Shown here one piece after another: positions 1 to 64,000 of a DNA stretch of 64,000 bases. Under the pieces are notes generated by a model. It was not told the origin of the DNA, searched no databases, and worked only from the letters and a program-made list of their open reading frames with translations. Source of the DNA: Halothiobacillaceae bacterium (GTDB lineage: Bacteria; Pseudomonadota; Gammaproteobacteria; Halothiobacillales; Halothiobacillaceae); contig JBKHDT010000007.1 in NCBI GenBank assembly GCA_046541195.1, positions 1,008 to 65,007 of the forward strand, in the 5' to 3' direction. How positions within the stretch are numbered: position 1 is the first letter of the stretch; each line of letters begins with the position of its first letter. Made by a program: the position numbers and the translations under genes.

Positions 1-366
1 GCTGGCCAGCCGATCCAGTTCATCGGGCGTGACCGTCAGCCAGAGAAAGGAAATGCTATCAAAACGCCGTACGCCTTCAGACTGCCCGGATCGCCCAAGT
101 GCTTCGAGCAGCCGTTCCTGCGTCCGGGAAACCTGGGCGCGCTGTGATCGCTTGCGCATGGTATCCAGCCGGCCCTCGGGCACAAGCTGCACGCCCGGAT
201 CGATTTTCACGAGCACGTCGACCGTACCCGCCTGCCGGGCTTCGGCATGCAGCGCCTCAAGCATCGACTGGGACCCGGCATCCGGCAGCGCGTCCGCGAC
301 AGCCGGTCCGCCGGGCATGGTCATCACGATCAGGAGGGCCAAGGGAAACAACTGTTTTACGCGCAT
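1..366 (-). CDS. Secreted protein of unknown function, 3' end cut by the window edge
   Basis: Not in the ORF track because it runs off the window. The reverse complement from ATG (364-366) reads MRVKQLFPLALLIVMTMPGGPAVADA..., a signal-peptide-like start, and I checked every codon down to base 1 without finding a stop. Its beta-alpha-beta pattern (VDVLVKI...QERLLEAL...FLWLTVTPDELDRLA) resembles the neighbouring ORF 445..858. Confidence 0.4.
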   Translation of the reverse strand, partial: MRVKQLFPLALLIVMTMPGGPAVADALPDAGSQSMLEALHAEARQAGTVDVLVKIDPGVQLVPEGRLDTMRKRSQRAQVSRTQERLLEALGRSGQSEGVRRFDSISFLWLTVTPDELDRLAS

Positions 367-444
367 CAGCGGCACCTCACCGGTGAAGGTTTCGAAAAAG
401 TCTTTTGCCCATTGTGCGGGGCGGCCTGCCCGAACCGGTGCATC

Positions 445-858
445 TCAACGGCGCTTCATGGTCGACTCGGCGCGGATGTCAGCGACCTCCGGCCGACAAG
501 CCAGCACCTTCAGGCCCTGCCTGTTCACGGCGACGAAAAGCTGGGGTACGGTCCTGGGCCGGTATCGCAAGACGTAGTCCTGGGGGTCCAGGGCCGAGAG
601 GACCTGCTCCTGAGCCTGCCGGATCGCTTCGGCTTGCGATCCGGCTCCGGTCACGACCAGGCTCACCACTACGGGCAATGGACTTTCGGATTCGATCATC
701 GTGTCGAGCTTCGCCATCCGCTCATCTGAAATGGCCTGCCTGGCACAGCTGTACTCGCCAGAATCCGGCATGGGCTGCGCCGCGGGACCGCAGCCGGACG
801 TCACGCCCAGCACACTGGCCAGCAGCAGAGACGCGCCAGTCGATGGCCTGAATGTCAT
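445..858 (-). CDS. Probable lipoprotein of unknown function
   Basis: 137-aa ORF. N-terminus LLLASVLGVTSGC is signal-peptide/lipobox-like. C-terminal module VVVSLVV...AQEQVLSAL...LFVAVNRQGLKVLACRPEVADI is reminiscent of a protease-propeptide (I9-like) fold. I recognise no definite family. Confidence 0.45.
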   Translation of the reverse strand: MTFRPSTGASLLLASVLGVTSGCGPAAQPMPDSGEYSCARQAISDERMAKLDTMIESESPLPVVVSLVVTGAGSQAEAIRQAQEQVLSALDPQDYVLRYRPRTVPQLFVAVNRQGLKVLACRPEVADIRAESTMKRR

Positions 859-914
859 GATGATTCACTCCCGGTGGTTGTGTCTGGTGGTGACCTGAGG
901 CATCCGGCCGGGGT

Positions 915-1922
915 TCAAAACCTTCGCCTCGCCAACACGATCGCCCGCCTTGGCCCCGGATAGCCCTCCACCGTGCGTGAAGCGTCCTCGGGGTCGAGGA
1001 AATCTGAAAGTGAATGACGGCCGGTCCAGCTGGTCTGCCGCTGCTCCTGCACGGTCGTCGCGGTGACGTCGACGCAGGAAATGTCGGCGAAGCCGCTGCG
1101 CCTCAACCAGGTTTCCAGCATTGGCACGGAGGGGATGAACCAGACGTTGCGCATGCAGGCATAGCGGTCTTGCGGCACCAGGCAGGTCTGGGCGTCGCCC
1201 TCGACCACCAGCGTCTCCAGAACCAGCTGTCCGTCTCGCGCCAGGCACTCGCGCAATTCGGTCAGGTGTCCGACCGGATCGCGCCGGTGATACAGCACGC
1301 CCATCGAGAATACCGTGTCGAACACCGCCAGTCGCGGCAGGTCTTCAAGCGTGGACGGCAACAACTGCAGCGGATGGTCTCCGACCAGATGCCGGATGGC
1401 GGCAAACTGCACCAGAAAAAGCGGTGTCGGATCGATCCCGACCACCCGCGCCGCCCCGGCGCCCAGCGCGCGCCACATGTGATACCCGTTACCACAGCCG
1501 ACGTCGAGCACCAGCCGGTCATCCAGGGCCTCGATGTGGGGCGCCAGCCGATCCCATTTCAGATCGGAACGCCACTCGCTGTCGACTGACACGCCAAACG
1601 TTCGAAACGGGCCCTTGCGCCAAGGCATCAGCGCACGCAGGCCCGACTCGATCCGTCCGACCAGCTCGGCAGACAGCGGCTCGGCGGCATCAACCGTGAC
1701 CCAGGGTTGATCGAGCCGTACCACGCGCTCCCCAAGCGATTCGGCCCCGGGCAGCTCCTCGACGATCCGCAACCACGCGGGCAGGTCGCCTTGCCGATAG
1801 CGGTTGAGCGACCCGATCACGTCCACCGGCAGGGCATCCTGCCAGGTCGCCAGCGGCGTGGCCGCGAGGCTGTCCCGAAACTGTCGGTACTGGCTTTGGA
1901 GTCGATTGATCATCCGCGGCAA
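915..1922 (-). CDS. cmoB: tRNA U34 carboxymethyltransferase CmoB
   Basis: 335 aa. SAM-methyltransferase motif VLDVGCGNGYH. N-terminal and C-terminal blocks (MPWRKGPF, SEWRSDLKW, GVLYHRRDP, GELVLETL-like) are typical of CmoB. Same strand as cmoA. Confidence 0.9.
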   Translation of the reverse strand: MPRMINRLQSQYRQFRDSLAATPLATWQDALPVDVIGSLNRYRQGDLPAWLRIVEELPGAESLGERVVRLDQPWVTVDAAEPLSAELVGRIESGLRALMPWRKGPFRTFGVSVDSEWRSDLKWDRLAPHIEALDDRLVLDVGCGNGYHMWRALGAGAARVVGIDPTPLFLVQFAAIRHLVGDHPLQLLPSTLEDLPRLAVFDTVFSMGVLYHRRDPVGHLTELRECLARDGQLVLETLVVEGDAQTCLVPQDRYACMRNVWFIPSVPMLETWLRRSGFADISCVDVTATTVQEQRQTSWTGRHSLSDFLDPEDASRTVEGYPGPRRAIVLARRRF

Positions 1923-2006
1923 GGCCTCCTCGTCAAGCCCCGAGCCCGGCCAACGGCGTACCTTCCGCCCCTGGCAGCCCGATCGGGGCGCCGGCCAGCC
2001 TGCGAC

Positions 2007-3005
2007 TCAGAAACGATAGCCAACCCCCGCGGCCAGGACGACTGTCCGGCTGTCATAGAAACCGATATCGGACTGCTTGCCGGTGCCCAGCGCGAACAGG
2101 TTGAACTGACCGTTCTTCCAACCCAGGGGCTCGTCCAGCGAGTATCCGGCGACCAGTCCCCAGGCGCGCTCGTCACGTCGCGCATTGAAGACCGGATTTT
2201 TCGCGTCAAAGCGACTGAAGCGGGCATAGGCGGTCAGGCTCCACTGATGCGAACGATCGCGCCAGAGCAGGTTCAGCTGGGGCCGAAGCACGTCGGCCCG
2301 CTCGGCCCGCCCCTTTGCCTGAATCCGCTCGTAGCGCATGGCCGGGCGCAGGACCAGGCTACGCCCGATTCGCCAGTGGTAATCAAGCGTTAGCTCATGG
2401 CGATTCGCATCGCGCTGCAACAGGTCCTGGTCGGCGCCAGACAGGCCGAGAAACTGCCCCGAATGCTCCCGGTCCACCACGTGCCTCAGGAAAGTGTAGT
2501 CCAGGGACCAGCGGCTGCCGCCAATATCCGACCAGCCCAGTCGCAGGCCCCGGTTGCTGGCGCGGGTCTTGTCCCGTGCCACCCCGACCACGAACGGGTC
2601 GGCCCAGAGGCTGCTCTCGAGCAACTCGTGGGGAATCACGCCGAATCGCAGCCGGGAACCGTCCGACAGCTGGTGACGGACACCGAGTTCGAGCTGAAAG
2701 GTGCCCTCACCCACTCGTTCCGGCGGGGTTCCGAAATACAGCTCGGTGCGACCGGGCGCAAGCGTGTACCGAACCATGCCGATTGCGGCCACGGCCGCCG
2801 ATCGCTCCTGTGTGCCGTTCGAGTCCAGGCTGTCCAGGACGCGATTGTCGTCACCGGTATGGGTGGCACCGCGCGTCGTCACCACAGCCGGCAACACCGA
2901 GACGAAGCCGGAAAAGCCGGTGTCCCGGCTGATGGGCGCCGCCGAAGCCACTCCGGCAAGGAGCGCAGACAGCAGCGCAAGCGTGCAGAGAAGAACCCGT
3001 TTCAT
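2007..3005 (-). CDS. Outer-membrane beta-barrel protein, family uncertain
   Basis: 332 aa. Cleavable signal peptide MKRVLLCTLALLSALLAGVASA. Alternating amphipathic strand pattern. Terminal ...AAGVGYRF with the aromatic last residue typical of OMPs. Confidence 0.7.
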   Translation of the reverse strand: MKRVLLCTLALLSALLAGVASAAPISRDTGFSGFVSVLPAVVTTRGATHTGDDNRVLDSLDSNGTQERSAAVAAIGMVRYTLAPGRTELYFGTPPERVGEGTFQLELGVRHQLSDGSRLRFGVIPHELLESSLWADPFVVGVARDKTRASNRGLRLGWSDIGGSRWSLDYTFLRHVVDREHSGQFLGLSGADQDLLQRDANRHELTLDYHWRIGRSLVLRPAMRYERIQAKGRAERADVLRPQLNLLWRDRSHQWSLTAYARFSRFDAKNPVFNARRDERAWGLVAGYSLDEPLGWKNGQFNLFALGTGKQSDIGFYDSRTVVLAAGVGYRF

Positions 3006-3092
3006 GAAGTCAGTACCGTGAGGTGAGCCTGACCAGATGATAAGCGTCCTGCCGGTCGCGGCACAGCCACGCGCCGGGTGCGGGATTTGTGC

Positions 3093-3824
3093 TCATTGCT
3101 TGCGCGCCAACAGGGCCGCGAAATTGTAATGCTGGCAAAGCACCGCCCGCTCCGCAAAGCCGGCGCGGGCCAGGCGCTGGTCATGGGCGCTCAGGGTGTC
3201 GGTCACGAGCACGTTTTCCAGGGCCTGCCGTTTCTGGCTGATCTCAAGCTCGGAATACCCCTGGTCACGCTTGAAATCCAGATGCACCTGCTGAATCAGC
3301 GATTCCATGCCCGGCTGGTCGTGGTGTACCTTTTCCGCCAGCACGAGGGCGCCGCCCGGCAACAGTCCGGCATGGACCCGGGCCAGGATCGCGGCACGCT
3401 CGGCGCGCGGCAGGAACTGCAACGTGAAGTTCATCACGACCAGGGAAGCATTTTCGATCGCCACATCGCGCAGGTCCGCCAGTTCCAGCCGCACCGGAAC
3501 CGGTGAGCGAAAGGCAGCGACGTGTCCCCGGGCGCGGTCGATCATGGCCTGGGAATTGTCCACCGCAATGCATTCGACCCCGCGCTGCTCGATGCCGGCC
3601 CGCAGCGCCAGCGTCGCCGCGCCCAGCGAACAACCCAGGTCGTAGACCCGGCTGTCCGGCTGGACCAGCCGGCGGGCCAGCCGGGTCAGGGTCTCCAGCA
3701 CAAAGGCATAACCGGGAACCGAGCGGCTGATCATGTCCGGGAACACCTCGGCCACCCGCTCGTCGAATCGAAAGGAAGCCGGTTCGGCACCCGGTTCCGC
3801 GAAGATCCGGTCGCGCTCGGTCAT
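3093..3824 (-). CDS. cmoA: Carboxy-S-adenosyl-L-methionine synthase CmoA
   Basis: 243 aa. FDERVAEVFPDMISRSVPGY and SAM-binding YDLGCSLGAAT blocks are characteristic of CmoA. The start overlaps the selU stop (ATGA at 3821-3824). Confidence 0.9.
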   Translation of the reverse strand: MTERDRIFAEPGAEPASFRFDERVAEVFPDMISRSVPGYAFVLETLTRLARRLVQPDSRVYDLGCSLGAATLALRAGIEQRGVECIAVDNSQAMIDRARGHVAAFRSPVPVRLELADLRDVAIENASLVVMNFTLQFLPRAERAAILARVHAGLLPGGALVLAEKVHHDQPGMESLIQQVHLDFKRDQGYSELEISQKRQALENVLVTDTLSAHDQRLARAGFAERAVLCQHYNFAALLARKQ

Positions 3825-4939
3825 GGGCGCAGCGCCAGGCCCCGCTGGATCAGGAAGGCCGTCACCTGCTCGGGGTCGCCGCGAAAGACGATCCGGGAAC
3901 GCTTTCGATCAATCTGGTAGTCGTACATCGGGTCGTAGTAGTCGCGCAACAACCCGGCGATGAACAGGCGCAAACCCGCGTCATCGCGCTGCTGCAGCCA
4001 GGCGGACAGGGCTTCCTCGAACAGCCCCAGATACTGCCGGTGCCGGACGCCCCCCAGGCGGCGCTGCAGTCGGGTCAGCGCGTTGCGCAGGTGCGCCGCG
4101 AACGCCTCGTCGGCCTCCGCGGTCGGCAGCATCGACCGGTATTCGGCCTGCAGGTCAAGGACGTAATCCTTGAGTCCCTGCTCGACCCGCTCATCCATGC
4201 CGGTTTCGACCAGCACCAGGGCCGCCTTGCTCATGCCCGCGAACAGCGTCAGGGGAATCTCGCGGCTGCCGATAGCGCGGCCCTCGTCCTCCAGCAGCAC
4301 CGGCAACGTTCGGCTGACGGCCCGCTGGCGCAGCAGCTCGATGCTCAGGGTGTTCTCGATGTCGATCTGTGCAGGCTGGGGGCGTGCACGCTTGCCGAAG
4401 GCCGAGCCCCGGTGTGCTGCGATGCCCTCAAGGTCCACGGCCCGGTCGAAGCGGTTGAGCAGGTCGGTCTTGCCCACGCCGGTGCGGCCGCCCAGCAGCA
4501 TCAGAGGCTGTTCCCGGCCGATCAGCTCCAGGTTGCCGATCAGGAACCGGCGCATGGCCTTGTATCCTCCCCGGACCCGCGGCGCGACCACCCCGGCGTC
4601 CGCCAGCATCTGCTGGGTCAGACGCGAACGCAGGCCACCACGAAAACAGTACAACACGCCGTGCGGATGACGCGCGAAAAACTCCTGCCAGAGCGCGACC
4701 CGTCGCTGCTTTTCCTGCTCGTCGACCAACCGGTAGCCCAACGCGATGGCGGCTTCCTGCCCCTGCTCCTTGTAGCGGATACCGACCTGCCGGCGCTCCT
4801 CGTCGTTCAGCAGCGGGCGGTTTTCCGCCCCCGGGAACGCACCCTGGGCGAACTCGACCGGCGCACGCACATCCAGCAGCGGGACCGACTCAACAAACAG
4901 TCTTTCAAAATCACCGACCTGTTCCAAGGCCCCGTTCAC
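3821..4939 (-). CDS. selU: tRNA 2-selenouridine (geranyl-2-thiouridine) synthase SelU/MnmH
   Basis: 372 aa. N-terminal rhodanese domain with active-site loop YCFRGGLRS, then P-loop GGRTGVGKT, the hallmark SelU/YbbB architecture. GTG start overlaps the selD stop (GTGA at 4936-4939). Confidence 0.9.
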
Positions 4940-5994
4940 CGCACGATCTCCAGCTCAGCCCCGGGCGCATCCGCCGGGCGCATCTGGCCGATCGGCCGAT
5001 CATGAAGCCCTTCCTCGCGCAGCAGCGCCGCGACCGCCTCGGCGCCCTCCGGCGCCACCGCCACCAACAGCCCGCCGGAGGTCTGCGGATCGCACAGCAG
5101 GGCCTTTTCCCGCGCATCCACCGCCGCCATCCGGTGCCCGTAGCTGGCGTGGTTTCGCTCCGTGCCGCCCGGCACCGCGCCACGGGCGAGATATTCCTCG
5201 ACGGCGGGCAGCACCGGCACGGCATCCAGGTCGACCGCGGCGCGCAGGCCGCTGCCGGCGCACATCTCGAGCAGGTGGCCCGCCAGACCGAATCCGGTGA
5301 CGTCGGTCATCGCCTGGACCTGCGGCAGGGCCGAAAGTCGCGTACCAACCCGGTTGAGCCGGCACATCCACTGAGCGGCGACGCCGGCGTGCTCCGGTGC
5401 CAGGATCTTGGACTTCTGTGCCGTGGTGAGAATCCCGATGCCCAGCGGCTTGGTCAGGAACAGCTGGGCCCCGGCACGGGCGGTGTCGTTGCGGCGCAGG
5501 CGCTCGCGGGTCACCCGGCCGGTGACCGCCAGGCCGAATATCGGCTCGGGTGCGTCGATGCTGTGCCCGCCGGCAATGACAATCCCCGCGTCGCGGCAGG
5601 CCTGGCGACCGCCATCAATCACCTCGGCGGCGATCTCCGGACCAAGCCGGTCTATCGGCCAGCCGAGTATGGCAATGGCAACCAGCGGGGAGCCGCCCAT
5701 GGCATAGATGTCGCTTAGCGCGTTGGTCGCGGCAATTCGGCCGAAGGTGAAGGGGTCATCCACGATCGGCATGAAGAAGTCCGTGGTGCTGATGATCCCG
5801 GTGCCGTCATCCAGGTCATAGACGGCCGCATCGTCACGACTGTCGTTGCCCACCCACAGCCGCCTGTCATGCTCCAGCGGGGGCAGGGCGGTACGCAGCA
5901 TTTCATCGAGCAGCGCCGGGGCGATCTTGCAGCCGCAACCGGCCCCGTGGCTGTATTCGGTCAGTTTAATGGGTTCTTTCATGAAACCGGGCAA
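4936..5994 (-). CDS. selD: Selenide, water dikinase SelD (Cys-type)
   Basis: 352 aa. N-terminal [14 protein letters not shown] glycine-rich loop with Cys, not Sec, plus an AIR-synthase-like body. Start is TTG at 5994 or ATG at 5982 (MKEPIKL...). Lies 10 nt downstream of the coaBC stop. Confidence 0.92.
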
Positions 5995-6004
5995 GGCCTT
6001 GAAT

Positions 6005-7324
6005 TCAATCGTTCTCGTCTGTCATCGGGCTGCGCGGCCCTGTCGGTGCCGTGCGGGCAGTGGCGGGCTGCCGGTCCGGATTTGACGCGCCCTCGCTGAA
6101 AAGCCGCTCGGCCACCAGCGCGATCACGGCACGTGCCAGCGTGGTCTTGTCGGTGCGGGGCAGTACCCGCTCCCCCCCTGGCCAGAGTACCAGCAGCGCG
6201 TTGTCCTCGCGGTCGAAACCCTGGCCGTTGGCCACGTCGTTGGCGCAAATCATGTCCAGCCCCTTGCGCTCAAGCTTCGAGCGGGCATTGGCCCGCAGGT
6301 TGTCCGTTTCCGCGGCGAAGCCGACCACGAAGGGGCGCGGTGATCCGGCAGCCACCTGCGACAGGATATCCGGGTTCTCGACCAGCGAGAGCGTCATCCC
6401 GGCACCGGTCTTCTTGATTTTCCGTTCACTTGGCTGCGCGACCCGGTAATCCGCCACCGCCGCGGCGCCGATGAACAGATCCGCCGGCAGGGCCGCCTCA
6501 ACCGCCCGGGCCATCTGCTTGGCCGTTTCCACATCCACGCGCCGGACCCCGTCGGGCACCGGCAGGCGGGTCGGGCCACTGACGAGGGTGACCCGGGCAC
6601 CGGCTTCGGCGGCGGCTGCGGCCAGGGCATGACCCATGCGGCCCGACGAGCGATTGGCAATGTAGCGCACCGGGTCGATCGGCTCGCGGGTTCCCCCGGC
6701 AGTCACCAGCACGTTCCGCCCGGCCAGCGCACCTGCCGGGCGATCGGGGCGGTCGGCCGATTCGGTCGCCTCCGGCGTGGCCAGGCGCTTGACCAGGGCC
6801 TCGAGGATTTCCTCGGGTTCGGACATGCGCCCATCGCCGGTTTCGCCGCAGGCCTGCGCACCCGTGCCGGGCCCGATGATCCCGACACCCCGGCTGCGCA
6901 GGCTGTCGACGTTGTCCCGAACCGCCGGATGCGCCCACATGACGCGGTTCATGGCCGGCGCGACCAGCACCGGCGCCTCGGTGGCGAGCACCAGGGTGGT
7001 CAGCAGATCATCCGCCATGCCCGCGGCCAGTCGGGCCATCGTGCCCGCCGTGGCCGGGGCGATCAGCAGCGCGTCGGCCCAGCGCGCCAGCTCGATATGA
7101 CTCATGCCCGCCTCGGCAGCCTCGTCGAAAAGCGCCACGCGCACCGGCGCACCGGAGAGTGCCTGGAAGGTCAGCGGGGAGACAAACCGCGTCGCCGATT
7201 CGGTCATCACCACCCGGACCGAGGCCCCGGCGTCCCGAAGCTGGCGCAGCAGTATGCAGGACTTGTACGCGGCAATGCCGCCGCAAATCCCGAGGATGAC
7301 CTGTCGACCGGAAAGATTCATCAT
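6005..7324 (-). CDS. coaBC: Bifunctional phosphopantothenoylcysteine decarboxylase / phosphopantothenate-cysteine ligase
   Basis: 439 aa. Flavoprotein N-domain [14 protein letters not shown]...TFQALSG and a C-terminal CoaB ligase domain ([25 protein letters not shown]). About 30 aa of low-complexity C-terminal tail. Confidence 0.93.
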
Positions 7325-7379
7325 GGCATTTTAGCCTATTCCATGCGAATGCCGCCGGCATCCGGACCACCACCAGACC

Positions 7380-7931
7380 ATGAACGCCCAACCTGAACAG
7401 CCAGTCCCCCCCAAACGACGACGCCTGCCGCGATGGCTGCGCTGGAGCCTGGATATCGCGCTGATTGTCGGCGTATTCCTGATCGTCCGCGCCTGGATGA
7501 GTCCGGCGGTCAGCGAGGGACCCGCCCCGCCACTTTCCGGCCTTGATCTGCAAGGCGCTCCGGTTTCGCTGTCCGAGTACCGGGGCGCGCCGCTGCTGGT
7601 CGTCTTCTGGGCGGAATGGTGCCGGATCTGCCGTCTGGAAATGCCCATGATCAGGCGCGTGGCAGAAGACTGGCCGGTACTGACCGTCGCCATGCAGTCC
7701 GGAGACCAGGGCACCGTGCGTCGGTTCGTCGCCGAATCAGGCTGGGAAGACCTGCGGGTGCTCAATGACCCGGATGCCAGCCAGGCACGCCAGTGGGGCG
7801 TCAAGGGCGTACCCGTGATGTATGTGCTCGACGGCGCCGGGCAGATCCGTTTCGTGGAGACCGGGCTGACCACCAGCTGGGGGCTGCGCGCACGCCTGTG
7901 GTGGGCCGCCCGTCACTCAAGCGCCGAATGA
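7380..7931 (+). CDS. Membrane-anchored thioredoxin-fold thiol:disulfide oxidoreductase (TlpA/ResA-like)
   Basis: 183 aa. One N-terminal TM helix (WSLDIALIVGVFLIV). Thioredoxin fold with a WCRIC CxxC motif and a downstream GVKGVP cis-Pro loop. Confidence 0.75.
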   Translation: MNAQPEQPVPPKRRRLPRWLRWSLDIALIVGVFLIVRAWMSPAVSEGPAPPLSGLDLQGAPVSLSEYRGAPLLVVFWAEWCRICRLEMPMIRRVAEDWPVLTVAMQSGDQGTVRRFVAESGWEDLRVLNDPDASQARQWGVKGVPVMYVLDGAGQIRFVETGLTTSWGLRARLWWAARHSSAE

Positions 7932-8297
7932 ACTTCTGATCCTCGGAACAGACCGGGCCGGCGCCCGGACGCGACGGGCCGGATCACCGGTACCCGGTCA
8001 GACCCGGCCTGAGGCGGCGGCCTGCCGGCCAGGCCCGGTGGCCCGGCCCCGAATGAACGTCTGCAATGAATGCAGACCGGCTCTTTGAGGGCATCCATGC
8101 CCTCGCGCACCCCGGCGCAAGTCAGTCGATCGCACCGCTCGGGCCGGGCATGAACGCACATCCGGCGAGGCCCGTCGGCCCAGGCGTTGCCGCGCGAGGC
8201 CATGAACGACTTCCTGCAGGGTTTTGCCAATCGACAAGGCCGGAATGAATGCATCGGGGGCTTTTGCCCTCAACCAGTCCGGCAGGCGTCAACCGCG
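7927..8297. repeat. Cluster of degenerate REP-like imperfect palindromes sharing an ATGAAYG / CATCCATG core
   Basis: Non-coding gap. The AATGAAC/CATGAACG/AATGAATG core occurs at about 7927, 8052, 8149, 8201 and 8244. Palindromes: CTGCAATGAATGCAG (8061-8075) and GAGGGCATCCATGCCCTC (8087-8104, 8-bp arms). A related hairpin, GCCCGC-TGCATGAACG-GCGGGC, lies at 31099-31120. Confidence 0.45.
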
Positions 8298-9143
8298 TCA
8301 GGGTGCCCCGCCCTCGGTACGCGACGCCCTGTGGCCAGCCTCCGTGTCCACCGACACGGGCGCCGGATCCGAGCGGAAAATCACGATGCCTCGCTGGAAG
8401 ATCCAGGCCCCCGTGAAAGCCAGCAGCCCCAGCGCGATAAGAAACAGCGAGCCATGCACGTAACCCAGCATTGCCAGGGCGGCCCCGACAAAGCCGACAT
8501 GCCGGGCCATCACGGCGGCCAGACCCTCGACCCGCACGCCCAGCGCGCTGAGCGCACCGAGCTCCAGGGTCAGCACCAGCATGAGCACCAGCGGGAAGGT
8601 TGCGTAGTCGGGCCAGACCACCGCCGCCAGACCCAGCGCGAGGGTGACCGCGAGAATCACCCATTGCACACGCTGCTGCATGGGCGTGGGCACCGACTCG
8701 GGCAGGTGGTCAGTCAGGCGCAGCCAGACCATCAGCCCGGACGCGAAGGTCCACACGCCGAGGACCAGTCCAAGCACCGAGCTCAGGCGCGTGTCCCAGC
8801 CCTCGTTCGCCGCGTCGCCCTCGACCAGCCCCACCAGGCCCAGAAGCGCGATCGCAAGGCCCAGGCTTGCATTGATGAGCGCCACACCCGAGAGCACGCC
8901 GCGACGCCGGCCCGAAAACCACGGCGCCAGGGCCACACCCAGGACCACCATCGAAACGACCAGCAACGCATTGCGAAAGTCGTGGTGCCAGAGCACGGCG
9001 CCGACCATGCCGAGCATCGCGCCGAGCATCAGCAGCAGGCCGCCCATGCCGCCGCCGTGACGCTTGAGCAGGAACAGGCCGCCGAGCACGGCGACCAGGC
9101 CGAACCATCCGAACAGGTCGAAGGCATTCATCTGCGGGGTCAT
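8298..9143 (-). CDS. Polytopic inner-membrane protein, unknown function (about 9 TM)
   Basis: 281 aa made almost entirely of hydrophobic helices about 20 residues long, separated by short charged loops. Its start overlaps the upstream ORF's stop (ATGA at 9140-9143). No family recognised. Confidence 0.6.
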   Translation of the reverse strand: MTPQMNAFDLFGWFGLVAVLGGLFLLKRHGGGMGGLLLMLGAMLGMVGAVLWHHDFRNALLVVSMVVLGVALAPWFSGRRRGVLSGVALINASLGLAIALLGLVGLVEGDAANEGWDTRLSSVLGLVLGVWTFASGLMVWLRLTDHLPESVPTPMQQRVQWVILAVTLALGLAAVVWPDYATFPLVLMLVLTLELGALSALGVRVEGLAAVMARHVGFVGAALAMLGYVHGSLFLIALGLLAFTGAWIFQRGIVIFRSDPAPVSVDTEAGHRASRTEGGAP

Positions 9144-9448
9144 GCGGCCTCCTCATCTTCGCCGGTGCCGGCGCCGGGCCGACGGTCTGCCTCCATTTCG
9201 CGCCAGAGCAACACGAAAGCCGCCGTGGCCCCCTGCGCGCCGAACAGGACCGCCAGTGCCGCCAGCACCTGTCCGAATACGCCTTCGGCAGTGGCCAGGC
9301 CGTGCACCCCGGCCACCAGAACAAAGCTGGCCAGCACCGCGGAGACCAGGACGATCCGCGCCTTGCGCGGCCGGGCCCAGTGCTGAAAGAGCACCAACCC
9401 CAGGCTGGCCGCGAGCACGATCACGTACAAAGCGTTCGTCAGTTCCAT
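9140..9448 (-). CDS. Small membrane protein, unknown function (about 3 TM)
   Basis: The track ORF runs 9140..9493. The internal ATG at 9448 (MELTNALYVIVLAASLG...) starts directly at the first TM helix, with GAG-rich sequence upstream. Acidic C-terminal tail. Translationally coupled to 8298..9143. Confidence 0.5.
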   Translation of the reverse strand: MELTNALYVIVLAASLGLVLFQHWARPRKARIVLVSAVLASFVLVAGVHGLATAEGVFGQVLAALAVLFGAQGATAAFVLLWREMEADRRPGAGTGEDEEAA

Positions 9449-9544
9449 GTATTTACTCACTTGGTCCGCCCGGCCCGGTGCGCCTGTCGGCACCTCGCCG
9501 GTCCGACCGCACCATGCCGCCCCCTAGGAGGCCCGAAGGCAGGA

Positions 9545-10552
<1,008 letters not shown>

Positions 10553-10652
10553 TCATAACGCGACAGGGGTCGTGGATGCCACGGGGCCATCAGCCCGCAG
10601 ATCAGCGAAGACACGCGCCGAAACGATCCGAAACCACGAGGAACGAACCGAA

Positions 10653-11765
10653 ATGAAGTATCAAGGCGAACCGGAATACCAGCATGGCAGCCCCGAACGG
10701 GTCGGCATCCTGCTGCTCAACCTTGGCACGCCAGACGCCGCGGACACGCCCTCCCTGCGACGCTATCTCAAGCAGTTCCTGTCCGACCCCCGGGTCATCG
10801 AGCTGCCCAAATGGAAGTGGTGGCCGATCCTGAACCTGATCATCCTGAACACCCGGCCGAAGCGCTCGGCCGAGGCCTACCGGGAAGTGTGGGACAGCGA
10901 GGGGCCGGGTGCGCCGCTGCTCAACATCGGCAGGCGGCAGGCGGCGGGCATCGAGGAGCGGCTGAAGGAACGCTTTGCCGGCCCGGTCAGCGTGGCGCTG
11001 GGGATGCGCTATGGCAACCCGTCGGTCGCCCACGCACTGGCCGAGCTGCGCGACGCGGGCGCGCGCCGCGTGCTGGTGCTGCCGCTGTATCCCCAGTATT
11101 CGGCGTCGACAACCGCCTCGACGTTTGATGCCGTGGTGGACGAACTGAAGACCTGGCGCTGGATTCCGGAGCTTCGGTTCATCAACCAGTACTACCGGTA
11201 CCCGGGTTACATCACGGCGCTCGCCAACTCCATCGAGGAACACTTCGCGGAACACGGCAAGCCGGACAAGCTTATTCTCAGCTATCACGGCGTACCCAAG
11301 CGCTACCTGCTGGACGGCGATCCCTATCACTGCACCTGTCACGTGACGACCCGCCTGCTGGCCGACCGGCTCGGGCTGGCCGAGGGTGAATACATGACCA
11401 CCTTCCAGTCGCGGTTCGGCCCCGAGGAATGGCTCAAGCCCTACACGGACGAGACGCTCAAATCGCTCCCGGGCCAGGGAATCAAGCATGTCGCGGTCGC
11501 CTGCCCCGGCTTCTCCGCCGACTGCCTGGAAACCATCGAGGAAATCGACGGCGAGAACCGCGAATACTTCGAGGAGGCCGGCGGCGAGACCTACCACTAC
11601 ATCAAGGCGCTGAACGACCGGCCCGATCACCTGGACGCGCTGAGCGACCTGGTGGTCCGGCACGCGCAGGGCTGGTCCGAACTGGACGACTGGGACGAGG
11701 CGGCAGACCGCGAGGAACGTGAAACGGTACGTCGCAACGCGCTGGCCATGGGGTCGCCCCGGTGA
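10653..11765 (+). CDS. hemH: Ferrochelatase
   Basis: The track ORF starts at 10572. I trimmed to ATG 10653 (MKYQGEPEY...), which has GAGGA about 11 nt upstream. Family blocks: GILLLNLGTPD, FLSDPRVIELP, LPLYPQYS, SYHGVP, FQSRFGPEEWL. Confidence 0.92.
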   Translation: MKYQGEPEYQHGSPERVGILLLNLGTPDAADTPSLRRYLKQFLSDPRVIELPKWKWWPILNLIILNTRPKRSAEAYREVWDSEGPGAPLLNIGRRQAAGIEERLKERFAGPVSVALGMRYGNPSVAHALAELRDAGARRVLVLPLYPQYSASTTASTFDAVVDELKTWRWIPELRFINQYYRYPGYITALANSIEEHFAEHGKPDKLILSYHGVPKRYLLDGDPYHCTCHVTTRLLADRLGLAEGEYMTTFQSRFGPEEWLKPYTDETLKSLPGQGIKHVAVACPGFSADCLETIEEIDGENREYFEEAGGETYHYIKALNDRPDHLDALSDLVVRHAQGWSELDDWDEAADREERETVRRNALAMGSPR

Positions 11766-12550
11766 CGGCGGGCATGACCTTGCCGACATTCGGGGCCCTC
11801 GTCATCGGAGACGAGATTCTCAGCGGCAGGCGTCAGGACCGGCATATCCCGGCGGTGATCGAGCGGCTCAATGCCCGCGGCCTGAGACTGGGCTGGGCCG
11901 CGATCATCGGCGACGACCCCTTGCAGATCACGACGGCCCTCAAGCACAGCATGCAGGCAGGAGACACGGTCTTCTGCTTCGGCGGCATCGGCGCCACGCC
12001 CGATGACCTGACGCGCGAGTGCGCCGCGGCCGCCGCCGAAGTGCCCCTGCAGCGTCATCCCGGCGCCGTCGCGGAGATCGAGGCACGCTTCGGCGAGCAG
12101 GCCTGGCCGCACCGCGTGCTGATGGCCGACCTGCCCGAGGGCGCCGAGCTGATTCCCAATCCCTTCAACCGGGTACCGGGCTTCTCGATCCGGCATCACT
12201 TCTTCATGCCGGGGTTTCCGCAGATGGCCCACTCGATGCTTGACTGGGTACTGGGCGAACCACTGCGTGCATACACCAACCCCGAACACGTGGAACTCGC
12301 CCTGATGGTGCATGATGCGACCGAGAGCGACCTGCTGGAACTGATGCGCCGCACCACCGAGAAATGGCCGGCATTGAAACTGTTCAGCCTGCCCATAATC
12401 CGGGAGGAGGGCCGGCTGCTGGAACTCGGGCTCAAGGGGCCTCGGGGCGTGGCGCAACCAGCCTTCGAGGAGCTCGAGCATACCCTCTGCAGCCTGGGAC
12501 TGAACTGCCAGCGGCTCGAGGAGTCCGATCAGGCATCGAATCCAGACTGA
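11762..12550 (+). CDS. Molybdopterin-binding (MoCF_BD) / CinA N-terminal-like domain protein
   Basis: 262 aa. FGALVIGDEILSGRRQD...FCFGGIGATPDDLT matches the MoaB/MogA/CinA-N fold. GTG start overlaps the hemH stop (GTGA); an alternative ATG lies at 11774. Confidence 0.7.
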   Translation: MTAGMTLPTFGALVIGDEILSGRRQDRHIPAVIERLNARGLRLGWAAIIGDDPLQITTALKHSMQAGDTVFCFGGIGATPDDLTRECAAAAAEVPLQRHPGAVAEIEARFGEQAWPHRVLMADLPEGAELIPNPFNRVPGFSIRHHFFMPGFPQMAHSMLDWVLGEPLRAYTNPEHVELALMVHDATESDLLELMRRTTEKWPALKLFSLPIIREEGRLLELGLKGPRGVAQPAFEELEHTLCSLGLNCQRLEESDQASNPD

Positions 12551-12607
12551 GCGCTGCGCGCCGGCGCGCCCGACTTTCGCTGAATGATCCAGGGAGAAAC
12601 CTTCCAG

Positions 12608-14041
12608 ATGCACAACCTGCTTTGCACAAGGGCCGGAAAAAAACCGGCCATGACCGTTCTGCTTGTCATGCTCGCCCTGTTCGTCGCAGTGCCTGTTGCG
12701 TCGGCAGATCGCGGCGAGGCACCCGACTACGTGGAGCTGATCGAGGAAACCGCCAACGCGGTGGTCAATATCCGTACCGCGACCGAACCGCAACCGAGCA
12801 TGGGCATGCCGCCCGGGATGCCGTTCCCCGAGGATTCCCCCTTTGGCGAGATGTTCCGGCACTTCTTCGGCCAGATGCCCGAGATGCAACCGCGCCAGCC
12901 TCGCCGGCCGGCGCAATCCCTGGGTTCCGGCTTCATCATCTCGAAGGATGGCTACATCCTCACCAACGCGCATGTCATCGACGGGGCCGACACGATCACC
13001 GTCCGCCTGCAGGATCAGTCCGAGCACGAGGCCACGGTCGTCGGCCAGGACGTGCGGACCGATATCGCCCTGCTCAAGATCGAGGCAAGCGACCTGCCCA
13101 GGGTGAAGATCGGCAATTCGCAGGATGTGCGCGTGGGCGAATGGGTGCTGGCAATCGGCTCCCCCTTCGGCCTCGACCACACCGCCACCCACGGAATCGT
13201 GTCCGCCATCGGCCGCAACCTGCCCAGCGAAAACTACGTGCCCTTTATCCAGACCGACGCGCCGGTCAACCCGGGCAACTCCGGCGGACCGCTGTTCAAC
13301 GCCGAGGGCGAGGTCATCGGCATCAACTCGCAGATCTACACCCGCTCAGGCGGTTACATGGGCCTGTCATTCGCCATTCCGATCGACGTGGCCATGAACG
13401 TGGTCGAGCAGCTTCGCGAGCACGGCGCGGTCACCCGCGGATACCTTGGGGTGCTGCTGCAGCCGGTGACCGCCGAACTGGCCGAATCCTTCGGGCTTGA
13501 TCGCCCGCGCGGCGCGCTGATTGCCCAGGTGCAGCCGGACAGCCCCGCCGATACCAGTGGCATCCGGCCGGGCGACATCATCCTGCGCTATGCCGGCAAA
13601 AAGATCGATCAGTCCAGTCGACTGCCCTCGCTGGTCGGCGAGACCCGGGTCGGCGAGCGTGTCGAAGTCCAGCTTCTGCGCGACGGGCGTGAGCAAACCG
13701 TCACGGTCACCATCGGACGCCTGGAGGACGAGGAAACCGCCACCGCACCCGAGCAGCCAGGCAGAGAGAACAGTCTCGGCCTGACCCTCGAGCCACTCGA
13801 CGAGCGCCAGCAGAGCGAGCTGGGCATCGCGCACGGGCTGGTCGTCCTGTCGGTGGCCGACGGACCCGCGGCACGGGCCGGGGTACAGCCCAACGACATC
13901 CTGATGGATCTCAACAACCGGCCGCTTGAGACCGTCGCCGACCTCCAGAAGGCCATTGCCAAGGCACCGGAAGGCCGGCCGCTCGCGCTGCGGCTGCTGC
14001 GCGGCGGTCAGCCGATGTTCCTGGCCATACCGAAGGAGTGA
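12608..14041 (+). CDS. Periplasmic serine endoprotease, DegP/DegQ/MucD family (two PDZ domains)
   Basis: Catalytic contexts LTNAHVIDGA (His), DIALLKI (Asp) and GNSGGPLFN (Ser), followed by two PDZ-like regions. Start trimmed to ATG 12608 with GGGAGA upstream. Signal peptide MTVLLVMLALFVAVPVASA. Confidence 0.9.
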   Translation: MHNLLCTRAGKKPAMTVLLVMLALFVAVPVASADRGEAPDYVELIEETANAVVNIRTATEPQPSMGMPPGMPFPEDSPFGEMFRHFFGQMPEMQPRQPRRPAQSLGSGFIISKDGYILTNAHVIDGADTITVRLQDQSEHEATVVGQDVRTDIALLKIEASDLPRVKIGNSQDVRVGEWVLAIGSPFGLDHTATHGIVSAIGRNLPSENYVPFIQTDAPVNPGNSGGPLFNAEGEVIGINSQIYTRSGGYMGLSFAIPIDVAMNVVEQLREHGAVTRGYLGVLLQPVTAELAESFGLDRPRGALIAQVQPDSPADTSGIRPGDIILRYAGKKIDQSSRLPSLVGETRVGERVEVQLLRDGREQTVTVTIGRLEDEETATAPEQPGRENSLGLTLEPLDERQQSELGIAHGLVVLSVADGPAARAGVQPNDILMDLNNRPLETVADLQKAIAKAPEGRPLALRLLRGGQPMFLAIPKE

Positions 14042-14135
14042 CTGGACTTTGGAGCGCGGCACCGGGGGACGACCAGGTCCACTCGACCGTGATCCGACAC
14101 GAGCACCCCGAACCGACCGCCTGCGGACTGGTCGT

Positions 14136-14162
14136 GAACTTTCCGACCATCGCACAGTCTTT
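14136..14162 (+). promoter_or_regulatory. Candidate extracytoplasmic-stress (sigma-E/AlgU-type) promoter
   Basis: GAACTT (14136-14141), then 16 nt, then TCTTT (14158-14162). The consensus I recall is GGAACTT-N16-TCnnA, so the -10 element is imperfect. Located just downstream of the DegP-like gene. Confidence 0.3.
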
Positions 14163-14164
14163 TA

Positions 14165-14292
14165 AAGGAACACGTCGGTGCAGCGCCCGCTGCAGGCTCC
14201 TGTGCCAAGCGGCCTGCGCCGACGCCCAAGCTGTCGTTGCAAGCTCCTCATGGACGACGACCTTTCAGGCCCCGGACGGGGCCTTTTTTTTG
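14165..14292 (+). ncRNA. Candidate small RNA (about 125-130 nt) bounded by the sigma-E-like promoter and an intrinsic terminator
   Basis: No credible ORF; the track ORFs here read straight through the terminator hairpin. Internal hairpins are present (TGCAGCG-ccc-GCTGCA). Two GCTCCT anti-SD motifs sit at 14196-14201 and 14243-14251, the second as GCTCCTCAT, which is complementary to ATGAGGAGC. The 5' end is a guess. Confidence 0.3.
14268..14292 (+). terminator. Rho-independent terminator
   Basis: GGCCCC-GGAC-GGGGCC followed by nine T residues. Lies 227 nt after the DegP-like stop codon. Confidence 0.75.
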
Positions 14293-14425
14293 TTCCCTGC
14301 ACCTTGCCGCGGTTAAAAAACTTCCTGGCATGGCATGATGCGCTGCACCCGGCCAGCGCGCAGAACGCCCGGCGCCAGCGCCGTTGGCGGGCAACTCAAT
14401 ACCCAGGGAGGACAATGGCAACCCC

Positions 14426-15217
14426 ATGCGCGTGATCAGCTTTAATGCCAATGGCATCCGTTCGGCAGCGAAAAAAGGCTTTTTTGACTGGCTCGCCGGA
14501 CAGGACGCCGACTTTGTCTGCATCCAGGAAACCAAGGCACAGGCCCGGCAGCTTGAAGACCCGCTTTTTTACCCGGCGGGCTACCACTGCATCTACGTCG
14601 ACGCCGAGCGCAAGGGATACAGCGGCGTGGCGCTGTACAGCCGTGAAGAGCCGGACGCGGTGACCACCAGCCTGGGGCTGGAGGAGTTCGACCGGGAAGG
14701 GCGCTATGTGGAAATCCAGGTCGGAGCGCTCGCGCTGGCGTCACTCTACCTGCCGTCGGGCTCGGCGGGGGATCATCGCCAGGCTTCCAAGGACCGGTTT
14801 CTCGAAGCCTACCTGCCGATGCTCCAGGAAAAGAAGGCCCAGGCCGGCGAGTTCATTCTCTGCGGAGACTGGAATATCGCCCACCGGGAGATCGACCTGA
14901 AAAACTGGCGCAGCAACCGCAAGAGCTCCGGTTTCCTGCCGCATGAACGCGCCTGGCTCGACCGGGTCTTCGACGACATCGGCCTGGTCGATGCGCACCG
15001 CGTGGTCGAACCGGACACGGAGGTCTACACCTGGTGGTCCAACCGCGCAAACGCCTGGGCCAACAATGTCGGCTGGCGAATCGACTACCAGATCGTGACA
15101 CCCGGCCTTGCCGACCGCGTAGCACGCGCGTGGGTCTACCGGGACGAAAAGTTCTCGGATCACGCCCCGCTGATCATCGACTACGCCCCCCGGCCGCAGG
15201 ATGGCCAGCCGACCTGA
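14426..15217 (+). CDS. xthA: Exodeoxyribonuclease III
   Basis: Trimmed to MRVISFNANGIRSA... EEP-nuclease blocks FVCIQETK, LCGDWNIAH, SDHAPL. GGGAGGA lies upstream. Confidence 0.9.
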   Translation: MRVISFNANGIRSAAKKGFFDWLAGQDADFVCIQETKAQARQLEDPLFYPAGYHCIYVDAERKGYSGVALYSREEPDAVTTSLGLEEFDREGRYVEIQVGALALASLYLPSGSAGDHRQASKDRFLEAYLPMLQEKKAQAGEFILCGDWNIAHREIDLKNWRSNRKSSGFLPHERAWLDRVFDDIGLVDAHRVVEPDTEVYTWWSNRANAWANNVGWRIDYQIVTPGLADRVARAWVYRDEKFSDHAPLIIDYAPRPQDGQPT

Positions 15218-15352
15218 CTGGGGCGGCACGCCCGGCCGACCGCCGGGCGGGACGCATTTCCCGAAGGTTACGAGCGGTCCCCGCTGGCCTATAATCGGCC
15301 GCAGGGTCCAGACCACCTCTGGGCCGAACCCTGACGCACGGAGTGGCAAACC

Positions 15353-15823
15353 ATGAACTGCAAATCAACCCGGTCCATGCAACTGGCGGTCGTGATCGCC
15401 GCAGCGGCCCTGCTGTCCGGCTGTGCCAGCAGCCTCTCCGGCGGCACCTACAATCGGGCGGATGCTCGCCAGGTGATGACCGTCGAATACGGCACGGTGC
15501 AAAGCGTTCGCCCGGTACGCATCGAGGGCACCAGGACGCCGATCGGCGCAGGAGCCGGCGCACTCGCCGGGGGCATTCTGGGCAGCACCATCGGCGGGGG
15601 CACCGGTCGTGCACTGGCCACCGTCGGGGGTGCGGTCGCGGGGGGCATGGCCGGAGCGGCGATCGAGGAGGGCACCACGCGCCAGCAGGGGCTGGAAATC
15701 ACCATCCGCCTTGACAGCGGACGGACGATTTCGGTGGTCCAGGCCGCCGACCAGGTGTTCAGCCCGGGAGAACGCGTTCACGTCACCATGGCGCGCAACG
15801 GCACCGCTCGGGTCAGCCGCTGA
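15353..15823 (+). CDS. slyB: Outer-membrane lipoprotein SlyB-like (glycine-zipper 2TM)
   Basis: 156 aa. Lipobox ALLSGC. Glycine zipper GAGAGALAGGILGSTIGGGTGRALATVGGAVAGGMAG. GGAG lies upstream. Confidence 0.8.
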   Translation: MNCKSTRSMQLAVVIAAAALLSGCASSLSGGTYNRADARQVMTVEYGTVQSVRPVRIEGTRTPIGAGAGALAGGILGSTIGGGTGRALATVGGAVAGGMAGAAIEEGTTRQQGLEITIRLDSGRTISVVQAADQVFSPGERVHVTMARNGTARVSR

Positions 15824-15881
15824 ACAGGCTTCAGGTCACGCCGCCCGACGAGCCAGGCGCACCGGCAGCGCCCCCCGATGA

Positions 15882-16589
<708 letters not shown>

Positions 16590-16845
16590 GCGAAAGCCCG
16601 CGACGCCATCCGTGGCGGCGCACGGCAGCATCAGGGCACGGCCCGCTCCGTGACGCGACCGACTGGCCCACGCCATCGCAAGCAGGCCTTCCCTGGGCGG
16701 CCCGCGTTTTCCGGCAAGCCCGGCAAATGTGGCCTGCCGACGTCGAACGGCCGGGCAATCGACAAGAAATAATCGTACAATGCGGGGTTTGCACCGGCGT
16801 ATTGCCGGTGCCGTTGCGTACATCCCAAGGAGTTCAGACCCAGTC

Positions 16846-17163
16846 ATGGCAAGAGTAACCGTCGAGGACTGCCTGCATGCAGTCGACAACCGCTTCGAGC
16901 TCGTCCTGCTCGGTGCGCGCCGAGCCCGCCAGATCGAGCGTGGCGCGCAGCCCTTCGTGGAAATGGGCAAGGAAAAGCCCACCGTGGTGGCCCTGCGCGA
17001 GATAGCCGAAGACAAGGTGGACCGCGAGCAGATCGACCGGATCGAGGCCAGCCTGACCCTGGCCAGAGCGCAGGTCAGCGAGGCCGAGGTGCGTGCGGAG
17101 CTTTCGCAGTTCAAGGATGACGAGGAATCGCCACGCCGGGGGCCGGCCGACCCGGCCGCCTGA
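16846..17163 (+). CDS. rpoZ: DNA-directed RNA polymerase subunit omega
   Basis: [31 protein letters not shown] lies 13 nt upstream. The track ORF has a spurious 39-aa extension. Confidence 0.93.
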
Positions 17164-17181
17164 TTTCAGGAGCGGCGATCC

Positions 17182-19353
17182 ATGTCGGCAACCCTCGAAG
17201 AGGCACCGGCCCGCGACCACCGATCCGGCATGGACGATCTGTTCGTCCCGCTGGAGCGGCATCTGGCCGAGTACCTGGAGGACGAGCAGATTGCGCGGAT
17301 CTGGGATGCCTTCCGGTTCGGGGCCGAGGCGCATGCGGGCCAGACCCGCAAGTCCGGTGAGCCGTACATCACGCACCCGGTCGCCGTCGCGCACATCCTG
17401 GCCGACCTGAGAATGGACGAGGCGACCCTGATCGCCGCCATTCTCCATGACGTGATCGAGGACACGCCCACCGCCCGGGAGGAGATCGTCCACCGGTTTT
17501 CCGAGGAAGTGGCCCGGCTGGTGGATGGCGTCTCCAAGCTGACGCAGATCCGTTTCAAGTCCAAGGCCGAACAGCAGGCCGCGAACTTCCGCAAGATGAT
17601 GATGGCGATGGTGGAGGACGTGCGTGTCATCCTCATCAAGCTCGCCGACCGGCTGCACAACATGCGCACGCTCGGGGTCATGCGGCCGGACAAGCGCCGG
17701 CGCATCGCCCGCGAGACACTCGAAATCTACACGCCGATCGCCAACCGGCTTGGCCTGAACGCCCTGCGGCACGAGCTTGAAGACCTTGGCTTCATGGCGC
17801 AGCATCCGCTGCGCTACCGGGTTCTGGCCCAGGCGGTCAAGAAGGCCCGCGGCAACCGCAACGAGGTGATGCAGGAAATCCAGCACCGGTTCGAGAGCCG
17901 CTTTGCCGAGGAGGGGCTGGACGCCCAGGTTCAGGCGCGCGAGAAGCGCTTGTACAGCATCTACCGCAAGATGGCGCAGAAGCAGCTGCCCTTCTCGGAA
18001 GTCTTCGACGTGTTCGCCGTGCGGATCGTCGTGAAAAGCGTCGACGACAGCTACCGCGCGCTGGGCGTGGTCCACAATCTCTACAAGCCACTGCCGGGGC
18101 GTTTCAAGGACTATATCGCCATCCCCAAGGCCAATGGCTACCAGTCGCTCCACACCATCCTGTTCGGTCCGCACGGCATTCCGCTGGAAGTGCAGATTCG
18201 CACGCGGGAAATGCACCAGTTCGCAGAATCCGGCATCGCGGCACACTGGCTCTACAAGTCCCAGGGGGATCACGGGGCGGTAACCCAGGCCCGGGCCCGG
18301 GAATGGCTGCGGGAGCTGCTGGAGATTCAGCAGAAGGCCGGCAACCCGCAGGAGTTCCTTGAGTCGGTCAAGGTGGACCTGTTCCCGGACGAGGTCTACG
18401 TCTTCACGCCCATGGGCGAGATCTTCGAATTGCCACGGCGGGCCACGGTGGTCGATTTTGCCTACGCGATCCACACCGACGTGGGCAACACCTGCGTCGC
18501 CTGCAAGATCGACCGCCGGCTGGCGCCGCTGTCCACGCAGGTGCAGAACGGACAGACCATCGAAATCATCACCGCCAACGGCGCCGAACCAAACCCGAAC
18601 TGGCTTTCGTTTGTGGTCACGGCCAAGGCCCGGACCAATATCCGCAACTATCTCAAGCACCTGCAGGACGAGGAAGCCATCCGCCTGGGCTACCGCCTGC
18701 TGGCCAAGGCCATTCAGCACCACGGCATGGAACTCGATGCGGTGCCCTCCGAGCGAATGGATTCGCTGCTGGCCGAATATCATTGCAACGCCCTGTCGGA
18801 CCTGCTCCGGGACATCGGACTGGGCAATCGCATGGCACCGCTGGTTGCGCGGCTGCTGGCTGCCAGCGAAACCGAAGACTCGAACGGCAACGGCACCAAT
18901 TCCGGCACCCGGCAGATGCCGGTCACCATTTCGGGCACGGAAGGGCTGGTCGTGACCTTCGCCAAATGCTGTCATCCCATCCCCGGTGATGACGTGGCCG
19001 GCTTTCTCAGCACCGGACGCGGCATCGTCGTCCACCGCCGCAGCTGCCCGAATGCCGCGGATCTGGGCGAACATCCCGAGCGCTGGCTGGATATCGACTG
19101 GGCCGAGGAGTACGCGGGCGAGTACCAGGCCCTGATCACCATCCAGGCCAGCAATGTCCGTGGCGGTCTGGCACGCATGGCCGGCGCGGTCGCGGAAACC
19201 GGTGCCGACATCGACGATGTGCGCTTTGACGACCGCGACAACAATATCACCGTCATCAACTTCGTCCTCCGGGTCACCGACCGGTCTCACCTGGCGCGCG
19301 TGATGCGCCGCGTGCGACGCGAGGAGGGCATCATCAAGGTTTCCAGGAGCTGA
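17182..19353 (+). CDS. spoT: Bifunctional (p)ppGpp synthetase/hydrolase SpoT
   Basis: 723 aa. Intact HD hydrolase motif (HPVAVAHIL...LHDVIEDT), RelA/SpoT synthetase block, TGS and C-terminal ACT-like regions. Canonical gmk-rpoZ-spoT order. Confidence 0.93.
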
Positions 19354-19358
19354 AAGCC

Positions 19359-19745
19359 ATGACCGACCGCAGGATTATCGCGACCGACCGCGCCCCGCAG
19401 GCCATCGGGACCTACTCCCAGGCCGTCCGGGTGGGCAATACTGTGTATCTCTCCGGCCAGATCGCCCTGGACCCGGAGCGGATGGAGCTGGTGGCCGACA
19501 CCATGGAACGGGAAATCCGACAGGTCTTCGACAATGTGCGCGCCGTGTGCCAGGCCGCCGGGGGCGATCTGGCCAGTCTGGTCAAGCTCAACATCTACCT
19601 GACGGATCTGCAGCATTTTGGCCTGGTCAACACGCTCATGGCCGAGTACTTCGAGGCCCCCTACCCGGCCCGGGCGGCCATCGGGGTGGCGAGCCTGCCG
19701 CGCGATGCACGCGTCGAGGTGGATGGAGTGCTTGTCCTCGGCTGA
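19359..19745 (+). CDS. ridA: RidA/YjgF-family reactive-intermediate deaminase
   Basis: 128 aa. [22 protein letters not shown]...[19 protein letters not shown]. Confidence 0.9.
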
Positions 19746-19770
19746 AGCGGCCACGGGAACCGGCGGGCTC

Positions 19771-21066
19771 ATGCGCCTTCTGGCGTCTTTGCGGCTACCA
19801 CTTCGTGCCGTCCGGCAATCGCTCTGGATCGCGCTGCTGTGCGGTCTGGTGCTCATCCCCGCGATGGTCACGCCCACGGGCGTCTGGGCTGACGCACCCG
19901 GCAGGGTCGTGCTGGACTTCTACTGGACCGAGCACTGTCCACGCTGCCGGGATGCGCGCCCCTTCATTGCCGAGCTTGAAGCCCGGCACGACTGGCTGGT
20001 CGTGCGTTCACACAACCTGAGCGCCGACCCGGGAGCCGGCGCACGCTACGTCGCCCAGGCGGCCGCGCTGGGCGAGGAGGCACGTGCCGTCCCGGCATTC
20101 CTGTTCTGCGGGGCGATGCGCGTCGGCTACGATCACCCCGAGGGTGCCGGGGCCGAACTGGTCGAACTGCTTTCGCGGTGTCATCAACGCATGCTTGAGG
20201 GGGAGTCGGACCCGAGGCTTGAGCCGGCGCTCTGGCGTGACCGGGACACGCTGAACCTGCCCGCCATCGGGACCGTGTCGCTCGATGAGCTGTCCCTTCC
20301 GGCGCTGACCGTCCTGATCGCCGGGATGGACGCCTTCAATCCCTGCGCGTTCTTCGTGCTGCTGTTTCTGATGAGCATCGTGGTGCATACGCGCAGCCGG
20401 GCGAGGATCCTCCTGATCGGCGGCAGCTTCGTTGCCGTCTCGGCGCTGGTGTATTTCCTGTTTCTGGCCGCCTGGCTGGGGCTGTTCATGACCCTCGGCA
20501 CCATGGACTGGATCACCCGCCTGGCGGGCCTGGTCGCCGTGGTGATCGCGATCGTCCACATCAAGGATTATTTTCGGTTCCGCCGGGGGATCAGCCTGAG
20601 CATCCCGGATACGGCCAAGCCCGGGCTGTTCCAGCGCATGAGGCGATTGACCGAGCACCGGCAGTTCGGCTGGGTCATGGCCGGCACCCTGGCCCTGGCC
20701 GTGGTCGTCAACCTCTACGAGCTGGCCTGCACGGCGGGGTTGCCGATGGTGTACACGCGCATTCTGACCGATCACGCGCTGACAACCGTGGGATATTACG
20801 GCTACCTGGGCCTGTACAGCCTGGTGTATGCCTTGCCCATGCTGGTGATCGTCGGGTTGTTCGCCGCCACGCTCGGCGCGCGCAAGCTTCAGGAATCCGA
20901 GGGTCGCACCCTCAAGCTCGTCTCCGGCATGATGCTGCTCGGCCTGGGGCTGTTGCTGCTGGCGGCGCCAGGGCAGCTGTCCAATCCCGGGACCGCGCTG
21001 GCCTCGCTGGCCATCGCGCTGCTGCTCGCCGCCTGGGTCCGGCTGCGCTATCCCCCCGGGGGATGA
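19771..21066 (+). CDS. Thioredoxin-fold domain fused to a DsbD/CcdA-like polytopic membrane domain
   Basis: Trimmed to ATG 19771 because the track start at 19618 overlaps ridA. Signal/TM segment, periplasmic fold with CPRC, then about 7 TM helices with membrane-embedded cysteines (AFNPCAFF and YELACTAGLP). This resembles the paired-Cys electron-transfer motifs of the DsbD_2/CcdA family. Confidence 0.65.
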   Translation: MRLLASLRLPLRAVRQSLWIALLCGLVLIPAMVTPTGVWADAPGRVVLDFYWTEHCPRCRDARPFIAELEARHDWLVVRSHNLSADPGAGARYVAQAAALGEEARAVPAFLFCGAMRVGYDHPEGAGAELVELLSRCHQRMLEGESDPRLEPALWRDRDTLNLPAIGTVSLDELSLPALTVLIAGMDAFNPCAFFVLLFLMSIVVHTRSRARILLIGGSFVAVSALVYFLFLAAWLGLFMTLGTMDWITRLAGLVAVVIAIVHIKDYFRFRRGISLSIPDTAKPGLFQRMRRLTEHRQFGWVMAGTLALAVVVNLYELACTAGLPMVYTRILTDHALTTVGYYGYLGLYSLVYALPMLVIVGLFAATLGARKLQESEGRTLKLVSGMMLLGLGLLLLAAPGQLSNPGTALASLAIALLLAAWVRLRYPPGG

Positions 21067-21158
21067 TGGGATGGGCATCGCCCCTGGGAGGCTGTTGGAA
21101 CTCAGCCTCAGGCGGCCCGCAGAAACGACAACGAAACACACAAAAAAAGGAAAAAGAC

Positions 21159-21440
21159 ATGCTGCAAGTCAACGAACACCACGAAGGCCGGGTCAAGTCC
21201 ATCGGCTTCGAGACCGCCACGCTCCCGGCCACGGTCGGCGTGATGGAACCGGGCCAATACGACTTCCAGACCCAACGTGCCGAGACCATCCACGTGATCA
21301 GCGGCAATATGCGGGTTCGGGTCGGGGATGAAGTCGATTGGCAGGTCTACGACGAGGGTGAGCGCTTCGACATCCCGGCCGAGTCGCGCTTTGAAGTGGC
21401 CATTGAGCACCAAACGGCCTACCTGTGCCTCTATTGCTGA
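21159..21440 (+). CDS. ppnP: Pyrimidine/purine nucleoside phosphorylase PpnP (DUF1255)
   Basis: 93 aa, starting MLQVNEHHEGRVKSIGF... and ending ...AYLCLYC, both typical of YaiE/PpnP. AAAGGAAAAA lies upstream. The track ORF has a spurious 32-aa extension. Confidence 0.85.
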   Translation: MLQVNEHHEGRVKSIGFETATLPATVGVMEPGQYDFQTQRAETIHVISGNMRVRVGDEVDWQVYDEGERFDIPAESRFEVAIEHQTAYLCLYC

Positions 21441-21461
21441 GCGCCCGGGACGCAACGACCC

Positions 21462-22718
21462 TCACCGCAGCCCCAGGGCCTGTGCATCCGCAAGCTTGCC
21501 ATTGAACCACCAGTTGCCCTCGAGTCGGTTGATCGAGCTGATCCAGTCGCCCTGGTCCGCCACGATCCATCCTTCCCGGTCCAGCCGCCCGATGATGCGC
21601 GCGGCCAGGTCGTCCCGAGGCGCGCCCCGGTCTTGACCAAGCCAGCGCCCGACGCCCTGCTCCAGCAGGGTCGGGGATACACGCAACTGGCCGGAGATCC
21701 GCCAGCGGTCTTCGCCGCGGTCGAACAGCGGATCGCGGAGGTCCGGACCGATCAGGTCGCCGGACAGATGCAGCCCGCCCTGCGGGAAGTTCAACTGCAA
21801 GGCATCGAGATTCAACCGGGCCGAACCCAGCGGCGCCAGCAGTGCCGACCAGTCCCTGAGCCCGACCTGCGCCACCGCGGCTACCAGCGATTGCCCGGAG
21901 TCCAGAATTGCCATGAACTGTCGGCCCACGTCATAGGAGGCGGGCCAGAAACGCCGCTCGATGCCCCGTCCGCCCGCCAGCAGCGCGAACGGACCCACGG
22001 TTTCGCCCGAGCGTGAAAAGCTGTCGAGCGTGAAATTCAGTTGCAGGTCCTCACGCCCGCCACTCATCATGGCACGGCGCAACCGCAGGGACAGGCCGTC
22101 GACCATCCAGCCCCGGGTTTCCCTGACCAGCCCCAGCCGCGCGATGGCCAGTCCAAGCTCACCTTCCCAGCCCTCCGGCGCGCGATGCAGGTCCATGTCG
22201 GCGTTCATGCGCCCAAGCAACAGGTCCTGCGTCGGCGTGGTCACGCGCAATCCGGCCAGGGAGATCACCCCGGTCAGGGTATCGGGCAGCATGTCGTATC
22301 GAATCCGCCCGATCGGCTGGGCATCCGCGCGGGCGAGCGCAGGTGAAAAATCGACCGAGCCGCCAGGCGTCACCTGCACGAGCAGTTCAAGCGCGGAGCG
22401 ACCCTGCCAGTCCCGCACCTGTACGGGACTGTCCCGGGATACCCGGATGGTGCCGAACAGCCAGCCCGGACGCCCTGCCTCGAACCGGGGGCCGTGGCGC
22501 ACATCGAACTCAAGCCGAAGCGGCGATTCGCTGCCCCGGATGGGAACCTCCAGCAGGTAGCGGGCGCTTCGCCACCCGCGATCACTGGCGAGCAGCCGCC
22601 AGGGTGCCTGCTCGGCCGACAGGGCCCGGGCGACCAGCATCCCGACCTGGTGCGGCAGCACGAAGGCCGCCAGCAACGACAGGGTGGCGAGCAGCAGGAT
22701 CAGGCGAGCCAGTTTCAT
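21462..22718 (-). CDS. YdgA-like (DUF945) membrane-anchored protein
   Basis: N-terminal anchor MKLARLILLLATLSLLAAFVL. Long beta-rich body. C-terminal LEGNWWFNGKL resembles the YdgA C-terminus (ANGQITLNGQK). The start could also be 22742. Confidence 0.5.
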   Translation of the reverse strand: MKLARLILLLATLSLLAAFVLPHQVGMLVARALSAEQAPWRLLASDRGWRSARYLLEVPIRGSESPLRLEFDVRHGPRFEAGRPGWLFGTIRVSRDSPVQVRDWQGRSALELLVQVTPGGSVDFSPALARADAQPIGRIRYDMLPDTLTGVISLAGLRVTTPTQDLLLGRMNADMDLHRAPEGWEGELGLAIARLGLVRETRGWMVDGLSLRLRRAMMSGGREDLQLNFTLDSFSRSGETVGPFALLAGGRGIERRFWPASYDVGRQFMAILDSGQSLVAAVAQVGLRDWSALLAPLGSARLNLDALQLNFPQGGLHLSGDLIGPDLRDPLFDRGEDRWRISGQLRVSPTLLEQGVGRWLGQDRGAPRDDLAARIIGRLDREGWIVADQGDWISSINRLEGNWWFNGKLADAQALGLR

Positions 22719-22920
22719 GAGGGCAAGTTGCGGTGAACGCATCGGATCTGCCCGAGCATGTCGGCCCTCGAATCGCCAGCAGGCGCCCAAAGGCAGACAG
22801 GGCATGATTTCGTGCGGTGGACTTCACGGGACATCACGGGGGCGCCTGCAGCGCACCCGGGCCAGTGCGCGGAAGCCTCGCAAACCGATCGACGAGGCAC
22901 GCCGAGGGTTCAGCGGTCAA

Positions 22921-24096
22921 TCAGGGCAGGCCCACGCGAACCAGGGTCCCGTCGCGGCCGAGCACGTACAGGGCCTTGTCATCGCCAACCAGCGGACTGA
23001 CGACATCACGGGCCTTGGTGCGCACGCGCGCAACCAGTGCGCCGGTCTCCGGAGACAGGAAATGCACGTACCCCTCGAAGTCGGCGACGGCGAGCCAGGC
23101 GCCGATCCGGACCGGCCCGGTCAGGAACCGGTTGTTCAATGCATCCTGCTGCCAGTACTTGTCGCCACTACGCCGGTCGATCGCATGAATCACGCCCTCG
23201 GCATCCGTGATGTAGAGCGCCTGCGCATCCCCGGTGAAGTTGTCGAAACCGCTGAGCTCACGGCTCCACAAGGTTCGGCCGCTGCGCACGTCGATCGCCG
23301 CCAGGTTGCCCTGAAAGGCCAGCGCATAGACGATGCCGTCGAGGAAAAGCGGCCGGGCGTCGATGTCGACCATGCGGTCAATATCGGTCCGACCGCGAGG
23401 AAGGGCGATCTGGTTCTCCCAGAGGACGCGTCCGTCATCAAGCGCATGGGCCACGAGCAAGCCATTGTCATGGCCGACGATCACCGCATCGACACCGGCC
23501 AGCGGACGGCTCTGCCCCTGCAGGGCGAGCGGCGGCACCTTGCGTCCATCCACCCAGACCCGCCGCCCGTCGGCTTCGTCCAGGGCGAATATGCGGCCAT
23601 CGCCGGCACGAACGATGACCTGGCCACCGGCGATCACGGCCGGGGCAGCCGCCGCCGTCGTCAGCGTCGCTTCCCAACGCGGGGTCGACCCGCCCGGCTC
23701 GATCGCCAGCACCCGCCCATCACTCGTGCCGACCACCAGCAGGTCCTCGCTGGCGGCGATCCCGGAGACGACCGATTCGCCATCGAGGTCGAGCTCGACC
23801 TCGTGACGAAGGGCGCCGGTCCGGGCGTCGCGTTCCTGTATCCGGCCATCGGGGTCCACCGTGTATATCCGGTCCTCCACGCGCTCGGCAATCAGGCGCG
23901 AGAGGCGGGAGGGCTGCGCCGCACCGACATCGGCGGACCATTCCACCACCGGCGCGAATTGCGCGTCGATCGCGGTCAGCTCCGCCGGCGGGGCCACGTG
24001 ATCGGTGCCGGCACAACCGCCAAGCAGCAGGGCACCCGCCAGGGCGACGGCCGGAATGATTCGGGGTCCAGGGATCGTTGGGGTCAACCAGTTCAT
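22921..24096 (-). CDS. bamB: Outer-membrane protein assembly factor BamB
   Basis: Trimmed to MNWLTPT..., with AGGAG upstream. Lipobox LLLGGC. Repeated PQQ-like beta-propeller blades (G.V.A.D...G...W). Conserved position after yfgM. Confidence 0.88.
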   Translation of the reverse strand: MNWLTPTIPGPRIIPAVALAGALLLGGCAGTDHVAPPAELTAIDAQFAPVVEWSADVGAAQPSRLSRLIAERVEDRIYTVDPDGRIQERDARTGALRHEVELDLDGESVVSGIAASEDLLVVGTSDGRVLAIEPGGSTPRWEATLTTAAAAPAVIAGGQVIVRAGDGRIFALDEADGRRVWVDGRKVPPLALQGQSRPLAGVDAVIVGHDNGLLVAHALDDGRVLWENQIALPRGRTDIDRMVDIDARPLFLDGIVYALAFQGNLAAIDVRSGRTLWSRELSGFDNFTGDAQALYITDAEGVIHAIDRRSGDKYWQQDALNNRFLTGPVRIGAWLAVADFEGYVHFLSPETGALVARVRTKARDVVSPLVGDDKALYVLGRDGTLVRVGLP

Positions 24097-24340
24097 GCGG
24101 GCACTCCTAGGGAAACTCTGCACCAAGCCCTCCGTGGCTTCGTGGACTTGCGCCAGCTGTCGCTTCCGCAACCACCGGGCCAATACATGCCCGGCCCGTG
24201 CGGCGCGGTTGACTGGCTGGCGCCATGACGCGGCAGGGCTCCCATGCCCTGCACGAAAAGGTCTGCGCAAAGCCATTCGCGAACAAACACCGGCGCGCGC
24301 CGGACCGTCGTGGGGTCACGCCGGAAGGGGCATCGCGCGA

Positions 24341-24976
24341 TCAGCCGGCAGGCAGGTCGTCACGCTTCAGACGCAGCAGCGACACATCCGCGGAGGCGCC
24401 TGCCGCCGCCAGGGCGCGGTCATACGCTGCCTTGGCCCCGTCGTAATCGCCCTGCGCCCGAAGGATGTCCCCACGCAGCTCCTCGCGCTGGGTCTCGAAC
24501 GCGGTGGCCATGGGCGTATCGAGGACGTCCAGGGCCTCCCCGGGATTGCCGGCCTGCCAATGGAATCTCGCCAAACGCAGGCGCGCCAGGTCGCGCAGTG
24601 GCTTCTGGCGGGCATCCGACGCCAGATCGCTCAGCGTGGCGATGGCCGACTCGGCTCCATCGGCACGATAGCGAAGGGTCGCCTCGGTCAGGCGCGCCAG
24701 ATCCGCATACGGGGTGCTGCCGTAGCGCTCGGCAAGCCCGCTGGCCTTGTCGATGGCCGACTGGTCTCCCTGGTCCGCAGCGACTTCCAGCTCCTGCCAG
24801 GCCAGCGAGGCGCTGTTGAGCGTGTGCTCGCGCCACTCGCCGTAGCCCGTCCAGGCGACCAGGCCGGCCACGGCCAAGCCCACGCCGACAATCACGGATC
24901 GTCCGTTCTCGGCCCACCAGGCGCGCAGTGCATCAAGCTGTTCGTCGTCGGTTCCAATCTCACGCATGGTGTTCAA
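24341..24976 (-). CDS. yfgM: YfgM-family TPR-like membrane protein (ancillary SecYEG subunit)
   Basis: 211 aa. The TDDEQLDALRAWWAENG start, a single TM helix and the TPR-like C-domain are typical of YfgM. Sits between hisS and bamB as in other gammaproteobacteria. Confidence 0.75.
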   Translation of the reverse strand: MNTMREIGTDDEQLDALRAWWAENGRSVIVGVGLAVAGLVAWTGYGEWREHTLNSASLAWQELEVAADQGDQSAIDKASGLAERYGSTPYADLARLTEATLRYRADGAESAIATLSDLASDARQKPLRDLARLRLARFHWQAGNPGEALDVLDTPMATAFETQREELRGDILRAQGDYDGAKAAYDRALAAAGASADVSLLRLKRDDLPAG

Positions 24977-25034
24977 GGACTCCAGTCAGGTTTTCAGGAA
25001 AGTTCATTCTGCCACAAACCGGCCAGGGGCCTGT

Positions 25035-26306
25035 TCAGCCAGCCTGCGCGAACAGGGTGGCCAGGTCGTCCAGGGCAAGCTCGTGCTGCGGTTCGTCGTG
25101 GCGCAGCGGCTTGACCGTCACGACCCCCCGGGCGCGCTCGGACTCGCCGAGTACCAGAGCGTATCGGGCCCCGCTGCGATCGGCACGCTTGAACTGGGCC
25201 TTGAGACTGCCGCCGTCGAAGTTCACCATCACCTGCAGGCCGCGGACCCGCTCGCGCAGCCACTCGGCAAGCTGCAGGGCCTCTGCCTGGGCCTCAAGGT
25301 CGCCGGTCACCAGGTAGACGTCCGCCTGCGGCGGTTCCACGCCGCCTGCCTGAGACTCGATCAGCGCGACCAGTCGCTCCAGGCCGATTGCAAAGCCCGC
25401 CGCCGGCGTTTCGCGCCCGCCAAGCTGGGCGACCAGGCCGTCATACCGGCCACCGGCACAGACCGTTCCCTGCGCCCCGAGCCGGTCGGTCACCCACTCG
25501 AACACGGTCTTGTTGTAGTAATCAAGCCCGCGCACCAGCCGGGGGTTGACGCGGTAATCGATACCGGCCGCATCGAGCAGGGCGCGGACCCGCCCGAACT
25601 CGGCCCGGGTCTGTTCGTCCAGGTAGTCAGCCAGCCGCGGCGCGTTCTCGGCAAGCGCCTGCATTGCGGGGTTCTTGCTGTCCAGCACCCGCAAGGGATT
25701 GCTGTACATGCGGCGGCGGCCGTCCTCGTCGAGCTGGTCAACATGCGCCTCGAGATATTCGATCAGGACGGCCCGATGCGCCAGGCGCGCCTCGGTCGTG
25801 CCCAGCGTGTTGATCTCCAGGCGGATCTCGCCCAGTCCAAGCGCGCGCCAGAGCCGATGCGCCATGAGCATCAACTCCACGTCCAGGTCCGGCCCGGCGA
25901 TGCCGAAGGCCTCGACGCCGAACTGGTGGAACTGGCGATAACGCCCCTTCTGCGGGCGTTCGTGCCGGAACATCGGACCGATGTACCAGAGCTTGCGCTG
26001 GGCATTGTGGATCAGGCCATGCTGAAGGCAGGCCCGGACGCAACCGGCGGTTCCCTCCGGACGCAGGGTGAGGCTCTCGCCGTTGCGATCGTCGAAGGTG
26101 TACATCTCCTTCTCGACGATATCGGTCACCTCGCCGATCGACCGCTTGAACAGCGCGGTCTCCTCGACCACCGGCATCCGGATCTCTCGATAGCCATAGG
26201 ACTCGGCCACCTCGGCAAGGGTATTTTCAACCCGGCGCCATAGGCCCGAGCGATCCGGGAGCAGGTCGTGCATCCCGCGTATCGACTGTATCCTGCCGCT
26301 CATCAT
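25035..26306 (-). CDS. hisS: Histidine--tRNA ligase
   Basis: 423 aa. Class II motifs ([43 protein letters not shown]). ATGA overlap with the ispG stop. Confidence 0.95.
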
Positions 26307-27397
26307 CCACCGTTTCTTGCCGCGTCCACCCGGGCGCGGATCTGTTTTTCCAGTTCATCCACCAACTGCTCGGCCGCCAGCTTCTCGCGGGGCTTGCCAT
26401 CGACGTACAACAGGTTCGGCTGCCCGCCCGTCACGCCGATCGCCGCCTCCCGCGCCTCGCCGGGACCGTTGACCACGCAGCCGATCACCGCGACATCCAT
26501 GGGCACGTCGATGTCCTCGATGCGACCCTCCAGCGCGTTGACCGTCGAAATCACGTCGAAGGCCTGCCGCGAACAGGATGGACAGGCGACCAGGTTGACC
26601 CCGCGCGAACGCAGGTGCAGCGCCTTGAGGATATCCCAGCCGACCTTCACTTCCTCGACCGGGTCTGCCGCCAGTGAAACGCGCAGGGTGTCGCCGATCC
26701 CCTCGGCCAGCAGCATCCCGAGCCCGATGGCGGACTTCACGGAGCCCGAGCGCAGGCCGCCGGCCTCCGTGATGCCCAGGTGCAAGGGCTGCTCGATCTG
26801 ACCGGCAAGCTGCCGATAGGCCAGCACGGTCATGAACACGTCCGAAGCCTTCAGGGAAACCTTGAAGTCCTGGAAGTCCAGCCGGTCCAGGATATCGATA
26901 TGCCGCAGGGCCGACTCCACCAGCGCCTCGGGTGTCGGCTCGCGGTACTTCTGCTGCAGGTCCTTTTCCAGGGAGCCGGCATTGACCCCGATCCGGATGG
27001 GAATCCCGCGATCGCGTGCCGCGGACACCACCGCGCGCACCCGGTCCTCGCGCCCGATATTGCCGGGGTTGATGCGCAGGCAGTCGACGCCCAGCTCGGC
27101 CACCCGCAGGGCGATCCGGTAGTCGAAGTGGATATCGGCGACCAGGGGCAGGTCGACCTGCGCCCGGATCCGTCCGAAGGCCTCGGCGGCCTCCATGCCG
27201 GGCACGGAAACCCGAACGATGTCGGCACCCGCCTTCTGCAGGGCCTGCACCTGCGCCACGGTCGCCGCCACGTCCAGGGTATTGGTATTGGTCATGCTCT
27301 GGACGGAGATCGGGGCATCGCCACCGACCGGCACGCGGCCGACATGAATCTTGCGCGTCAGCCGACGAACCACGGGACTGTGCACCGCCATGCTCAC
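26303..27397 (-). CDS. ispG: 4-hydroxy-3-methylbut-2-en-1-yl diphosphate synthase
   Basis: 364 aa. [23 protein letters not shown] and [15 protein letters not shown] Fe-S cluster motifs. Confidence 0.95.
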
Positions 27398-27500
27398 CGG
27401 TCATCCTCCGTGACGATCCGGGTTTTGCCGGCCCGTTCGGATACGCGGCCCATCGTCGCAAGACGCGACGGGCCCGCCCGCAGCGTGCGGCACCGAACGT

Positions 27501-28505
27501 TCACGGGTTTTCCCCGAAGGTCAGCCGGGTGGTGCTTCGTCCGTCCCGCGGTGTCAGGTCAAGAAGCTCGCCCCGGTAGGTAACCCGCACCACGGCCGGG
27601 TTGCCGAGCACCAGCTCGAAAGGCGGACGCCCCTCGAAGCTGCGGGACTCGTCCCGGCCGAGCGTGCCGAACATGAGCCGGTCACCGCGCGAATCGCTGA
27701 GCTCGACCCAGCTTTCCCCGCCCTCGGTCGAAATCCGGACCGTGCGCTCGGCCGGCGGCTCCGTCGTCGCCCCGGATTCGTCCCGCGCGGATTCCTCTGC
27801 CGCTGCTGATCCGGACGTTTCCGGACCGGACTCGGCATCCGCCGCCGCGTCCTCTTCTGGCGACGTCTGGGCTGTTTCCGACCGGCTCGGCCGGGACAGG
27901 GGCTCGTCGATGGCCGGCAGGAGCGGCTCGACCGGCTCCGGCGCAACCGTCGGCGGCGGCATCGGCACCACCCGCTGGCTTTCTTCGGTCACCAAATCCC
28001 GGTCGGACGGAGGCTCAAGGATGGCGCTTTCGCCGTCAGGCATCTTGCCCAGCAGCCCGGACGGGAGCAGTTGCCATCCAATCAGGCCGACCACCATCGC
28101 CACGACCAGCCAGAAAACCCAGACGAACCAGCGGCTGCGAACCCGTTCCTGCTCCATCACCGCCAACGTCGGCCGGGTCTCCCGCCGGACCGTTTCTCGC
28201 GGCCGGTGGCTACCGAGGACATCCGCGTACTCATCAAGGACCTGGTCGGCATCCAGACCGAGCGCCGGCGCCCAGCTCTTGATGTAGGCCCTGATGTACA
28301 TGGGCCCCGGCGTATCCTGCAGCCGATCATCGAAAATGGCCTGCACCGTTCGCAGGTCGAGGTTGAGCATGGCGGCCAGGTCCGCGGCGGTCAGCCCCTG
28401 GCGGTCTGCGGCGTCGGACAGTCGGCGCCCCAGTGTCCTGCCTGCCCCGTCGACCCGGGGCTCCTCGCGTTCCTCGCCGTGTTCTTGAGTCGGATCGGTC
28501 TTCAT
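27501..28505 (-). CDS. rodZ: Cytoskeleton protein RodZ
   Basis: 334 aa. Xre-type HTH (LGRRLSDAADRQGLTAADLAAMLNL), one TM helix, a Pro/Glu/Ser-rich linker and a C-terminal DUF4115-like domain. ATGA overlap with pilW. Confidence 0.85.
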   Translation of the reverse strand: MKTDPTQEHGEEREEPRVDGAGRTLGRRLSDAADRQGLTAADLAAMLNLDLRTVQAIFDDRLQDTPGPMYIRAYIKSWAPALGLDADQVLDEYADVLGSHRPRETVRRETRPTLAVMEQERVRSRWFVWVFWLVVAMVVGLIGWQLLPSGLLGKMPDGESAILEPPSDRDLVTEESQRVVPMPPPTVAPEPVEPLLPAIDEPLSRPSRSETAQTSPEEDAAADAESGPETSGSAAAEESARDESGATTEPPAERTVRISTEGGESWVELSDSRGDRLMFGTLGRDESRSFEGRPPFELVLGNPAVVRVTYRGELLDLTPRDGRSTTRLTFGENP

Positions 28506-29314
28506 GGCGTTTGTCTCTGTTCAAGCCAGCGCGCCTCGTCCGAATCGGGGAATCGGCCACGCAAGAGCAGCGCGTGACTGGCACGCGCATCCCGGTCGCC
28601 GACCGCCTCGTCGATCCGGATGGCCAGCTTGAGACTGGCCGGCGTATGACGCTGGGCATTCTCGAAGGTGCGCATGGCTTCGGCCGCCTCGGCCGGCTGG
28701 CCCGCCTCCAGGAGGCTGCGCGCCAGATCCAGCTGCGCGGGGGCGTAACCCGGCCGACGTTCCAGGGCACGCCGGAAGGCGTTGACCGCCGCCTCGTGAT
28801 CGCCGGCATCCTGATAGCACATGCCGGCGTTGGTCAGCGCGAACTCGGGCGTGCGATACAAGGGGCGGGACAACGCCGCCTTGAACGCGGCCTGCGCCTC
28901 GTCAAAGGCCCCCTCGCCGCAGAGGAAGGCCCCGTAATTGTTTTGCAGCTGCGGGTCGTCGGGGGCCAGGGCCACGGCCCGCTCGAAATGCTGGCGCGCC
29001 CGGTCGGTTTCATCGACCTGCTCCATGGCCAGTGCGAGGGCGTGATGCGCCGGGGCATAGCGTCCATCGAACCGAACGGCCCGTTCCAGCTTCTCGACCG
29101 CAAGCTCAAGATAACCGCGCTCCAGGTAGCCGACCCCGAGCTCGGTATTGATCCGGGCTGCCTCGCGATTTTCCGAAACGCCCAGATGCGGGGTGTCCTC
29201 CCCGAGCGATTCGTCCGTCACCGAACCCGGCCCGGTTGTGGAACAACCGCCGAGCACCAGCAGCCCTGCGCACATCGACAGGGCGAACACCATTCGTCTG
29301 CCGTCAGCCACCAT
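28502..29314 (-). CDS. pilW: Type IV pilus biogenesis/stability TPR lipoprotein PilW (PilF in Pseudomonas)
   Basis: 270 aa. Lipobox LVLGGC. Six TPR-like repeats. Conserved position between rlmN and rodZ. Confidence 0.8.
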   Translation of the reverse strand: MVADGRRMVFALSMCAGLLVLGGCSTTGPGSVTDESLGEDTPHLGVSENREAARINTELGVGYLERGYLELAVEKLERAVRFDGRYAPAHHALALAMEQVDETDRARQHFERAVALAPDDPQLQNNYGAFLCGEGAFDEAQAAFKAALSRPLYRTPEFALTNAGMCYQDAGDHEAAVNAFRRALERRPGYAPAQLDLARSLLEAGQPAEAAEAMRTFENAQRHTPASLKLAIRIDEAVGDRDARASHALLLRGRFPDSDEARWLEQRQTP

Positions 29315-29326
29315 GTCTGGGCTCCT

Positions 29327-30493
29327 TCAGGCTCGTGGCCCGCTGTGATCGACGCCGGGCGGCGCAAAGCGGAGCAGTCGCCGTGACCGGTCCTCGACCT
29401 CGCCGACCAGCTGCCCGCATGCCGCGTCGATATCATCGCCACGCGTCTTGCGTGGAATGGTGTTGATCCCCGCCGCCTTCAACCGCTGCCGGAAATGCTC
29501 GATGCGATTCCGGCTCGAACGGCGATACTCGGACTGCGGGAAGGGATTGAACGGAATGAGATTCACCTTTGCCTGGGACGCACGCGGCCCGAGCAGGTCG
29601 ATGAGCGCATCCGCCTCGCGGTCGTTGTCGTTGACGCCATCCAGCATCACGTACTCGTAGGTTATCGTGCCATGCGGCACCACCTCGGCGTAGCGGTCGC
29701 AGGCCGCCATCAGCTCAGCCAGGGGATACTTGCGATTGATGGGCACCAGCTCGTCCCGAAGTGGATCGGTCGGGGCGTGCAGGGACACCGCCAGGGCGAC
29801 CGGCAGGCGATCTGCCAGACGATCCATGGCCGGAATGATCCCGGAGGTGCTGATGGTCACCCGCCGCCTGGAGAGCCCGTAGGCGTTGTCGTCCAGCAGG
29901 ATCGAGGTGGCATCGACCACGTTCTCGAAGTTGAGCAGGGGCTCACCCATGCCCATGAACACCACGTTGGTGATTCGCCGGCCGGGGATGATCTGCCGCT
30001 CGATGAGCCGTTCGGCCAGAAAGACCTGGCCGACGATTTCCGCCGTGGACAGGTTGCGATTGAAACCCTGGCGGGCAGTGGAACAGAAGGTGCAGGCCAG
30101 CGAACACCCGACCTGCGAGGAGATGCACAGGGTGGCGCGGTCAGCCTCGGGGATGTAGACCATCTCGATGCTGTTGCCACCGGCCAGCCGGAGCACGAAC
30201 TTGCGCGTCCCGTCCGCGGAACGCTGGTCGACCAGCACCTCGGGCAGGGATACGGTCGCCCGCTCCCGAAGCTTGGCCCGCAGGGAACGGGCGAGGTCGG
30301 TCATCTCGTCAAAGTCGCCCACCCGGCGCTGGTGCAGCCATTTCATGGTCTGCACCGCCCTGAACGGCTTTTCGCCCAACTCGACGTACCAGGACCTCAT
30401 CTGATCGAGCGTAAGCCCGAGCAGGTTGACCCGGTCCGGCTGCTCACCGGCCGGCGCGAGCCGCGACAATGGCGTGGCCACCGGTTCGGTCAT
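29327..30493 (-). CDS. rlmN: 23S rRNA/tRNA (adenine-C2)-methyltransferase RlmN (radical SAM)
   Basis: 388 aa. Radical-SAM [14 protein letters not shown], and a C-terminal DIDAACGQL with the catalytic Cys. Confidence 0.95.
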
Positions 30494-30499
30494 GCCGTT

Positions 30500-30928
30500 T
30501 CAGCCGCGCGGGCAGATTTCTTCTGCCTTGAAGAAGAAGTCGATCTCGGCCCGGGCGTTCTCGAGGCTGTCGGAGCCATGAACGGCATTGGCGTCGATCG
30601 ACTCGGCGAAGTCGGCACGGATGGTGCCCGGCGCCGCTTCCTTGGGGTTGGTGGCACCCATCAGCTCGCGATTCCTGGCCACCGCGTCCTCGCCTTCCAG
30701 GCACTGGACCATGACCGGGCCGGAGATCATGAAGTCGACCAGCTCCCCGAAAAACGGACGCTCGCGATGCACCGCGTAGAAACCCTCCGCCTGCTCGCGG
30801 CTCAGGTAGATCATCCGGGCGGCGACGATTTGGAGGCCCGCGTTCTCGAAGCGGGTGTAGATCTGGCCGATGACATTCTTGGCGACTGCATCGGGCTTGA
30901 TGATGGAGAGCGTACGCTCGACGGCCAT
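30500..30928 (-). CDS. ndk: Nucleoside-diphosphate kinase
   Basis: [15 protein letters not shown]...NAVHGSDS. The track ORF starts at a TTG (30961). ATG 30928 with AAGAGGA upstream gives the canonical length of about 142 aa. Confidence 0.95.
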
Positions 30929-31316
30929 GCTGCTATGTCCTCTTTTCGCAAAAGTTGGCAAGGGTATCGGGTAACGGACGGGTTCCGGTCCGGGCGCCTG
31001 ACAGGCGCCGGGCGGGCCGGCCCGGCCTCAAACGCGACGGCCCCGGCGACTCGGGCCGCCGAGGTCCAAAAAACGGTCTCCCCGGATCAGGACGCCCTGC
31101 CCGCTGCATGAACGGCGGGCGGCACCTGCCGGGGGCGTTCCTGCCGCGCGCCGATGGCGGCAGGAAACCCCCGCGCAATCCTGACGGATCACGCACAGGC
31201 CAAGGGAACAAGAGTGTACCGCCTCGACAGGCGATGCACCAAGGACAATAGCGGGGCCGGCGCCTCGCCAGGCCCGTCCGGGCAGGGACGGCGCCCGACA
31301 GGCGGCGCGCCCGGGA

Positions 31317-31820
31317 TCAGGACTCGCCCGGACCGGCGACCAGATCGCCCAGGGGCATCGGCTCGGCGGTCCGCGCCCCCGAGCCGGAGTTGATCGCGGC
31401 GCAGCGTCGCTCGACATCGGCCTGTCGCTCGACCAGATCGGCCAGGGAAATCCCCGCAAGAAAGCCGCGGATCTGGTCGGAGAGCGCCATCCACAGATCG
31501 TGGGCCAGGCACATCTCGCCCCCCTGGCAGTTGCTTCTGCCCCCGCAACGGGTGACATCCACGGACTCGTCAACCGCCCCGATGACATCCGCCACGCTGA
31601 TCTGGGCAGCCGGGCGCGCCAGGCGATAACCGCCCCCCGGCCCGCGAATGCTGCTGACCAGTCCCTGCTTTCTCAGCGCGGCAAACAGCTGCTCAAGATA
31701 GGACAGCGACAGGTTCTGCCGGGAAGAGATCTGCGAGAGCGTGATCGGCGCATTTTCCTCGTGCAGCGCCAAATCGAGGATGGCCGTCACGGCGTAACGC
31801 CCCTTGGTGGTCAAACGCAT
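31317..31820 (-). CDS. iscR: Rrf2-family Fe-S cluster regulator IscR
   Basis: 167 aa. [18 protein letters not shown] winged-helix start. Cluster ligands are conserved as C-x5-C-x5-C-x2-H ([17 protein letters not shown]). Follows cysE as in Pseudomonas. Confidence 0.88.
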
Positions 31821-32097
31821 CGGTCATTACCTCCGCGAGGACTGTCCCGCTCGGGAGACCTCGCAACTGGATTTCTCGGCGATCAGATCCTGGCCATCAA
31901 TCCGGGAAGTGTCTGCGCGCGGGGCGGCAGAGCAGGAATCATCCACCAGGGGGCGCCTGCAGCCCCCGGTTTTTCCATGCCGGCCTGGCCGTTACATGCC
32001 CGGCTCGTGCTTCGCGATTCAATAGCTTGCGCCATGGCGCCACAGCCTACTATTCCCCAGTGGGGCATTCAAGAATCAAAACCTTCAGGTCCGCAGG

Positions 32098-32949
32098 TCA
32101 TTCGTTGCGACCCGGCTCCGGCGGCCTGGATGTCCGTTCGGATGCGGAGGACGCGCCGGACTCGGTGCGACGCGACCGCTCGGCATCCTCCAGCTCGTCA
32201 AGCTCCAGATTGCAGCCGTCGAGCGTGGGCAGGTTCAAGTCGTCCACCGCGCCCCCGAGCCCGCGCACCGACTCACCGAGGATTTCGACCTTCTGATCGA
32301 GCACCTGAATGTGATCGAGCATGCAATCGATGGCCCGGGCCACCGGATCGGGCATGTCGCGGGCCACGCCATAGGCATCGAAACCCAGCCGCTGGGCCAG
32401 GCGGGCGCGGGCCGGATCGACCTTTTCCCGCTCTTCCCGGCGGGCCACCACGCGCCCCGGGATGCCCACCACGGTCGCCCCTTCGGGAACATCCTTGAGC
32501 ACCACGGCATTGGAGCCGACCCGACTGCCATCCCCCAGGGTCACCGGCCCGAGCACCTTGGCGCCTGCACCGATGACCACGTTGTCGCCCAGCGTGGGGT
32601 GTCGCTTGCCGGACTTCCAGCTGGTGCCGCCAAGGGTCACGCCATGGTAAATCGTGCAGTCATCGCCGATTTCGGCCGTCTCGCCGATCACCACGCCCAT
32701 GCCGTGGTCAATGAAGAACCGTCGCCCGATCCGTGCCCCGGGGTGAATCTCGATGCCGGTGGTCCAGCGCGAGAGGTTGGAGATCAGCCGGGCCACGAGA
32801 CGCAGCCGATGACGCCACAGCCAGTGGGCGGCGCGGTGCCACCACAACGCGTGCAGGCCGGGGTAGGCCAGCACCACCTCCAGGCCATTGCGGGCAGCCG
32901 GGTCCCGGGCCATGATCGACTGCAGATCCTCTCTCATTCGCTTGAACAC
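32098..32949 (-). CDS. cysE: Serine O-acetyltransferase
   Basis: 283 aa. Left-handed beta-helix hexapeptide repeats ([35 protein letters not shown]). C-terminal extension of the Pseudomonas-type subfamily. Confidence 0.9.
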
Positions 32950-33047
32950 CGGAACGCTCTCCTGAAAGTGGGGGCCCTGGCCATCCGCATGCCCAGGGCC
33001 GGGTCACGCGGGGACGGCGCGGCACTGAGGGGCACGGGCGCAAGGCG

Positions 33048-33803
33048 CTAGTCATCCCGCGCGCCGGTCGACCCGCCTCGACACAGGGCCGACACGACAC
33101 CGCGCAGGATATTGATCTCGTTTTCGGTCGGCTCGGCACGCAGATACAGCGCGCGCAGCTTCTGCATCAGGTGACGCGGATTCTGGGGGTCGAGAAAATC
33201 CGCCGACTCCAGCGCCACGCGCAACTGCTCAAGGTAGCCCTCCAGCTGCGCCACGGGCGCCGGCTGTGGCCCCTCCGGCAGGGCCATGCCGCCGCCGAGC
33301 GCCGCCATCCGAAGCTCGTAGGCGACCACCTGAATCGCCGCGGCAATGTTCAGGGAACCGTACTCGCTGCTGGCAGGAATGTGCAACAGGGCATGGCATC
33401 GATTCATTTCGGCATTGGTCAGCCCGCTGTGTTCCCGGCCGAACAGCAGGGAAACCGGGGTTTTCCGCGCGCGCGCGACCGACTCCAGCGCGGCGGCGCG
33501 GGCATCGAGCATCGGCATGGGCGCGGCCCGCAGCCGGGCGGTCGCTCCGACCACGAACCCGCTTTCCGCCAGGGCTTCGTCCAGGGAATCGACCACCCGG
33601 GCACTGCCCAGGAGGTCGTCCGCCCCGGATGCCATGGCGCGGTCGCGGCCGTCGGGGTCGGGAAAGCAGGCCGGGCGCACCAGCACCAGCCGTCCCAGCC
33701 CCATGGTCTTCATGGCGCGCGCGGCCGATCCGATGTTTCCCGGATGGCTGGTTTCCACCATCACGATGCGCAACCGGTCAGCCAGGGTCCCCATACCGTT
33801 CAT
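33048..33803 (-). CDS. trmJ: tRNA (cytidine/uridine-2'-O-)-methyltransferase TrmJ
   Basis: 251 aa. SpoU/TrmH blocks LRIVMVETSHPGNIGSAARAMKTMG and LLFGREHSGL. Divergent from suhB as in E. coli and Pseudomonas. Confidence 0.88.
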   Translation of the reverse strand: MNGMGTLADRLRIVMVETSHPGNIGSAARAMKTMGLGRLVLVRPACFPDPDGRDRAMASGADDLLGSARVVDSLDEALAESGFVVGATARLRAAPMPMLDARAAALESVARARKTPVSLLFGREHSGLTNAEMNRCHALLHIPASSEYGSLNIAAAIQVVAYELRMAALGGGMALPEGPQPAPVAQLEGYLEQLRVALESADFLDPQNPRHLMQKLRALYLRAEPTENEINILRGVVSALCRGGSTGARDD

Positions 33804-34002
33804 TCATCATCTCTCCAATTGTGCACACGCCGGGCCGCGGCGGGCCGGTCCCGTTTCATCCCCCCGGCGGCCTGGGCTATAATCGGCGGTCATCATCGAC
33901 CGGCGGGCCGCGCGTATCGTCGACTCGCTTAAGCGCCCGTCCGGCACTGGTCGGCACATCCGCCGCCAGTTCTCCTTTACTTCTTCTTTGACGGTCCGAA
34001 CC

Positions 34003-34815
34003 ATGCCCGTGACGCACCCCATGCTCAATACCGCCGTGCGGGCCGCACGCTCGGCGGGCAATCTCATTCTCCGCAACATCGACCGGGTTCAGGACCTGAC
34101 GGTGGAGTCCAAGCGCCGCAACGATTTCGTGTCAGACGTGGACCGCCAGGCCGAAGCGACCATCATCGACACCATTCACAGGGCCTACCCGGACCACGCC
34201 ATCCTGGCCGAGGAATCCGGCAGTTCCGGCACCCCGGAAGCGGAGTACACCTGGATCATCGATCCGCTGGACGGGACAACGAACTTCCTGCACGGCCTGC
34301 CGCATTTCGCCGTCTCGATCGCGCTGGCACGCGGCCACCGGCTCGAACAGGCGGTAATCTACAACCCGGTTGCCGAAGAGCTGTACACCGCCTCGCGCGG
34401 CGGGGGCGCCTTCCTGAACAATCGGCGCCTGCGGGTGACCGGCACCAGGGGCCTCGAGGGTGCCTTGCTTGGCACCGGGTTTCCGTTTAGACCGGAGCAG
34501 GACATCGACCTGTACCTGAAGACCTTCCGCGCCCTGCACGGACCGATCTCGGGAGTGCGCCGGGCCGGCTCCGCCGCCCTTGACATGGCCTATGTCGCCG
34601 CCGGCCGTCTGGACGGCTACTGGGAGTTCGACCTCAACGCCTGGGACATCGCGGCGGGCATTCTGCTGGTGCGCGAGGCCGGTGGCGTCGTGATCGACTT
34701 CGCCGGCGGCGAGAACTCCATGCAAAGCGGCAACGTGATTGCCGCCAACCCGAAGCTGACGCATGTCATGCTCAAGACCATCACGCCGGTTCTGCCGGAC
34801 TCGGCTCGCCAGTAG
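34003..34815 (+). CDS. suhB: Inositol monophosphatase family protein SuhB
   Basis: HPMLNTAVRAARSAG start. IMPase motifs ILAEESG, WIIDPLDGTTNF, WDIAAG. The track start at 33988 is a TTG; ATG at 34003 is preferred. Confidence 0.9.
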   Translation: MPVTHPMLNTAVRAARSAGNLILRNIDRVQDLTVESKRRNDFVSDVDRQAEATIIDTIHRAYPDHAILAEESGSSGTPEAEYTWIIDPLDGTTNFLHGLPHFAVSIALARGHRLEQAVIYNPVAEELYTASRGGGAFLNNRRLRVTGTRGLEGALLGTGFPFRPEQDIDLYLKTFRALHGPISGVRRAGSAALDMAYVAAGRLDGYWEFDLNAWDIAAGILLVREAGGVVIDFAGGENSMQSGNVIAANPKLTHVMLKTITPVLPDSARQ

Positions 34816-34887
34816 CCCCGGGTCGGTCGCCCGGCGCGGCCGGGGCGGATATCCATGCGCGGGCCGCCGTGCCCGCGACGCGGTCCG

Positions 34888-35472
34888 TCAGGGCAGTCGG
34901 CGGCGCATGGGTTCGATGGAGGCGTCCTGCAATTGCCGCTCGACCGATGCCGCCTCGGTGCCACCGACCGGACCGATCACCACCCGATAGATCGCCCGCC
35001 CCTCGAGCTGCGCCTCTTCGATGCGCGAGGTAAAACCCTGCAGGGCAACTTCGGCCTTGCGCCGCTCGGCATCGGCACGACTGCGGAAGGCCCCAACCTG
35101 CAAAATGAAACGCGCCGCCTCGGCCGGCGCCTCCTCAGGCACCGGGGGCTCGCTGGCCGGCTCCCCGGCGGAGCGATCTTCCGCCGGCTCCTCGGGCGAC
35201 GGTCTCGGGGCGGTTTCCTCCGGGAGCAGGTGGTAGAACTCGTAGCGCGGCGCGCTGACCGGCTCCTTCGGCTCGTCCTTGCGCACGTCGCGCGTCTCCT
35301 GGGCGGGCGACTCATCCGCGTCCGGCGGCTGGCCGCCCTGAGGCGGCGTGCGCAACAGCAGCACGACAAGCACCGCCACCAGCAGGGCGACCATCAGACC
35401 CAGCAGCACCCAGATGCCGAGCGGCACCGTGGACTCGCGGCGCCGGGCAGCCGGCTTTCTTGCGGCGGCCAC
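34888..35472 (-). CDS. SPOR-domain cell-division protein (FtsN/DedD-like)
   Basis: 194 aa. Basic N-terminus, one TM helix, a Pro/Glu-rich linker and a C-terminal SPOR fold (FILQVGAFRSRADAERRKAEVAL...YRVVIGP). Immediately downstream of argS. Confidence 0.75.
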   Translation of the reverse strand: MAAARKPAARRRESTVPLGIWVLLGLMVALLVAVLVVLLLRTPPQGGQPPDADESPAQETRDVRKDEPKEPVSAPRYEFYHLLPEETAPRPSPEEPAEDRSAGEPASEPPVPEEAPAEAARFILQVGAFRSRADAERRKAEVALQGFTSRIEEAQLEGRAIYRVVIGPVGGTEAASVERQLQDASIEPMRRRLP

Positions 35473-35475
35473 GGG

Positions 35476-37239
35476 CTACATCTCCTCCGGGGCACCGACG
35501 CCCAGCAGCCTCAATCCGTTGGCCAGGACCTGGCGCGTCGCCGCCACCAGCGAAAGCCGGGCATTGCGCAAGCCTGCATCCTCGACCAGGAAGGCATGGG
35601 CGTTGTAGTAGGTGTGAAAATCGTTCGCCAGATCCCGCAGGAAGTGGATCAGCTGGTGCGGCTCGTGCGCCAGGGCTGCCCGCTCCACCAGCTCGGGATA
35701 TTGCCCCAGGCGCTTGAGCAGATCCTGCTCATGGGTCTCGAGCAGGCGGTCGAAGTGCGCCGTTCCCTCTGCTCGGTCATGCGCCCAGCCCCGCTGCCTG
35801 AGCTGGCGGAACACGCTGCAAACGCGGGCATGGGCGTACTGGATGTAGTACAGCGGATTTTCGTTCGACTGGCTGCGGGCCAGGTCGAGGTCAAAGTCCA
35901 GGTGCTGTTCGGCACGACGCATCACGTAGAAGAACCGGGCCGCGTCGTTGCCGACTTCCTCCCGCAGCGCCCGCAGGGTGACAAAGCTGCCTGAACGGGT
36001 CGACATCTGCACCCGCTCGCCACCGCGGTAGAGGATGGCGAACTGGACCAGCAGGACGTCCAGGTGTTCCGGGTCGTGCCCAAGCGCCCGGAGCGCGGCC
36101 CGTACACGGGGAACATAACCATGGTGATCCGCCCCCCAGACATCGATGACCCGCTCGAAGCCGCGGTCAAACTTGTCCATGTGGTAGGCGATGTCCGAGG
36201 CGAAATAGGTGGTCTGGCCGTTGTCACGCTGAACCACCCGGTCCTTGTCGTCCCCGAAATCGGTCGATCGAAACCACAGCGCGCCGTCACGCTCGTAGAC
36301 GTGCCCCAGTTCGCGCAGCCGTTCGATGGCCAGGTTGACCAGCCCCCGATCGGCCAGCGACTGCTCGGAGTACCATTCCTGGTAGTTGACCCCGAATCCC
36401 GACAGATCATCGCGGATATCATCGAGAATGGCATTCAACGCCAGCTCGAAGACGTAGCGGTACCGGTTGTCGCCCAGAATCTCCCGGGCCCGCCCGATCA
36501 GGGCGTCGATGTGCTCCTCCCGGTCGCCGCCCGCCGGCTCGTCCGGGGGCACGCCCTCGAAGACCAATGCCGCAGGGGCTGCATAATCCGCACCATGCTC
36601 GGCATGCAGGGTGCGGGCAATGTCCACGATGTACCCCTCGGAACGGTAGCCATTGACGGGAAAGGCAAACGACTCGCCGCACAACTCGAGGTAGCGCAGC
36701 CAGACACTGGTTGCCAGAATGTGCATCTGCCGGCCGGCATCGTTGACGTAGTATTCGCGATGCACCTCGAAGCCGACCGCCTCGAGCAGATCCGCGACCA
36801 CCGCACCATAGGCCGCCCCGCGGCCATGGCCGACATGCAGCGGGCCGGTGGGATTGGCGGAGACAAACTCGACCTGCACCCGGCGGCCCGCCCCGATCGC
36901 ACTGCGCCCCCAGCGGGCGCCGCTTTCAAGGATTCGGTCGATCAGCGCGAATCCGGCCGCCGGGTCCACGAAGAAGTTGACGAACCCCGGGCCGGCGATC
37001 TCTACCTTGCAGATGGCCGGGTCTTTCGGCAGCGCCTCAACCAGCAGCCGGGCGGCCTCGCGCGGGTTCAGGCCCATCGGCTTGGCCAGCTGGAGCGCAA
37101 GATTCGTGGCCAGATCACCGTGCGCGCGGTCTCGGGTCGGGGTCACGACAATCTTCGGGGCGGATTCCTCGGCCACCTGTCCGGAGGACTTCAGGGCGGC
37201 GAGCGCCGAGGCCAGCAAGGATTCGACATGTTCTTTCAC
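35476..37239 (-). CDS. argS: Arginine--tRNA ligase
   Basis: Class I motifs [14 protein letters not shown] and QMSTRSG, with a DALR anticodon-binding C-terminus ending in M. The track ORF runs to 37365. The in-frame GTG at 37239 (VKEHVESLL...) aligns with family N-termini, but no strong SD is seen, so the start is uncertain. Confidence 0.92.
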
Positions 37240-37516
37240 GGGGTTTACCGGGGTCTTGGTGGGCGACAATTGCGCAGGGTCGCCCTCCCGACGGGGACGA
37301 ACCGAGGCCGGGATTCTACCTCCGAGGGTGGCAGGGCGGCAAAGCCGCTGGCCGGCGCCGGGCACAATTCACCGCCCCGGCCCGGCAAAGACTGCTCGCC
37401 CGCGACCGGAATGCGGCACGGCAACCCGGGGCTCCGAGGGGGTTTTTTTATACAAGGCCTATACGCTTCCTGCTAATCTTGCGTCCCACGACTCCCAAGC
37501 AACACGGTAACCGCCC

Positions 37517-38134
37517 ATGCACGAACACCCGTCAGAGGACGACTTCCCCGAACCGGCCGGCGAAGACCGGCAGCGGCTTGAAAGGCTTGAGCAGGCCTAC
37601 CGGACCATTCTGGACGCCCTGGGCGAGGAGGCAGACCGCGAAGGACTGATCGACACGCCGAAACGGGCCGCCAAGGCGATGCTCTACCTGACGCACGGGT
37701 TGCACAAGCCGGTCGAGGCAGCGGTCGGAAATGCCCTGTTCGCTTCCGACAACGACGAGATGGTGGTCGTGCGCCGCATTGAGTTTTACAGTCTCTGCGA
37801 GCACCACCTGCTGCCGATCATCGGGCACGTCGACATCGGCTACATCCCGGACGGCAAGGTCATCGGCCTGTCCAAGCTGGCGCGGATTGTCGAACTCTAC
37901 GCGCGGCGGCTGCAGATCCAGGAAAACATGACCCGGCAGATCGCCGACACGATCGCCGAGGCCACCGGCGCGCGCGGGGTGGCCGTGCAGGTCCGCGCCG
38001 CCCACATGTGCATGAGCATGCGCGGCGTGGAGAAGCACGAGGCCGAGACGATTACCTCGATGATGCTCGGCGCCTTCCGCGACTGCCCGGCCACCCGCAA
38101 CGAGTTCCTGCAGCTGATCAGCCACCGCCCATGA
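37517..38134 (+). CDS. folE: GTP cyclohydrolase I (type 1)
   Basis: 205 aa. [11 protein letters not shown] zinc/active-site motif, [18 protein letters not shown]. Confidence 0.93.
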
Positions 38135-38841
38135 ACGCGCAGGCGCCGAGAATCCTGATCACCGGAGTCGGCCGGCGCATCGGTGCCCACCTCGCCAGCC
38201 ACTGCCTCGACCGGGGCTGGCAGGTGACCGGCAGCTGCCGGGACCGGAGCACGCCCACGGTACGCGCGCTGGTCGAACGCGGCATGACGGCGATCGAGTG
38301 CGAACTCACCGACCCTGCCTCGGTGGCCGCGATGGCGGACCGGGTCCGGGCAGACGGACGACTCCACGCCTTGGTGCACAATGCCTCCGTCTGGCATCGC
38401 GATGCGCAGGTTGCGGAATCACCCAGGCTGGCCGAGGAACTGTTCGCGGTGCACGTGCGCACGCCCTGGGCGCTCAGCGAGGCGCTGGCACCGCTGCTGG
38501 ACGACCCGGATCACCCCGGCAACATCGTGTTCATCACGGACGCGAACATTGCGCACGGCAAGCCGGAGCACATGCTGTACCTGGCCACCAAGGCCGGCGC
38601 CGAATCGCTGGTGCGCTCCATGGCGCGCCGGTACGCACCGGGCATCCGTGTCAACGGCATTGCACCTGGCCTGATCCTGTTTCATCCCGAAGATGACGAG
38701 CAGTACCGGCAGCGCCGGCTGGCCAAGCGGCTCCTGCCCTTCGAGCCCGGTCCGTCGGTGATCGCCCAGTCGCTGGACTACCTGCTCGACTGCCCCTACC
38801 TGACCGGAACCGTCCTGCGCGTCGACGGCGGCAAGCTCTGA
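38131..38841 (+). CDS. folM: Short-chain dehydrogenase, pteridine/dihydromonapterin reductase-like (FolM-like)
   Basis: 236 aa after trimming to the ATG that overlaps the folE stop (ATGA at 38131-38134). Rossmann motif [11 protein letters not shown]. Catalytic Y-x3-K (YLATK). The folE coupling suggests a pterin substrate; substrate specificity is inferred. Confidence 0.65.
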
Positions 38842-38950
38842 CGTCCGCCGGTCACGCGGCGGCGGACCGGGCGATCGGGCCGCCAGCACGCTTGGGCCGC
38901 CCCCCCGCCCCCCGTTATCATGCCCAATCGCTCGCAACGTGGAACCCGGC

Positions 38951-40183
38951 ATGATCCAGGTCGTCACCGCCATCCGCTCCCTGCTGCTCGGCATGGGCAT
39001 CCTGCTGGCCGGTTCCGGCCTGCTCGGCACCCTCCTGGGCCTGCGGGCCGGCGAGGAAGGCTTTCCGCAGTGGGTCACGGGCATCGTGATGTCCGCCTTC
39101 TTTGTCGGCTACATCATCGGCTCCTGGCTGTGCCCGAAGATCATTCACCGGGTCGGGCACATCCGCACCTTTGCGGTCATGGCGACGATATCAAGCGTGG
39201 TGGCCCTGCTGCACGGGATGGTGGTCGACCCCTACGCCTGGTGGTGGTTGCGGGTCCTCAACGGCATCAGCCTGCTCGGGCTGTACATGGTGATCGAAAG
39301 CTGGCTCAACGAGACAGTGACCGACCAGCGCGGCCAGATCTTCGGCATCTACATGACCATCAGCCTGCTGGCCCTGGGTGCAGGCCAGTTCCTGATCCTG
39401 CTTTACGGGCCCATGGACCTGGCCTCATTCGCGCTGGTGGCCATTTTGTTCTCGCTGGGCTTGCTGCCGGTGGCGCTGACCCGCAGGCCGCAGCCGCAAC
39501 CGATCGCCACCGGCGCCCTGTCCTTGGTGACGCTCTACCGCAAGGCGCCCACCGGGGTGGCGGGTGCCCTGCTGTCGGGCGTGGTCACCGGGGCCTTCTG
39601 GGGAATGGGGGCGGTCTACGCGCACGACCTCGCGCTCAGTCCCCAGATGGTGGCGACCTTCATTGCGCTGACGATCCTGGGCGGTGCCCTGCTGCAGTGG
39701 CCGCTGGGCAAGCTGTCGGACAACCGTGACCGCCGGATCGTGATGTCCGGCATCTCGCTGGCCGGCGCCCTCTGCGCCATTGCACTGCTGGCCGTGCAGC
39801 CGGCGGCAGACACCCTGCTGCTGATCGTGGCACTGCTCTATGGCGGGTTTTCCTTCTCGCTCTACGCGATCAGCGTCGCACAGACCCATGACCGCCTGGG
39901 GCAGGGCCAGGTGCTCGAAGGCACACGGGCGCTGCTGCTGCTCAACGGCATTGGAGCGGCGTTGGGGCCGCTGCTCGCCGGAGGGCTGATGCAGTGGCTC
40001 GGCAGCGCCCGCGGCTTTCCTCTGGCACTGCTCATGACCCTGATGGCGCTGGCGACGTTCGTGCACTGGCGGATGCAGGTGGACAAGCCGGTCCCGGAAA
40101 CCGAGCGGGGCGAATTCGTGCCGGTCACCCGCACCTCGGCGGTCGCCGCCGAACTCGATCCGCGCACGCCGGACCCGGACTGA
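38951..40183 (+). CDS. MFS transporter (YcaD-like)
   Basis: About 410 aa and 12 predicted TM helices. Has the MFS loop 2-3 signature region. Start is GTG 38939 or ATG 38951. Confidence 0.8.
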   Translation: MIQVVTAIRSLLLGMGILLAGSGLLGTLLGLRAGEEGFPQWVTGIVMSAFFVGYIIGSWLCPKIIHRVGHIRTFAVMATISSVVALLHGMVVDPYAWWWLRVLNGISLLGLYMVIESWLNETVTDQRGQIFGIYMTISLLALGAGQFLILLYGPMDLASFALVAILFSLGLLPVALTRRPQPQPIATGALSLVTLYRKAPTGVAGALLSGVVTGAFWGMGAVYAHDLALSPQMVATFIALTILGGALLQWPLGKLSDNRDRRIVMSGISLAGALCAIALLAVQPAADTLLLIVALLYGGFSFSLYAISVAQTHDRLGQGQVLEGTRALLLLNGIGAALGPLLAGGLMQWLGSARGFPLALLMTLMALATFVHWRMQVDKPVPETERGEFVPVTRTSAVAAELDPRTPDPD

Positions 40184-40201
40184 CACCCAACCGGCCGGTG
40201 C

Positions 40202-40633
40202 TCAGCGAGCCGCCAGGCGTCGGCGCAGCAGGCGCATCAACGATCCGAGCAACGGCACGCGCTCGTACAGCTGGCCGGCCGGGTCCCAGTCATCCACGTG
40301 ATCGACTACCCGCCCGCGGTCATCAAACCGGAGGGTCGTGCACCCCTCGACTGCCAGCGGGTTCCTGCCCCTGGTAGCACAGCGCATCCGCCAGCGGATC
40401 ATGGCCACGGGCTGGCCATCGTGCTCGCCGGAGAGGGCCAGGAGAATCTCGAACCGCATGCCGGGACACTGCTCGAGCCCGTGGGCGAAGAGATGGCGGA
40501 TGGCTGCCAGCCCGCGCAAGTCGTTGAAGGGATCGCGAAAGCGGGCATCCTCCGCATAGATCGTCCCGAACCCGTCCAGCGAATCGGGGCCAAACTGCTC
40601 GAAGAAGGCACAGTAGCGTTCCAGCGGCGTCAT
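40202..40633 (-). CDS. SnoaL-like / NTF2-fold protein
   Basis: About 143 aa from MTPLERYCAFFEQ... Pattern ...YAEDARFRDPFN...L.F...G.V..H.D.WD is typical of the NTF2-like family often found in SDR/cfa clusters. ATGA overlap with the SDR stop. Confidence 0.55.
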   Translation of the reverse strand: MTPLERYCAFFEQFGPDSLDGFGTIYAEDARFRDPFNDLRGLAAIRHLFAHGLEQCPGMRFEILLALSGEHDGQPVAMIRWRMRCATRGRNPLAVEGCTTLRFDDRGRVVDHVDDWDPAGQLYERVPLLGSLMRLLRRRLAAR

Positions 40634-41382
40634 TCGCGCAGCATCCGTCTTGCGAGCGGAAACCACAGCGCGTAGGGCAGCCGGGTGATTCGACGCATGA
40701 ACCAGGTGAACAGCCGGGGCGTTCGAATCTCGAACCCGGGCCGGTCCAGGGCGCGGACGATCGCCGCCGCCGCCTCGGCCGGCTCGATCAGCCCGGGCAT
40801 CTCGAAATCGTTCTGTGCCGTCAGCGCCGTGCGCACGAATCCGGGATTGACGATCCGCAGGCGCACCCCGCCGCGGGCGAACTCCGGCGCGAGCGACTCG
40901 GTCATGTTGATCAGCGCCGCCTTGCTTGCACCGTAGGGCGCGGCATACGGCAGGCCCCGATAGCCGGCCACGCTGCCCATCACCAGAATCTGGCCCCGCC
41001 CGCGAGTCAGCATCGGCACGCGCAGGGCATCGAGCCCGTGCACCACGCCCTGGAAATTCACCATCATCAGCCGGGCGAAGGCCTCGGGATCAAAGTCGGC
41101 CAGCTCCATGGGGCGGTAGTCACCGGCGTTGAGCACCGCGACGCCGACCGGACCCCATTCCCGCTCGATGTGCGCCACGGCGGCCCGCATGCTTGCCAGG
41201 TCGGTCACGTCGACCGGCAGGGGCAGGACCTGCCCGGGACTGTCCGCCGCGCGCGCCTCGAGCCGCTCTGCACGCCGCGCGGAGATCACCACGCGATGCC
41301 CGCGCTCGACCAGCCGATCCACCAGCGCGGCGCCGATGCCGCTGCTGGCGCCCACCACCCAGGTCACCTGCTCACCCTGCAT
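40630..41382 (-). CDS. SDR-family oxidoreductase
   Basis: Trimmed to MQGEQVTWVV..., with GGGAGGG upstream. Motifs VVGASSGIGAAL, NAG and catalytic YGASK. Confidence 0.85.
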   Translation of the reverse strand: MQGEQVTWVVGASSGIGAALVDRLVERGHRVVISARRAERLEARAADSPGQVLPLPVDVTDLASMRAAVAHIEREWGPVGVAVLNAGDYRPMELADFDPEAFARLMMVNFQGVVHGLDALRVPMLTRGRGQILVMGSVAGYRGLPYAAPYGASKAALINMTESLAPEFARGGVRLRIVNPGFVRTALTAQNDFEMPGLIEPAEAAAAIVRALDRPGFEIRTPRLFTWFMRRITRLPYALWFPLARRMLRE

Positions 41383-41560
41383 CAGCCTGCCCTCCCGTTT
41401 GCCCCGGCAGCCACGCACGGCCGCCAATCATTGCGCCACATCCGCATTGCGGGCGCAGCCGGCAGCCCCCTGGACGGCGCGGTGGCGGCATCCAGCCCGG
41501 CATGCCCCGCAGCCTGTGACCCGGCGGGGTGGTCCGGGTGAACCGGCGCGCAATTTTCGA

Positions 41561-41573
41561 TACAATACTTGTA
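41561..41573. promoter_or_regulatory. Inverted repeat TACAA-N3-TTGTA in the divergent SDR / MerR-like promoter region (candidate operator)
   Basis: TACAATACTTGTA lies in an unusually AT-rich patch (TTTTCGATACAATACTTGTACCACATGCTACACT) 52 nt upstream of the MerR-like start codon. TACACT is a possible -10 element. Confidence 0.25.
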
Positions 41574-41624
41574 CCACATGCTACACTCAAGTCCACCCAA
41601 CGAGATGAACCAGTGACCGGCCCC

Positions 41625-42539
41625 ATGTCCATCGACTCCAAGCAGCCAGAACACGACGGACTGTACCCGATCCGCGCGGTCGCGCAGATGACCGGGATCA
41701 ACCCGATCACGCTGCGCGCCTGGGAGCGGCGCTACGGGCTGATTCGTCCCCTGCGCACCGACTCGGGGCACCGCCTGTACAGCCAGCGGGACGTGGATCG
41801 GATTCGCCGGATCCTGGAGCTGAGCGAGCAGGGCGTGGCACTCGCCCAGGTGAGCCGGGTGCTGGAAAGCGAACAGGGTTCGCAGCCCGGGGCTGCGCCC
41901 GGCCCGGCCGGCACCGGGGCACGCGCGGTCCGGGAACAGGAAACCCTCGGGCAGATCCTGGATGACGCGCTGGAAGAGATCAGCGAGATCCGGCTGCAGG
42001 CATTTCTGGATGAGGCGCTGCGCTGGCTGCCACCGGTCCGGGTGCTCCAGCAATGGTTGCTGCCTGCCTGCCGGAAGCTGGGCGAACAAAGGCAGCAGGA
42101 TGCCGAGGCCGCCCTGCGCCACCTGTGGCTGATTGAGCGCACCCGGCAGCTTGTCCAGGGCGTGCTGAGCCACCGGGCCGGGACCGAGGCTCCGGTGCTG
42201 GTTGCCACCGTGGCGCCGGAGCATGACCGTCTGCCCGCCCTGTCGCTCGCCACCGAGCTGCTGGGCCGGGGTGCAGGCTGCCGGCTGCTGGAAACACCCA
42301 CCGGGATCGACGTGATCCTGCAGGCACACCACCGCTGGCGGTGCCGGGCGGTGGTGCTCTGTGCCGAGGCGGGGCTCCCGGTTTCCGTGACCGGCCCCCA
42401 TCACGAGGCGCTGAGCGGCCTGGGCAGCGGACTGTTCGTGCTGTCCGGCGCGTTCGATGGCGCGCTTTGGCCTGCCAATGCGCGCGTTCTGGAGCCGGAT
42501 TCGACCACCATGCTGGACAAGGTACTCGCCACCCATTGA
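41625..42539 (+). CDS. MerR-family transcriptional regulator with a LitR/CarH-like C-terminal domain and a degenerate B12-binding motif
   Basis: N-terminal MerR HTH YPIRAVAQMTGINPITLRAWERRYGLIRPLRTDSGHRLYS. The C-terminal part has a Rossmann-like VLVATVAPEHDRLPALSLATELLGRGAGCRLL segment where B12-binding proteins carry E-x-H-x-x-G; here it reads E-H-D-R-L-P. Start is ATG 41625 or GTG 41613. Confidence 0.8.
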   Translation: MSIDSKQPEHDGLYPIRAVAQMTGINPITLRAWERRYGLIRPLRTDSGHRLYSQRDVDRIRRILELSEQGVALAQVSRVLESEQGSQPGAAPGPAGTGARAVREQETLGQILDDALEEISEIRLQAFLDEALRWLPPVRVLQQWLLPACRKLGEQRQQDAEAALRHLWLIERTRQLVQGVLSHRAGTEAPVLVATVAPEHDRLPALSLATELLGRGAGCRLLETPTGIDVILQAHHRWRCRAVVLCAEAGLPVSVTGPHHEALSGLGSGLFVLSGAFDGALWPANARVLEPDSTTMLDKVLATH

Positions 42540-42722
42540 GCCGCTTTGCCCGCGGCAGTCCGTTCATCGCGGCCGCGCAGGTTGGGCACGCCGGTTCAAC
42601 AGCCATCCGGTTTTCGGCTAAACTGCCTGGTATCCGTAATGTCCTGGCCGCAGGGGCGCCGGCGCGTACGGTTCGCGTCCCGCTCCGATGGCCCGGCAAA
42701 CTCCCTGCGCCGGAAACCAACG

Positions 42723-43175
42723 ATGCTCAAACCCGAGTTGCTGCTCAAGGTCGTCAACGCATCCAACGACGGCATGGTCATTGCCGAACAGGAAGGCGAC
42801 GACAACATCCTGATCTACGTGAATGCGGCATTCGAACGACTCTCTGGATATGACCGGGACGAAATCCTCTACCAGGATTGCCGCTTTCTGCAGGCCGATG
42901 ACCGTGACCAGCCCGGGCTGGGGCAGATCCGGCAGGCGATCGCGGCGGGCAAACCGGTCCGCGCGGTGCTGAGAAACTACCGCAAGGACGGCAGTCTGTT
43001 CTGGAACGAGTTGTCCATCACGCCGGTATTCAATGAAGAGGACAACCTCACCTACTTCATCGGCATCCAGAAGGACGTGTCCGAGAACGTCGCGCTGCGC
43101 GAGGAGGTCGAGGCCCTGCGCAAGCGCGTCGCCCAGCTCGAGGCCCGGCTGGCCGGCGAAGAGCCGGCCGGCTGA
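42723..43175 (+). CDS. Short LOV-domain blue-light photoreceptor (FMN-binding PAS plus a J-alpha/coiled-coil tail, no effector domain)
   Basis: 150 aa after trimming. Blocks NASNDGMVIAEQEGDDNILIYVNAAF..LSGY.RDEILYQDCRFLQ..DRDQ...NYRKDGS.FWNELSITPV......YFIGIQKDVS contain the photoactive Cys in the (N/D)CRFLQ motif. They closely match what I recall of the Pseudomonas putida PpSB1/PpSB2 short LOV proteins. Confidence 0.9.
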   Translation: MLKPELLLKVVNASNDGMVIAEQEGDDNILIYVNAAFERLSGYDRDEILYQDCRFLQADDRDQPGLGQIRQAIAAGKPVRAVLRNYRKDGSLFWNELSITPVFNEEDNLTYFIGIQKDVSENVALREEVEALRKRVAQLEARLAGEEPAG

Positions 43176-43197
43176 CGCCGGCGCACCGGGCGGTCGA

Positions 43198-44052
43198 TCA
43201 GAACTCCATCTGGCCGGGGCGCCGGGGACGGTGCACTCCCTCGTCCGGCTGCGCGGACGGCAGCGGCTCCTCGTTTCCAGACCCCGGCGATCCGGCCGAA
43301 CCGGAAACTTCCCCGAACACGGACTGGTATGCGGCGTACACCGCGGCGACCATCACCGGGACAAACAGGATCAGCCCCAGGCCCATCGGCATCATCGCCA
43401 GCATCCCCAGGCCCGCGCTCACCAGCCCGAAGACCAGAAACGCGCCCAGATTGGCCGCAATGGCAGCCAGGCTTTGCCTGAGCGCGGCCAGCGCCGGTTG
43501 GCCGCCCAGCGCCGCCAGCGGCACGGCAAAGGTCATGGCGGCCATCCACAGGGCCCAGCCGGCAAACAGCAGCAACCACGCCCAGGGGGACACCCCGGCG
43601 ATCATCGCCTTCAGCTGCTCCTGATCGATTTCCTGCAAGATCGCCGGGTCCTCGGGCAACGACATCGTCGTGACCAGCAGCACCGCCAGGAAAAAGTTGA
43701 CCAGCAGGCTCAAGCCTCCAAGCGACAGCAACGGCCCGCGGCGCGCAGGTTCCGTCAGACCGTCGAACAGCAGCGAAAGGGGCACACCCTGCTCACGAGC
43801 CAGCGGGTCGACGGCCACATCCCGACGCACCTGAGCGATGCGGTCGACCAGAAGGTACAGGCCGCCCACGAGGGCCGGAGTCACGACCATCGAGATCAGC
43901 GAACCGATGAACGGCACCAGAGACAAGGCAAGCTGCACCAGGATCATCACGATCAGGGCGAGCAGCAGCGCCCCCGGCCGGCTGGCAAACAACCGCCAGC
44001 CCTCGACGATCCATTGCCAGCCCGCACCCGCGGACACCTTGCGATAATTCAT
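43198..44052 (-). CDS. Integral membrane protein (BPSS1780/DUF2189-like)
   Basis: Trimmed to MNYRKVSAGAGWQWIVEGWRLF..., an N-terminal signature typical of that family. About 6 TM helices. Ser/Gly/Pro-rich tail. Confidence 0.55.
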   Translation of the reverse strand: MNYRKVSAGAGWQWIVEGWRLFASRPGALLLALIVMILVQLALSLVPFIGSLISMVVTPALVGGLYLLVDRIAQVRRDVAVDPLAREQGVPLSLLFDGLTEPARRGPLLSLGGLSLLVNFFLAVLLVTTMSLPEDPAILQEIDQEQLKAMIAGVSPWAWLLLFAGWALWMAAMTFAVPLAALGGQPALAALRQSLAAIAANLGAFLVFGLVSAGLGMLAMMPMGLGLILFVPVMVAAVYAAYQSVFGEVSGSAGSPGSGNEEPLPSAQPDEGVHRPRRPGQMEF

Positions 44053-44528
44053 CCTGCACCTGTCCTTGAGCCGGAACGACATGCCCGGCACCCCTGTGAA
44101 TTTCAAGCCGCCCGCCGGGTCGGGGCAGGCCTCTGATCAGGCCCAAAGCATACCAGCGACGCCGCCGGGAGGGGACTGGCCGCGCGTTCCGACCCCGGAA
44201 AGCGCCTTGAATCCCACGCAGATCACCGGGAATGCCGCATCTGGGCCAGAGACGGGGCTTGACCTGCGATGACCAACAGGGTTTGATCCGGGCTCGAAGA
44301 ATTCACCGAAACCCGGGCTTGCCGGTGTCACGGGAACCGTCTCAGGACCCGGTCACCGGGCATCCGCACCAGGTCGCCTGAGCGGTCGCAGGCAGGACGG
44401 CAGGGGATACGGCCGTCCCTCGGGAATTCCTCGTGACACCGATACCCTGCGTGCCCGTCGCAGGACTTGATGGCACCAGGCGCCTCGCCCGCGAGGCGCG
44501 CCGGGCCGAAACGGAGGATGCACCAAGA

Positions 44529-45275
44529 ATGCGCAACGCACTGATTTTCGACGTCGACGGCACACTCGCCGACACCGAGCGGGACGGTCACCGGATCGCC
44601 TTCAACCGGGCCTTTGCCGAGGCCGGGCTTGACTGGAACTGGGACATCCATACCTATGGCCGGCTGCTCGCCGTCACCGGCGGCAAGGAGCGCATCCGCC
44701 ATTTCATCGAAACCGACGATCCGCCGCTGCCGGCCACCAGCGACCTGGCCGACTGGATTGCCGGCATGCACCGGGCCAAGACCCGCCACTACGTGGCCAT
44801 GATGCAGGAAGGCCGGATTCCCCTGCGCCCCGGCGTCGCCCGGTTGATCCACGCGGCGCGCGACGCCGGCATGACCCTGGCGATTGCCACGACCACCACG
44901 CCCGAGAATGTCGAAGCGCTTCTTTGCGCGACGCTCGGCGCCGAGTCGCCCGGCTGGTTTTCCTGCATCGCGGCCGGCGACATCGTTCCGGCCAAGAAGC
45001 CCGCGCCGGACATCTACGATTACGTGCTTGCGCAACTGGACATTCCCTCGGACGAGGCGCTGGCGCTCGAGGATTCGCGCAATGGCCTGCGTTCGGCTCG
45101 CGGTGCCGAACTCGACACGCTGATCACCGTCAATGACTATACCCGGGAAGAGGATTTTGGCGGGGCGCTGGCGGTACTCGACCACCTGGGCGAACCGGAC
45201 GCGCACTGCACGACGTTGCAGGGGATCGCGCCGCCGGAAGGCTACGTGACCCTGAACTACCTGCGCCAGCTTTAG
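44529..45275 (+). CDS. cbbY: HAD-family phosphatase, CbbY-like
   Basis: Trimmed to MRNALIFDVDGTLADTERDGHRIAFNRAF, with GGAGGA upstream. HAD motifs I-IV are present. The TYGRLLAVTGGKERI block is typical of CbbY. Confidence 0.75.
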   Translation: MRNALIFDVDGTLADTERDGHRIAFNRAFAEAGLDWNWDIHTYGRLLAVTGGKERIRHFIETDDPPLPATSDLADWIAGMHRAKTRHYVAMMQEGRIPLRPGVARLIHAARDAGMTLAIATTTTPENVEALLCATLGAESPGWFSCIAAGDIVPAKKPAPDIYDYVLAQLDIPSDEALALEDSRNGLRSARGAELDTLITVNDYTREEDFGGALAVLDHLGEPDAHCTTLQGIAPPEGYVTLNYLRQL

Positions 45276-45414
45276 AGCACGCGCGGGCGCCGGACGTTCG
45301 CAAGACCGGCATGACCGTTGCGGTTTGCTACACTGGACAATCGATCCGGCATGTCCCCGGACGCGCACCAGGCATCACGGGTCCATTTCTTTTCAGCCGA
45401 CGGAAAATCACTTC

Positions 45415-45804
45415 ATGACCACGACCGCCGACTTCGACTACGACAACTTCGTGGACCAGCTCGAGGAGGTCATCTACTGGCACCAGGCCTGGCACATGCG
45501 TCTTGTGGGCGCGCTGCTTTTCGGGCGGCCCTTCGTCGATGTGGATCACCACCAGTGTCACTTCGGAAGGTTCCTGGACACCACGGACACCCCCCCGGGC
45601 CGGGATGACCAGATCAACCAGATCGGACAGCTGCATGCACGCATGCACGAGCTGGCGGAGGAGATGCTCATCGAGATGCGCGAGAATCGGCGCGTCGACG
45701 AAGAACAGTTCGACGAGTTCATGGAGTCGCAGAGCCTGTTTTTCACGGTCACCGGAGGCCTGCTGCGCTCGGCGATCGAGGACCGGATGCGGGCGGCCGA
45801 CTGA
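45415..45804 (+). CDS. Stand-alone chemoreceptor zinc-binding (CZB) domain protein
   Basis: 129 aa. H-x19-C-x-F-G-x-F-L ... H-x3-H spacing (WHMRL...HHQCHFGRFL...LHARMHEL) matches the CZB zinc-ligand pattern. No other domain present. Confidence 0.6.
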   Translation: MTTTADFDYDNFVDQLEEVIYWHQAWHMRLVGALLFGRPFVDVDHHQCHFGRFLDTTDTPPGRDDQINQIGQLHARMHELAEEMLIEMRENRRVDEEQFDEFMESQSLFFTVTGGLLRSAIEDRMRAAD

Positions 45805-45858
45805 CGACCACGCACCCGGCCGGTTCGGGGCCGCCCGCCGGCCTTGATCCGCCATCCG

Positions 45859-46500
45859 CTACAGCCAGACCTCCATCGGGGCGTAATTCACCAGCGCCCG
45901 CAGGATGTCACTTCGGGTGACGACCCCGACCAGCCGGTCGGTTTCGTCCACCAGCGGCATCCCGTGAACGCCCTGTTCAAGCAGCACCCGCGCCAGCTCG
46001 CGCACGTTGGTGTCCGGCCGGGCCGCGATGACCCGCTCCCGCCCGATGTCCACCGCCCGCAGGCGGCGCGGCTCGCGCAGCCTGAGCGCAACCAGGTATT
46101 CCGCCTTTTCCATGTCCCCCCGGGTGACGATGCCGGCCAGCCGACCATCATGGCGGACCAGCGGCGCCATCCCGACGGGGTGCTGGACAAAGAACTCCCG
46201 GGTCTGCTCGAAACTGGCATCCCGGTCAAGCCGCTGCACCGGCTCGGACATGATCTGCCGGGCCGTGCGCACCGGCCCGGGTTCCCGCAACGCCCGCCCG
46301 GAGGTCTCCTCATACGCCGCGGCGCCCCCGGCCTTGGTGCCCCGCGGTCGCGGAGGCTTCTCGAAGGCGGACGGTTGACGATCGTTGTGCACCCGCGCGA
46401 CGGCATCCCCGGCCTCCGGCTCATGCAACAGCCCCTTCTCGAAGGCCTCGGTCAGCGGAACACGGTCGGCGACCCCGTGCCCGAATACGATGAAACTCAT
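45859..46500 (-). CDS. CBS-pair domain protein
   Basis: 213 aa. Two CBS repeats (ARQIMSEPVQRL...GIVTRGDM and ...GMPLVDETDRLVGVVTRSDILRA). ATGA overlap with the sbcB stop. Confidence 0.75.
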   Translation of the reverse strand: MSFIVFGHGVADRVPLTEAFEKGLLHEPEAGDAVARVHNDRQPSAFEKPPRPRGTKAGGAAAYEETSGRALREPGPVRTARQIMSEPVQRLDRDASFEQTREFFVQHPVGMAPLVRHDGRLAGIVTRGDMEKAEYLVALRLREPRRLRAVDIGRERVIAARPDTNVRELARVLLEQGVHGMPLVDETDRLVGVVTRSDILRALVNYAPMEVWL

Positions 46501-47960
46501 GCTTGCAAAGCCTCTTTGCGCTTTCGTCCCCAGCCTGCCAGTGCGTCCAGCAACGGCATCTGATCCGCCCCGGCAGTCTCCCTTGCCCGTGCCAGTGCCC
46601 GTTCGAAGCCGCTGAAATCCAGCACGCCGGGGACGTGACTCGGCTGCCCGCTGACACCCAGGCGTCGCCGACAGTATGCCCGATAGGCCTCAACCACCCG
46701 GTCACCCGCGCGATCCGGCACGTTGCGTGCAAGATATCGTGCCACCAGGGGCTCCAGACGTGAATCAGCAAAACGGCATGCCGGGATATCGGCCGGCGAG
46801 CCGGGATCCTGAAGCACCGTCAGGACTGCCGAGCGCACCGCGTCCAGCCGGGCCCGGTCCCCGTCGTCCACAAACCCCTCGTACAGCGCGGCTTCAGGCT
46901 CGGGGGCCGCCGGCATCACCGCCATGGACCGGATGACCGCCTGCACCCGAGACACGAATGCCTCGTGGTGCCTGCGGCACCAGCGCAGGTGGCGGCCGAC
47001 CCGGTCCGGGTCCAGAGCCATCCGTTCGGCCACGCCGGGTTCCTTGAGCACCGACGAGGCCACCAGGACCGGGGCGCGGTTGAGATGAACGTTCTTGATC
47101 GCGGGGCGCAATGCGCCCGCAGGCAGGTCTGCCGCGGGCGTTACCAGCCAGCGGGCCAGGTCTTCGGGTTCCTGCGCCATCAGCGCCTCGGGGTCATGAC
47201 GCAGGTCCCAGCAGGCCACCTGGTTGTTCACCGGCTGGACCGGCAAGGGCAGGACCAGCGAGGCGGCGCCCTGCATTGCAGGAAAACGCCCGGACACATG
47301 CAGAACCGGTGCCATTTCGCGGTGGTCAAGCATGCGCCGGACGACCTGCTTGGATCTCAGCGAGAGCAGATAGTCGAACAGGGCGGGCTGGGCGGCACGC
47401 AAGCGCCGTGCAAGCGACAGCGTCGCCTGCACATCCGCCAGCGCATCGTGGGCATCATCGTGCGCCAGGCCATTGGCCGCGGTCAGGTCTTCGAGCCGGA
47501 ACGAGGGCGTGCCGTCCGGGTGGTCGGGCCACTGGAGCCCCCCGGGTCGCAGCAGGCGGGCGCAGCGCAGGGCGTCAAGCAGATCCCAGCGGGTATTGCC
47601 GTCCCGCCACTCGTGCGCGTAGGGATCGAAGAGGTTGCGCCAGAACAGGTGACGGGTCACCTCGGCGTCAAAGTGCATGCTGTTGAAGCCCACGGTACAG
47701 GTTCCCGGCACGGCAAACCGCTGGGCGATCCGCGCCGCGAACAGAGCCTCGGGCAGGGCGGTGTCCGAAGCCGGCAGCACCCCGGTCACCAGCACCGCCT
47801 CAGGGTGCGGAAGCACGTCTTCAGGCAGGCGCATTCGGAACATGTCCGGCTCGTCCAGAGGTTCGAGGTGATCGTTGGTCCGCAAGCCGGCGAACTGCAG
47901 CGGGCGATCCAGTCGCGTGTCGATGCCCGTGGTTTCAAAGTCGTACCAGTAAAAACTCAC
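46497..47960 (-). CDS. sbcB: Exodeoxyribonuclease I
   Basis: 487 aa. DnaQ-like exo motif FYWYDFETTG, plus HDALADV and the SH3-like/C-terminal ExoI region. Confidence 0.92.
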   Translation of the reverse strand: MSFYWYDFETTGIDTRLDRPLQFAGLRTNDHLEPLDEPDMFRMRLPEDVLPHPEAVLVTGVLPASDTALPEALFAARIAQRFAVPGTCTVGFNSMHFDAEVTRHLFWRNLFDPYAHEWRDGNTRWDLLDALRCARLLRPGGLQWPDHPDGTPSFRLEDLTAANGLAHDDAHDALADVQATLSLARRLRAAQPALFDYLLSLRSKQVVRRMLDHREMAPVLHVSGRFPAMQGAASLVLPLPVQPVNNQVACWDLRHDPEALMAQEPEDLARWLVTPAADLPAGALRPAIKNVHLNRAPVLVASSVLKEPGVAERMALDPDRVGRHLRWCRRHHEAFVSRVQAVIRSMAVMPAAPEPEAALYEGFVDDGDRARLDAVRSAVLTVLQDPGSPADIPACRFADSRLEPLVARYLARNVPDRAGDRVVEAYRAYCRRRLGVSGQPSHVPGVLDFSGFERALARARETAGADQMPLLDALAGWGRKRKEALQA

Positions 47961-47964
47961 CGCA

Positions 47965-49896
47965 TCAACGCTCCCGGGGCTCCACGGAGGACATCACCCG
48001 CGCCAGGGGCTCCACCGGCTCGTCCAGTCGCCAGGCGAAGATCGGCATGGCCGAGAGCACGGCCCGCAGATAACGCCGCGTCTCGGTGAACGGCACCGTC
48101 TCGATCCAGATGTCAGCCGGCAGGGCCCGTGCCGGCAGCCACTGGCGCACCCGGCCCTGACCGGCGTTGTAGGCAGCCGTGGCAAGCACCTGGTGATCGC
48201 CGAAAAGATCGGACAGATACCCAAGATAATAGGCGCCCAGCGACAGGTTGGTGTCGATATCGGTCAGGTCACCCAGCGCGACCGGGCTGCGGCGCCGCTG
48301 CCCAAGCCATTCGGCCGTGGCCGGCATCAGCTGCATCAGCCCCTGGGCGCCGGCGGATGAACCCACATCATGCATGAACAGGCTCTCCCGGCGCATGACG
48401 GCATAGATCCAGGTGGCCGAGACGTTTTCCCGGTCGGCAAGCAGCTCGACCCGGTCGCGCCAGGGAAGCGGGTAGCGCAGGTCGAGTCGCTCATGCCCGC
48501 CGACACGCTTGAATCGTCCGACGGCCACCGCCGCCCGGTCATGCCAGGCCCAGTCGTCGGCCAGCTCGGCGGCGAGCTCCAGTTCCTCGGCCGACAGGCG
48601 CCCCAGGCAGTGATTCCACTGCAGGCGGGCCTGGCGCAACATGCCAAGCGCCAGAAATTCGCGAGCCATCCGGATCCCGGGGCGTCCGGCCAGCGCGGCC
48701 CGCTGGGCAGACGAGAACCGCGCGCCCGGGTGATCGAGTGCATAGCGCTGACCCAGCCGGTCCGCGGACAGCATGCCGTAATAGTCCGGGACCGCCGCCA
48801 GGTCCCGCCAGATCGCCTCGGCCCGATCGTCCGCGCCCGTCTCGGCCAATGCCCGGGCCTGCCAGTACCGCCACTGCGTCTCGGCCTGCTCGGCCGGCTC
48901 AAGGCGCTCGAAGGCAGCCAGAACCGCCGCCCAGTCTAGGGCACGCAGCGCGGCCCGCACACGCCAGGCCCGAACGCTCTCGTCCGAATACTCGTCCGGG
49001 ACCCGGACCAGCCAGGCCAGGGCGTCGGACCGATGCCGCCAGGCCGCGCGCAGGCCGATTTCGCGGCGAATCTGCGCGCGCTCGCCGGCTGTCAGTCCCC
49101 AGTCATCGGGCAGACGTTCGGCAAGGGCCATGACCGGATCAAGCCGGTCCCGGGCGGCCCAGCGAAATGCCGCCACGCGAATTTCGTTGCCCGCCACCGC
49201 GGACGGTCGTCCCGCCTCGAGCTGGGCGGAAAGGTAGGCCAGCGGCTCGGACCGGGCGCGCTCCAGCTCTCCCAGGTAATCGCGCAGCGACTCGGACTGG
49301 TCACGGGCCAGATAACGGGCCAGACCGGGGTTGTTCTGCTCCATGGCCAGCCGAATGCGGGTTCGCCGAAGATCCTCGTCGACCCACTGACGTGTGTAGA
49401 GCACGTCGAACACCGGGTCGCAGGCCTCCGGCCGGCTCGTTCCACTCAACCATTTTTCGCGTGCCAGGCTGAGCCACTGGCCGGACGGTTGATCCAGGCG
49501 ATATTCCGCGTGCAGCCGGTGACAGCCCAGGGTGACCTCGTCGTCGACTTCCGGACGGTGCACGCCCAGAAACTCGGGCCAGCGCTCCTGATCGGCCAGG
49601 CGGTGCAACAGCGACGCGCGCAGGTTGCCGGCAAGGTAGAAATGCGGCCAGTCGGCCTCGAAGGCCAGCACCTGCTCGACCGGCAGTTCGTCCAGCCGCT
49701 CCCTGAGCAACCGGTATTCGAGGTAGGGGCGCAGCGGGTAGTCGTCCAGCGACTGCAGCCGTGCAAGCGCCTGGTCCGGGTTTCCCGCAGACAGGGCATC
49801 CAGCGCCTCGCGAAACAGCTCGCGCTCACTCTGCGCAGCCACAGCCTGCGTGCCCAGCAGCAACGCCCCCAGGATGGTCATCACGATTCGTCTCAT
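47965..49896 (-). CDS. slt: Soluble lytic murein transglycosylase (Slt70-like)
   Basis: 643 aa. Signal peptide, superhelical U-domain, and a C-terminal goose-type lysozyme-like domain with ES...GLMQLMP...AYNAG. Confidence 0.9.
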   Translation of the reverse strand: MRRIVMTILGALLLGTQAVAAQSERELFREALDALSAGNPDQALARLQSLDDYPLRPYLEYRLLRERLDELPVEQVLAFEADWPHFYLAGNLRASLLHRLADQERWPEFLGVHRPEVDDEVTLGCHRLHAEYRLDQPSGQWLSLAREKWLSGTSRPEACDPVFDVLYTRQWVDEDLRRTRIRLAMEQNNPGLARYLARDQSESLRDYLGELERARSEPLAYLSAQLEAGRPSAVAGNEIRVAAFRWAARDRLDPVMALAERLPDDWGLTAGERAQIRREIGLRAAWRHRSDALAWLVRVPDEYSDESVRAWRVRAALRALDWAAVLAAFERLEPAEQAETQWRYWQARALAETGADDRAEAIWRDLAAVPDYYGMLSADRLGQRYALDHPGARFSSAQRAALAGRPGIRMAREFLALGMLRQARLQWNHCLGRLSAEELELAAELADDWAWHDRAAVAVGRFKRVGGHERLDLRYPLPWRDRVELLADRENVSATWIYAVMRRESLFMHDVGSSAGAQGLMQLMPATAEWLGQRRRSPVALGDLTDIDTNLSLGAYYLGYLSDLFGDHQVLATAAYNAGQGRVRQWLPARALPADIWIETVPFTETRRYLRAVLSAMPIFAWRLDEPVEPLARVMSSVEPRER

Positions 49897-49962
49897 CCTA
49901 ACCTCCGACCACCGTCACCTTTTCGCGGTTGACCTGACCTGACGATTCCGCATTATCGCGTC

Positions 49963-50889
49963 ATGGAGCAAGATAGCAGAAACGGCGACGCGACAATCGC
50001 CCCGCCCGTCAGGCCGTATCGCGGCCGCTTCGCCCCCACGCCGAGCGGGCCGCTGCACCTCGGTTCGCTGGTCGCCGCGCTGGGCAGCTTTCTGGATGCC
50101 CGCGCGCACGGCGGAGCCTGGCTGCTGCGCATCGAGGATCTCGATCGTCCGCGCACGGTCCCCGGCGCCATCGAATCCATTCAGCGCACCTTGCGGGCAC
50201 ACGGCCTGGACTGGGATGAAGAGGTCGTCCTGCAGGCCGAGCGGCATCCGGCCCATGCGCTGGCGCTGGCGCGTCTTGAACAGGCCGGCCGGCTCTACCG
50301 CTGCCGCTGCCGCCGGCGCATGCTGGCCGGGCTGCCCCGGCACGGAGCCGCCGGCCCGGTCTATCCTGGCACCTGTCGGGGCAAAGACATCCCGGACGAC
50401 GAGCGTCATGCCCTGCGTTTCGTGGTCGGCCAGGAACCGCTGCTGCTCGACGACCGCCGACTGGGCAGAAGCCGGATTGCCCCGTCCAGCGAGCTGGGCG
50501 ACTTCATCGTGCGGCGCAGCGACGGGTTGTTCGCCTACCACCTCGCCACGGTGGTCGACGATCATGACGCCGGAGTGACCGACATCGTCCGGGGCGAAGA
50601 CCTGCACCCGGCCACCGCGGCGCAAAGGCGGCTCCAGGACGCGCTCGGCCTGCGGGTGCCCCGGTATCTGCACCTGCCGCTGGCCAGGGACGCAGAGGGG
50701 CGCAAGCTGTCCAAGCAGAACGGTGCCGAGGCGCTGGAGGACCAGCGGGTCGTGGAGAATCTTGAACGCGCGGCCGTCGTGCTCGGCTTGCCGGCACTGG
50801 GCACGGGCAGCGTGGCGGACCGGCTGTCCGCCTGGACCGGTGCCTGGGCTGATGCCTATGCGCCGCCGGGCGAGGAGCCCGCGAAGTGA
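49963..50889 (+). CDS. gluQ: tRNA glutamyl-Q(34) synthetase
   Basis: 308 aa. GRFAPTPSGPLHLGS (HIGH-type) and KLSKQ motifs. Zn-binding C.C...Y.G.C cluster. Truncated GluRS architecture lacking the anticodon-binding domain. Confidence 0.9.
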   Translation: MEQDSRNGDATIAPPVRPYRGRFAPTPSGPLHLGSLVAALGSFLDARAHGGAWLLRIEDLDRPRTVPGAIESIQRTLRAHGLDWDEEVVLQAERHPAHALALARLEQAGRLYRCRCRRRMLAGLPRHGAAGPVYPGTCRGKDIPDDERHALRFVVGQEPLLLDDRRLGRSRIAPSSELGDFIVRRSDGLFAYHLATVVDDHDAGVTDIVRGEDLHPATAAQRRLQDALGLRVPRYLHLPLARDAEGRKLSKQNGAEALEDQRVVENLERAAVVLGLPALGTGSVADRLSAWTGAWADAYAPPGEEPAK

Positions 50890-50899
50890 CCCGTCAGGT

Positions 50900-51742
50900 T
50901 CATGCGTGGCCGGGCGCCTCGGCGCAGAGCGTGGCATGCAAGGCGCTGGAGTCTTCTTCCGAGCGGCCCAGTTCCTGCGCGAGTTCGACGATGTGCTGCA
51001 ACCCGACCAGCTGGTGGGTGTCCAGGTGATGCCGGACGGCAGAACGGGTAAACGCCCGCAGGTCCAGCAGCAGCTCGGCAATGTCGGGGCCGCCGTCGCG
51101 GTCATGGCGGGCCGCCAGCATCCGGGGTGCCTGGCGGTCGAACTGCAGTGCATGGACGGGCGTGCAGGCAAGCAGCGCCAGGAACCGGTCCGGATCGACT
51201 CCCTCGCGTACCACCAGGCCCAGACTCATGGCCAGGGCGCCGGTCATGGTCGCGCCGAGCTGGGCAAGCGCCAGCCGGACCGTGGCCACCTGGCCCACCG
51301 GCCCCAGGTACTCGGGCCGGCCGAGCGCCGAGAGAATGCCAATCTCGCTGTGGTAGTCTTCCTCGCGCCCACCGACCAGCAGCCGTTCACCGGCGATCGT
51401 CTCCTGCAGGGCGACCTCCAGATACCGGCCACCGGCGGTGGTGACCTGGCCGGCAAGGGCACGGACCTCCTGAGGTGCGTGACGGCCGGCGTCGATCAGG
51501 TGGCGACCGGCGAGCAACCGCGTCACGGAGTCCTGTGTCAGCCAGTCCTCGGTCTCGCCGGCCAGCTCGGAGGCCAGCACGACCCGGCCGGCGGGTCGGA
51601 TCGCCTCCTCGATGGACCCGGGTGCCCCGGATGGCGCTTCGGCCCCGGCCGGAGCAAAGACAATCGGCTCGTGGCCGGCTGCACGCATCCGGTGGGCAAT
51701 GCGATCGGCAGTGCGACCGGTCCCGATCAGGGCGATGGTCAT
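50900..51742 (-). CDS. NAD(P)-binding beta-hydroxyacid/6-phosphogluconate dehydrogenase-like oxidoreductase
   Basis: Trimmed to MTIALIGTGRTADRIA..., with GAGAGGA upstream. N-terminal dinucleotide fold and an all-helical C-domain. The glycine motif is degenerate, so function is uncertain. Confidence 0.5.
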   Translation of the reverse strand: MTIALIGTGRTADRIAHRMRAAGHEPIVFAPAGAEAPSGAPGSIEEAIRPAGRVVLASELAGETEDWLTQDSVTRLLAGRHLIDAGRHAPQEVRALAGQVTTAGGRYLEVALQETIAGERLLVGGREEDYHSEIGILSALGRPEYLGPVGQVATVRLALAQLGATMTGALAMSLGLVVREGVDPDRFLALLACTPVHALQFDRQAPRMLAARHDRDGGPDIAELLLDLRAFTRSAVRHHLDTHQLVGLQHIVELAQELGRSEEDSSALHATLCAEAPGHA

Positions 51743-51845
51743 GAATGCGATCCTCTCGGCCTGCATGCAGGCCCGATGATTGAACGAGGCAGGCAAGGTT
51801 GCCCTGCCATCGAGCGTAGCAGACGCCTTCGGAGATGACACAACA

Positions 51846-53291
51846 ATGACAGACTGGAAGGCCTTCCTGAATCCGGGCCGGCGCCGGCCCAGCCAGGCAC
51901 CACCGCCGGCGCTGTTTCCCAGCGGCGAGACGCGCACCCAGATCGAGCGCGACTACGACCGGGTGCTCTTCTCGACGCCCGTTCGGCGGATGGCGGACAA
52001 GACCCAGGTCTTTCCGCTTGAGCGAAACGACATGGTCCGCACCCGGCTGACGCACTCGCACGAGGTCGCCAATCTCGCACGATCGGTGGGTATCGACCTG
52101 GCCTTCAACCACGGGCTCGGCGGGGAGCTCGACAGCGCCCGGCGCGACATTCCCGCGCTTTTGGCCACCATCGGGCTGGCGCACGACCTGGGCAACCCGC
52201 CATTCGGCCACCAGGGCGAGGACGCGATCGCACGCTGGTTTGCCACCCACCGGCAGGCGGTACTGGATTCGGAGCCGGCCCTGACCCCGGCGATGAAACA
52301 GGATTTCCTGCGCTTTGAAGGCAACGCCCAGACGTTGCGTCTGCTGACCAAGCTGCAGCTGATCAACGATGACTACGGCCTGAATCTGACCTTCGCAACC
52401 CTGGCGGCGCTGATGAAGTACCCGGTCGCCTCGGATCAGGTGAGCCGGACCAGCGTGAGCAGCCGCAAGCACGGCTACTTCCAGAGTGAGCGGCATATCG
52501 TGGAGGAGGTCCGCGAAGCCACCGGCCTTGCGCCGGGGCAGCGCCATCCCCTGACCTTCATCATGGAAGCCTGCGACGACATTGCCTACTCGGTGCTGGA
52601 CGCCGAGGACGCGGTCAAGAAGCGTCTGGTGTCCTTCTCCGACATCGTGGCCTTCCTGCGCCACGCGGCCCCGGACGACCCGATGGTGGACTCGGTCTGC
52701 AACCAGGCGAGCGCGGAGCACAAGCAGTATCGGCAGGAACAGCTTTCGCCCGCCGAGCTCAACGACATTTCCATGCAGACATTCCGGATCCGGGCGATCA
52801 GCGCGCTGATGCAGGCGGTGGCACAGACCTGGCTGCAGAACCGGGAGGCCATCGAGTCCGGCCGGTTCGACCGCGAACTGATCGCCAGCTCCCGGGCGGC
52901 AGCCCTGCTTGATGCGCTCAAGCAGTTCAACTGGCGCCACGCCTACCGCCACAAGAGCGTCCTGCGGGTCGAGCTGACCGGCTTTCAGGTCATCCACGGG
53001 CTGATGGATGCCTTCTGGTATGCCATCACCGACCGCGTCGACCCGGACAATCCCGGCTCGCCCAGGCGATCGCCGCTGTCGAGCTACATCTACGGGCTGA
53101 TTTCGGAAAACTACCGGCGGGTGTTCGAGTCGCCGGGCAACAACCTCCCTCTGCGCTACCGGGAAGCCCAGTTGCTGACCGACATGCTCGCCGGCATGAC
53201 CGACTCCTACGCGGTCAGCCTCTGGGAGGAGATACGCCGATTCCAGCCGGAATATCCCGTCCCGTCATCCCAGGAGGATCGGACAACATGA
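51846..53291 (+). CDS. dgt: Deoxyguanosinetriphosphate triphosphohydrolase (type 1 Dgt-like)
   Basis: About 481 aa. ERDYDRVLFSTPVRRMADKTQVFPLERNDMVRTRLTHSHEV, HDLGNPPFGH, FEGNAQTLR, IMEACDDIAYSVLDAEDA and MTDSYA blocks run parallel to E. coli Dgt. Confidence 0.9.
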   Translation: MTDWKAFLNPGRRRPSQAPPPALFPSGETRTQIERDYDRVLFSTPVRRMADKTQVFPLERNDMVRTRLTHSHEVANLARSVGIDLAFNHGLGGELDSARRDIPALLATIGLAHDLGNPPFGHQGEDAIARWFATHRQAVLDSEPALTPAMKQDFLRFEGNAQTLRLLTKLQLINDDYGLNLTFATLAALMKYPVASDQVSRTSVSSRKHGYFQSERHIVEEVREATGLAPGQRHPLTFIMEACDDIAYSVLDAEDAVKKRLVSFSDIVAFLRHAAPDDPMVDSVCNQASAEHKQYRQEQLSPAELNDISMQTFRIRAISALMQAVAQTWLQNREAIESGRFDRELIASSRAAALLDALKQFNWRHAYRHKSVLRVELTGFQVIHGLMDAFWYAITDRVDPDNPGSPRRSPLSSYIYGLISENYRRVFESPGNNLPLRYREAQLLTDMLAGMTDSYAVSLWEEIRRFQPEYPVPSSQEDRTT

Positions 53292-53899
53292 GCGAAGATC
53301 GCCCCGGTCAGAGCCATTTTTTTGCCTACATGTCCCGGATGAAATACATCCACCGCTGGGGGCTGATGCGCAACACGCGTGACGAGAACGTCCAGGAACA
53401 CAGCCTGCAGGTTGCCATGATCGCCCATGGACTGGCCGTCATCGGAAACCGCCTGTTCAACGAGCGCAATGATCCGGGGACCATCGTGCTGGTGGCGCTC
53501 TACCACGACGCCAGCGAAATCATCACCGGTGATCTGCCCACGCCAATCAAGTACTTCGACCCATCGATCACACACGCCTACAAGGCGCTGGAAAAACAGG
53601 CCGAGCGCAAGCTCAGCGGCCTGCTGCCCGAACCGCTGAGGGAAGACTTCGCCCGCGTGATGGAAACGCACCGGGTCGACCCGCAGATCCTGCGAATCGT
53701 CAAGGCGGCCGACTCGCTTGCCGGCTATCTCAAGTGTGTGGAAGAAGAATCCGCCGGCAACGGCGAATTTCGCCGGGCGCGGGAATACCTGGCCGGAAAG
53801 CTCGACGGGATGGAAGCCACCTTGCCGGCCGTGCGCTATTTTCGGGAACACTTCATCGAGAGCTTCTCGCTGACCCTCGACGACTTGAGCCACCAGTGA
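53288..53899 (+). CDS. yfbR: HD-domain 5'-deoxynucleotidase YfbR
   Basis: 203 aa. FFAYMSRMKYIHRWGLMRNTRDENVQEHSLQVAMIAH and LYHDASEIITGDLPTP match YfbR. ATGA overlap with the dgt stop. Confidence 0.88.
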   Translation: MSEDRPGQSHFFAYMSRMKYIHRWGLMRNTRDENVQEHSLQVAMIAHGLAVIGNRLFNERNDPGTIVLVALYHDASEIITGDLPTPIKYFDPSITHAYKALEKQAERKLSGLLPEPLREDFARVMETHRVDPQILRIVKAADSLAGYLKCVEEESAGNGEFRRAREYLAGKLDGMEATLPAVRYFREHFIESFSLTLDDLSHQ

Positions 53900-54026
53900 C
53901 GCACCGGCCCCCAGGCCTGGCGTCCGGCGCAGCAGCAGGAAGCGCCGATGCGGTCATCGCCTCCGGCGCGGGGTCCGGGTGTCCCGTCATGGTCAATCCG
54001 TAACCGGGCACAGGCCGGGCCCCAGG

Positions 54027-54065
54027 GCGAAACCGGCGGGCGAAACCGGCGGACGAAACTCCGCG
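54027..54065. repeat. Three tandem copies of a 13-nt unit (GCGAAACCGGCGG)
   Basis: GCGAAACCGGCGG / GCGAAACCGGCGG / ACGAAACTCCGCG, read directly in the convergent yfbR-tal intergenic region. The third copy is degenerate. Confidence 0.6.
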
Positions 54066-54114
54066 CCGGGTTCAGCCAGGACCGGGGCGGACCCACCATG
54101 CGCGGCCCCTGCGC

Positions 54115-54136
54115 AAAAGGCCCGCCGAAGCGGGCC
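54115..54136 (-). terminator. Rho-independent terminator of tal
   Basis: On the minus strand: GGCCCGC-TTCG-GCGGGCC followed by TTTTG, about 60 nt after the tal stop. Confidence 0.65.
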
Positions 54137-54196
54137 GGGACGATATCCACGCAGGTCATCACGCGCCGCGACGGCGCGCAGGTCCGGAGCGGGTCA

Positions 54197-55294
54197 TCAG
54201 GCCCGCCGGATTTCCTCGAGCAGGTCATCGAAGGACTTCTGGAAGCTGTCCACGCCCTCATCCTGAAGCTGCTCGCCGATCTGCCCGTCCATGTCGATCC
54301 CCAGCCGGTCCAGCGCGGCCCAGACCCGGTCGGACTCTTCCATGCCGGGCTTGAGGCTCGAATGGATCGTGCCGTGATCGGCAAAAGCCTCAAGGGTCTT
54401 GTTCGGCATGGTATTGATCGTTTCCGGTGCGATCAGGTTCTCGACGTAGAGCAGGTCGGAGTATTCGGGGTTCTTGGTGCCGGTGCTCGCCCAGAGCATG
54501 TACTGGCCGCGGGCGCCATGCTGGGCCATCGGCGCGAAGTCCTCGCCCTTGAAGGCCTCCTCGTAGATCCGGTACGCCTGCCGGGCCATGGCCACGGCCG
54601 CCTTGCCCCGCAGCGCCAGGGCCTCCTCGGTACCGATTTCCTCAAGCTTTTTGTCGACCAGCGTATCGACGCGGCTGAGGAACAGGCTGGCCACCGCGCG
54701 CACGCGGCTGACCGCGCCACCGGAGGCCTTCAAAGCCTCGAGGCCCCGCTTGTAGGCAGCGAAGGCTTCACGCACGTGGCGCAGGGAGAACATCAGGGTC
54801 ACGTTGACGCTGACACCGCGGCCGATCAGCTGCTCGAAGGCCTCAAGCCCCTCTTTGGTGCTGGGAATCTTGATCAGCAGGTTGGGCCGATCCGCCATCG
54901 CGCGCAGCCGCTCGGCCGCCGCCACGCTCGCCGTGGCGTTGTGCGCGATGCCCGGGGACTCCTCCCAGCTGACCCAGCCATCCTCGCCGTGGCTCTGGTC
55001 GTAGATGGGCCGAAGCATGTCACAGGCCTGGCGAATGTCCTCCAGCACCAAGTGCTCGTAGACCACCTCGATGTCGTCATACTCGCCCTTGAGGCGCCGG
55101 ATATCCGCCTTGTAGTCCTCGCTGCCTGCGATGGCCTTCTGGAAGATGGTTGGGTTGGACGTCACGCCACGAATGCCGTAGTCGCGCACGTAGGTGGCCA
55201 GTTTGCCGCCGTGCAGCAACTCGCGGGATAGGTTGTCCAGCCAAAGGCTCTGACCCTGGCTCTCGTAAAGCATGCTGAGCCCACCGTTTGCCAT
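54197..55294 (-). CDS. tal: Transaldolase (long form)
   Basis: Trimmed to MANGGLSMLYESQGQSLWLDNLSR, with AAGGAG upstream. Blocks GVTSNPTIF and IKIPST, the latter with the Schiff-base Lys. Confidence 0.9.
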   Translation of the reverse strand: MANGGLSMLYESQGQSLWLDNLSRELLHGGKLATYVRDYGIRGVTSNPTIFQKAIAGSEDYKADIRRLKGEYDDIEVVYEHLVLEDIRQACDMLRPIYDQSHGEDGWVSWEESPGIAHNATASVAAAERLRAMADRPNLLIKIPSTKEGLEAFEQLIGRGVSVNVTLMFSLRHVREAFAAYKRGLEALKASGGAVSRVRAVASLFLSRVDTLVDKKLEEIGTEEALALRGKAAVAMARQAYRIYEEAFKGEDFAPMAQHGARGQYMLWASTGTKNPEYSDLLYVENLIAPETINTMPNKTLEAFADHGTIHSSLKPGMEESDRVWAALDRLGIDMDGQIGEQLQDEGVDSFQKSFDDLLEEIRRA

Positions 55295-55521
55295 GACTTG
55301 CTCCTTCAGATTCTGGTGGTATTCGGGCGACGGAATGATCCGCCCTGTTTCACGCACAAGTGTCGTTGCCGCGCCCTGCAGGCGTCAGCAACATGATCGC
55401 CGACCCGCACCCGGGCGGATGGGGAAGGCGCACAGTGCCAGTATAGCCCGGATGGCCGCTCCCGGCCTGCATGCGGCAACGTCCTCGCCGAAACGCCCGA
55501 ACCGCCCGGGCGCGCCGGCAA

Positions 55522-56436
55522 TCACGGCCTGGCCTTTCTGGGGTCAAAAGGCAGCGAACTGCGCATTTCCTCGTAGAACTCGCGGGCTTCGGTGGTGTGC
55601 GCCGGCGGCGTGTGAATCTGGAGCCGGACATAAAAATCGCCTGGCGGCTCGCCCGGCAAGCCTCGCCCCCTGAGCCGCAGTCGCTTGCCGGACTGGGTCC
55701 CGGCCGGAACATTGACCTGCGCGATCCCTCCGCCGGGCAAATGCACGGGCACCTTGGACCCCAGGGCGGCCTCCCAGGGCGTGATCGGCAGGTCGTGGTG
55801 AATGTCGCGCCCTTCCAGGCTGTATCCATCACCGGAGACCGGCGTGACGGTCAGGAGCAGGTCTCCGGCCGATCCGCCGTGTCTGCCTGGCGCGCCCTGG
55901 CCGGCGAGGCGAATCTTCTTTCCCGGGCCGATACCGGCGGGCAGGTTCACCATCAACTGACGTGCGCTGCCGTCCGCGTCGCGGACCACGCAGGGTCGCT
56001 TGCCCCCGATCGCCAGGTCGGCCACGGTCACTTCCAGCGTACCGCTGCGGTCGGCGCCACGAACCGCGGCGGGGCGCTCTTTCCAGCCAAAGTCACGATC
56101 CCCGAAAAAGGCTCTGAAAAACTCCGAGAAGCCCCCCGGGGTCGAGTTGCGAAACTCCCTGGAAAACGCCTCGGCATCGAACCCGCCCGGGGCCGGGCCG
56201 CCGACCTCGTCCCCGGCGCGGTAGCCCCGGCCGAGCGCATCGTAGCGCGCACGCTTCTCGGGATCACCCAGTACCTCGTAGGCCTCCTTCGCGTCCTTGA
56301 AACGGGCTTCAGCCATCGAGGACGGGTTGCGGTCAGGGTGGTACTTCTGCGCCAGTCGACGGTAGGCGCGCTTGACCTCGTCGCGGGATGCGTTGCGGTC
56401 CACGCCGAGCACCGCGTAGTAGTCCTTGAACTTCAA
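55522..56436 (-). CDS. cbpA: Curved-DNA-binding DnaJ-class co-chaperone CbpA
   Basis: 304 aa. J-domain DYYAVLGV...AYRRLAQKYHPDRN. No Zn-finger region. Two C-terminal beta-sandwich domains. The start codon is TTG with AGGTGA upstream. Confidence 0.85.
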   Translation of the reverse strand: MKFKDYYAVLGVDRNASRDEVKRAYRRLAQKYHPDRNPSSMAEARFKDAKEAYEVLGDPEKRARYDALGRGYRAGDEVGGPAPGGFDAEAFSREFRNSTPGGFSEFFRAFFGDRDFGWKERPAAVRGADRSGTLEVTVADLAIGGKRPCVVRDADGSARQLMVNLPAGIGPGKKIRLAGQGAPGRHGGSAGDLLLTVTPVSGDGYSLEGRDIHHDLPITPWEAALGSKVPVHLPGGGIAQVNVPAGTQSGKRLRLRGRGLPGEPPGDFYVRLQIHTPPAHTTEAREFYEEMRSSLPFDPRKARP

Positions 56437-56591
56437 TCGGCTGTCACCTGCACTTGAATCGAAAGCTTGAGTCGGAAGCGTGCGGCACGGCCGGTCAGAT
56501 CATCTTCGGTCCGCGCAGCCGCCCCCAAAGCATGCCACGGGTGACCGGCCGGTTGCACCCGCGCATGGCGCCGGCCGCCTCCGGGCCCATG

Positions 56592-56617
56592 AAAAAAGGT
56601 CCGGACGAGGCCGGACC
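56592..56617 (-). terminator. Rho-independent terminator of the hsp20 gene
   Basis: On the minus strand: GGTCCGG-CCTCGT-CCGGACC followed by TTTTTT, about 60 nt after the stop. Confidence 0.7.
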
Positions 56618-56676
56618 CATGGCAGACGCGGCGACCGGCGCAGCCGACATCCGCCGCGCCCACGTCTGGCAACGCG

Positions 56677-57123
56677 TCATTCGACGGCAATGCGCCTGGG
56701 CTGCCGAGCCTGGGTCTTGGGCAGGGTGAGCGTCAGCACGCCATGCTCGCACCGGGCGCCGATATGCTCCACGTCGACACCCTCGGGCAGGGTGAACCGA
56801 CGCAGAAAACGGCCGTGACTGCGCTCCACGCGCGTGTAGCCTTCCTGCGCGGACTTCATTTCGCTGTTGCGCTCGCCCTTGATTTCCAGAACACCATCCT
56901 CGGCGGTGATCTCGATGTGCTTGCCATCCACCCCCGGAATGTCCATGTGCAACAGGTACTGCGATTCCTCTTCCTTGATATCCACTGCCGGCGCCCAGTC
57001 CGCGCGCGGCTGGTCCATGGCCTGCTGGTTGTCGCCACCGGCAAGCCGCGGCTGAAACATGTTGTCCATTTCCTTGTAGAGCTGGTTGAGCATGCTCCAG
57101 GGTTCGTAGTGTTTCAGGGTCAT
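56677..57123 (-). CDS. ibpA: Small heat-shock protein (Hsp20/IbpA family)
   Basis: 148 aa from MTLKHYEPW..., with GGAGGTG upstream. Alpha-crystallin domain W.PAVDIKEE...YLLHMDIPGV...GVLTLTLPK. Confidence 0.9.
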   Translation of the reverse strand: MTLKHYEPWSMLNQLYKEMDNMFQPRLAGGDNQQAMDQPRADWAPAVDIKEEESQYLLHMDIPGVDGKHIEITAEDGVLEIKGERNSEMKSAQEGYTRVERSHGRFLRRFTLPEGVDVEHIGARCEHGVLTLTLPKTQARQPRRIAVE

Positions 57124-57190
57124 GAGACACCTCCATCGACAGCTGGTTTTCACTCGGCCGGAAAATACGGCACGCCCGGCCACCTGATGG

Positions 57191-57222
57191 AGATTTGGCG
57201 ACGCCATCGGCAAATTCAAGGG
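57191..57222 (-). promoter_or_regulatory. Candidate sigma-32 heat-shock promoter for hsp20
   Basis: The minus strand reads CCCTTGAA-N16-CCAAATCT. The consensus I recall is CCCTTGAA-N13-17-CCCCATnT. Lies about 70 nt upstream of the start codon. Confidence 0.4.
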
Positions 57223-57261
57223 ATATTTTCGATCCCAGGTCCGCGCAGGATCGACACGCAC

Positions 57262-57299
57262 AAAAAACCGCCCGGGACCGTGCCCCGGGCGGTTCTTTT
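57262..57299. terminator. Bidirectional intrinsic terminator (A6-stem-loop-TTCTTTT)
   Basis: AAAAAA-CCGCCCGGG-accgtgc-CCCGGGCGG-TTCTTTT: a 9-bp GC stem flanked by an A-run and a T-run. Terminates rpmJ on the minus strand and insulates the hsp20 promoter. Confidence 0.75.
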
Positions 57300-57353
57300 G
57301 CCAGCGTTCCCTTGTCGTGCGTTGCAAGGCCGGTTCAGACCCCGCGCGAACAC

Positions 57354-57479
57354 TCAGCGCTGGCGCGCCTTGAAACGCGGATTGGTCTTGTTGATCACAT
57401 AGACCTTGCCGCGCCGACGCACGATCTGGCAATCCTTGTGCCGCTTCTTCGCGGACTTCAGTGAAGACAGTATTTTCAT
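57354..57479 (-). CDS. rpmJ: 50S ribosomal protein L36, type B (Cys-poor, zinc-independent form)
   Basis: 41 aa: [41 protein letters not shown]. This matches the YkgO-type L36 pattern and has only one Cys. GAGGGTG SD upstream. The track ORF has a spurious 56-aa extension. Confidence 0.85.
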
Positions 57480-57527
57480 CACACCCTCAGTTGCCCCTTT
57501 CGGGACGGCAAAATCGTAAAGCGCGAC

Positions 57528-57557
57528 ATTATAAGCTGCCCCGGCCAGAAGAGACAA
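57528..57557 (-). promoter_or_regulatory. Near-consensus sigma-70 promoter for rpmJ
   Basis: The minus strand reads TTGTCT-N18-TATAAT, ending about 48 nt upstream of the rpmJ ATG. Confidence 0.45.
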
Positions 57558-57765
57558 GTGCCGATTGCTTCGCGCAGCGCGTCGCCCTCGGGCTCGGGAA
57601 CCCCGCCCGCGGCCTGCAAGTCCCGGAGCGCAAGACCGGTACGCCACTTGCCTGACGGGATTCGTCCCGCGTTCGCATACCGATTACAATCCCGTCTCTT
57701 GGACCGACCGGTCGCGATCACGCCGGCTGGCCACAACGACCCAGAACCCAGGAGCCTCCATCGAC

Positions 57766-58365
57766 ATGACCGACATCGTGCTCGCCACCGGCAACCCCGG
57801 CAAGATCCGGGAACTCGACCAGATGCTCGAAGGCACGGGGCTGCGGGTCCGTGCCCAGTCCCACTGGAATGTGCCGGAGGTCGACGAGACTGGCATGACC
57901 TTCGTGGAAAACGCCCTGCTCAAGGCCCGGAATGCCGCCGCCCACACCGGGCTGCCGGCCGTCGGCGACGACTCGGGCATCGAGGTGCGCGCACTCAACG
58001 ACGCCCCGGGCATCTACTCGGCGCGTTATGCCGGACCCGCCGCCACCGACGCGGACAACAACCGCAAGCTGCTCGAAGCCATGCGCAACGTCCCGGCCGA
58101 CCGCAGGCAGGCACGATTCGTTTGCGTGATGGTCTACCTGCGTCACGCCAAGGATGCGACCCCGATCATCGCGCAGGGCACCTTCGAAGGCGAGATCCTG
58201 CCCGAGCACGACGGGGCCGGCGGGTTCGGCTACGACCCGATCTTCCATGTGCCGGAATACAACTGCAGCGCGGCGCGGCTCTCCGAGTCGGTCAAGAACC
58301 GCATCAGTCATCGCGCCAGGGCCCTGCGCGCGCTGGTCGAGCAACTGCGCCAGGGCTGCGCCTGA
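57766..58365 (+). CDS. rdgB: dITP/XTP pyrophosphatase RdgB (Ham1 family)
   Basis: 199 aa from MTDIVLATGNPGKIRE, with AGGAG 11 nt upstream. Blocks DDSGIEV, GPGIYSARYAG and FGYDPIF. Confidence 0.92.
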   Translation: MTDIVLATGNPGKIRELDQMLEGTGLRVRAQSHWNVPEVDETGMTFVENALLKARNAAAHTGLPAVGDDSGIEVRALNDAPGIYSARYAGPAATDADNNRKLLEAMRNVPADRRQARFVCVMVYLRHAKDATPIIAQGTFEGEILPEHDGAGGFGYDPIFHVPEYNCSAARLSESVKNRISHRARALRALVEQLRQGCA

Positions 58366-58371
58366 GCAGCC

Positions 58372-59529
58372 ATGCTGAACATCACCGCGCTCTCGCCGCT
58401 GGGACTCTACGTCCACCTGCCGTGGTGCGTCCGCAAGTGTCCCTACTGCGACTTCAACTCGCATGCATTGCGGAACGACAGCCTGCCCGAGCGTGACTAC
58501 GTGGACGCGCTGCTGCGTGACCTGGAGCCGGAGCTGCCCCTGATCTGGGGTCGTCAGGTGGACACGGTATTCATCGGCGGCGGAACCCCGAGCCTGTTCA
58601 CCCCCGAGGCCCTGGATCGGCTCTTTTCCGGCCTGCGCGCCCTGCTCAACCTCAGACCGGAGATCGAGATCACCCTGGAGGCCAACCCGGGCGCGGTCGA
58701 GCGCGGTCGCTTCGCCGAATATCGGGCGCTGGGAATCAACCGGATCTCGATCGGGGTGCAAAGCTTCGATGCCGGCTGCCTGGAGCGACTGGGCCGGATC
58801 CACGGGCCGGAAGACGCCGAGCGCGCCGCCGAGGCGGTAATCGACGCCGGCTTCGACGACTTCAACCTGGACCTGATGTTCGGTCTGCCCGGACAGACCC
58901 CCGACATGGCCCAACGGGATCTCGAACGCGCCCTGGTCTTCGATCCGCCGCACCTGTCCTGGTACCAGCTGACTCTGGAGCCGAACACGCTGTTTGCCGC
59001 CCGGCCGCCGACCCTGCCGGACGCGGACACCATCGCCTCGATCCACGATGCCGGCATCGCCCGGCTGGCAGCAGCCGGACTCGAACAGTACGAGGTTTCT
59101 GCCTTTGCCCGTCCGGGTCGCGAATGCCGCCACAATCTCAACTACTGGCAGTTTGGCGACTATCTGGGCATCGGTGCCGGCGCGCATGGCAAGCTGACCC
59201 TGGCAGCGGAAGCGCGCATCCTGCGCCGGGCACGGCACCGGCATCCCGAACAGTTCATGCGACTGGCGGGCACTCACGAGGCTTTCACCGAAACGACGGT
59301 CGCCGAGCGCGACCTGCCCTTCGAATTCATGCTCAACGCCTTGAGGCTGCGCGCCGGCTTCGCGGTGCCCGTGTTTTTCGAACGCACCGGCCTGCCGATC
59401 AGTCAGGTGCAAGACACGCTGACCGGGGCGGAACGCGACGGGCTGATCGACTGGGACATCACCCGCATCCGGCCATCCGACACCGGTTGGCGCTACCTCA
59501 ACGACCTGCTGCAGCGTTTCCTGCCCTGA
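58372..59529 (+). CDS. hemW: Radical-SAM heme chaperone HemW (HemN-like)
   Basis: 385 aa. LYVHLPWCVRKCPYCDF radical-SAM motif. IFIGGGTPS. Conserved rdgB-hemW pairing. Confidence 0.92.
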   Translation: MLNITALSPLGLYVHLPWCVRKCPYCDFNSHALRNDSLPERDYVDALLRDLEPELPLIWGRQVDTVFIGGGTPSLFTPEALDRLFSGLRALLNLRPEIEITLEANPGAVERGRFAEYRALGINRISIGVQSFDAGCLERLGRIHGPEDAERAAEAVIDAGFDDFNLDLMFGLPGQTPDMAQRDLERALVFDPPHLSWYQLTLEPNTLFAARPPTLPDADTIASIHDAGIARLAAAGLEQYEVSAFARPGRECRHNLNYWQFGDYLGIGAGAHGKLTLAAEARILRRARHRHPEQFMRLAGTHEAFTETTVAERDLPFEFMLNALRLRAGFAVPVFFERTGLPISQVQDTLTGAERDGLIDWDITRIRPSDTGWRYLNDLLQRFLP

Positions 59530-59604
59530 GCGGTCGCCCGGGCCGCCGGGAACCTGTCTGGAAAGCTCTGCATTTGTGCAGGGACTTTTGGCAAGACCGC
59601 ACGA

Positions 59605-61317
59605 TCACGAGAGCTTCAGGCCGACAATCAGGATCAGCGGACCGTCCATTTCCCGCACGGTCAGGCACAGGCGGCCGAGCACCACCGAGTCGCCCACCAC
59701 CGGCGAGTTGGGCAGCAGTTGCTTGATGGCGGCATCCAGCGTCATGCCGCTCAGCTGCGCGGGCACCTCGACCCCGTAGGCCCGGGCGACGTCATCGACC
59801 AGCGCCCGCCCCTCGAGCGAGAAGTCCCCGAAGAACTGCTGAGTGTCCAGTGCCGCCGCCTTGCGGTCGGCGGCGAAGAACGTCGTCATGTCCGGGATCA
59901 TGTCCTCGCTGAGCATCAGGCAGACAATGTCCCCCGGCCGAAAGGCGAATCCCTCGGCGGGAGTGCGCATGGCCCCGTTGCGCAACACCCCGGAAAGCAT
60001 GGCCGCGCCACTGTAGGGCATGGCTGCCGGGGTGCGTCCCACGGCATCGGCCCGCTCGGTCACCTCGAACTGCACCATTTCAAGCAGCGGCTCGACCGGC
60101 AGGTTCAGGTCCGCCCGGTGTCTCGGCTCGGGGACCGAGGGCAGCTGCACCTTCAGCCAGCGGGCGGCCATCGGGACCGAGCTGCCCTGGACCAGCAGCG
60201 AGAAAATGACCACCACGTAGGCGACCTCGAAGAACCGCTCTGCCCCGTCGATCCCGTACATGACCGGAAACAGTGCCAGCACGATCGGCACGGCACCCCG
60301 CAGCCCCACCCAGGCGATGAACATCATCTCACGCCAGTTGAAGTGAAACGGCCAGAGACTCAGCCAGACCGCAACCGGGCGGGCGACCAGCAGCAGGAGC
60401 ACGGCCAGCACCAGGGCCGGGCCAAGCACATCCAGCACGGCCGAGGGCGTGACCAGCAGGCCGAGGATCAGGAACATGCCGGCCTGCGCCAGCCAGGCCA
60501 GCCCGTCCATGACCCGCAGCACGTGATAGGTGCCCCGATTGCGGGCAGTGCCGATAACCAGGCCGGTCAGATAGACACCGAGGAAGCCACTGCCGCCCAG
60601 CTCGTTGATCACCGCGAACGAAAGCAGTCCGCCCGAGGCGATCAGCAGCGCGTACAGTCCCTCGGCCAGCGGCACGCGGCGCACGATCTCGCGCAGGGCG
60701 AAACCGAAGCCGACCCCCAGCAGCGCCCCGATGCCGAACTGCTGGAGCAGGAACAGCAGAATCCAGGGATCGCCCGGGCCATGACCGTGCCGGATCATTT
60801 CCAGCAAGGTCAGGGTCAGGAAAATGGCCATCGGATCGTTGATGCCGGACTCGATCTCCAGGGTCGAACCGACCCGGTCGTTCAGGCGCGTGCCGCTGCT
60901 TCGCAAAATGCCGAACACCGCCGCTGCATCCGTGGACCCCACGATCGCGCCGAGCAGCAGCCCGTAGCGCCAGTCCATGTCCAGCAGCCACATCGCCGCC
61001 GCGCCAAGCAGCGAGGCGGTCACGATCACCCCGACCGTCGCCAGCGACAAGGCCGGCTTCAGGGCCACCCGGAAGGTATTCAGCTGCGTACGCAATCCGC
61101 CGTCGAGAAGAATGATCGCCAGCGCGAGATTGCCGATGAGAAAGGCGACCTCGAAATCATCGAAGGCAATCCCGCCGATGCCTTCCTCGCCGGCCACGAT
61201 CCCGAAACCCAGAAACACCAGCAGCAGCGGAAAGCCCAGCCGCACGGATGCCGCACTTGCCAGAATACTGGCGAACAGCAGCAGGGAACCGAGCAGGATG
61301 AACGAATTGGTTTCCAT
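59605..61317 (-). CDS. nhaP2: K+/H+ (cation:proton) antiporter NhaP2/CvrA with a C-terminal TrkA-C domain
   Basis: Trimmed to METNSFILLGSLLLFASI... 12-13 TM CPA1 core, including the ESGINDP motif. Cytoplasmic C-terminal regulatory domain. Confidence 0.85.
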   Translation of the reverse strand: METNSFILLGSLLLFASILASAASVRLGFPLLLVFLGFGIVAGEEGIGGIAFDDFEVAFLIGNLALAIILLDGGLRTQLNTFRVALKPALSLATVGVIVTASLLGAAAMWLLDMDWRYGLLLGAIVGSTDAAAVFGILRSSGTRLNDRVGSTLEIESGINDPMAIFLTLTLLEMIRHGHGPGDPWILLFLLQQFGIGALLGVGFGFALREIVRRVPLAEGLYALLIASGGLLSFAVINELGGSGFLGVYLTGLVIGTARNRGTYHVLRVMDGLAWLAQAGMFLILGLLVTPSAVLDVLGPALVLAVLLLLVARPVAVWLSLWPFHFNWREMMFIAWVGLRGAVPIVLALFPVMYGIDGAERFFEVAYVVVIFSLLVQGSSVPMAARWLKVQLPSVPEPRHRADLNLPVEPLLEMVQFEVTERADAVGRTPAAMPYSGAAMLSGVLRNGAMRTPAEGFAFRPGDIVCLMLSEDMIPDMTTFFAADRKAAALDTQQFFGDFSLEGRALVDDVARAYGVEVPAQLSGMTLDAAIKQLLPNSPVVGDSVVLGRLCLTVREMDGPLILIVGLKLS

Positions 61318-61534
61318 GAGCGGGGCCTTCTCGAACTGGGGCGCTTCGGTATTCCATGTTCGCCCCAACGGCGATCACTGGCAACGGGCAACTGGCGCGG
61401 GGCATCCACCGGATTCTTGCTGCACAATGCGATCTGCGTGAAGCTGCCCGAAAAGCCTGGCGCCTCCGCCGGCGAAGCGGGCACCCCGGGACGATGGACC
61501 GGGCCGGCGGACAACTTCCTCAGGAGCAGAGGCC

Positions 61535-63076
61535 ATGACGAACGAAACCGACCTGATCTGGCTGGTGATGGCATTGATCACCGGGGCGGCCATTGGCGCC
61601 GCCATTGCCCTGGCACGCGCCCGGGCGCATCGCGCAAGCCTGTGCCGGGAACACGAGGACCGGCTGCAGGCGATCGGGGCGCAACTCGCCCAGCGGGATG
61701 CCGAGCTGATCGGCGCCCGAGAGCGCGCGGATCGCATCCTGGGCGATCAGGTGGAATCCGACCGTGCCCGGGCGCTGGCCGAGCAGGCGCTTCAGGCCGC
61801 TCGGGAAGACAGCACGGCACGGCAGGGCTCGATCGAGCGGCTCGAAGGCGAACTGGCCCGGGTCCGGGAACAGGTCTGGACAGCGCAAGCCGAACGCGAC
61901 CGGATTCGCGAGGCCGCCGAACGCGACCGCGAGCATGCGGAGGAAAAGCTTCGGCTGCTGACCGAGGCCCGGGAACAGATGAAGCGAGACTTTGAACTGC
62001 TGGCCCAGCAGGTCCTTGAGGCGCGCCAGCAGCAGATGAACGAGCAGCAGCAGCGGATGCAGATACAGGGCCGCGAGTCGCTGGAGCAGCTGCTTCGACC
62101 GTTCCGCGAGCAGATCCAGCAGTTTCGGGACCGGGTCGATACGATTCATACCCATGACACCAGTGATCGGGCCAGCCTGCGCGCCGAAATCGTCAACCTG
62201 CAAAAGCTCAACCAGGCGATCACCGAAGAAGCGCGCCACCTGGCCGAAGCCTTGCGCGGAAACAAGAAAACCCAGGGCAACTGGGGCGAGATGATCCTGG
62301 AAACGGTTCTGGAACGCTCCGGCCTGCGCAAGGGCATCGAATTTGAACGGGAAGTCTCGATCCAGGGCGAGGACGGACGCTACCGCCCCGATGCGCGCAT
62401 CAACCTGCCGGATGACAAGCACCTGATCATCGACGCCAAGGTTTCCCTGGCCGACTACAGCCGTTACGCGAATGCCGACGACGATGCAGAACGTCAGCGG
62501 GCCGCGGCAGCACACCTGCTTGCAACGCGGCGGCACATGCAGCAGCTCTCCGAACGCGCCTACGAGAACCTGCCCGGCCTGAACACGCCCGAGATGGTAT
62601 TCATGTTCATGCCCGTGGAACCGGCCTTCACCCTGGCGCTGGAGCAGGATGCCAATCTGGTCTCGGATGCCTTCGAACGCCGGGTCGCCATCGTCACACC
62701 CACCACCCTGCTGGCCACGCTGCGCACGGTCGCCAGCCTGTGGAAGCTGGAGATGCAGAACCGCAATGCCCGCAAGATTGCGGACCAGGCCGGCAAGCTG
62801 CACGACAAGTTCGTGATCTTCCTCGACCACATGGAAAAGGTGGGCACCGCCCTGAGTCGTGCCCAGGAGGCCCACGAGGCGGCGACCAAGTCCCTGGCCA
62901 CCGGGCGGGGCAACCTGGTCAGCTCGGTGGACAAGCTGCGCCGGCTTGGCGCCCCGGCCCGCAAGAACATCAAGGGCGAAACCCTGTCGCTGGCAAGGGA
63001 TACCGATACCGATACGGATCTCGACATGAACGACATCGACGAGACCCCGGGGGATGGCGAAGGCGATGCGCGCTGA
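61535..63076 (+). CDS. rmuC: DNA recombination protein RmuC
   Basis: 513 aa. N-terminal TM helix, a long coiled coil, and a C-terminal RmuC nuclease-like domain (GNWGEMILE...RPDARINLPDDKHLIIDAKVSL...MFMP.E). Acidic DTDTDTDLD tail. Confidence 0.9.
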   Translation: MTNETDLIWLVMALITGAAIGAAIALARARAHRASLCREHEDRLQAIGAQLAQRDAELIGARERADRILGDQVESDRARALAEQALQAAREDSTARQGSIERLEGELARVREQVWTAQAERDRIREAAERDREHAEEKLRLLTEAREQMKRDFELLAQQVLEARQQQMNEQQQRMQIQGRESLEQLLRPFREQIQQFRDRVDTIHTHDTSDRASLRAEIVNLQKLNQAITEEARHLAEALRGNKKTQGNWGEMILETVLERSGLRKGIEFEREVSIQGEDGRYRPDARINLPDDKHLIIDAKVSLADYSRYANADDDAERQRAAAAHLLATRRHMQQLSERAYENLPGLNTPEMVFMFMPVEPAFTLALEQDANLVSDAFERRVAIVTPTTLLATLRTVASLWKLEMQNRNARKIADQAGKLHDKFVIFLDHMEKVGTALSRAQEAHEAATKSLATGRGNLVSSVDKLRRLGAPARKNIKGETLSLARDTDTDTDLDMNDIDETPGDGEGDAR

Positions 63077-63587
63077 GGTTTCACGTGAAACATTCCGGCG
63101 CGCCACCCAATCCGACATCCCGGCGATCCGGGTGCTCGCCGAACGGATCTGGTGGCATACCTATCCGCCGATCATCGGGGACACGCAAACCCGCTACATG
63201 CTCGACCTGATGTACGCGCCGCGCCGGATCGCCGCCGACATGGACGCCGGCCACCGGTACTTTCTGTTCCTGCGCGAAGACCTGCCCTGCGGCTTTTATG
63301 CCATCGAGCCCGCACACGAGGGACGCGCCGAATTCACGAGGCTGCACAAGCTCTACCTGGACCCGGGCCTGCAGGGTCTGGGGCTCGGTCAGCGCCTCAT
63401 CGCCCGGGCGGTGGAAGATGCCCTTGCCTGCGGATCCCGGTTCATGGATCTGACGGTCAACAAGTACAATGAGCGGGCAATCGCGGCCTATCGCCGCGCC
63501 GGATTCGAGGTTTCGGGGTCGATCGTCAAACCGATCGGCGGAGGGTATGTCATGGATGATTTCATCATGCACCGTCGCCTTCGGTGA
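63066..63587 (+). CDS. GNAT-family N-acetyltransferase
   Basis: About 173 aa. Acetyl-CoA motif LQGLGLGQRLI plus N..AIAAYRRAGF. Start is ATG 63066 or 63054; both overlap the rmuC 3' end. Confidence 0.8.
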   Translation: MRAEVSRETFRRATQSDIPAIRVLAERIWWHTYPPIIGDTQTRYMLDLMYAPRRIAADMDAGHRYFLFLREDLPCGFYAIEPAHEGRAEFTRLHKLYLDPGLQGLGLGQRLIARAVEDALACGSRFMDLTVNKYNERAIAAYRRAGFEVSGSIVKPIGGGYVMDDFIMHRRLR

Positions 63588-63698
63588 GCCGCCCCAGGCA
63601 TCCCCGGGTGGAGCCATGCCGCGGGACGCAGCCCGGGAGGCGCGTCATGCCCTGCCGGCGCATCCGGCAGGAAGCACAACCAGCTCAAGGGAGTCCAA

Positions 63699-64000
63699 AT
63701 GGAATTTCCAGACAACATCAAGCAGGTCACCTGCCGGGACTGCCTGAACCGAAAGCCGCTCGATTTCGACTTTTCCATGGCTTTCCAGCCCATCATCGAC
63801 GTCCGGGACCGGAGCATCTATTCCTACGAGGCACTGGTGCGGGGGACCGACGGGACGCCTGCCGGCCAGGTACTGGCACAGGTCAAGGATGAGAACCGCT
63901 ACTACTTCGATCAGGCCTGCCGCATCACCGCCATCCGCCTGGCCTCGCAGCTGGGCCTGAGCGCCCGGTTGAACATCAACTTCCTGCCCAACGCGGTATA
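63699..64000 (+). CDS. EAL-domain protein (putative c-di-GMP phosphodiesterase), 3' end cut by the window edge
   Basis: Not in the track because it runs off the window. ATG 63699 with AAGGGAG upstream. Reads MEFPDNIKQVTCRDCLNRKPLDFDFSMAFQPIIDVRDRSIYSYEALVRG...NINFLPNAV, the typical start of an EAL domain. Confidence 0.8.
   Translation, partial: MEFPDNIKQVTCRDCLNRKPLDFDFSMAFQPIIDVRDRSIYSYEALVRGTDGTPAGQVLAQVKDENRYYFDQACRITAIRLASQLGLSARLNINFLPNAV

Follow-up and report, generated by a model that had tools for sequence, protein, structure and literature searches.

Seven consecutive genes from a 64,000-nucleotide stretch of Halothiobacillaceae DNA (the whole stretch is called the window here) raise the question of whether they form one light-response cluster, and how a LitR-type regulator without cobalamin-binding residues would then be connected to light. 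The host is a sulfur-oxidising bacterium of a chemolithoautotrophic Halothiobacillaceae lineage (MAG). Light had been named as the common theme of these genes in the original prediction, and all seven open reading frames were found in place with the identities that it had assigned:

37517..38134, + strand: folE, GTP cyclohydrolase I (type I), 205 aa (PF01227, E 3e-72; TIGR00063, 235 bits, above the cut-off of 181.6 bits)
38131..38841, + strand: folM-like SDR (dihydromonapterin/pteridine reductase-like), 236 aa (top match NF005066, dihydromonapterin reductase, 233.6 bits, just below the cut-off of 249)
38939..40183, + strand: MFS_1 transporter, 414 aa (PF07690, E 3e-27)
40202..40633, - strand: SnoaL_2/NTF2-like protein, 143 aa (PF12680, E 4e-17)
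40630..41382, - strand: classical SDR, 250 aa, leading the SDR-SnoaL pair and divergent from the regulator gene (PF00106, E 2e-45)
41625..42539, + strand: LitR/CarH-family MerR regulator, 304 aa (family matches, CarH alignment, AlphaFold model, Foldseek)
42723..43175, + strand: short LOV photoreceptor, 150 aa (PAS_9, E 1e-22; YtvA-family LOV region, E 5e-44)

The LOV protein consists of an N-cap, a LOV core with Cys53 in the motif YQDCRFLQ, and a J-alpha helix. No effector or further domain was found in its 150 residues, in agreement with the predicted LOV protein that carries the photoactive cysteine motif and lacks an output domain. It aligned without gaps to the PpSB1-LOV structures (3sw1/29lw; E 3e-57 to 5e-57, about 70% identity), the top structural match was 7r5n (E 3e-61), and identities to the Pseudomonas LOV genes of the fetched loci were 60–72%. 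As read from the alignment, the protein keeps all flavin and adduct residues (C53, R54, Q57, R61, R70, N85, N95, and Q116 in PpSB1 numbering).

The start of the regulator agrees with that of an NCBI protein from a Halothiobacillaceae MAG (100% identity and coverage). Its AlphaFold model (pLDDT 88.7) comprises a wHTH domain (residues 1–84), a four-helix bundle (99–183), and a Rossmann-like domain (191–303), and the top PDB matches in Foldseek were T. thermophilus CarH (E 1e-14; TM 0.75 with the cobalamin-binding domain as reference). In the B12-signature columns, the upper-face Trp is replaced by Arg, the axial His by Asp, and the Gly by Pro; the original residues are kept in 12 to 14 of 14 B12-type homologues. 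Pfam searches up to E 10 gave no match to PF02310 (B12-binding), and a match to B12-binding_2 at E 0.033 only. The modeled fold, the CarH matches, and the lost Trp, His, and Gly bear out the earlier description of a C-terminal domain that resembles that of CarH and has a degenerate histidine motif. A histidine, H200, is present one residue ahead of the axial-ligand position, in PEHDRLP. The HTH domain shows 59–74% identity across all groups. Over 204 aa, the regulator is 39% identical to a 321-aa PmlR2-like protein (P0104). Its C-terminal domain reaches mean identities of about 17–23% (maximum 26%) with the Pseudomonas class II proteins, which are no closer to it than B12-binding ones, and forms a separate lineage with P0002 and P0003.

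Profiling of the LOV-LitR adjacency, which the original prediction had proposed as a check, revealed its conservation. Of the 53 best-matching LOV loci, 38 have a LitR-like gene no more than 3.5 kb from the LOV gene, compared to 0 of 27 more distant LOV loci by the same criterion. The genera concerned are Pseudomonas, Halopseudomonas, Stutzerimonas, Guyparkeria, Halothiobacillus, Thiothrix, Oceanobacter, and Bacterioplanes; because the grouping recurs across genera, it is not a chance juxtaposition. The tandem order MerR-LOV is also found in loci L081, L082, L084, and L086, with a 14 bp overlap of the two genes in L081.

In Pseudomonas mendocina (NBRC 14162), PmSB-LOV activated by light attaches to the class II LitR protein PmlR2 at its N-terminal HTH domain and abolishes its DNA binding, so that PmlR2 is released from promoters, among them that of folM-folE; in vitro, repression was relieved (Maruyama et al. 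2022, PMC9758184). An alternative for the present pair is that regulator and LOV protein are co-localised for one stress or light regulon without contact, the LOV protein acting on another partner and the regulator responding to redox state or to a small ligand in its degenerate Rossmann pocket. In favor of this, the C-terminal domain shares only ~20% identity with every characterised group and may thus have another function. Furthermore, orthologous LOV genes occur in Thioalkalivibrio and Marinospirillum without a nearby LitR, and the 15-kb locus of T. paradoxus, in which a LitR-like gene adjoins a photolyase, has no LOV gene. However, the contact in P. mendocina is made by the N-terminal HTH, the domain that is well conserved across groups, and not by the C-terminus, and the tandem, at times overlapping MerR-LOV genes suggest stoichiometric co-expression of partners. 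We consider the alternative without contact unlikely.

The ATG of folM overlaps the TGA of folE, and the ATG of the SnoaL_2 gene, from which its 143 aa are counted, overlaps the stop codon of the SDR gene (ATGA in both cases). A GC-rich hairpin was read 3' of the folM stop, and co-transcription of folM and the MFS gene is therefore uncertain. For the MFS gene, another possible ATG is located at 38951. Its predicted membership in the light cluster draws on conserved synteny only: orthologues with 56–59% identity occupy the same place beside SnoaL in Guyparkeria loci with differing other flanks, where synteny is limited to exactly MFS-SnoaL-SDR<>MerR-LOV.

The SDR is 58–60% identical to its counterparts in Guyparkeria and Halothiobacillus, and 40% identical to the SDR of Pseudomonas locus L023, which heads an amine oxidase-DUF1365-CFA synthase cluster (MerR<>LOV-SnoaL-SDR-amine oxidase-DUF1365-CFA synthase). 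SnoaL and SDR are paired beside LOV in both Halothiobacillaceae and Pseudomonas, and the SDR of the equivalent operon in P. mendocina is induced 13.7-fold by light. The pair had been predicted to be of the type found in photolyase/cfa clusters; the gene order in Pseudomonas agrees with this, but no photolyase or cfa genes were found in the 64-kb window itself.

The folM-like SDR is 44% identical to an SDR in the photolyase-folE island of L081 (photolyase-SDR-?-FolB-folE<>MerR-LOV-photolyase-DUF2256-DPRP). In L081 and L082, folE is divergent from MerR-LOV, and related MAGs combine folE<>MerR-LOV with photolyases. In P. mendocina, folM-folE-folX lies beside pmlR2, and folM and folE are light-induced (PMC9758184).

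Upstream regions and spacers were found to contain two candidate operators and one promoter-like block:

37449..37465, + strand: candidate LitR operator 5' of folE, TATACA-AGGCC-TATACG (one mismatch to TRTAYA-N5-TRTAYA)
41559..41585, + strand: candidate LitR operator between the divergent SDR and MerR genes, GATACA-N5-TGTACC with GCTACA as third hexamer (top hexamer pair 5' of the regulator)
42593..42628, + strand: promoter-like block in the MerR-LOV spacer (183 bp), TTCAAC (42595-42600), 18 bases, TAAACT (42619-42624) (conservation with the related MAG contig L001)

The pattern TRTAYA-N5-TRTAYA, a pair of T(G/A)TAYA hexamers, was derived from loci other than the present one. With up to two mismatches, it matched three times in 64 kb (0.59 expected), namely in the folE promoter, in the regulator promoter, and at one coding site; both promoter matches are on the strand of the gene downstream. 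The folE site ends 51 bp 5' of the folE ATG, within the intergenic region shared with the divergent argS, and one of its hexamers, TATACA, is identical to a published PplR/PmlR half-site (PMC9758184). The pair 5' of the regulator (41559-41575, -66 to -50 from the ATG) is followed by the third hexamer 10 bp beyond. It holds no exact half-site, GATACA and TGTACC having one mismatch each, and overlaps weak -35/-10-like hexamers (GATACA-N17-TACACT). The promoter scanner found no sigma-70 consensus promoter at either candidate operator. As the regulator-side site is 177 bp from the SDR start, control of the SDR-SnoaL pair is uncertain. At this site, the block ATTTTCGATACAATAMTTGTACMA, but not its flanks, is shared with L086, the regulator of which has only 42% identity. 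Loci from Pseudomonas, Thiothrix, and Halothiobacillaceae have the same N5 spacing; N5-spaced pairs are the top configuration in many loci, and six Pseudomonas loci show 12 of 12 matches. Within 200 bp 5' of the regulator, each of eight related loci carries the exact published half-site (10 matches, 0.29 expected). The published operator form, with hexamers 12 bases apart, is absent from both local promoters. The block at 42593..42628 is among the few spacer stretches conserved with L001 and scored below the threshold of the promoter scanner; judged from its sequence, it probably provides the LOV gene with a promoter of its own.

It could be argued that there is no regulatory unity, with folE-folM as housekeeping folate/pterin genes near MerR-LOV by chance and the hexamers as AT-rich promoter noise. 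In Guyparkeria and Halothiobacillus sp. DCM-1, folE-folM does not adjoin the module, and the hexamer statistics are weak against a Markov null: a weight matrix from other loci ranked the two sites first and fourth in the window, and Markov-simulated sequence yielded similar scores. In contrast, many independent lineages (L002, L009, L011, L024, L030, L032, L050/L081, L071, and L082), and likewise the P. mendocina locus, have folE or folM no more than a few kb from LitR-LOV, and two of the three N5 matches in the window fall in the two predicted promoters in the orientation of folE and the regulator. This explanation appears distinctly improbable.

That the regulator is itself the photoreceptor, binding adenosylcobalamin or another corrinoid in an intact Rossmann/four-helix-bundle module as CarH does while LOV acts on another target, would suit the complete CarH fold predicted with high confidence and the position of H200, but is very hard to reconcile with the lost signature residues, the Pfam results, the strong LOV adjacency, which points to LOV as the sensor, and the PplR-dependent light induction in P. 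putida, which reportedly needs no B12 (cited in PMC9758184).

The LOV protein and the B12-less LitR-type repressor very probably constitute a blue-light switch in a light-response cluster. For the cluster as a whole, the reading that we hold to be likely is an anti-repressor switch operated by blue light, as proven for P. mendocina. In the dark, the regulator would oligomerise via its CarH-like, B12-less C-terminal domain and bind pairs of T(G/A)TAYA hexamers spaced 11 bp apart; the bound pair at 37449-37465 would overlap the folE-folM promoter, and that at 41559-41585 the divergent promoter region between the regulator gene and SDR-SnoaL. In blue light, LOV would form the Cys53-FMN adduct and bind the HTH domain of the regulator, which would be released from DNA so that the target genes are turned on. 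The photocycle, the LOV-regulator binding, the repression, and the choice of light-induced genes are here inferred by homology. The output would include increased GTP cyclohydrolase I and FolM-type pterin reductase for pterin or folate-type cofactors, used, for example, by photolyases encoded elsewhere in the genome or in photoprotection, as well as the SDR/NTF2-like enzyme pair, whose Pseudomonas homologues head a light-induced furan/cyclopropane fatty-acid cluster. The unit may also include the MFS transporter.

The grouping of the seven genes under light is thus supported by LOV-LitR homology, adjacency, related islands, and operator-like sites. The two-protein photoswitch of the original prediction is very probably correct, but it is a rediscovery of the LOV anti-repressor mechanism. 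As that mechanism was demonstrated biochemically in 2022, the statement that light sensing by B12-less LitR proteins is not settled is outdated. The switch type is known from Pseudomonas, and the present Halothiobacillaceae lineage is a new host. That such a module had not been described in autotrophs is consistent with the literature searched; nevertheless, it is common in Halothiobacillaceae genomes. Particular to the present cluster are the separate lineage of the regulator C-terminal domain, the tandem regulator and LOV genes, and a window without photolyase/cfa genes.

The closest known systems are PmSB-LOV/PmlR2 and PpSB1/2-LOV with PplR1-3 of P. putida KT2440. They share with the present cluster an orthologous short LOV protein, an adjoining MerR/LitR regulator without B12 residues, folE and folM beside the pair, and T(G/A)TACA-type half-sites in promoters; in P. 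putida-group loci, SnoaL/SDR homologues also lie directly 3' of the LOV gene. They differ in host, in gene order (regulator and LOV divergent or one gene apart there, in tandem here), in the regulator C-terminal domain (only about 17–20% identity to the Pseudomonas proteins), and in hexamer spacing (5 bases here, 12 as published); N5 pairs are found in pmlR2-type loci of Pseudomonas as well. Furthermore, no folX/FolB gene, photolyase, or ufaM cluster was found in the 64-kb window.

With the class I CarH/LitR proteins, AdoB12 photoreceptor repressors such as Thermus thermophilus CarH (PDB 5C8D/5C8E), the regulator shares the MerR wHTH, four-helix bundle, and Rossmann domain. TtCarH binds tandem 11-bp repeats, and the candidate operator resembles such 11-bp-period direct repeats. 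Unlike CarH, the regulator has lost the cobalamin-binding residues of Wx9EH and ExHxxG, so that the separate LOV protein, and not B12 photolysis, is expected to supply the light input. BluF(YcgF)/BluR(YcgE) of E. coli has been given as the other known case in which a separate flavin photoreceptor binds directly to a MerR-family repressor and so counteracts it (PMC9758184), with a BLUF-EAL sensor in place of LOV, a repressor that is not of the CarH/LitR type, and another regulon.

The ORF list together with the Pfam and NCBIfam scans bore out the seven-gene make-up of the light-response island proposed in the original prediction. The genes, together with the neighbouring argS, are as follows.

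35476-37365, minus strand: argS, from the ORF list; outside the module
37517-38134, plus strand: folE, GTP cyclohydrolase I, type I (PF01227, E 3e-72; TIGR00063, 235 bits, cut-off 181.6)
38131-38841, plus strand: FolM-like SDR (dihydromonapterin reductase NF005066, 233.6 bits, cut-off 249)
38939-40183, plus strand: MFS_1 transporter (Pfam)
40202-40633, minus strand: SnoaL_2 protein (Pfam)
40630-41382, minus strand: classical SDR (Pfam)
41625-42539, plus strand: MerR-family regulator (Pfam/NCBIfam)
42723-43175, plus strand: PAS/LOV protein, 150 aa (Pfam/NCBIfam)

As the NF005066 score of the second gene lies just under the cut-off and the next-best model in the NCBIfam scan, pteridine reductase NF006598, scored far lower (148 bits), the gene was annotated as a FolM-like pterin reductase, its exact substrate being only predicted. 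The folM ATG lies on the folE TGA (ATGA overlap), and the SnoaL ATG likewise on the TGA of the SDR gene. Both pairs are therefore translationally coupled, as had been proposed for folE-folM. The start codon of the regulator was set by 100% full-length identity to an NCBI protein of 'MAG: Halothiobacillaceae bacterium'. The G+C content of the window is even (about 64-71%) and thus gives no hint of a foreign island. A perfect 8-bp GC-rich hairpin without a T-run (GTCCGCCG gtcacg CGGCGGAC, 38842-38863) is located directly 3' of the folM stop codon; its role may be to keep the MFS transcript apart from folE-folM or to make the mRNA more stable. No RNA gene turned up in the window, either with Rfam or in the tRNA scan.

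By fold and by its HTH domain, the regulator belongs to the LitR/CarH family. Residues 14-82 form a MerR-type winged HTH (PF13411, E 1e-17; PF00376, E 2e-11), the only domain detected by Pfam at normal thresholds, and residues 11-254 were matched to T. thermophilus CarH (5c8d) by phmmer (E 7e-16). The NCBIfam CarH model covered residues 10-267 with 80.7 bits, far under its 400-bit cut-off. In the AlphaFold model (72-sequence alignment, pLDDT 88.7), the wHTH (1-84) is followed by a disordered linker, a four-helix bundle (99-183), and a Rossmann-like domain (191-303). The top Foldseek matches of this model were the TtCarH structures 5c8f, 5c8d, and 5c8e (E 1e-14), and a TM of 0.75 was obtained with the isolated cobalamin-binding domain 8c73.

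The class I LitR/CarH signature has two parts: the helical bundle contributes a Trp and a Glu-His, and the Rossmann domain an E/DxHxxG motif that holds the axial His. In homologues with both Pfam B12 domains, the Trp is kept in 14/14, the axial His in 13/14, and the Gly in 12/14. In the regulator, the Trp is replaced by Arg, the Glu-His by Arg-His, the axial His by Asp, and the Gly by Pro; together with the CarH fold, these replacements bear out the original prediction, in which the domain had been likened to that of CarH with the His-containing motif degenerated. Class I, the AdoB12 photoreceptor type, was rejected because the cobalamin signature was tested for and found missing. PF02310 (B12-binding) was not detected by Pfam even at E values up to 10, and PF02607 (B12-binding_2) matched residues 113-158 weakly (E 0.033), a hit as marginal as that in the 321-aa PmlR2-like homologue P0104 with the same Pfam release (E 0.053). 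The regulator thus shows the class II trait of remnant four-helix-bundle similarity without a recognisable B12-binding domain, and by analogy it is expected to work like a class II LitR.

The LOV protein aligned without gaps to crystallised short LOVs, namely 7r5n (E 3e-61) and PpSB1-LOV (3sw1/29lw, E 3e-57 to 5e-57). In PpSB1 numbering, read off the alignment, the adduct-forming Cys53 lies in YQDCRFLQ (xCRFLQ motif), and the flavin-site residues R54, Q57, R61, R70, N85, N95, and Q116 are all kept. The only Pfam matches were of the PAS family (residues 6-122), and no effector domain was found in the Pfam scan of the 150-aa protein. Residues 120-150 constitute the J-alpha region, the last 30 residues aligning with J-alpha of 7r5n. 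The protein therefore has the make-up of the PpSB1-LOV type, a core with the Cys and flavin residues and only an N-cap and J-alpha outside it, and is predicted to be a photoactive short LOV. Residue 66 is Leu (window 42918-42920). The equivalent residue is Arg in PpSB1-LOV (slow dark recovery) and Ile in PpSB2-LOV (fast), and R61 is kept; judged from residue 66, the adduct lifetime may be intermediate.

The LOV-MerR adjacency, on whose conservation the original prediction had been staked, recurs in other genomes. Eighty genomic loci with LOV relatives were fetched and searched with the window proteins. Among the 53 best matches, with LOV identities of 51-89%, 38 loci carry a LitR-like MerR gene at most 3.5 kb from LOV; represented in these 38 are Pseudomonas, Halopseudomonas, Stutzerimonas, Guyparkeria, Halothiobacillus sp. 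DCM-1, Thiothrix, Oceanobacter, and Bacterioplanes. The other 27 loci, whose LOV genes are more distant (from cyanobacteria, Bacteroidota, and others), all lack such a gene within this range. The order MFS-SnoaL-SDR<>MerR-LOV (<>, divergent genes) is common to the window and to four Guyparkeria/Halothiobacillaceae loci (L003, L004, L005, and L013); on either flank of this block, these loci share nothing with the window. In Halothiobacillus sp. DCM-1 (L039), the same block is found without the MFS gene.

Every nearer-relative locus looked up for the regulator (L081, L082, L084, and L086) contains MerR and LOV in tandem. L086 encodes the closest full-length relative of the regulator (42% identity), followed after 47 bp by a gene that begins MLKPELLLKAVNASNDGTVIAEQEGDDNIL, 28 of 30 residues matching the window LOV. 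The order is MerR-LOV in L084, FolB-folE<>MerR-LOV in L082, and photolyase-FolM-like SDR-249-aa protein-FolB-folE<>MerR-LOV-photolyase-DUF2256-DPRP-MFS in L081 (Halothiobacillaceae MAG, GCA_049968075.1, 1-10328), where the MerR and LOV genes share 14 bp. L081 has a much fuller light island than the window and serves well as a reference for the family. The Pseudomonas locus L023 reads MerR<>LOV-SnoaL_2-SDR-amine oxidase-DUF1365-CFA synthase; this order confirms the SnoaL/SDR pair as the kind that heads a light-induced fatty-acid-modification cluster, a kinship that had been suspected.

LOV orthologues (65-73% identical) without a LitR-like gene in the fetched flanks were observed in Thioalkalivibrio (L033, L045-L049) and Marinospirillum (L016/L018/L042). 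In T. paradoxus ARh 1 (L087), a photolyase gene is immediately preceded by a LitR-like MerR gene, and the 15-kb locus contains no LOV gene. Evidently, the LOV and LitR partner genes can be unlinked.

The C-terminal domain, on which the published classes rest, was compared by percent identities with groups of homologues, the Pseudomonas and B12-type groups among them; on average it is about 17-23% identical (maximum 26%) to each of these groups. With 17-20% for the Pseudomonas group and 20% for the B12-type, it is no closer to Pseudomonas. The only closer C-terminal relative is the homologue P0003 (25-35%), and the regulator forms a small C-terminal lineage with P0003 and P0002. The HTH, by comparison, is 59-74% identical to other family members, including all four B12-less LOV-adjacent lineages. 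A conserved HTH beside a drifting former cofactor domain agrees with an action of LOV on the HTH; since the HTH of B12-type proteins is just as similar (62%), this conservation is not specific evidence for LOV contact.

In the alignment of regulator homologues, LitR-like proteins split at window-protein residues 138-215 into sharply separate C-terminal lineages: the B12 type (W...AEEHFF, PGExHExG), Pseudomonas 'HCRELELL', 'LPP-ERGLF', 'wPDRD', Thioalkalivibrio 'GHRRIGG', and the type found in the window. Of the B12-less lineages in this alignment, at least four have orthologous LOV genes as neighbours. A wider reading, which we consider improbable, is that short LOVs partner at least four LitR lineages (Pseudomonas class II, 'LPP-ERG', 'wPDRD', and the window type) and that the CarH-like module of the regulator carries a second input. 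It draws on a complete Rossmann/four-helix module having been kept after canonical B12 binding was lost, the input possibly being a cofactor or redox signal. If true, the switch would combine blue light with a metabolic cue, and pterin synthesis, possibly with pterin export via the conserved MFS transporter, would be light-gated in a non-phototrophic sulfur-oxidising autotroph.

The best explanation for the LOV-regulator pair of the window, and in our judgement a likely one by analogy, is the P. mendocina mechanism. In the dark, the target genes would be repressed by the LitR-type regulator; in blue light, LOV would bind its HTH domain and repression would be relieved. In P. mendocina, the genes of the class II LitR PmlR2 and of the short LOV PmSB-LOV are close to each other and beside folM-folE-folX (Maruyama et al. 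2022, PMC9758184). PmlR2 binds and represses promoters with T(G/A)TACA hexamers, and its N-terminal domain is bound by illuminated PmSB-LOV and not by the C53A mutant; on binding, DNA binding is lost (SPR) and repression is lifted in a run-off assay (PMC9758184). Light induction was 2.4- to 3.3-fold for folM and folE and about 25- to 33-fold for the phrB-ufaM operon (PMC9758184). The SDR of the P. mendocina operon equivalent to the L023 cluster was induced 13.7-fold by light, and pmSB-LOV expression is constitutive. According to the earlier work cited in PMC9758184, PplR-dependent induction in P. putida needs LOV genes and not B12. The proposal that LOV is the partner of a B12-less LitR is supported by this precedent; its presentation as an open question does not stand, the matter having been settled in 2022.

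The published operator TRTACA-N12-TGTAYA (N12 and N5, bases between two hexamers), allowing up to 3 mismatches, matched neither local promoter. The 19 matches found in the window at this threshold lie almost all inside genes, and the best (14616-14639, GATACAGCGGCGTGGCGCTGTACA, one mismatch) falls inside the ORF 14384-15217 (plus strand), probably by chance. In every fetched locus, the 260 bp preceding the LitR-like gene were scored for hexamer pairs at all spacings. The commonest best configuration was an N5 pair with an 11-bp period, perfect (12/12) in six Pseudomonas loci (e.g., TGTACAAACTTTGTACA) and scoring 11/12 in Halothiobacillus sp. DCM-1, L050/L081, Thiothrix, and L082. The N5 pair upstream of the window regulator scored 10/12 (GATACAATACTTGTACC, at -67 in script coordinates). 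The pattern TRTAYA-N5-TRTAYA, drawn from non-window loci and searched with up to 2 mismatches, gave 3 matches in the 64-kb window versus 0.59 expected, including the following two candidate operators.

37449-37465, plus strand (folE strand): candidate operator, N5 pattern, 51 bp upstream of folE
41559-41575, plus strand (regulator strand): candidate operator, N5 pattern, 49 bp upstream of the regulator and 177 bp from the SDR start

The third match (7253-7269, TATGCAGGACTTGTACG) lies inside the 5' part of a coaBC-like ORF (6005-7324, minus strand) and was taken as chance; it is about 55-71 bp from the coaBC-like start, near a divergent thioredoxin-like gene (7380-7931). The candidate operators gain support from two further results. 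The exact published half-site was found upstream of the regulator in 8/8 related loci (10 matches versus 0.29 expected), and the regulator-side site of the window has half-sites with one mismatch only, none exact. The ATTTTCGATACAATAMTTGTACMA block is the same in L086 except for two M positions, and the surrounding sequence is not alignable; we read this conservation as a phylogenetic footprint. When the window was scored for 11-bp pairs with a hexamer weight matrix built only from non-window loci, the folE site came 1st and the regulator site 4th. Use of the matrix as a significance test was dropped, as Markov-simulated sequence gave similar maxima. The pattern ATACA-N5-TRTAC, which matched only the two sites (0.00 expected), was likewise dropped because it had been derived from them. 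A consensus sigma-70 promoter was not found at either candidate operator in the promoter/terminator scan.

The 183-bp MerR-LOV spacer is poorly conserved overall. A block at 42593-42628 (GGTTCAACAG...TTTTCGGCTAAACTGCC), kept in the related MAG contig L001, reads TTCAAC-N18-TAAACT and is promoter-like; LOV is probably transcribed from a promoter of its own, likely a constitutive one. Photolyase, DPRP, DUF2256, FolB, amine oxidase, DUF1365, CFA synthase, DUF3833, and a chalcone-isomerase-like protein were not found by tblastn of the 64-kb window. Within the window, the predicted regulon consists of no more than folE-folM, SDR-SnoaL, the regulator gene, and possibly the MFS gene. Downstream of LOV, the region 43198-45804 encodes a BPSS1780-family membrane protein (NF041043, 134.7 bits, cut-off 90), a HAD hydrolase of the beta-phosphoglucomutase/CbbY type, and a CZB (chemoreceptor zinc-binding) domain protein. 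Synteny of these three genes extends only to the close relative L001, and they are placed outside the light module, no link to light being seen.

LOV anti-repression of a B12-less LitR is already established; what is new is the host and the ecological setting, and for Halothiobacillaceae the literature search brought up no work on LOV or on responses to light. The short LOV anti-repressor switch would thereby be extended from Pseudomonas to chemolithoautotrophic sulfur oxidisers, the Halothiobacillaceae and also Thiothrix, with pterin synthesis (folE/folM) and the SDR/NTF2-like pair as recurrent outputs and the hexamer pair of 11-bp period as the common operator form pointed to. The LOV partner is retained while the former B12 domain of the regulator drifts nearly beyond recognition, which fits the HTH as the LOV contact. 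The results are of use for annotation and for picking soluble orthologues for LOV-LitR complex structures; no new question is opened.

As in the Pseudomonas class II systems, the short LOV gene neighbours that of the regulator, here 183 bp downstream on the same strand. The published N12 operator is missing at both local promoters, which carry N5 hexamer pairs instead. The own, likely constitutive LOV promoter predicted here matches the constitutive expression of pmSB-LOV in P. mendocina.

Follow-up and report, generated by a model that had tools for sequence, protein, structure and literature searches.

Short LOV proteins are in heavy use as parts for optogenetics, and they serve as models of how adduct lifetime is tuned. 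To our knowledge, no natural output of these proteins was known before 2020-2022, and studies of it are confined to Pseudomonas. A gene for such a protein is located directly downstream of a gene for a MerR-type regulator in a 64,000-nucleotide stretch of DNA from a Halothiobacillaceae bacterium (contig JBKHDT010000007.1, positions 1,008 to 65,007; hereafter the window). The locus raises the question of what this protein acts on. The analysis described below indicates that the LOV gene probably encodes a short blue-light receptor that acts in trans on the repressor encoded directly upstream. The features of the locus are listed in Table 1.

Table 1. Features of the LOV-LitR locus and predicted LitR operator sites
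Feature	Position	Strand	Remarks
Predicted LitR operator TATACA-N5-TATACG	37449..37465	+	One mismatch; 52 bp upstream of folE; own genome
folE (GTP cyclohydrolase I)	37517..38134	+	Predicted light-regulated target
folM-like dihydromonapterin reductase gene	38140..38841	+	Start approximate; followed by MFS transporter gene (38939-40183)
SDR (40630-41382) and SnoaL-like (40202-40666) gene pair	40202..41382	-	Divergent from LitR
AT-rich patch GATACA-N5-TGTACC-N4-GCTACA	41559..41585	+	SDR/LitR divergent region; weak candidate LitR operator
CarH/LitR-family MerR-type repressor gene	41625..42539	+	304 aa, without B12 ligands; the LOV protein's predicted effector in trans
Promoter-like TTCAAC-N18-TAAACT	42595..42624	+	LitR-LOV gap; conserved with the closest relative
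Short LOV photoreceptor gene	42723..43175	+	150 aa; N-cap, LOV core with Cys53, Jα coiled-coil helix
Cys53 codon of the LOV gene	42879-42881	+
Predicted site at divergent photolyase and FAD-oxidoreductase-DUF1365-CMAS-MFS_2-DUF3833 genes	C29:17025 and equivalents		Own genome, G001, G005, G007, G008
Predicted site in the divergent region between SDR-SnoaL and LitR-LOV			G012; perfect TGTACA-N5-TGTACA
Predicted site at 3xPAS chemoreceptor gene	C4:31575 and equivalent		Own genome, G001
Predicted site at OmpA-like/GAF-protein junction beside second photolyase gene	C2:58598 and equivalent		Own genome, G001

The LOV protein and its photocycle

The LOV open reading frame consists of 150 codons, and its product contains one LOV/PAS domain with an N-cap and a Jα helix with heptads. 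All of the sequence blocks on which an earlier note on this DNA based its assignment (ILYQDCRFLQ, NYRKDGSLFWNELS, YFIGIQKDVS and REEVEALRKRVAQLEARL) are present in this product. When the protein is compared with the PDB sequences by phmmer, six different short LOV proteins are matched with E values from 2.7e-61 to 5e-51, in alignments that run from residue 1. The best match is 7r5n (2.7e-61), and the matches include PpSB1-LOV 3sw1 (5e-57), 5luv (4e-56), 7a6p (6e-55) and 7yx0 (5e-51). LOV proteins with effector domains are matched far more weakly, and the similarity to the short LOV proteins greatly exceeds a chance level. The alignment with characterised short LOV proteins, which had been proposed as a check, extends over the full length. 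The amino acid sequence identity is 60-70% over the whole length to the solved short LOV proteins, 89% to the orthologue in a same-genus genome (a Halothiobacillaceae MAG), about 70% to the Guyparkeria orthologues, and 60-72% to about 50 other homologues. Pfam detects PAS models only (PAS_9, 1.3e-22, residues 16-121) and no fused output domain.

The FMN-contacting residues R54, Q57, R61, R70, N85, N95 and Q116 are present in the protein together with Cys53, which lies in the motif YQDCRFLQ. In an alignment of 54 species-level family members, which consist of the window protein and members taken from public genomes, C53, R54, Q57, R70, N85, N95 and Q116 are invariant in all 54. The Jα helix comprises three heptads, with L125, V129, L132, V136, L139 and L143 at the a/d positions in one unbroken register, which bears out the heptad-like C-terminal helix described earlier and fits the coiled-coil Jα of the dimeric Pseudomonas proteins. 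N-cap and Jα are the elements by which proteins of PpSB1 type are held together in parallel dimers. The FMN pocket and the dimer architecture formed by the N-cap and Jα are the same as those of PpSB1-LOV (3sw1/5j3w), a PpSB2-LOV-type protein (7a6p), W619_1-LOV (5luv), 7r5n and 7yx0. The Jα helix is longer than that of PpSB1-LOV (142 aa) and resembles those of the 148-152-aa members. The assignment to the short LOV proteins of PpSB1/PpSB2 type is borne out by these features. The sequence fully supports the view that the protein is a genuine small blue-light sensor with a complete set of residues for LOV photochemistry. The protein is probably a constitutive parallel dimer, as judged from its 60-70% identity to dimeric crystal structures.

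Translation of the LOV gene starts at the ATG at 42723, since the proteins of all 53 family members from other genomes begin at the aligned methionine. An upstream TTG at 42546, which would give a protein of 209 aa, was rejected as the start, with the extension carried by none of the homologues. The start codon is preceded by a weak Shine-Dalgarno sequence (GGAA at -13) and is separated from the stop codon of the MerR-type gene at 42539 by 183 nt, both as previously noted. The weak ribosome-binding site and the many spurious open reading frames that overlap this region, in a window with a GC content of 67%, might suggest that the LOV open reading frame encodes a PAS protein that is decayed or not photoactive, or that it was annotated in error because the genome is GC-rich. 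However, the frame has a coding-type GC3 of 0.80, and both the identities to the same-genus orthologue and to about 50 others and the invariance of the functional residues argue against it. This explanation is extremely unlikely, being effectively refuted by the conservation of the sequence.

The residue that follows FLQ and precedes DDRDQ had been regarded as a departure from a canonical GDDRDQ, with the ADDRDQ of the window protein as a possible determinant of photocycle kinetics. This residue (position 58) is alanine in 23, glycine in 21 and another residue in 10 of the 54 family members. The remark on the glycine-to-alanine change carries no weight, because alanine is the commonest residue at this position. 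The loop positions with a documented kinetic effect in PpSB1-LOV are 61 and 66: the R66I mutation alone shortens its recovery from 2471 to 23 min (about 100-fold faster), and the R61H/R66I double mutation shortens it about 280-fold (PMC6047819, PMC5314338). The window protein has R61 and L66, whereas the slow PpSB1-LOV has R61 and R66. R61/L66 is the commonest combination in the family, with L66 present in 30 of the 54 members. Dark recovery of the window protein should take some tens of minutes, which would be much faster than that of PpSB1-LOV. This intermediate, and not very slow, adduct lifetime is expected because the protein combines R61 with L66 and the R66I mutation accelerates the recovery of PpSB1-LOV. 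Neither the origin of 7r5n nor its kinetics was found in the literature searched.

The upstream repressor and its linkage to the LOV gene

The upstream gene most probably starts at the ATG at 41625, which gives the 304-aa protein in Table 1 (hereafter LitR). The MerR HTH of LitR is detected by Pfam at 1e-17. The best NCBIfam model is CarH (1e-22, residues 10-267), with a score below the equivalog cut-off, and among PDB sequences LitR is most similar to T. thermophilus CarH/LitR (7e-16). When an AlphaFold2 model of LitR (built on 25 homologues, mean pLDDT 88) is searched by Foldseek, full-length TtCarH is found first (1.4e-14). The isolated cobalamin-binding domain matches the model with a TMt of 0.75 and an rmsd of 3.5 Å over about 200 columns. 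According to this model, LitR keeps the whole CarH architecture, namely the MerR HTH, the four-helix bundle and the Rossmann-like cobalamin-binding fold. Alignment with B12-type homologues indicates that the B12 ligands are replaced: W131 and E141 by arginine, the lower axial histidine H177 by aspartate, and G180, the glycine of ExHxxG, by proline. The residues aligned with Wx9EH and ExHxxG are R..RH and PEHDRLP, respectively. Pfam matches B12-binding_2 with an E value of only 0.033 and does not match B12-binding (PF02310) in LitR. The histidine equivalent to CarH H142 is kept.

PmlR2 of P. mendocina is a B12-less class II LitR that acts as a repressor, and PmSB-LOV, the short LOV protein encoded beside it, is a light-activated anti-repressor (Maruyama et al. 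2022, PMC9758184). In Pseudomonas, this pairing has been shown to turn on genes for protection against light. PmSB-LOV binds to PmlR2's N-terminal HTH domain only when it is illuminated and contains Cys53. This binding ends the DNA binding of PmlR2 and lifts repression in vitro, and dark recovery of PmSB-LOV brings repression back (PMC9758184). In P. putida, the PplR-dependent genes stay at a constitutive low level when both short LOV genes are deleted. The earlier note had treated the MerR gene as an unrelated neighbour. This treatment does not hold, because the gene belongs to the CarH/LitR family, and a LitR of this kind has been shown to be what the neighbouring short LOV protein acts through (PMC9758184). 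Likewise, the term "effector-less" is correct for the LOV polypeptide itself, which lacks an output domain, but not for its signalling, because the upstream "MerR" is a CarH/LitR repressor.

Retention of the full fold of the CarH cobalamin-binding domain and of the H142-equivalent histidine might suggest that the LitR homologue is itself the photoreceptor, either with B12 like CarH or with another chromophore like class III LitR, and that the LOV protein is accessory or redundant. Class III LitRs without recognisable domains have been reported with light-dependent spectra. However, four B12 ligand positions are changed in LitR, one B12 domain is matched marginally and the other is undetected by Pfam, and B12 is dispensable for PplR-dependent light induction in P. 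putida. It is very unlikely that LitR senses light by itself.

In an unrooted ML tree of 61 LitR homologues, LitR is located in a well-supported clade of 12 members, which contains proteins from Halothiobacillaceae/Guyparkeria and a few metagenomic proteins. This clade is separate from a clade of 32 Pseudomonadaceae members, including a P. mendocina LitR, and a third clade holds the proteins with B12 motifs. LitR is thus placed outside the Pseudomonas class II LitR clade in this unrooted tree. Loss of B12 binding independently of Pseudomonas class II was considered. The three clades join at one node of the unrooted tree, and either one loss or two losses fit. Transfer of the P. mendocina mechanism to LitR would be an extrapolation, because LitR is only about 35-40% identical to the Pseudomonas LitRs and belongs to a separate, well-supported clade.

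In 38 of the 52 closest loci, a LitR-like gene is located not more than about 2 kb from the LOV gene. These 38 loci span Pseudomonadaceae, Halothiobacillaceae, Guyparkeria, Oceanospirillaceae and Thiothrix and show three gene orders, and none of the 38 LOV-linked LitRs contains ExHxxG or Wx9EH. Among the 21 related (nearest) genomes, the same 10 contain both the LOV and LitR genes and the other 11, three of which belong to the same family, contain neither. The two genes are adjacent in all 10. The genome from which the window is derived (2.38 Mb assembly, 65.5% GC) contains one LitR and one short LOV gene. In a Halothiobacillaceae MAG (L050, 4237-4442), folE and LitR diverge from a common intergenic region that contains TATACA-N5-TACACA, and LitR and LOV are only 10 nt apart, so that folE, LitR and LOV are tied more closely than in the window. 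Genomes G005, G008 and G011 encode a second LOV-like domain, which shares 46-48% identity with residues 8-124 of the window protein and forms part of long open frames (about 1350-1385 aa). No such second LOV-like protein is encoded by the genome of the window itself.

Most of the 183-nt gap between LitR and LOV has diverged from that of the same-genus locus. The retained elements are the blocks CGGTTCAACAG and TTTTCGGCTAAACTGCC, which correspond to TTCAAC-N18-TAAACT, and the stretch that precedes the ATG. In more distant relatives, -10-like hexamers are present at an equivalent distance in the LitR-LOV gap. The promoter proposals are based purely on conservation, because a sigma-70 consensus scan of 41300-43400 gives no match. 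A separate, constitutive promoter for the LOV gene is probably located in this gap. Downstream of the LOV gene, a gene for a BPSS1780-family membrane protein (43198-44106, minus strand, NCBIfam 3e-39) converges on it with 22 nt between the stop codons, and a 12-nt inverted repeat (43178-43189/43214-43225) extends across the junction. The closest relative (L001) has the same neighbour. Farther downstream, a HAD-family hydrolase gene (44433-45275) is followed by a gene for a small stand-alone CZB (chemoreceptor zinc-binding) domain protein (45325-45804, plus strand), and both genes are kept beside the LOV locus in the same-genus relative.

The gap and the promoter-like element suggest separate transcription of the two genes, and this, together with the lack of an output domain in the LOV protein and the position of LitR outside the Pseudomonas class II clade, would be in line with a LOV protein that signals to another, unlinked partner, or that only buffers or binds flavin, while the adjacent MerR-type gene is functionally unrelated. 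Separate promoters are, however, no argument against a partnership, because pmlR2 and pmSB-LOV of P. mendocina are also expressed separately and constitutively. Moreover, the LOV and LitR genes are co-present and adjacent, or co-absent, across the 21 related genomes, the two genes adjoin each other in at least five families although their order varies, and a direct biochemical precedent exists (PMC9758184). A LOV protein that is functionally independent of LitR is therefore unlikely.

Predicted operators and regulon

The operator of LitR is predicted to consist of CarH-type tandem 11-bp TnnACA repeats, T[AG]TACA-N5-T[AG]TACA. The CarH operator consists of tandem 11-bp nnnnTnnACAn direct repeats that overlap -35 or -10 elements (PMC9304148). 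In the SDR/LitR intergenic regions of six genomes, T/G-N-T-A-C-A hexamers are conserved with a spacing of 11 bp. When counted in the same genomes from which the motif was defined, the N5 pattern occurs three times in the own genome, where other spacings from 0 to 21 give 0-1 occurrence each, and 22 times (strand-hits) in the family genomes, as compared to 0 for the backward control. With up to one mismatch, six N5 sites are found genome-wide, and all six are intergenic, even though coding sequence makes up about 81% of the genome. Several predicted sites overlap TACAAT or TATAAT hexamers. The N5 pattern is not found in three LOV-less members of the family, and a perfect repeat site is absent from the LOV/LitR-positive relatives G002 and G010.

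An inverted-repeat reading of the AT-rich patch upstream of LitR (TACAA-N3-TTGTA) was also considered and rejected. In the 21 genomes, TATACA is paired with TGTATA 0 times, whereas TATACA..TATACA and TGTACA..TATACA together occur 8 times. Direct repeats are favoured for this reason, and the apparent dyad arises because TGTACA is self-complementary. The patch consists of degenerate 11-bp TnnACA repeats over a TACAAT -10-like hexamer, with neither GATACA nor TGTACC being a perfect TnnACA hexamer. Such a degenerate site would fit weak or no autoregulation of LitR, as is the case for the constitutively expressed pmlR2 and pmSB-LOV.

The arrangement T(G/A)TACA-N12-TGTA(C/T)A, which is the operator at the light-induced promoters of Pseudomonas, is not that of the intergenic sites found here, at which the hexamer occurs with N5. 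TGTACA-N12-TGTACA is absent from the intergenic DNA of the own genome, and a scan of the window with up to three mismatches gives no convincing intergenic match. The sole perfect TGTACA-N12-TGTACA in the genome (C33:7408-7431) is located inside a 1052-aa open reading frame, where it encodes a repeated LYN tripeptide (LYN...LYN), and was dismissed as a chance occurrence.

In P. putida and P. mendocina, phrB, ufaM and the genes for an FAD-oxidoreductase and an SDR, as well as folE and folM, are light-induced, with induction of folE/folM reported for P. mendocina. The set of genes predicted as targets of LitR mirrors these light-induced genes. The synteny of the SDR-SnoaL pair is kept in Halothiobacillaceae/Guyparkeria, and the same pair adjoins the LOV gene in several Pseudomonas.

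Further sites were noticed outside the window. A candidate light-regulated chemoreceptor of 582 aa, in which three PAS domains are combined with an MCP signalling domain, is encoded at C4:29787-31535 (minus strand, L089). The 247 bp upstream of its gene contain several T(A/G)TACA hexamers, and this arrangement is kept in the same-genus genome G001 (L111). A perfect TATACA-N5-TATACA over a TATAAT hexamer is present at C23:9340-9356 (L088, 1841-1857). It directly follows a FimT/GspH-like pilin gene and faces about 1.2 kb of DNA without a convincing open reading frame, which ends in three tRNA genes. In four relatives (G004, G005, G008 and G011; L092, L093, L094 and L105), near-palindromic sites of the form TGTACA-AGAC(A/G)-T(G/A)TACA, or TGTACA-TAACT-TGTACA in G004, are located between a gene for an NlpD-like LysM lipoprotein and a gene for a protein of 330-376 aa in the rpoS position. 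This location suggests that light and LitR may control the stationary-phase sigma factor in the sister genera, the gene being identified as rpoS by its synteny and N-terminal sequence only.

The proposed light switch and related systems

By homology to PmSB-LOV/PmlR2, the switch would operate as follows. In the dark, the LitR homologue would be bound to its tandem 11-bp TnnACA repeats, which lie over -10-like promoter hexamers. On exposure to blue light, the Cys53-FMN C4a adduct would form, and the illuminated LOV dimer would then bind to the N-terminal MerR HTH domain of LitR and remove LitR from DNA. Thermal decay of the adduct would reset the switch. The predicted targets are folE-folM(-MFS) beside the LOV-LitR pair, the photolyase/FAD-oxidoreductase-DUF1365-CMAS(UfaM-like)-MFS_2-DUF3833 cluster, the 3xPAS chemoreceptor gene, and the GAF-protein gene beside the second photolyase gene. 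The SDR-SnoaL pair and the LitR gene itself are possible targets.

The pair resembles PmSB-LOV/PmlR2 of P. mendocina NBRC 14162 and PpSB1/PpSB2-LOV-PplR of P. putida KT2440 in many respects. It shares with them a short LOV protein that has Cys53, N-cap and Jα and a length of about 150 aa, an adjoining MerR-HTH regulator of the CarH/LitR family without B12 ligands, folE/folM nearby, a photolyase/FAD-oxidoreductase/CMAS (UfaM-like) cluster in the genome, and the hexamer T(G/A)TACA. It differs from the Pseudomonas systems, apart from the divergence of LitR described above, in that the genes are co-directional (LitR followed by LOV) instead of divergent or separated by another gene, in that the predicted repeats are spaced by N5 (an 11-bp period) instead of N12, in that LitR is not located beside the photolyase cluster, and in that it occurs in a Halothiobacillaceae-type bacterium. 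Since the genome has a single LitR and a single short LOV protein, the pair is genetically simpler than the system of P. putida, which has three PplR and two LOV proteins. LitR shares its three-part fold with class I CarH from T. thermophilus (5c8d/5c8e), and its predicted operators are likewise tandem 11-bp TnnACA direct repeats over promoter elements. In contrast to class I CarH, LitR has lost the AdoCbl ligands, and light sensing would be passed to a separate LOV protein. In E. coli, a blue-light flavoprotein, BluF (YcgF), antagonises a MerR-type repressor, BluR (YcgE), by direct binding, as is proposed here. However, BluF is a BLUF-EAL protein and not a LOV protein, and BluR is not of the CarH type.

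The window pair is an ordinary added case of a sensor/repressor system that is already known, and its host, a sulfur-oxidising bacterium, belongs to a family new for this system. The divergent LitR lineage and the CarH-like spacing of the operator are worth noting, without implying a new mechanism. The locus alone opens no new question. It places the same sensor/repressor pair in Halothiobacillaceae and their relatives, with a predicted operator that resembles the ancestral CarH operator. It provides a clean comparative case of how a B12 photoreceptor-repressor came under the control of a LOV protein, and of a light regulon in a chemolithoautotroph. A wider reading, in which we place slightly less than even confidence, is that LOV-LitR represents a wider gammaproteobacterial module and is not special to Pseudomonas. 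Its control would reach beyond photoprotection. The sulfur-oxidisers would use a separate B12-less LitR clade on N5 repeats to control the photolyase, the furan/cyclopropane fatty-acid cluster, the pterin genes and the PAS chemoreceptor, as well as the GAF signalling protein and, in the sister genera, the nlpD-rpoS region. If this reading is true, a chemolithoautotroph that is not phototrophic would use blue light as a general cue for behaviour and stress.
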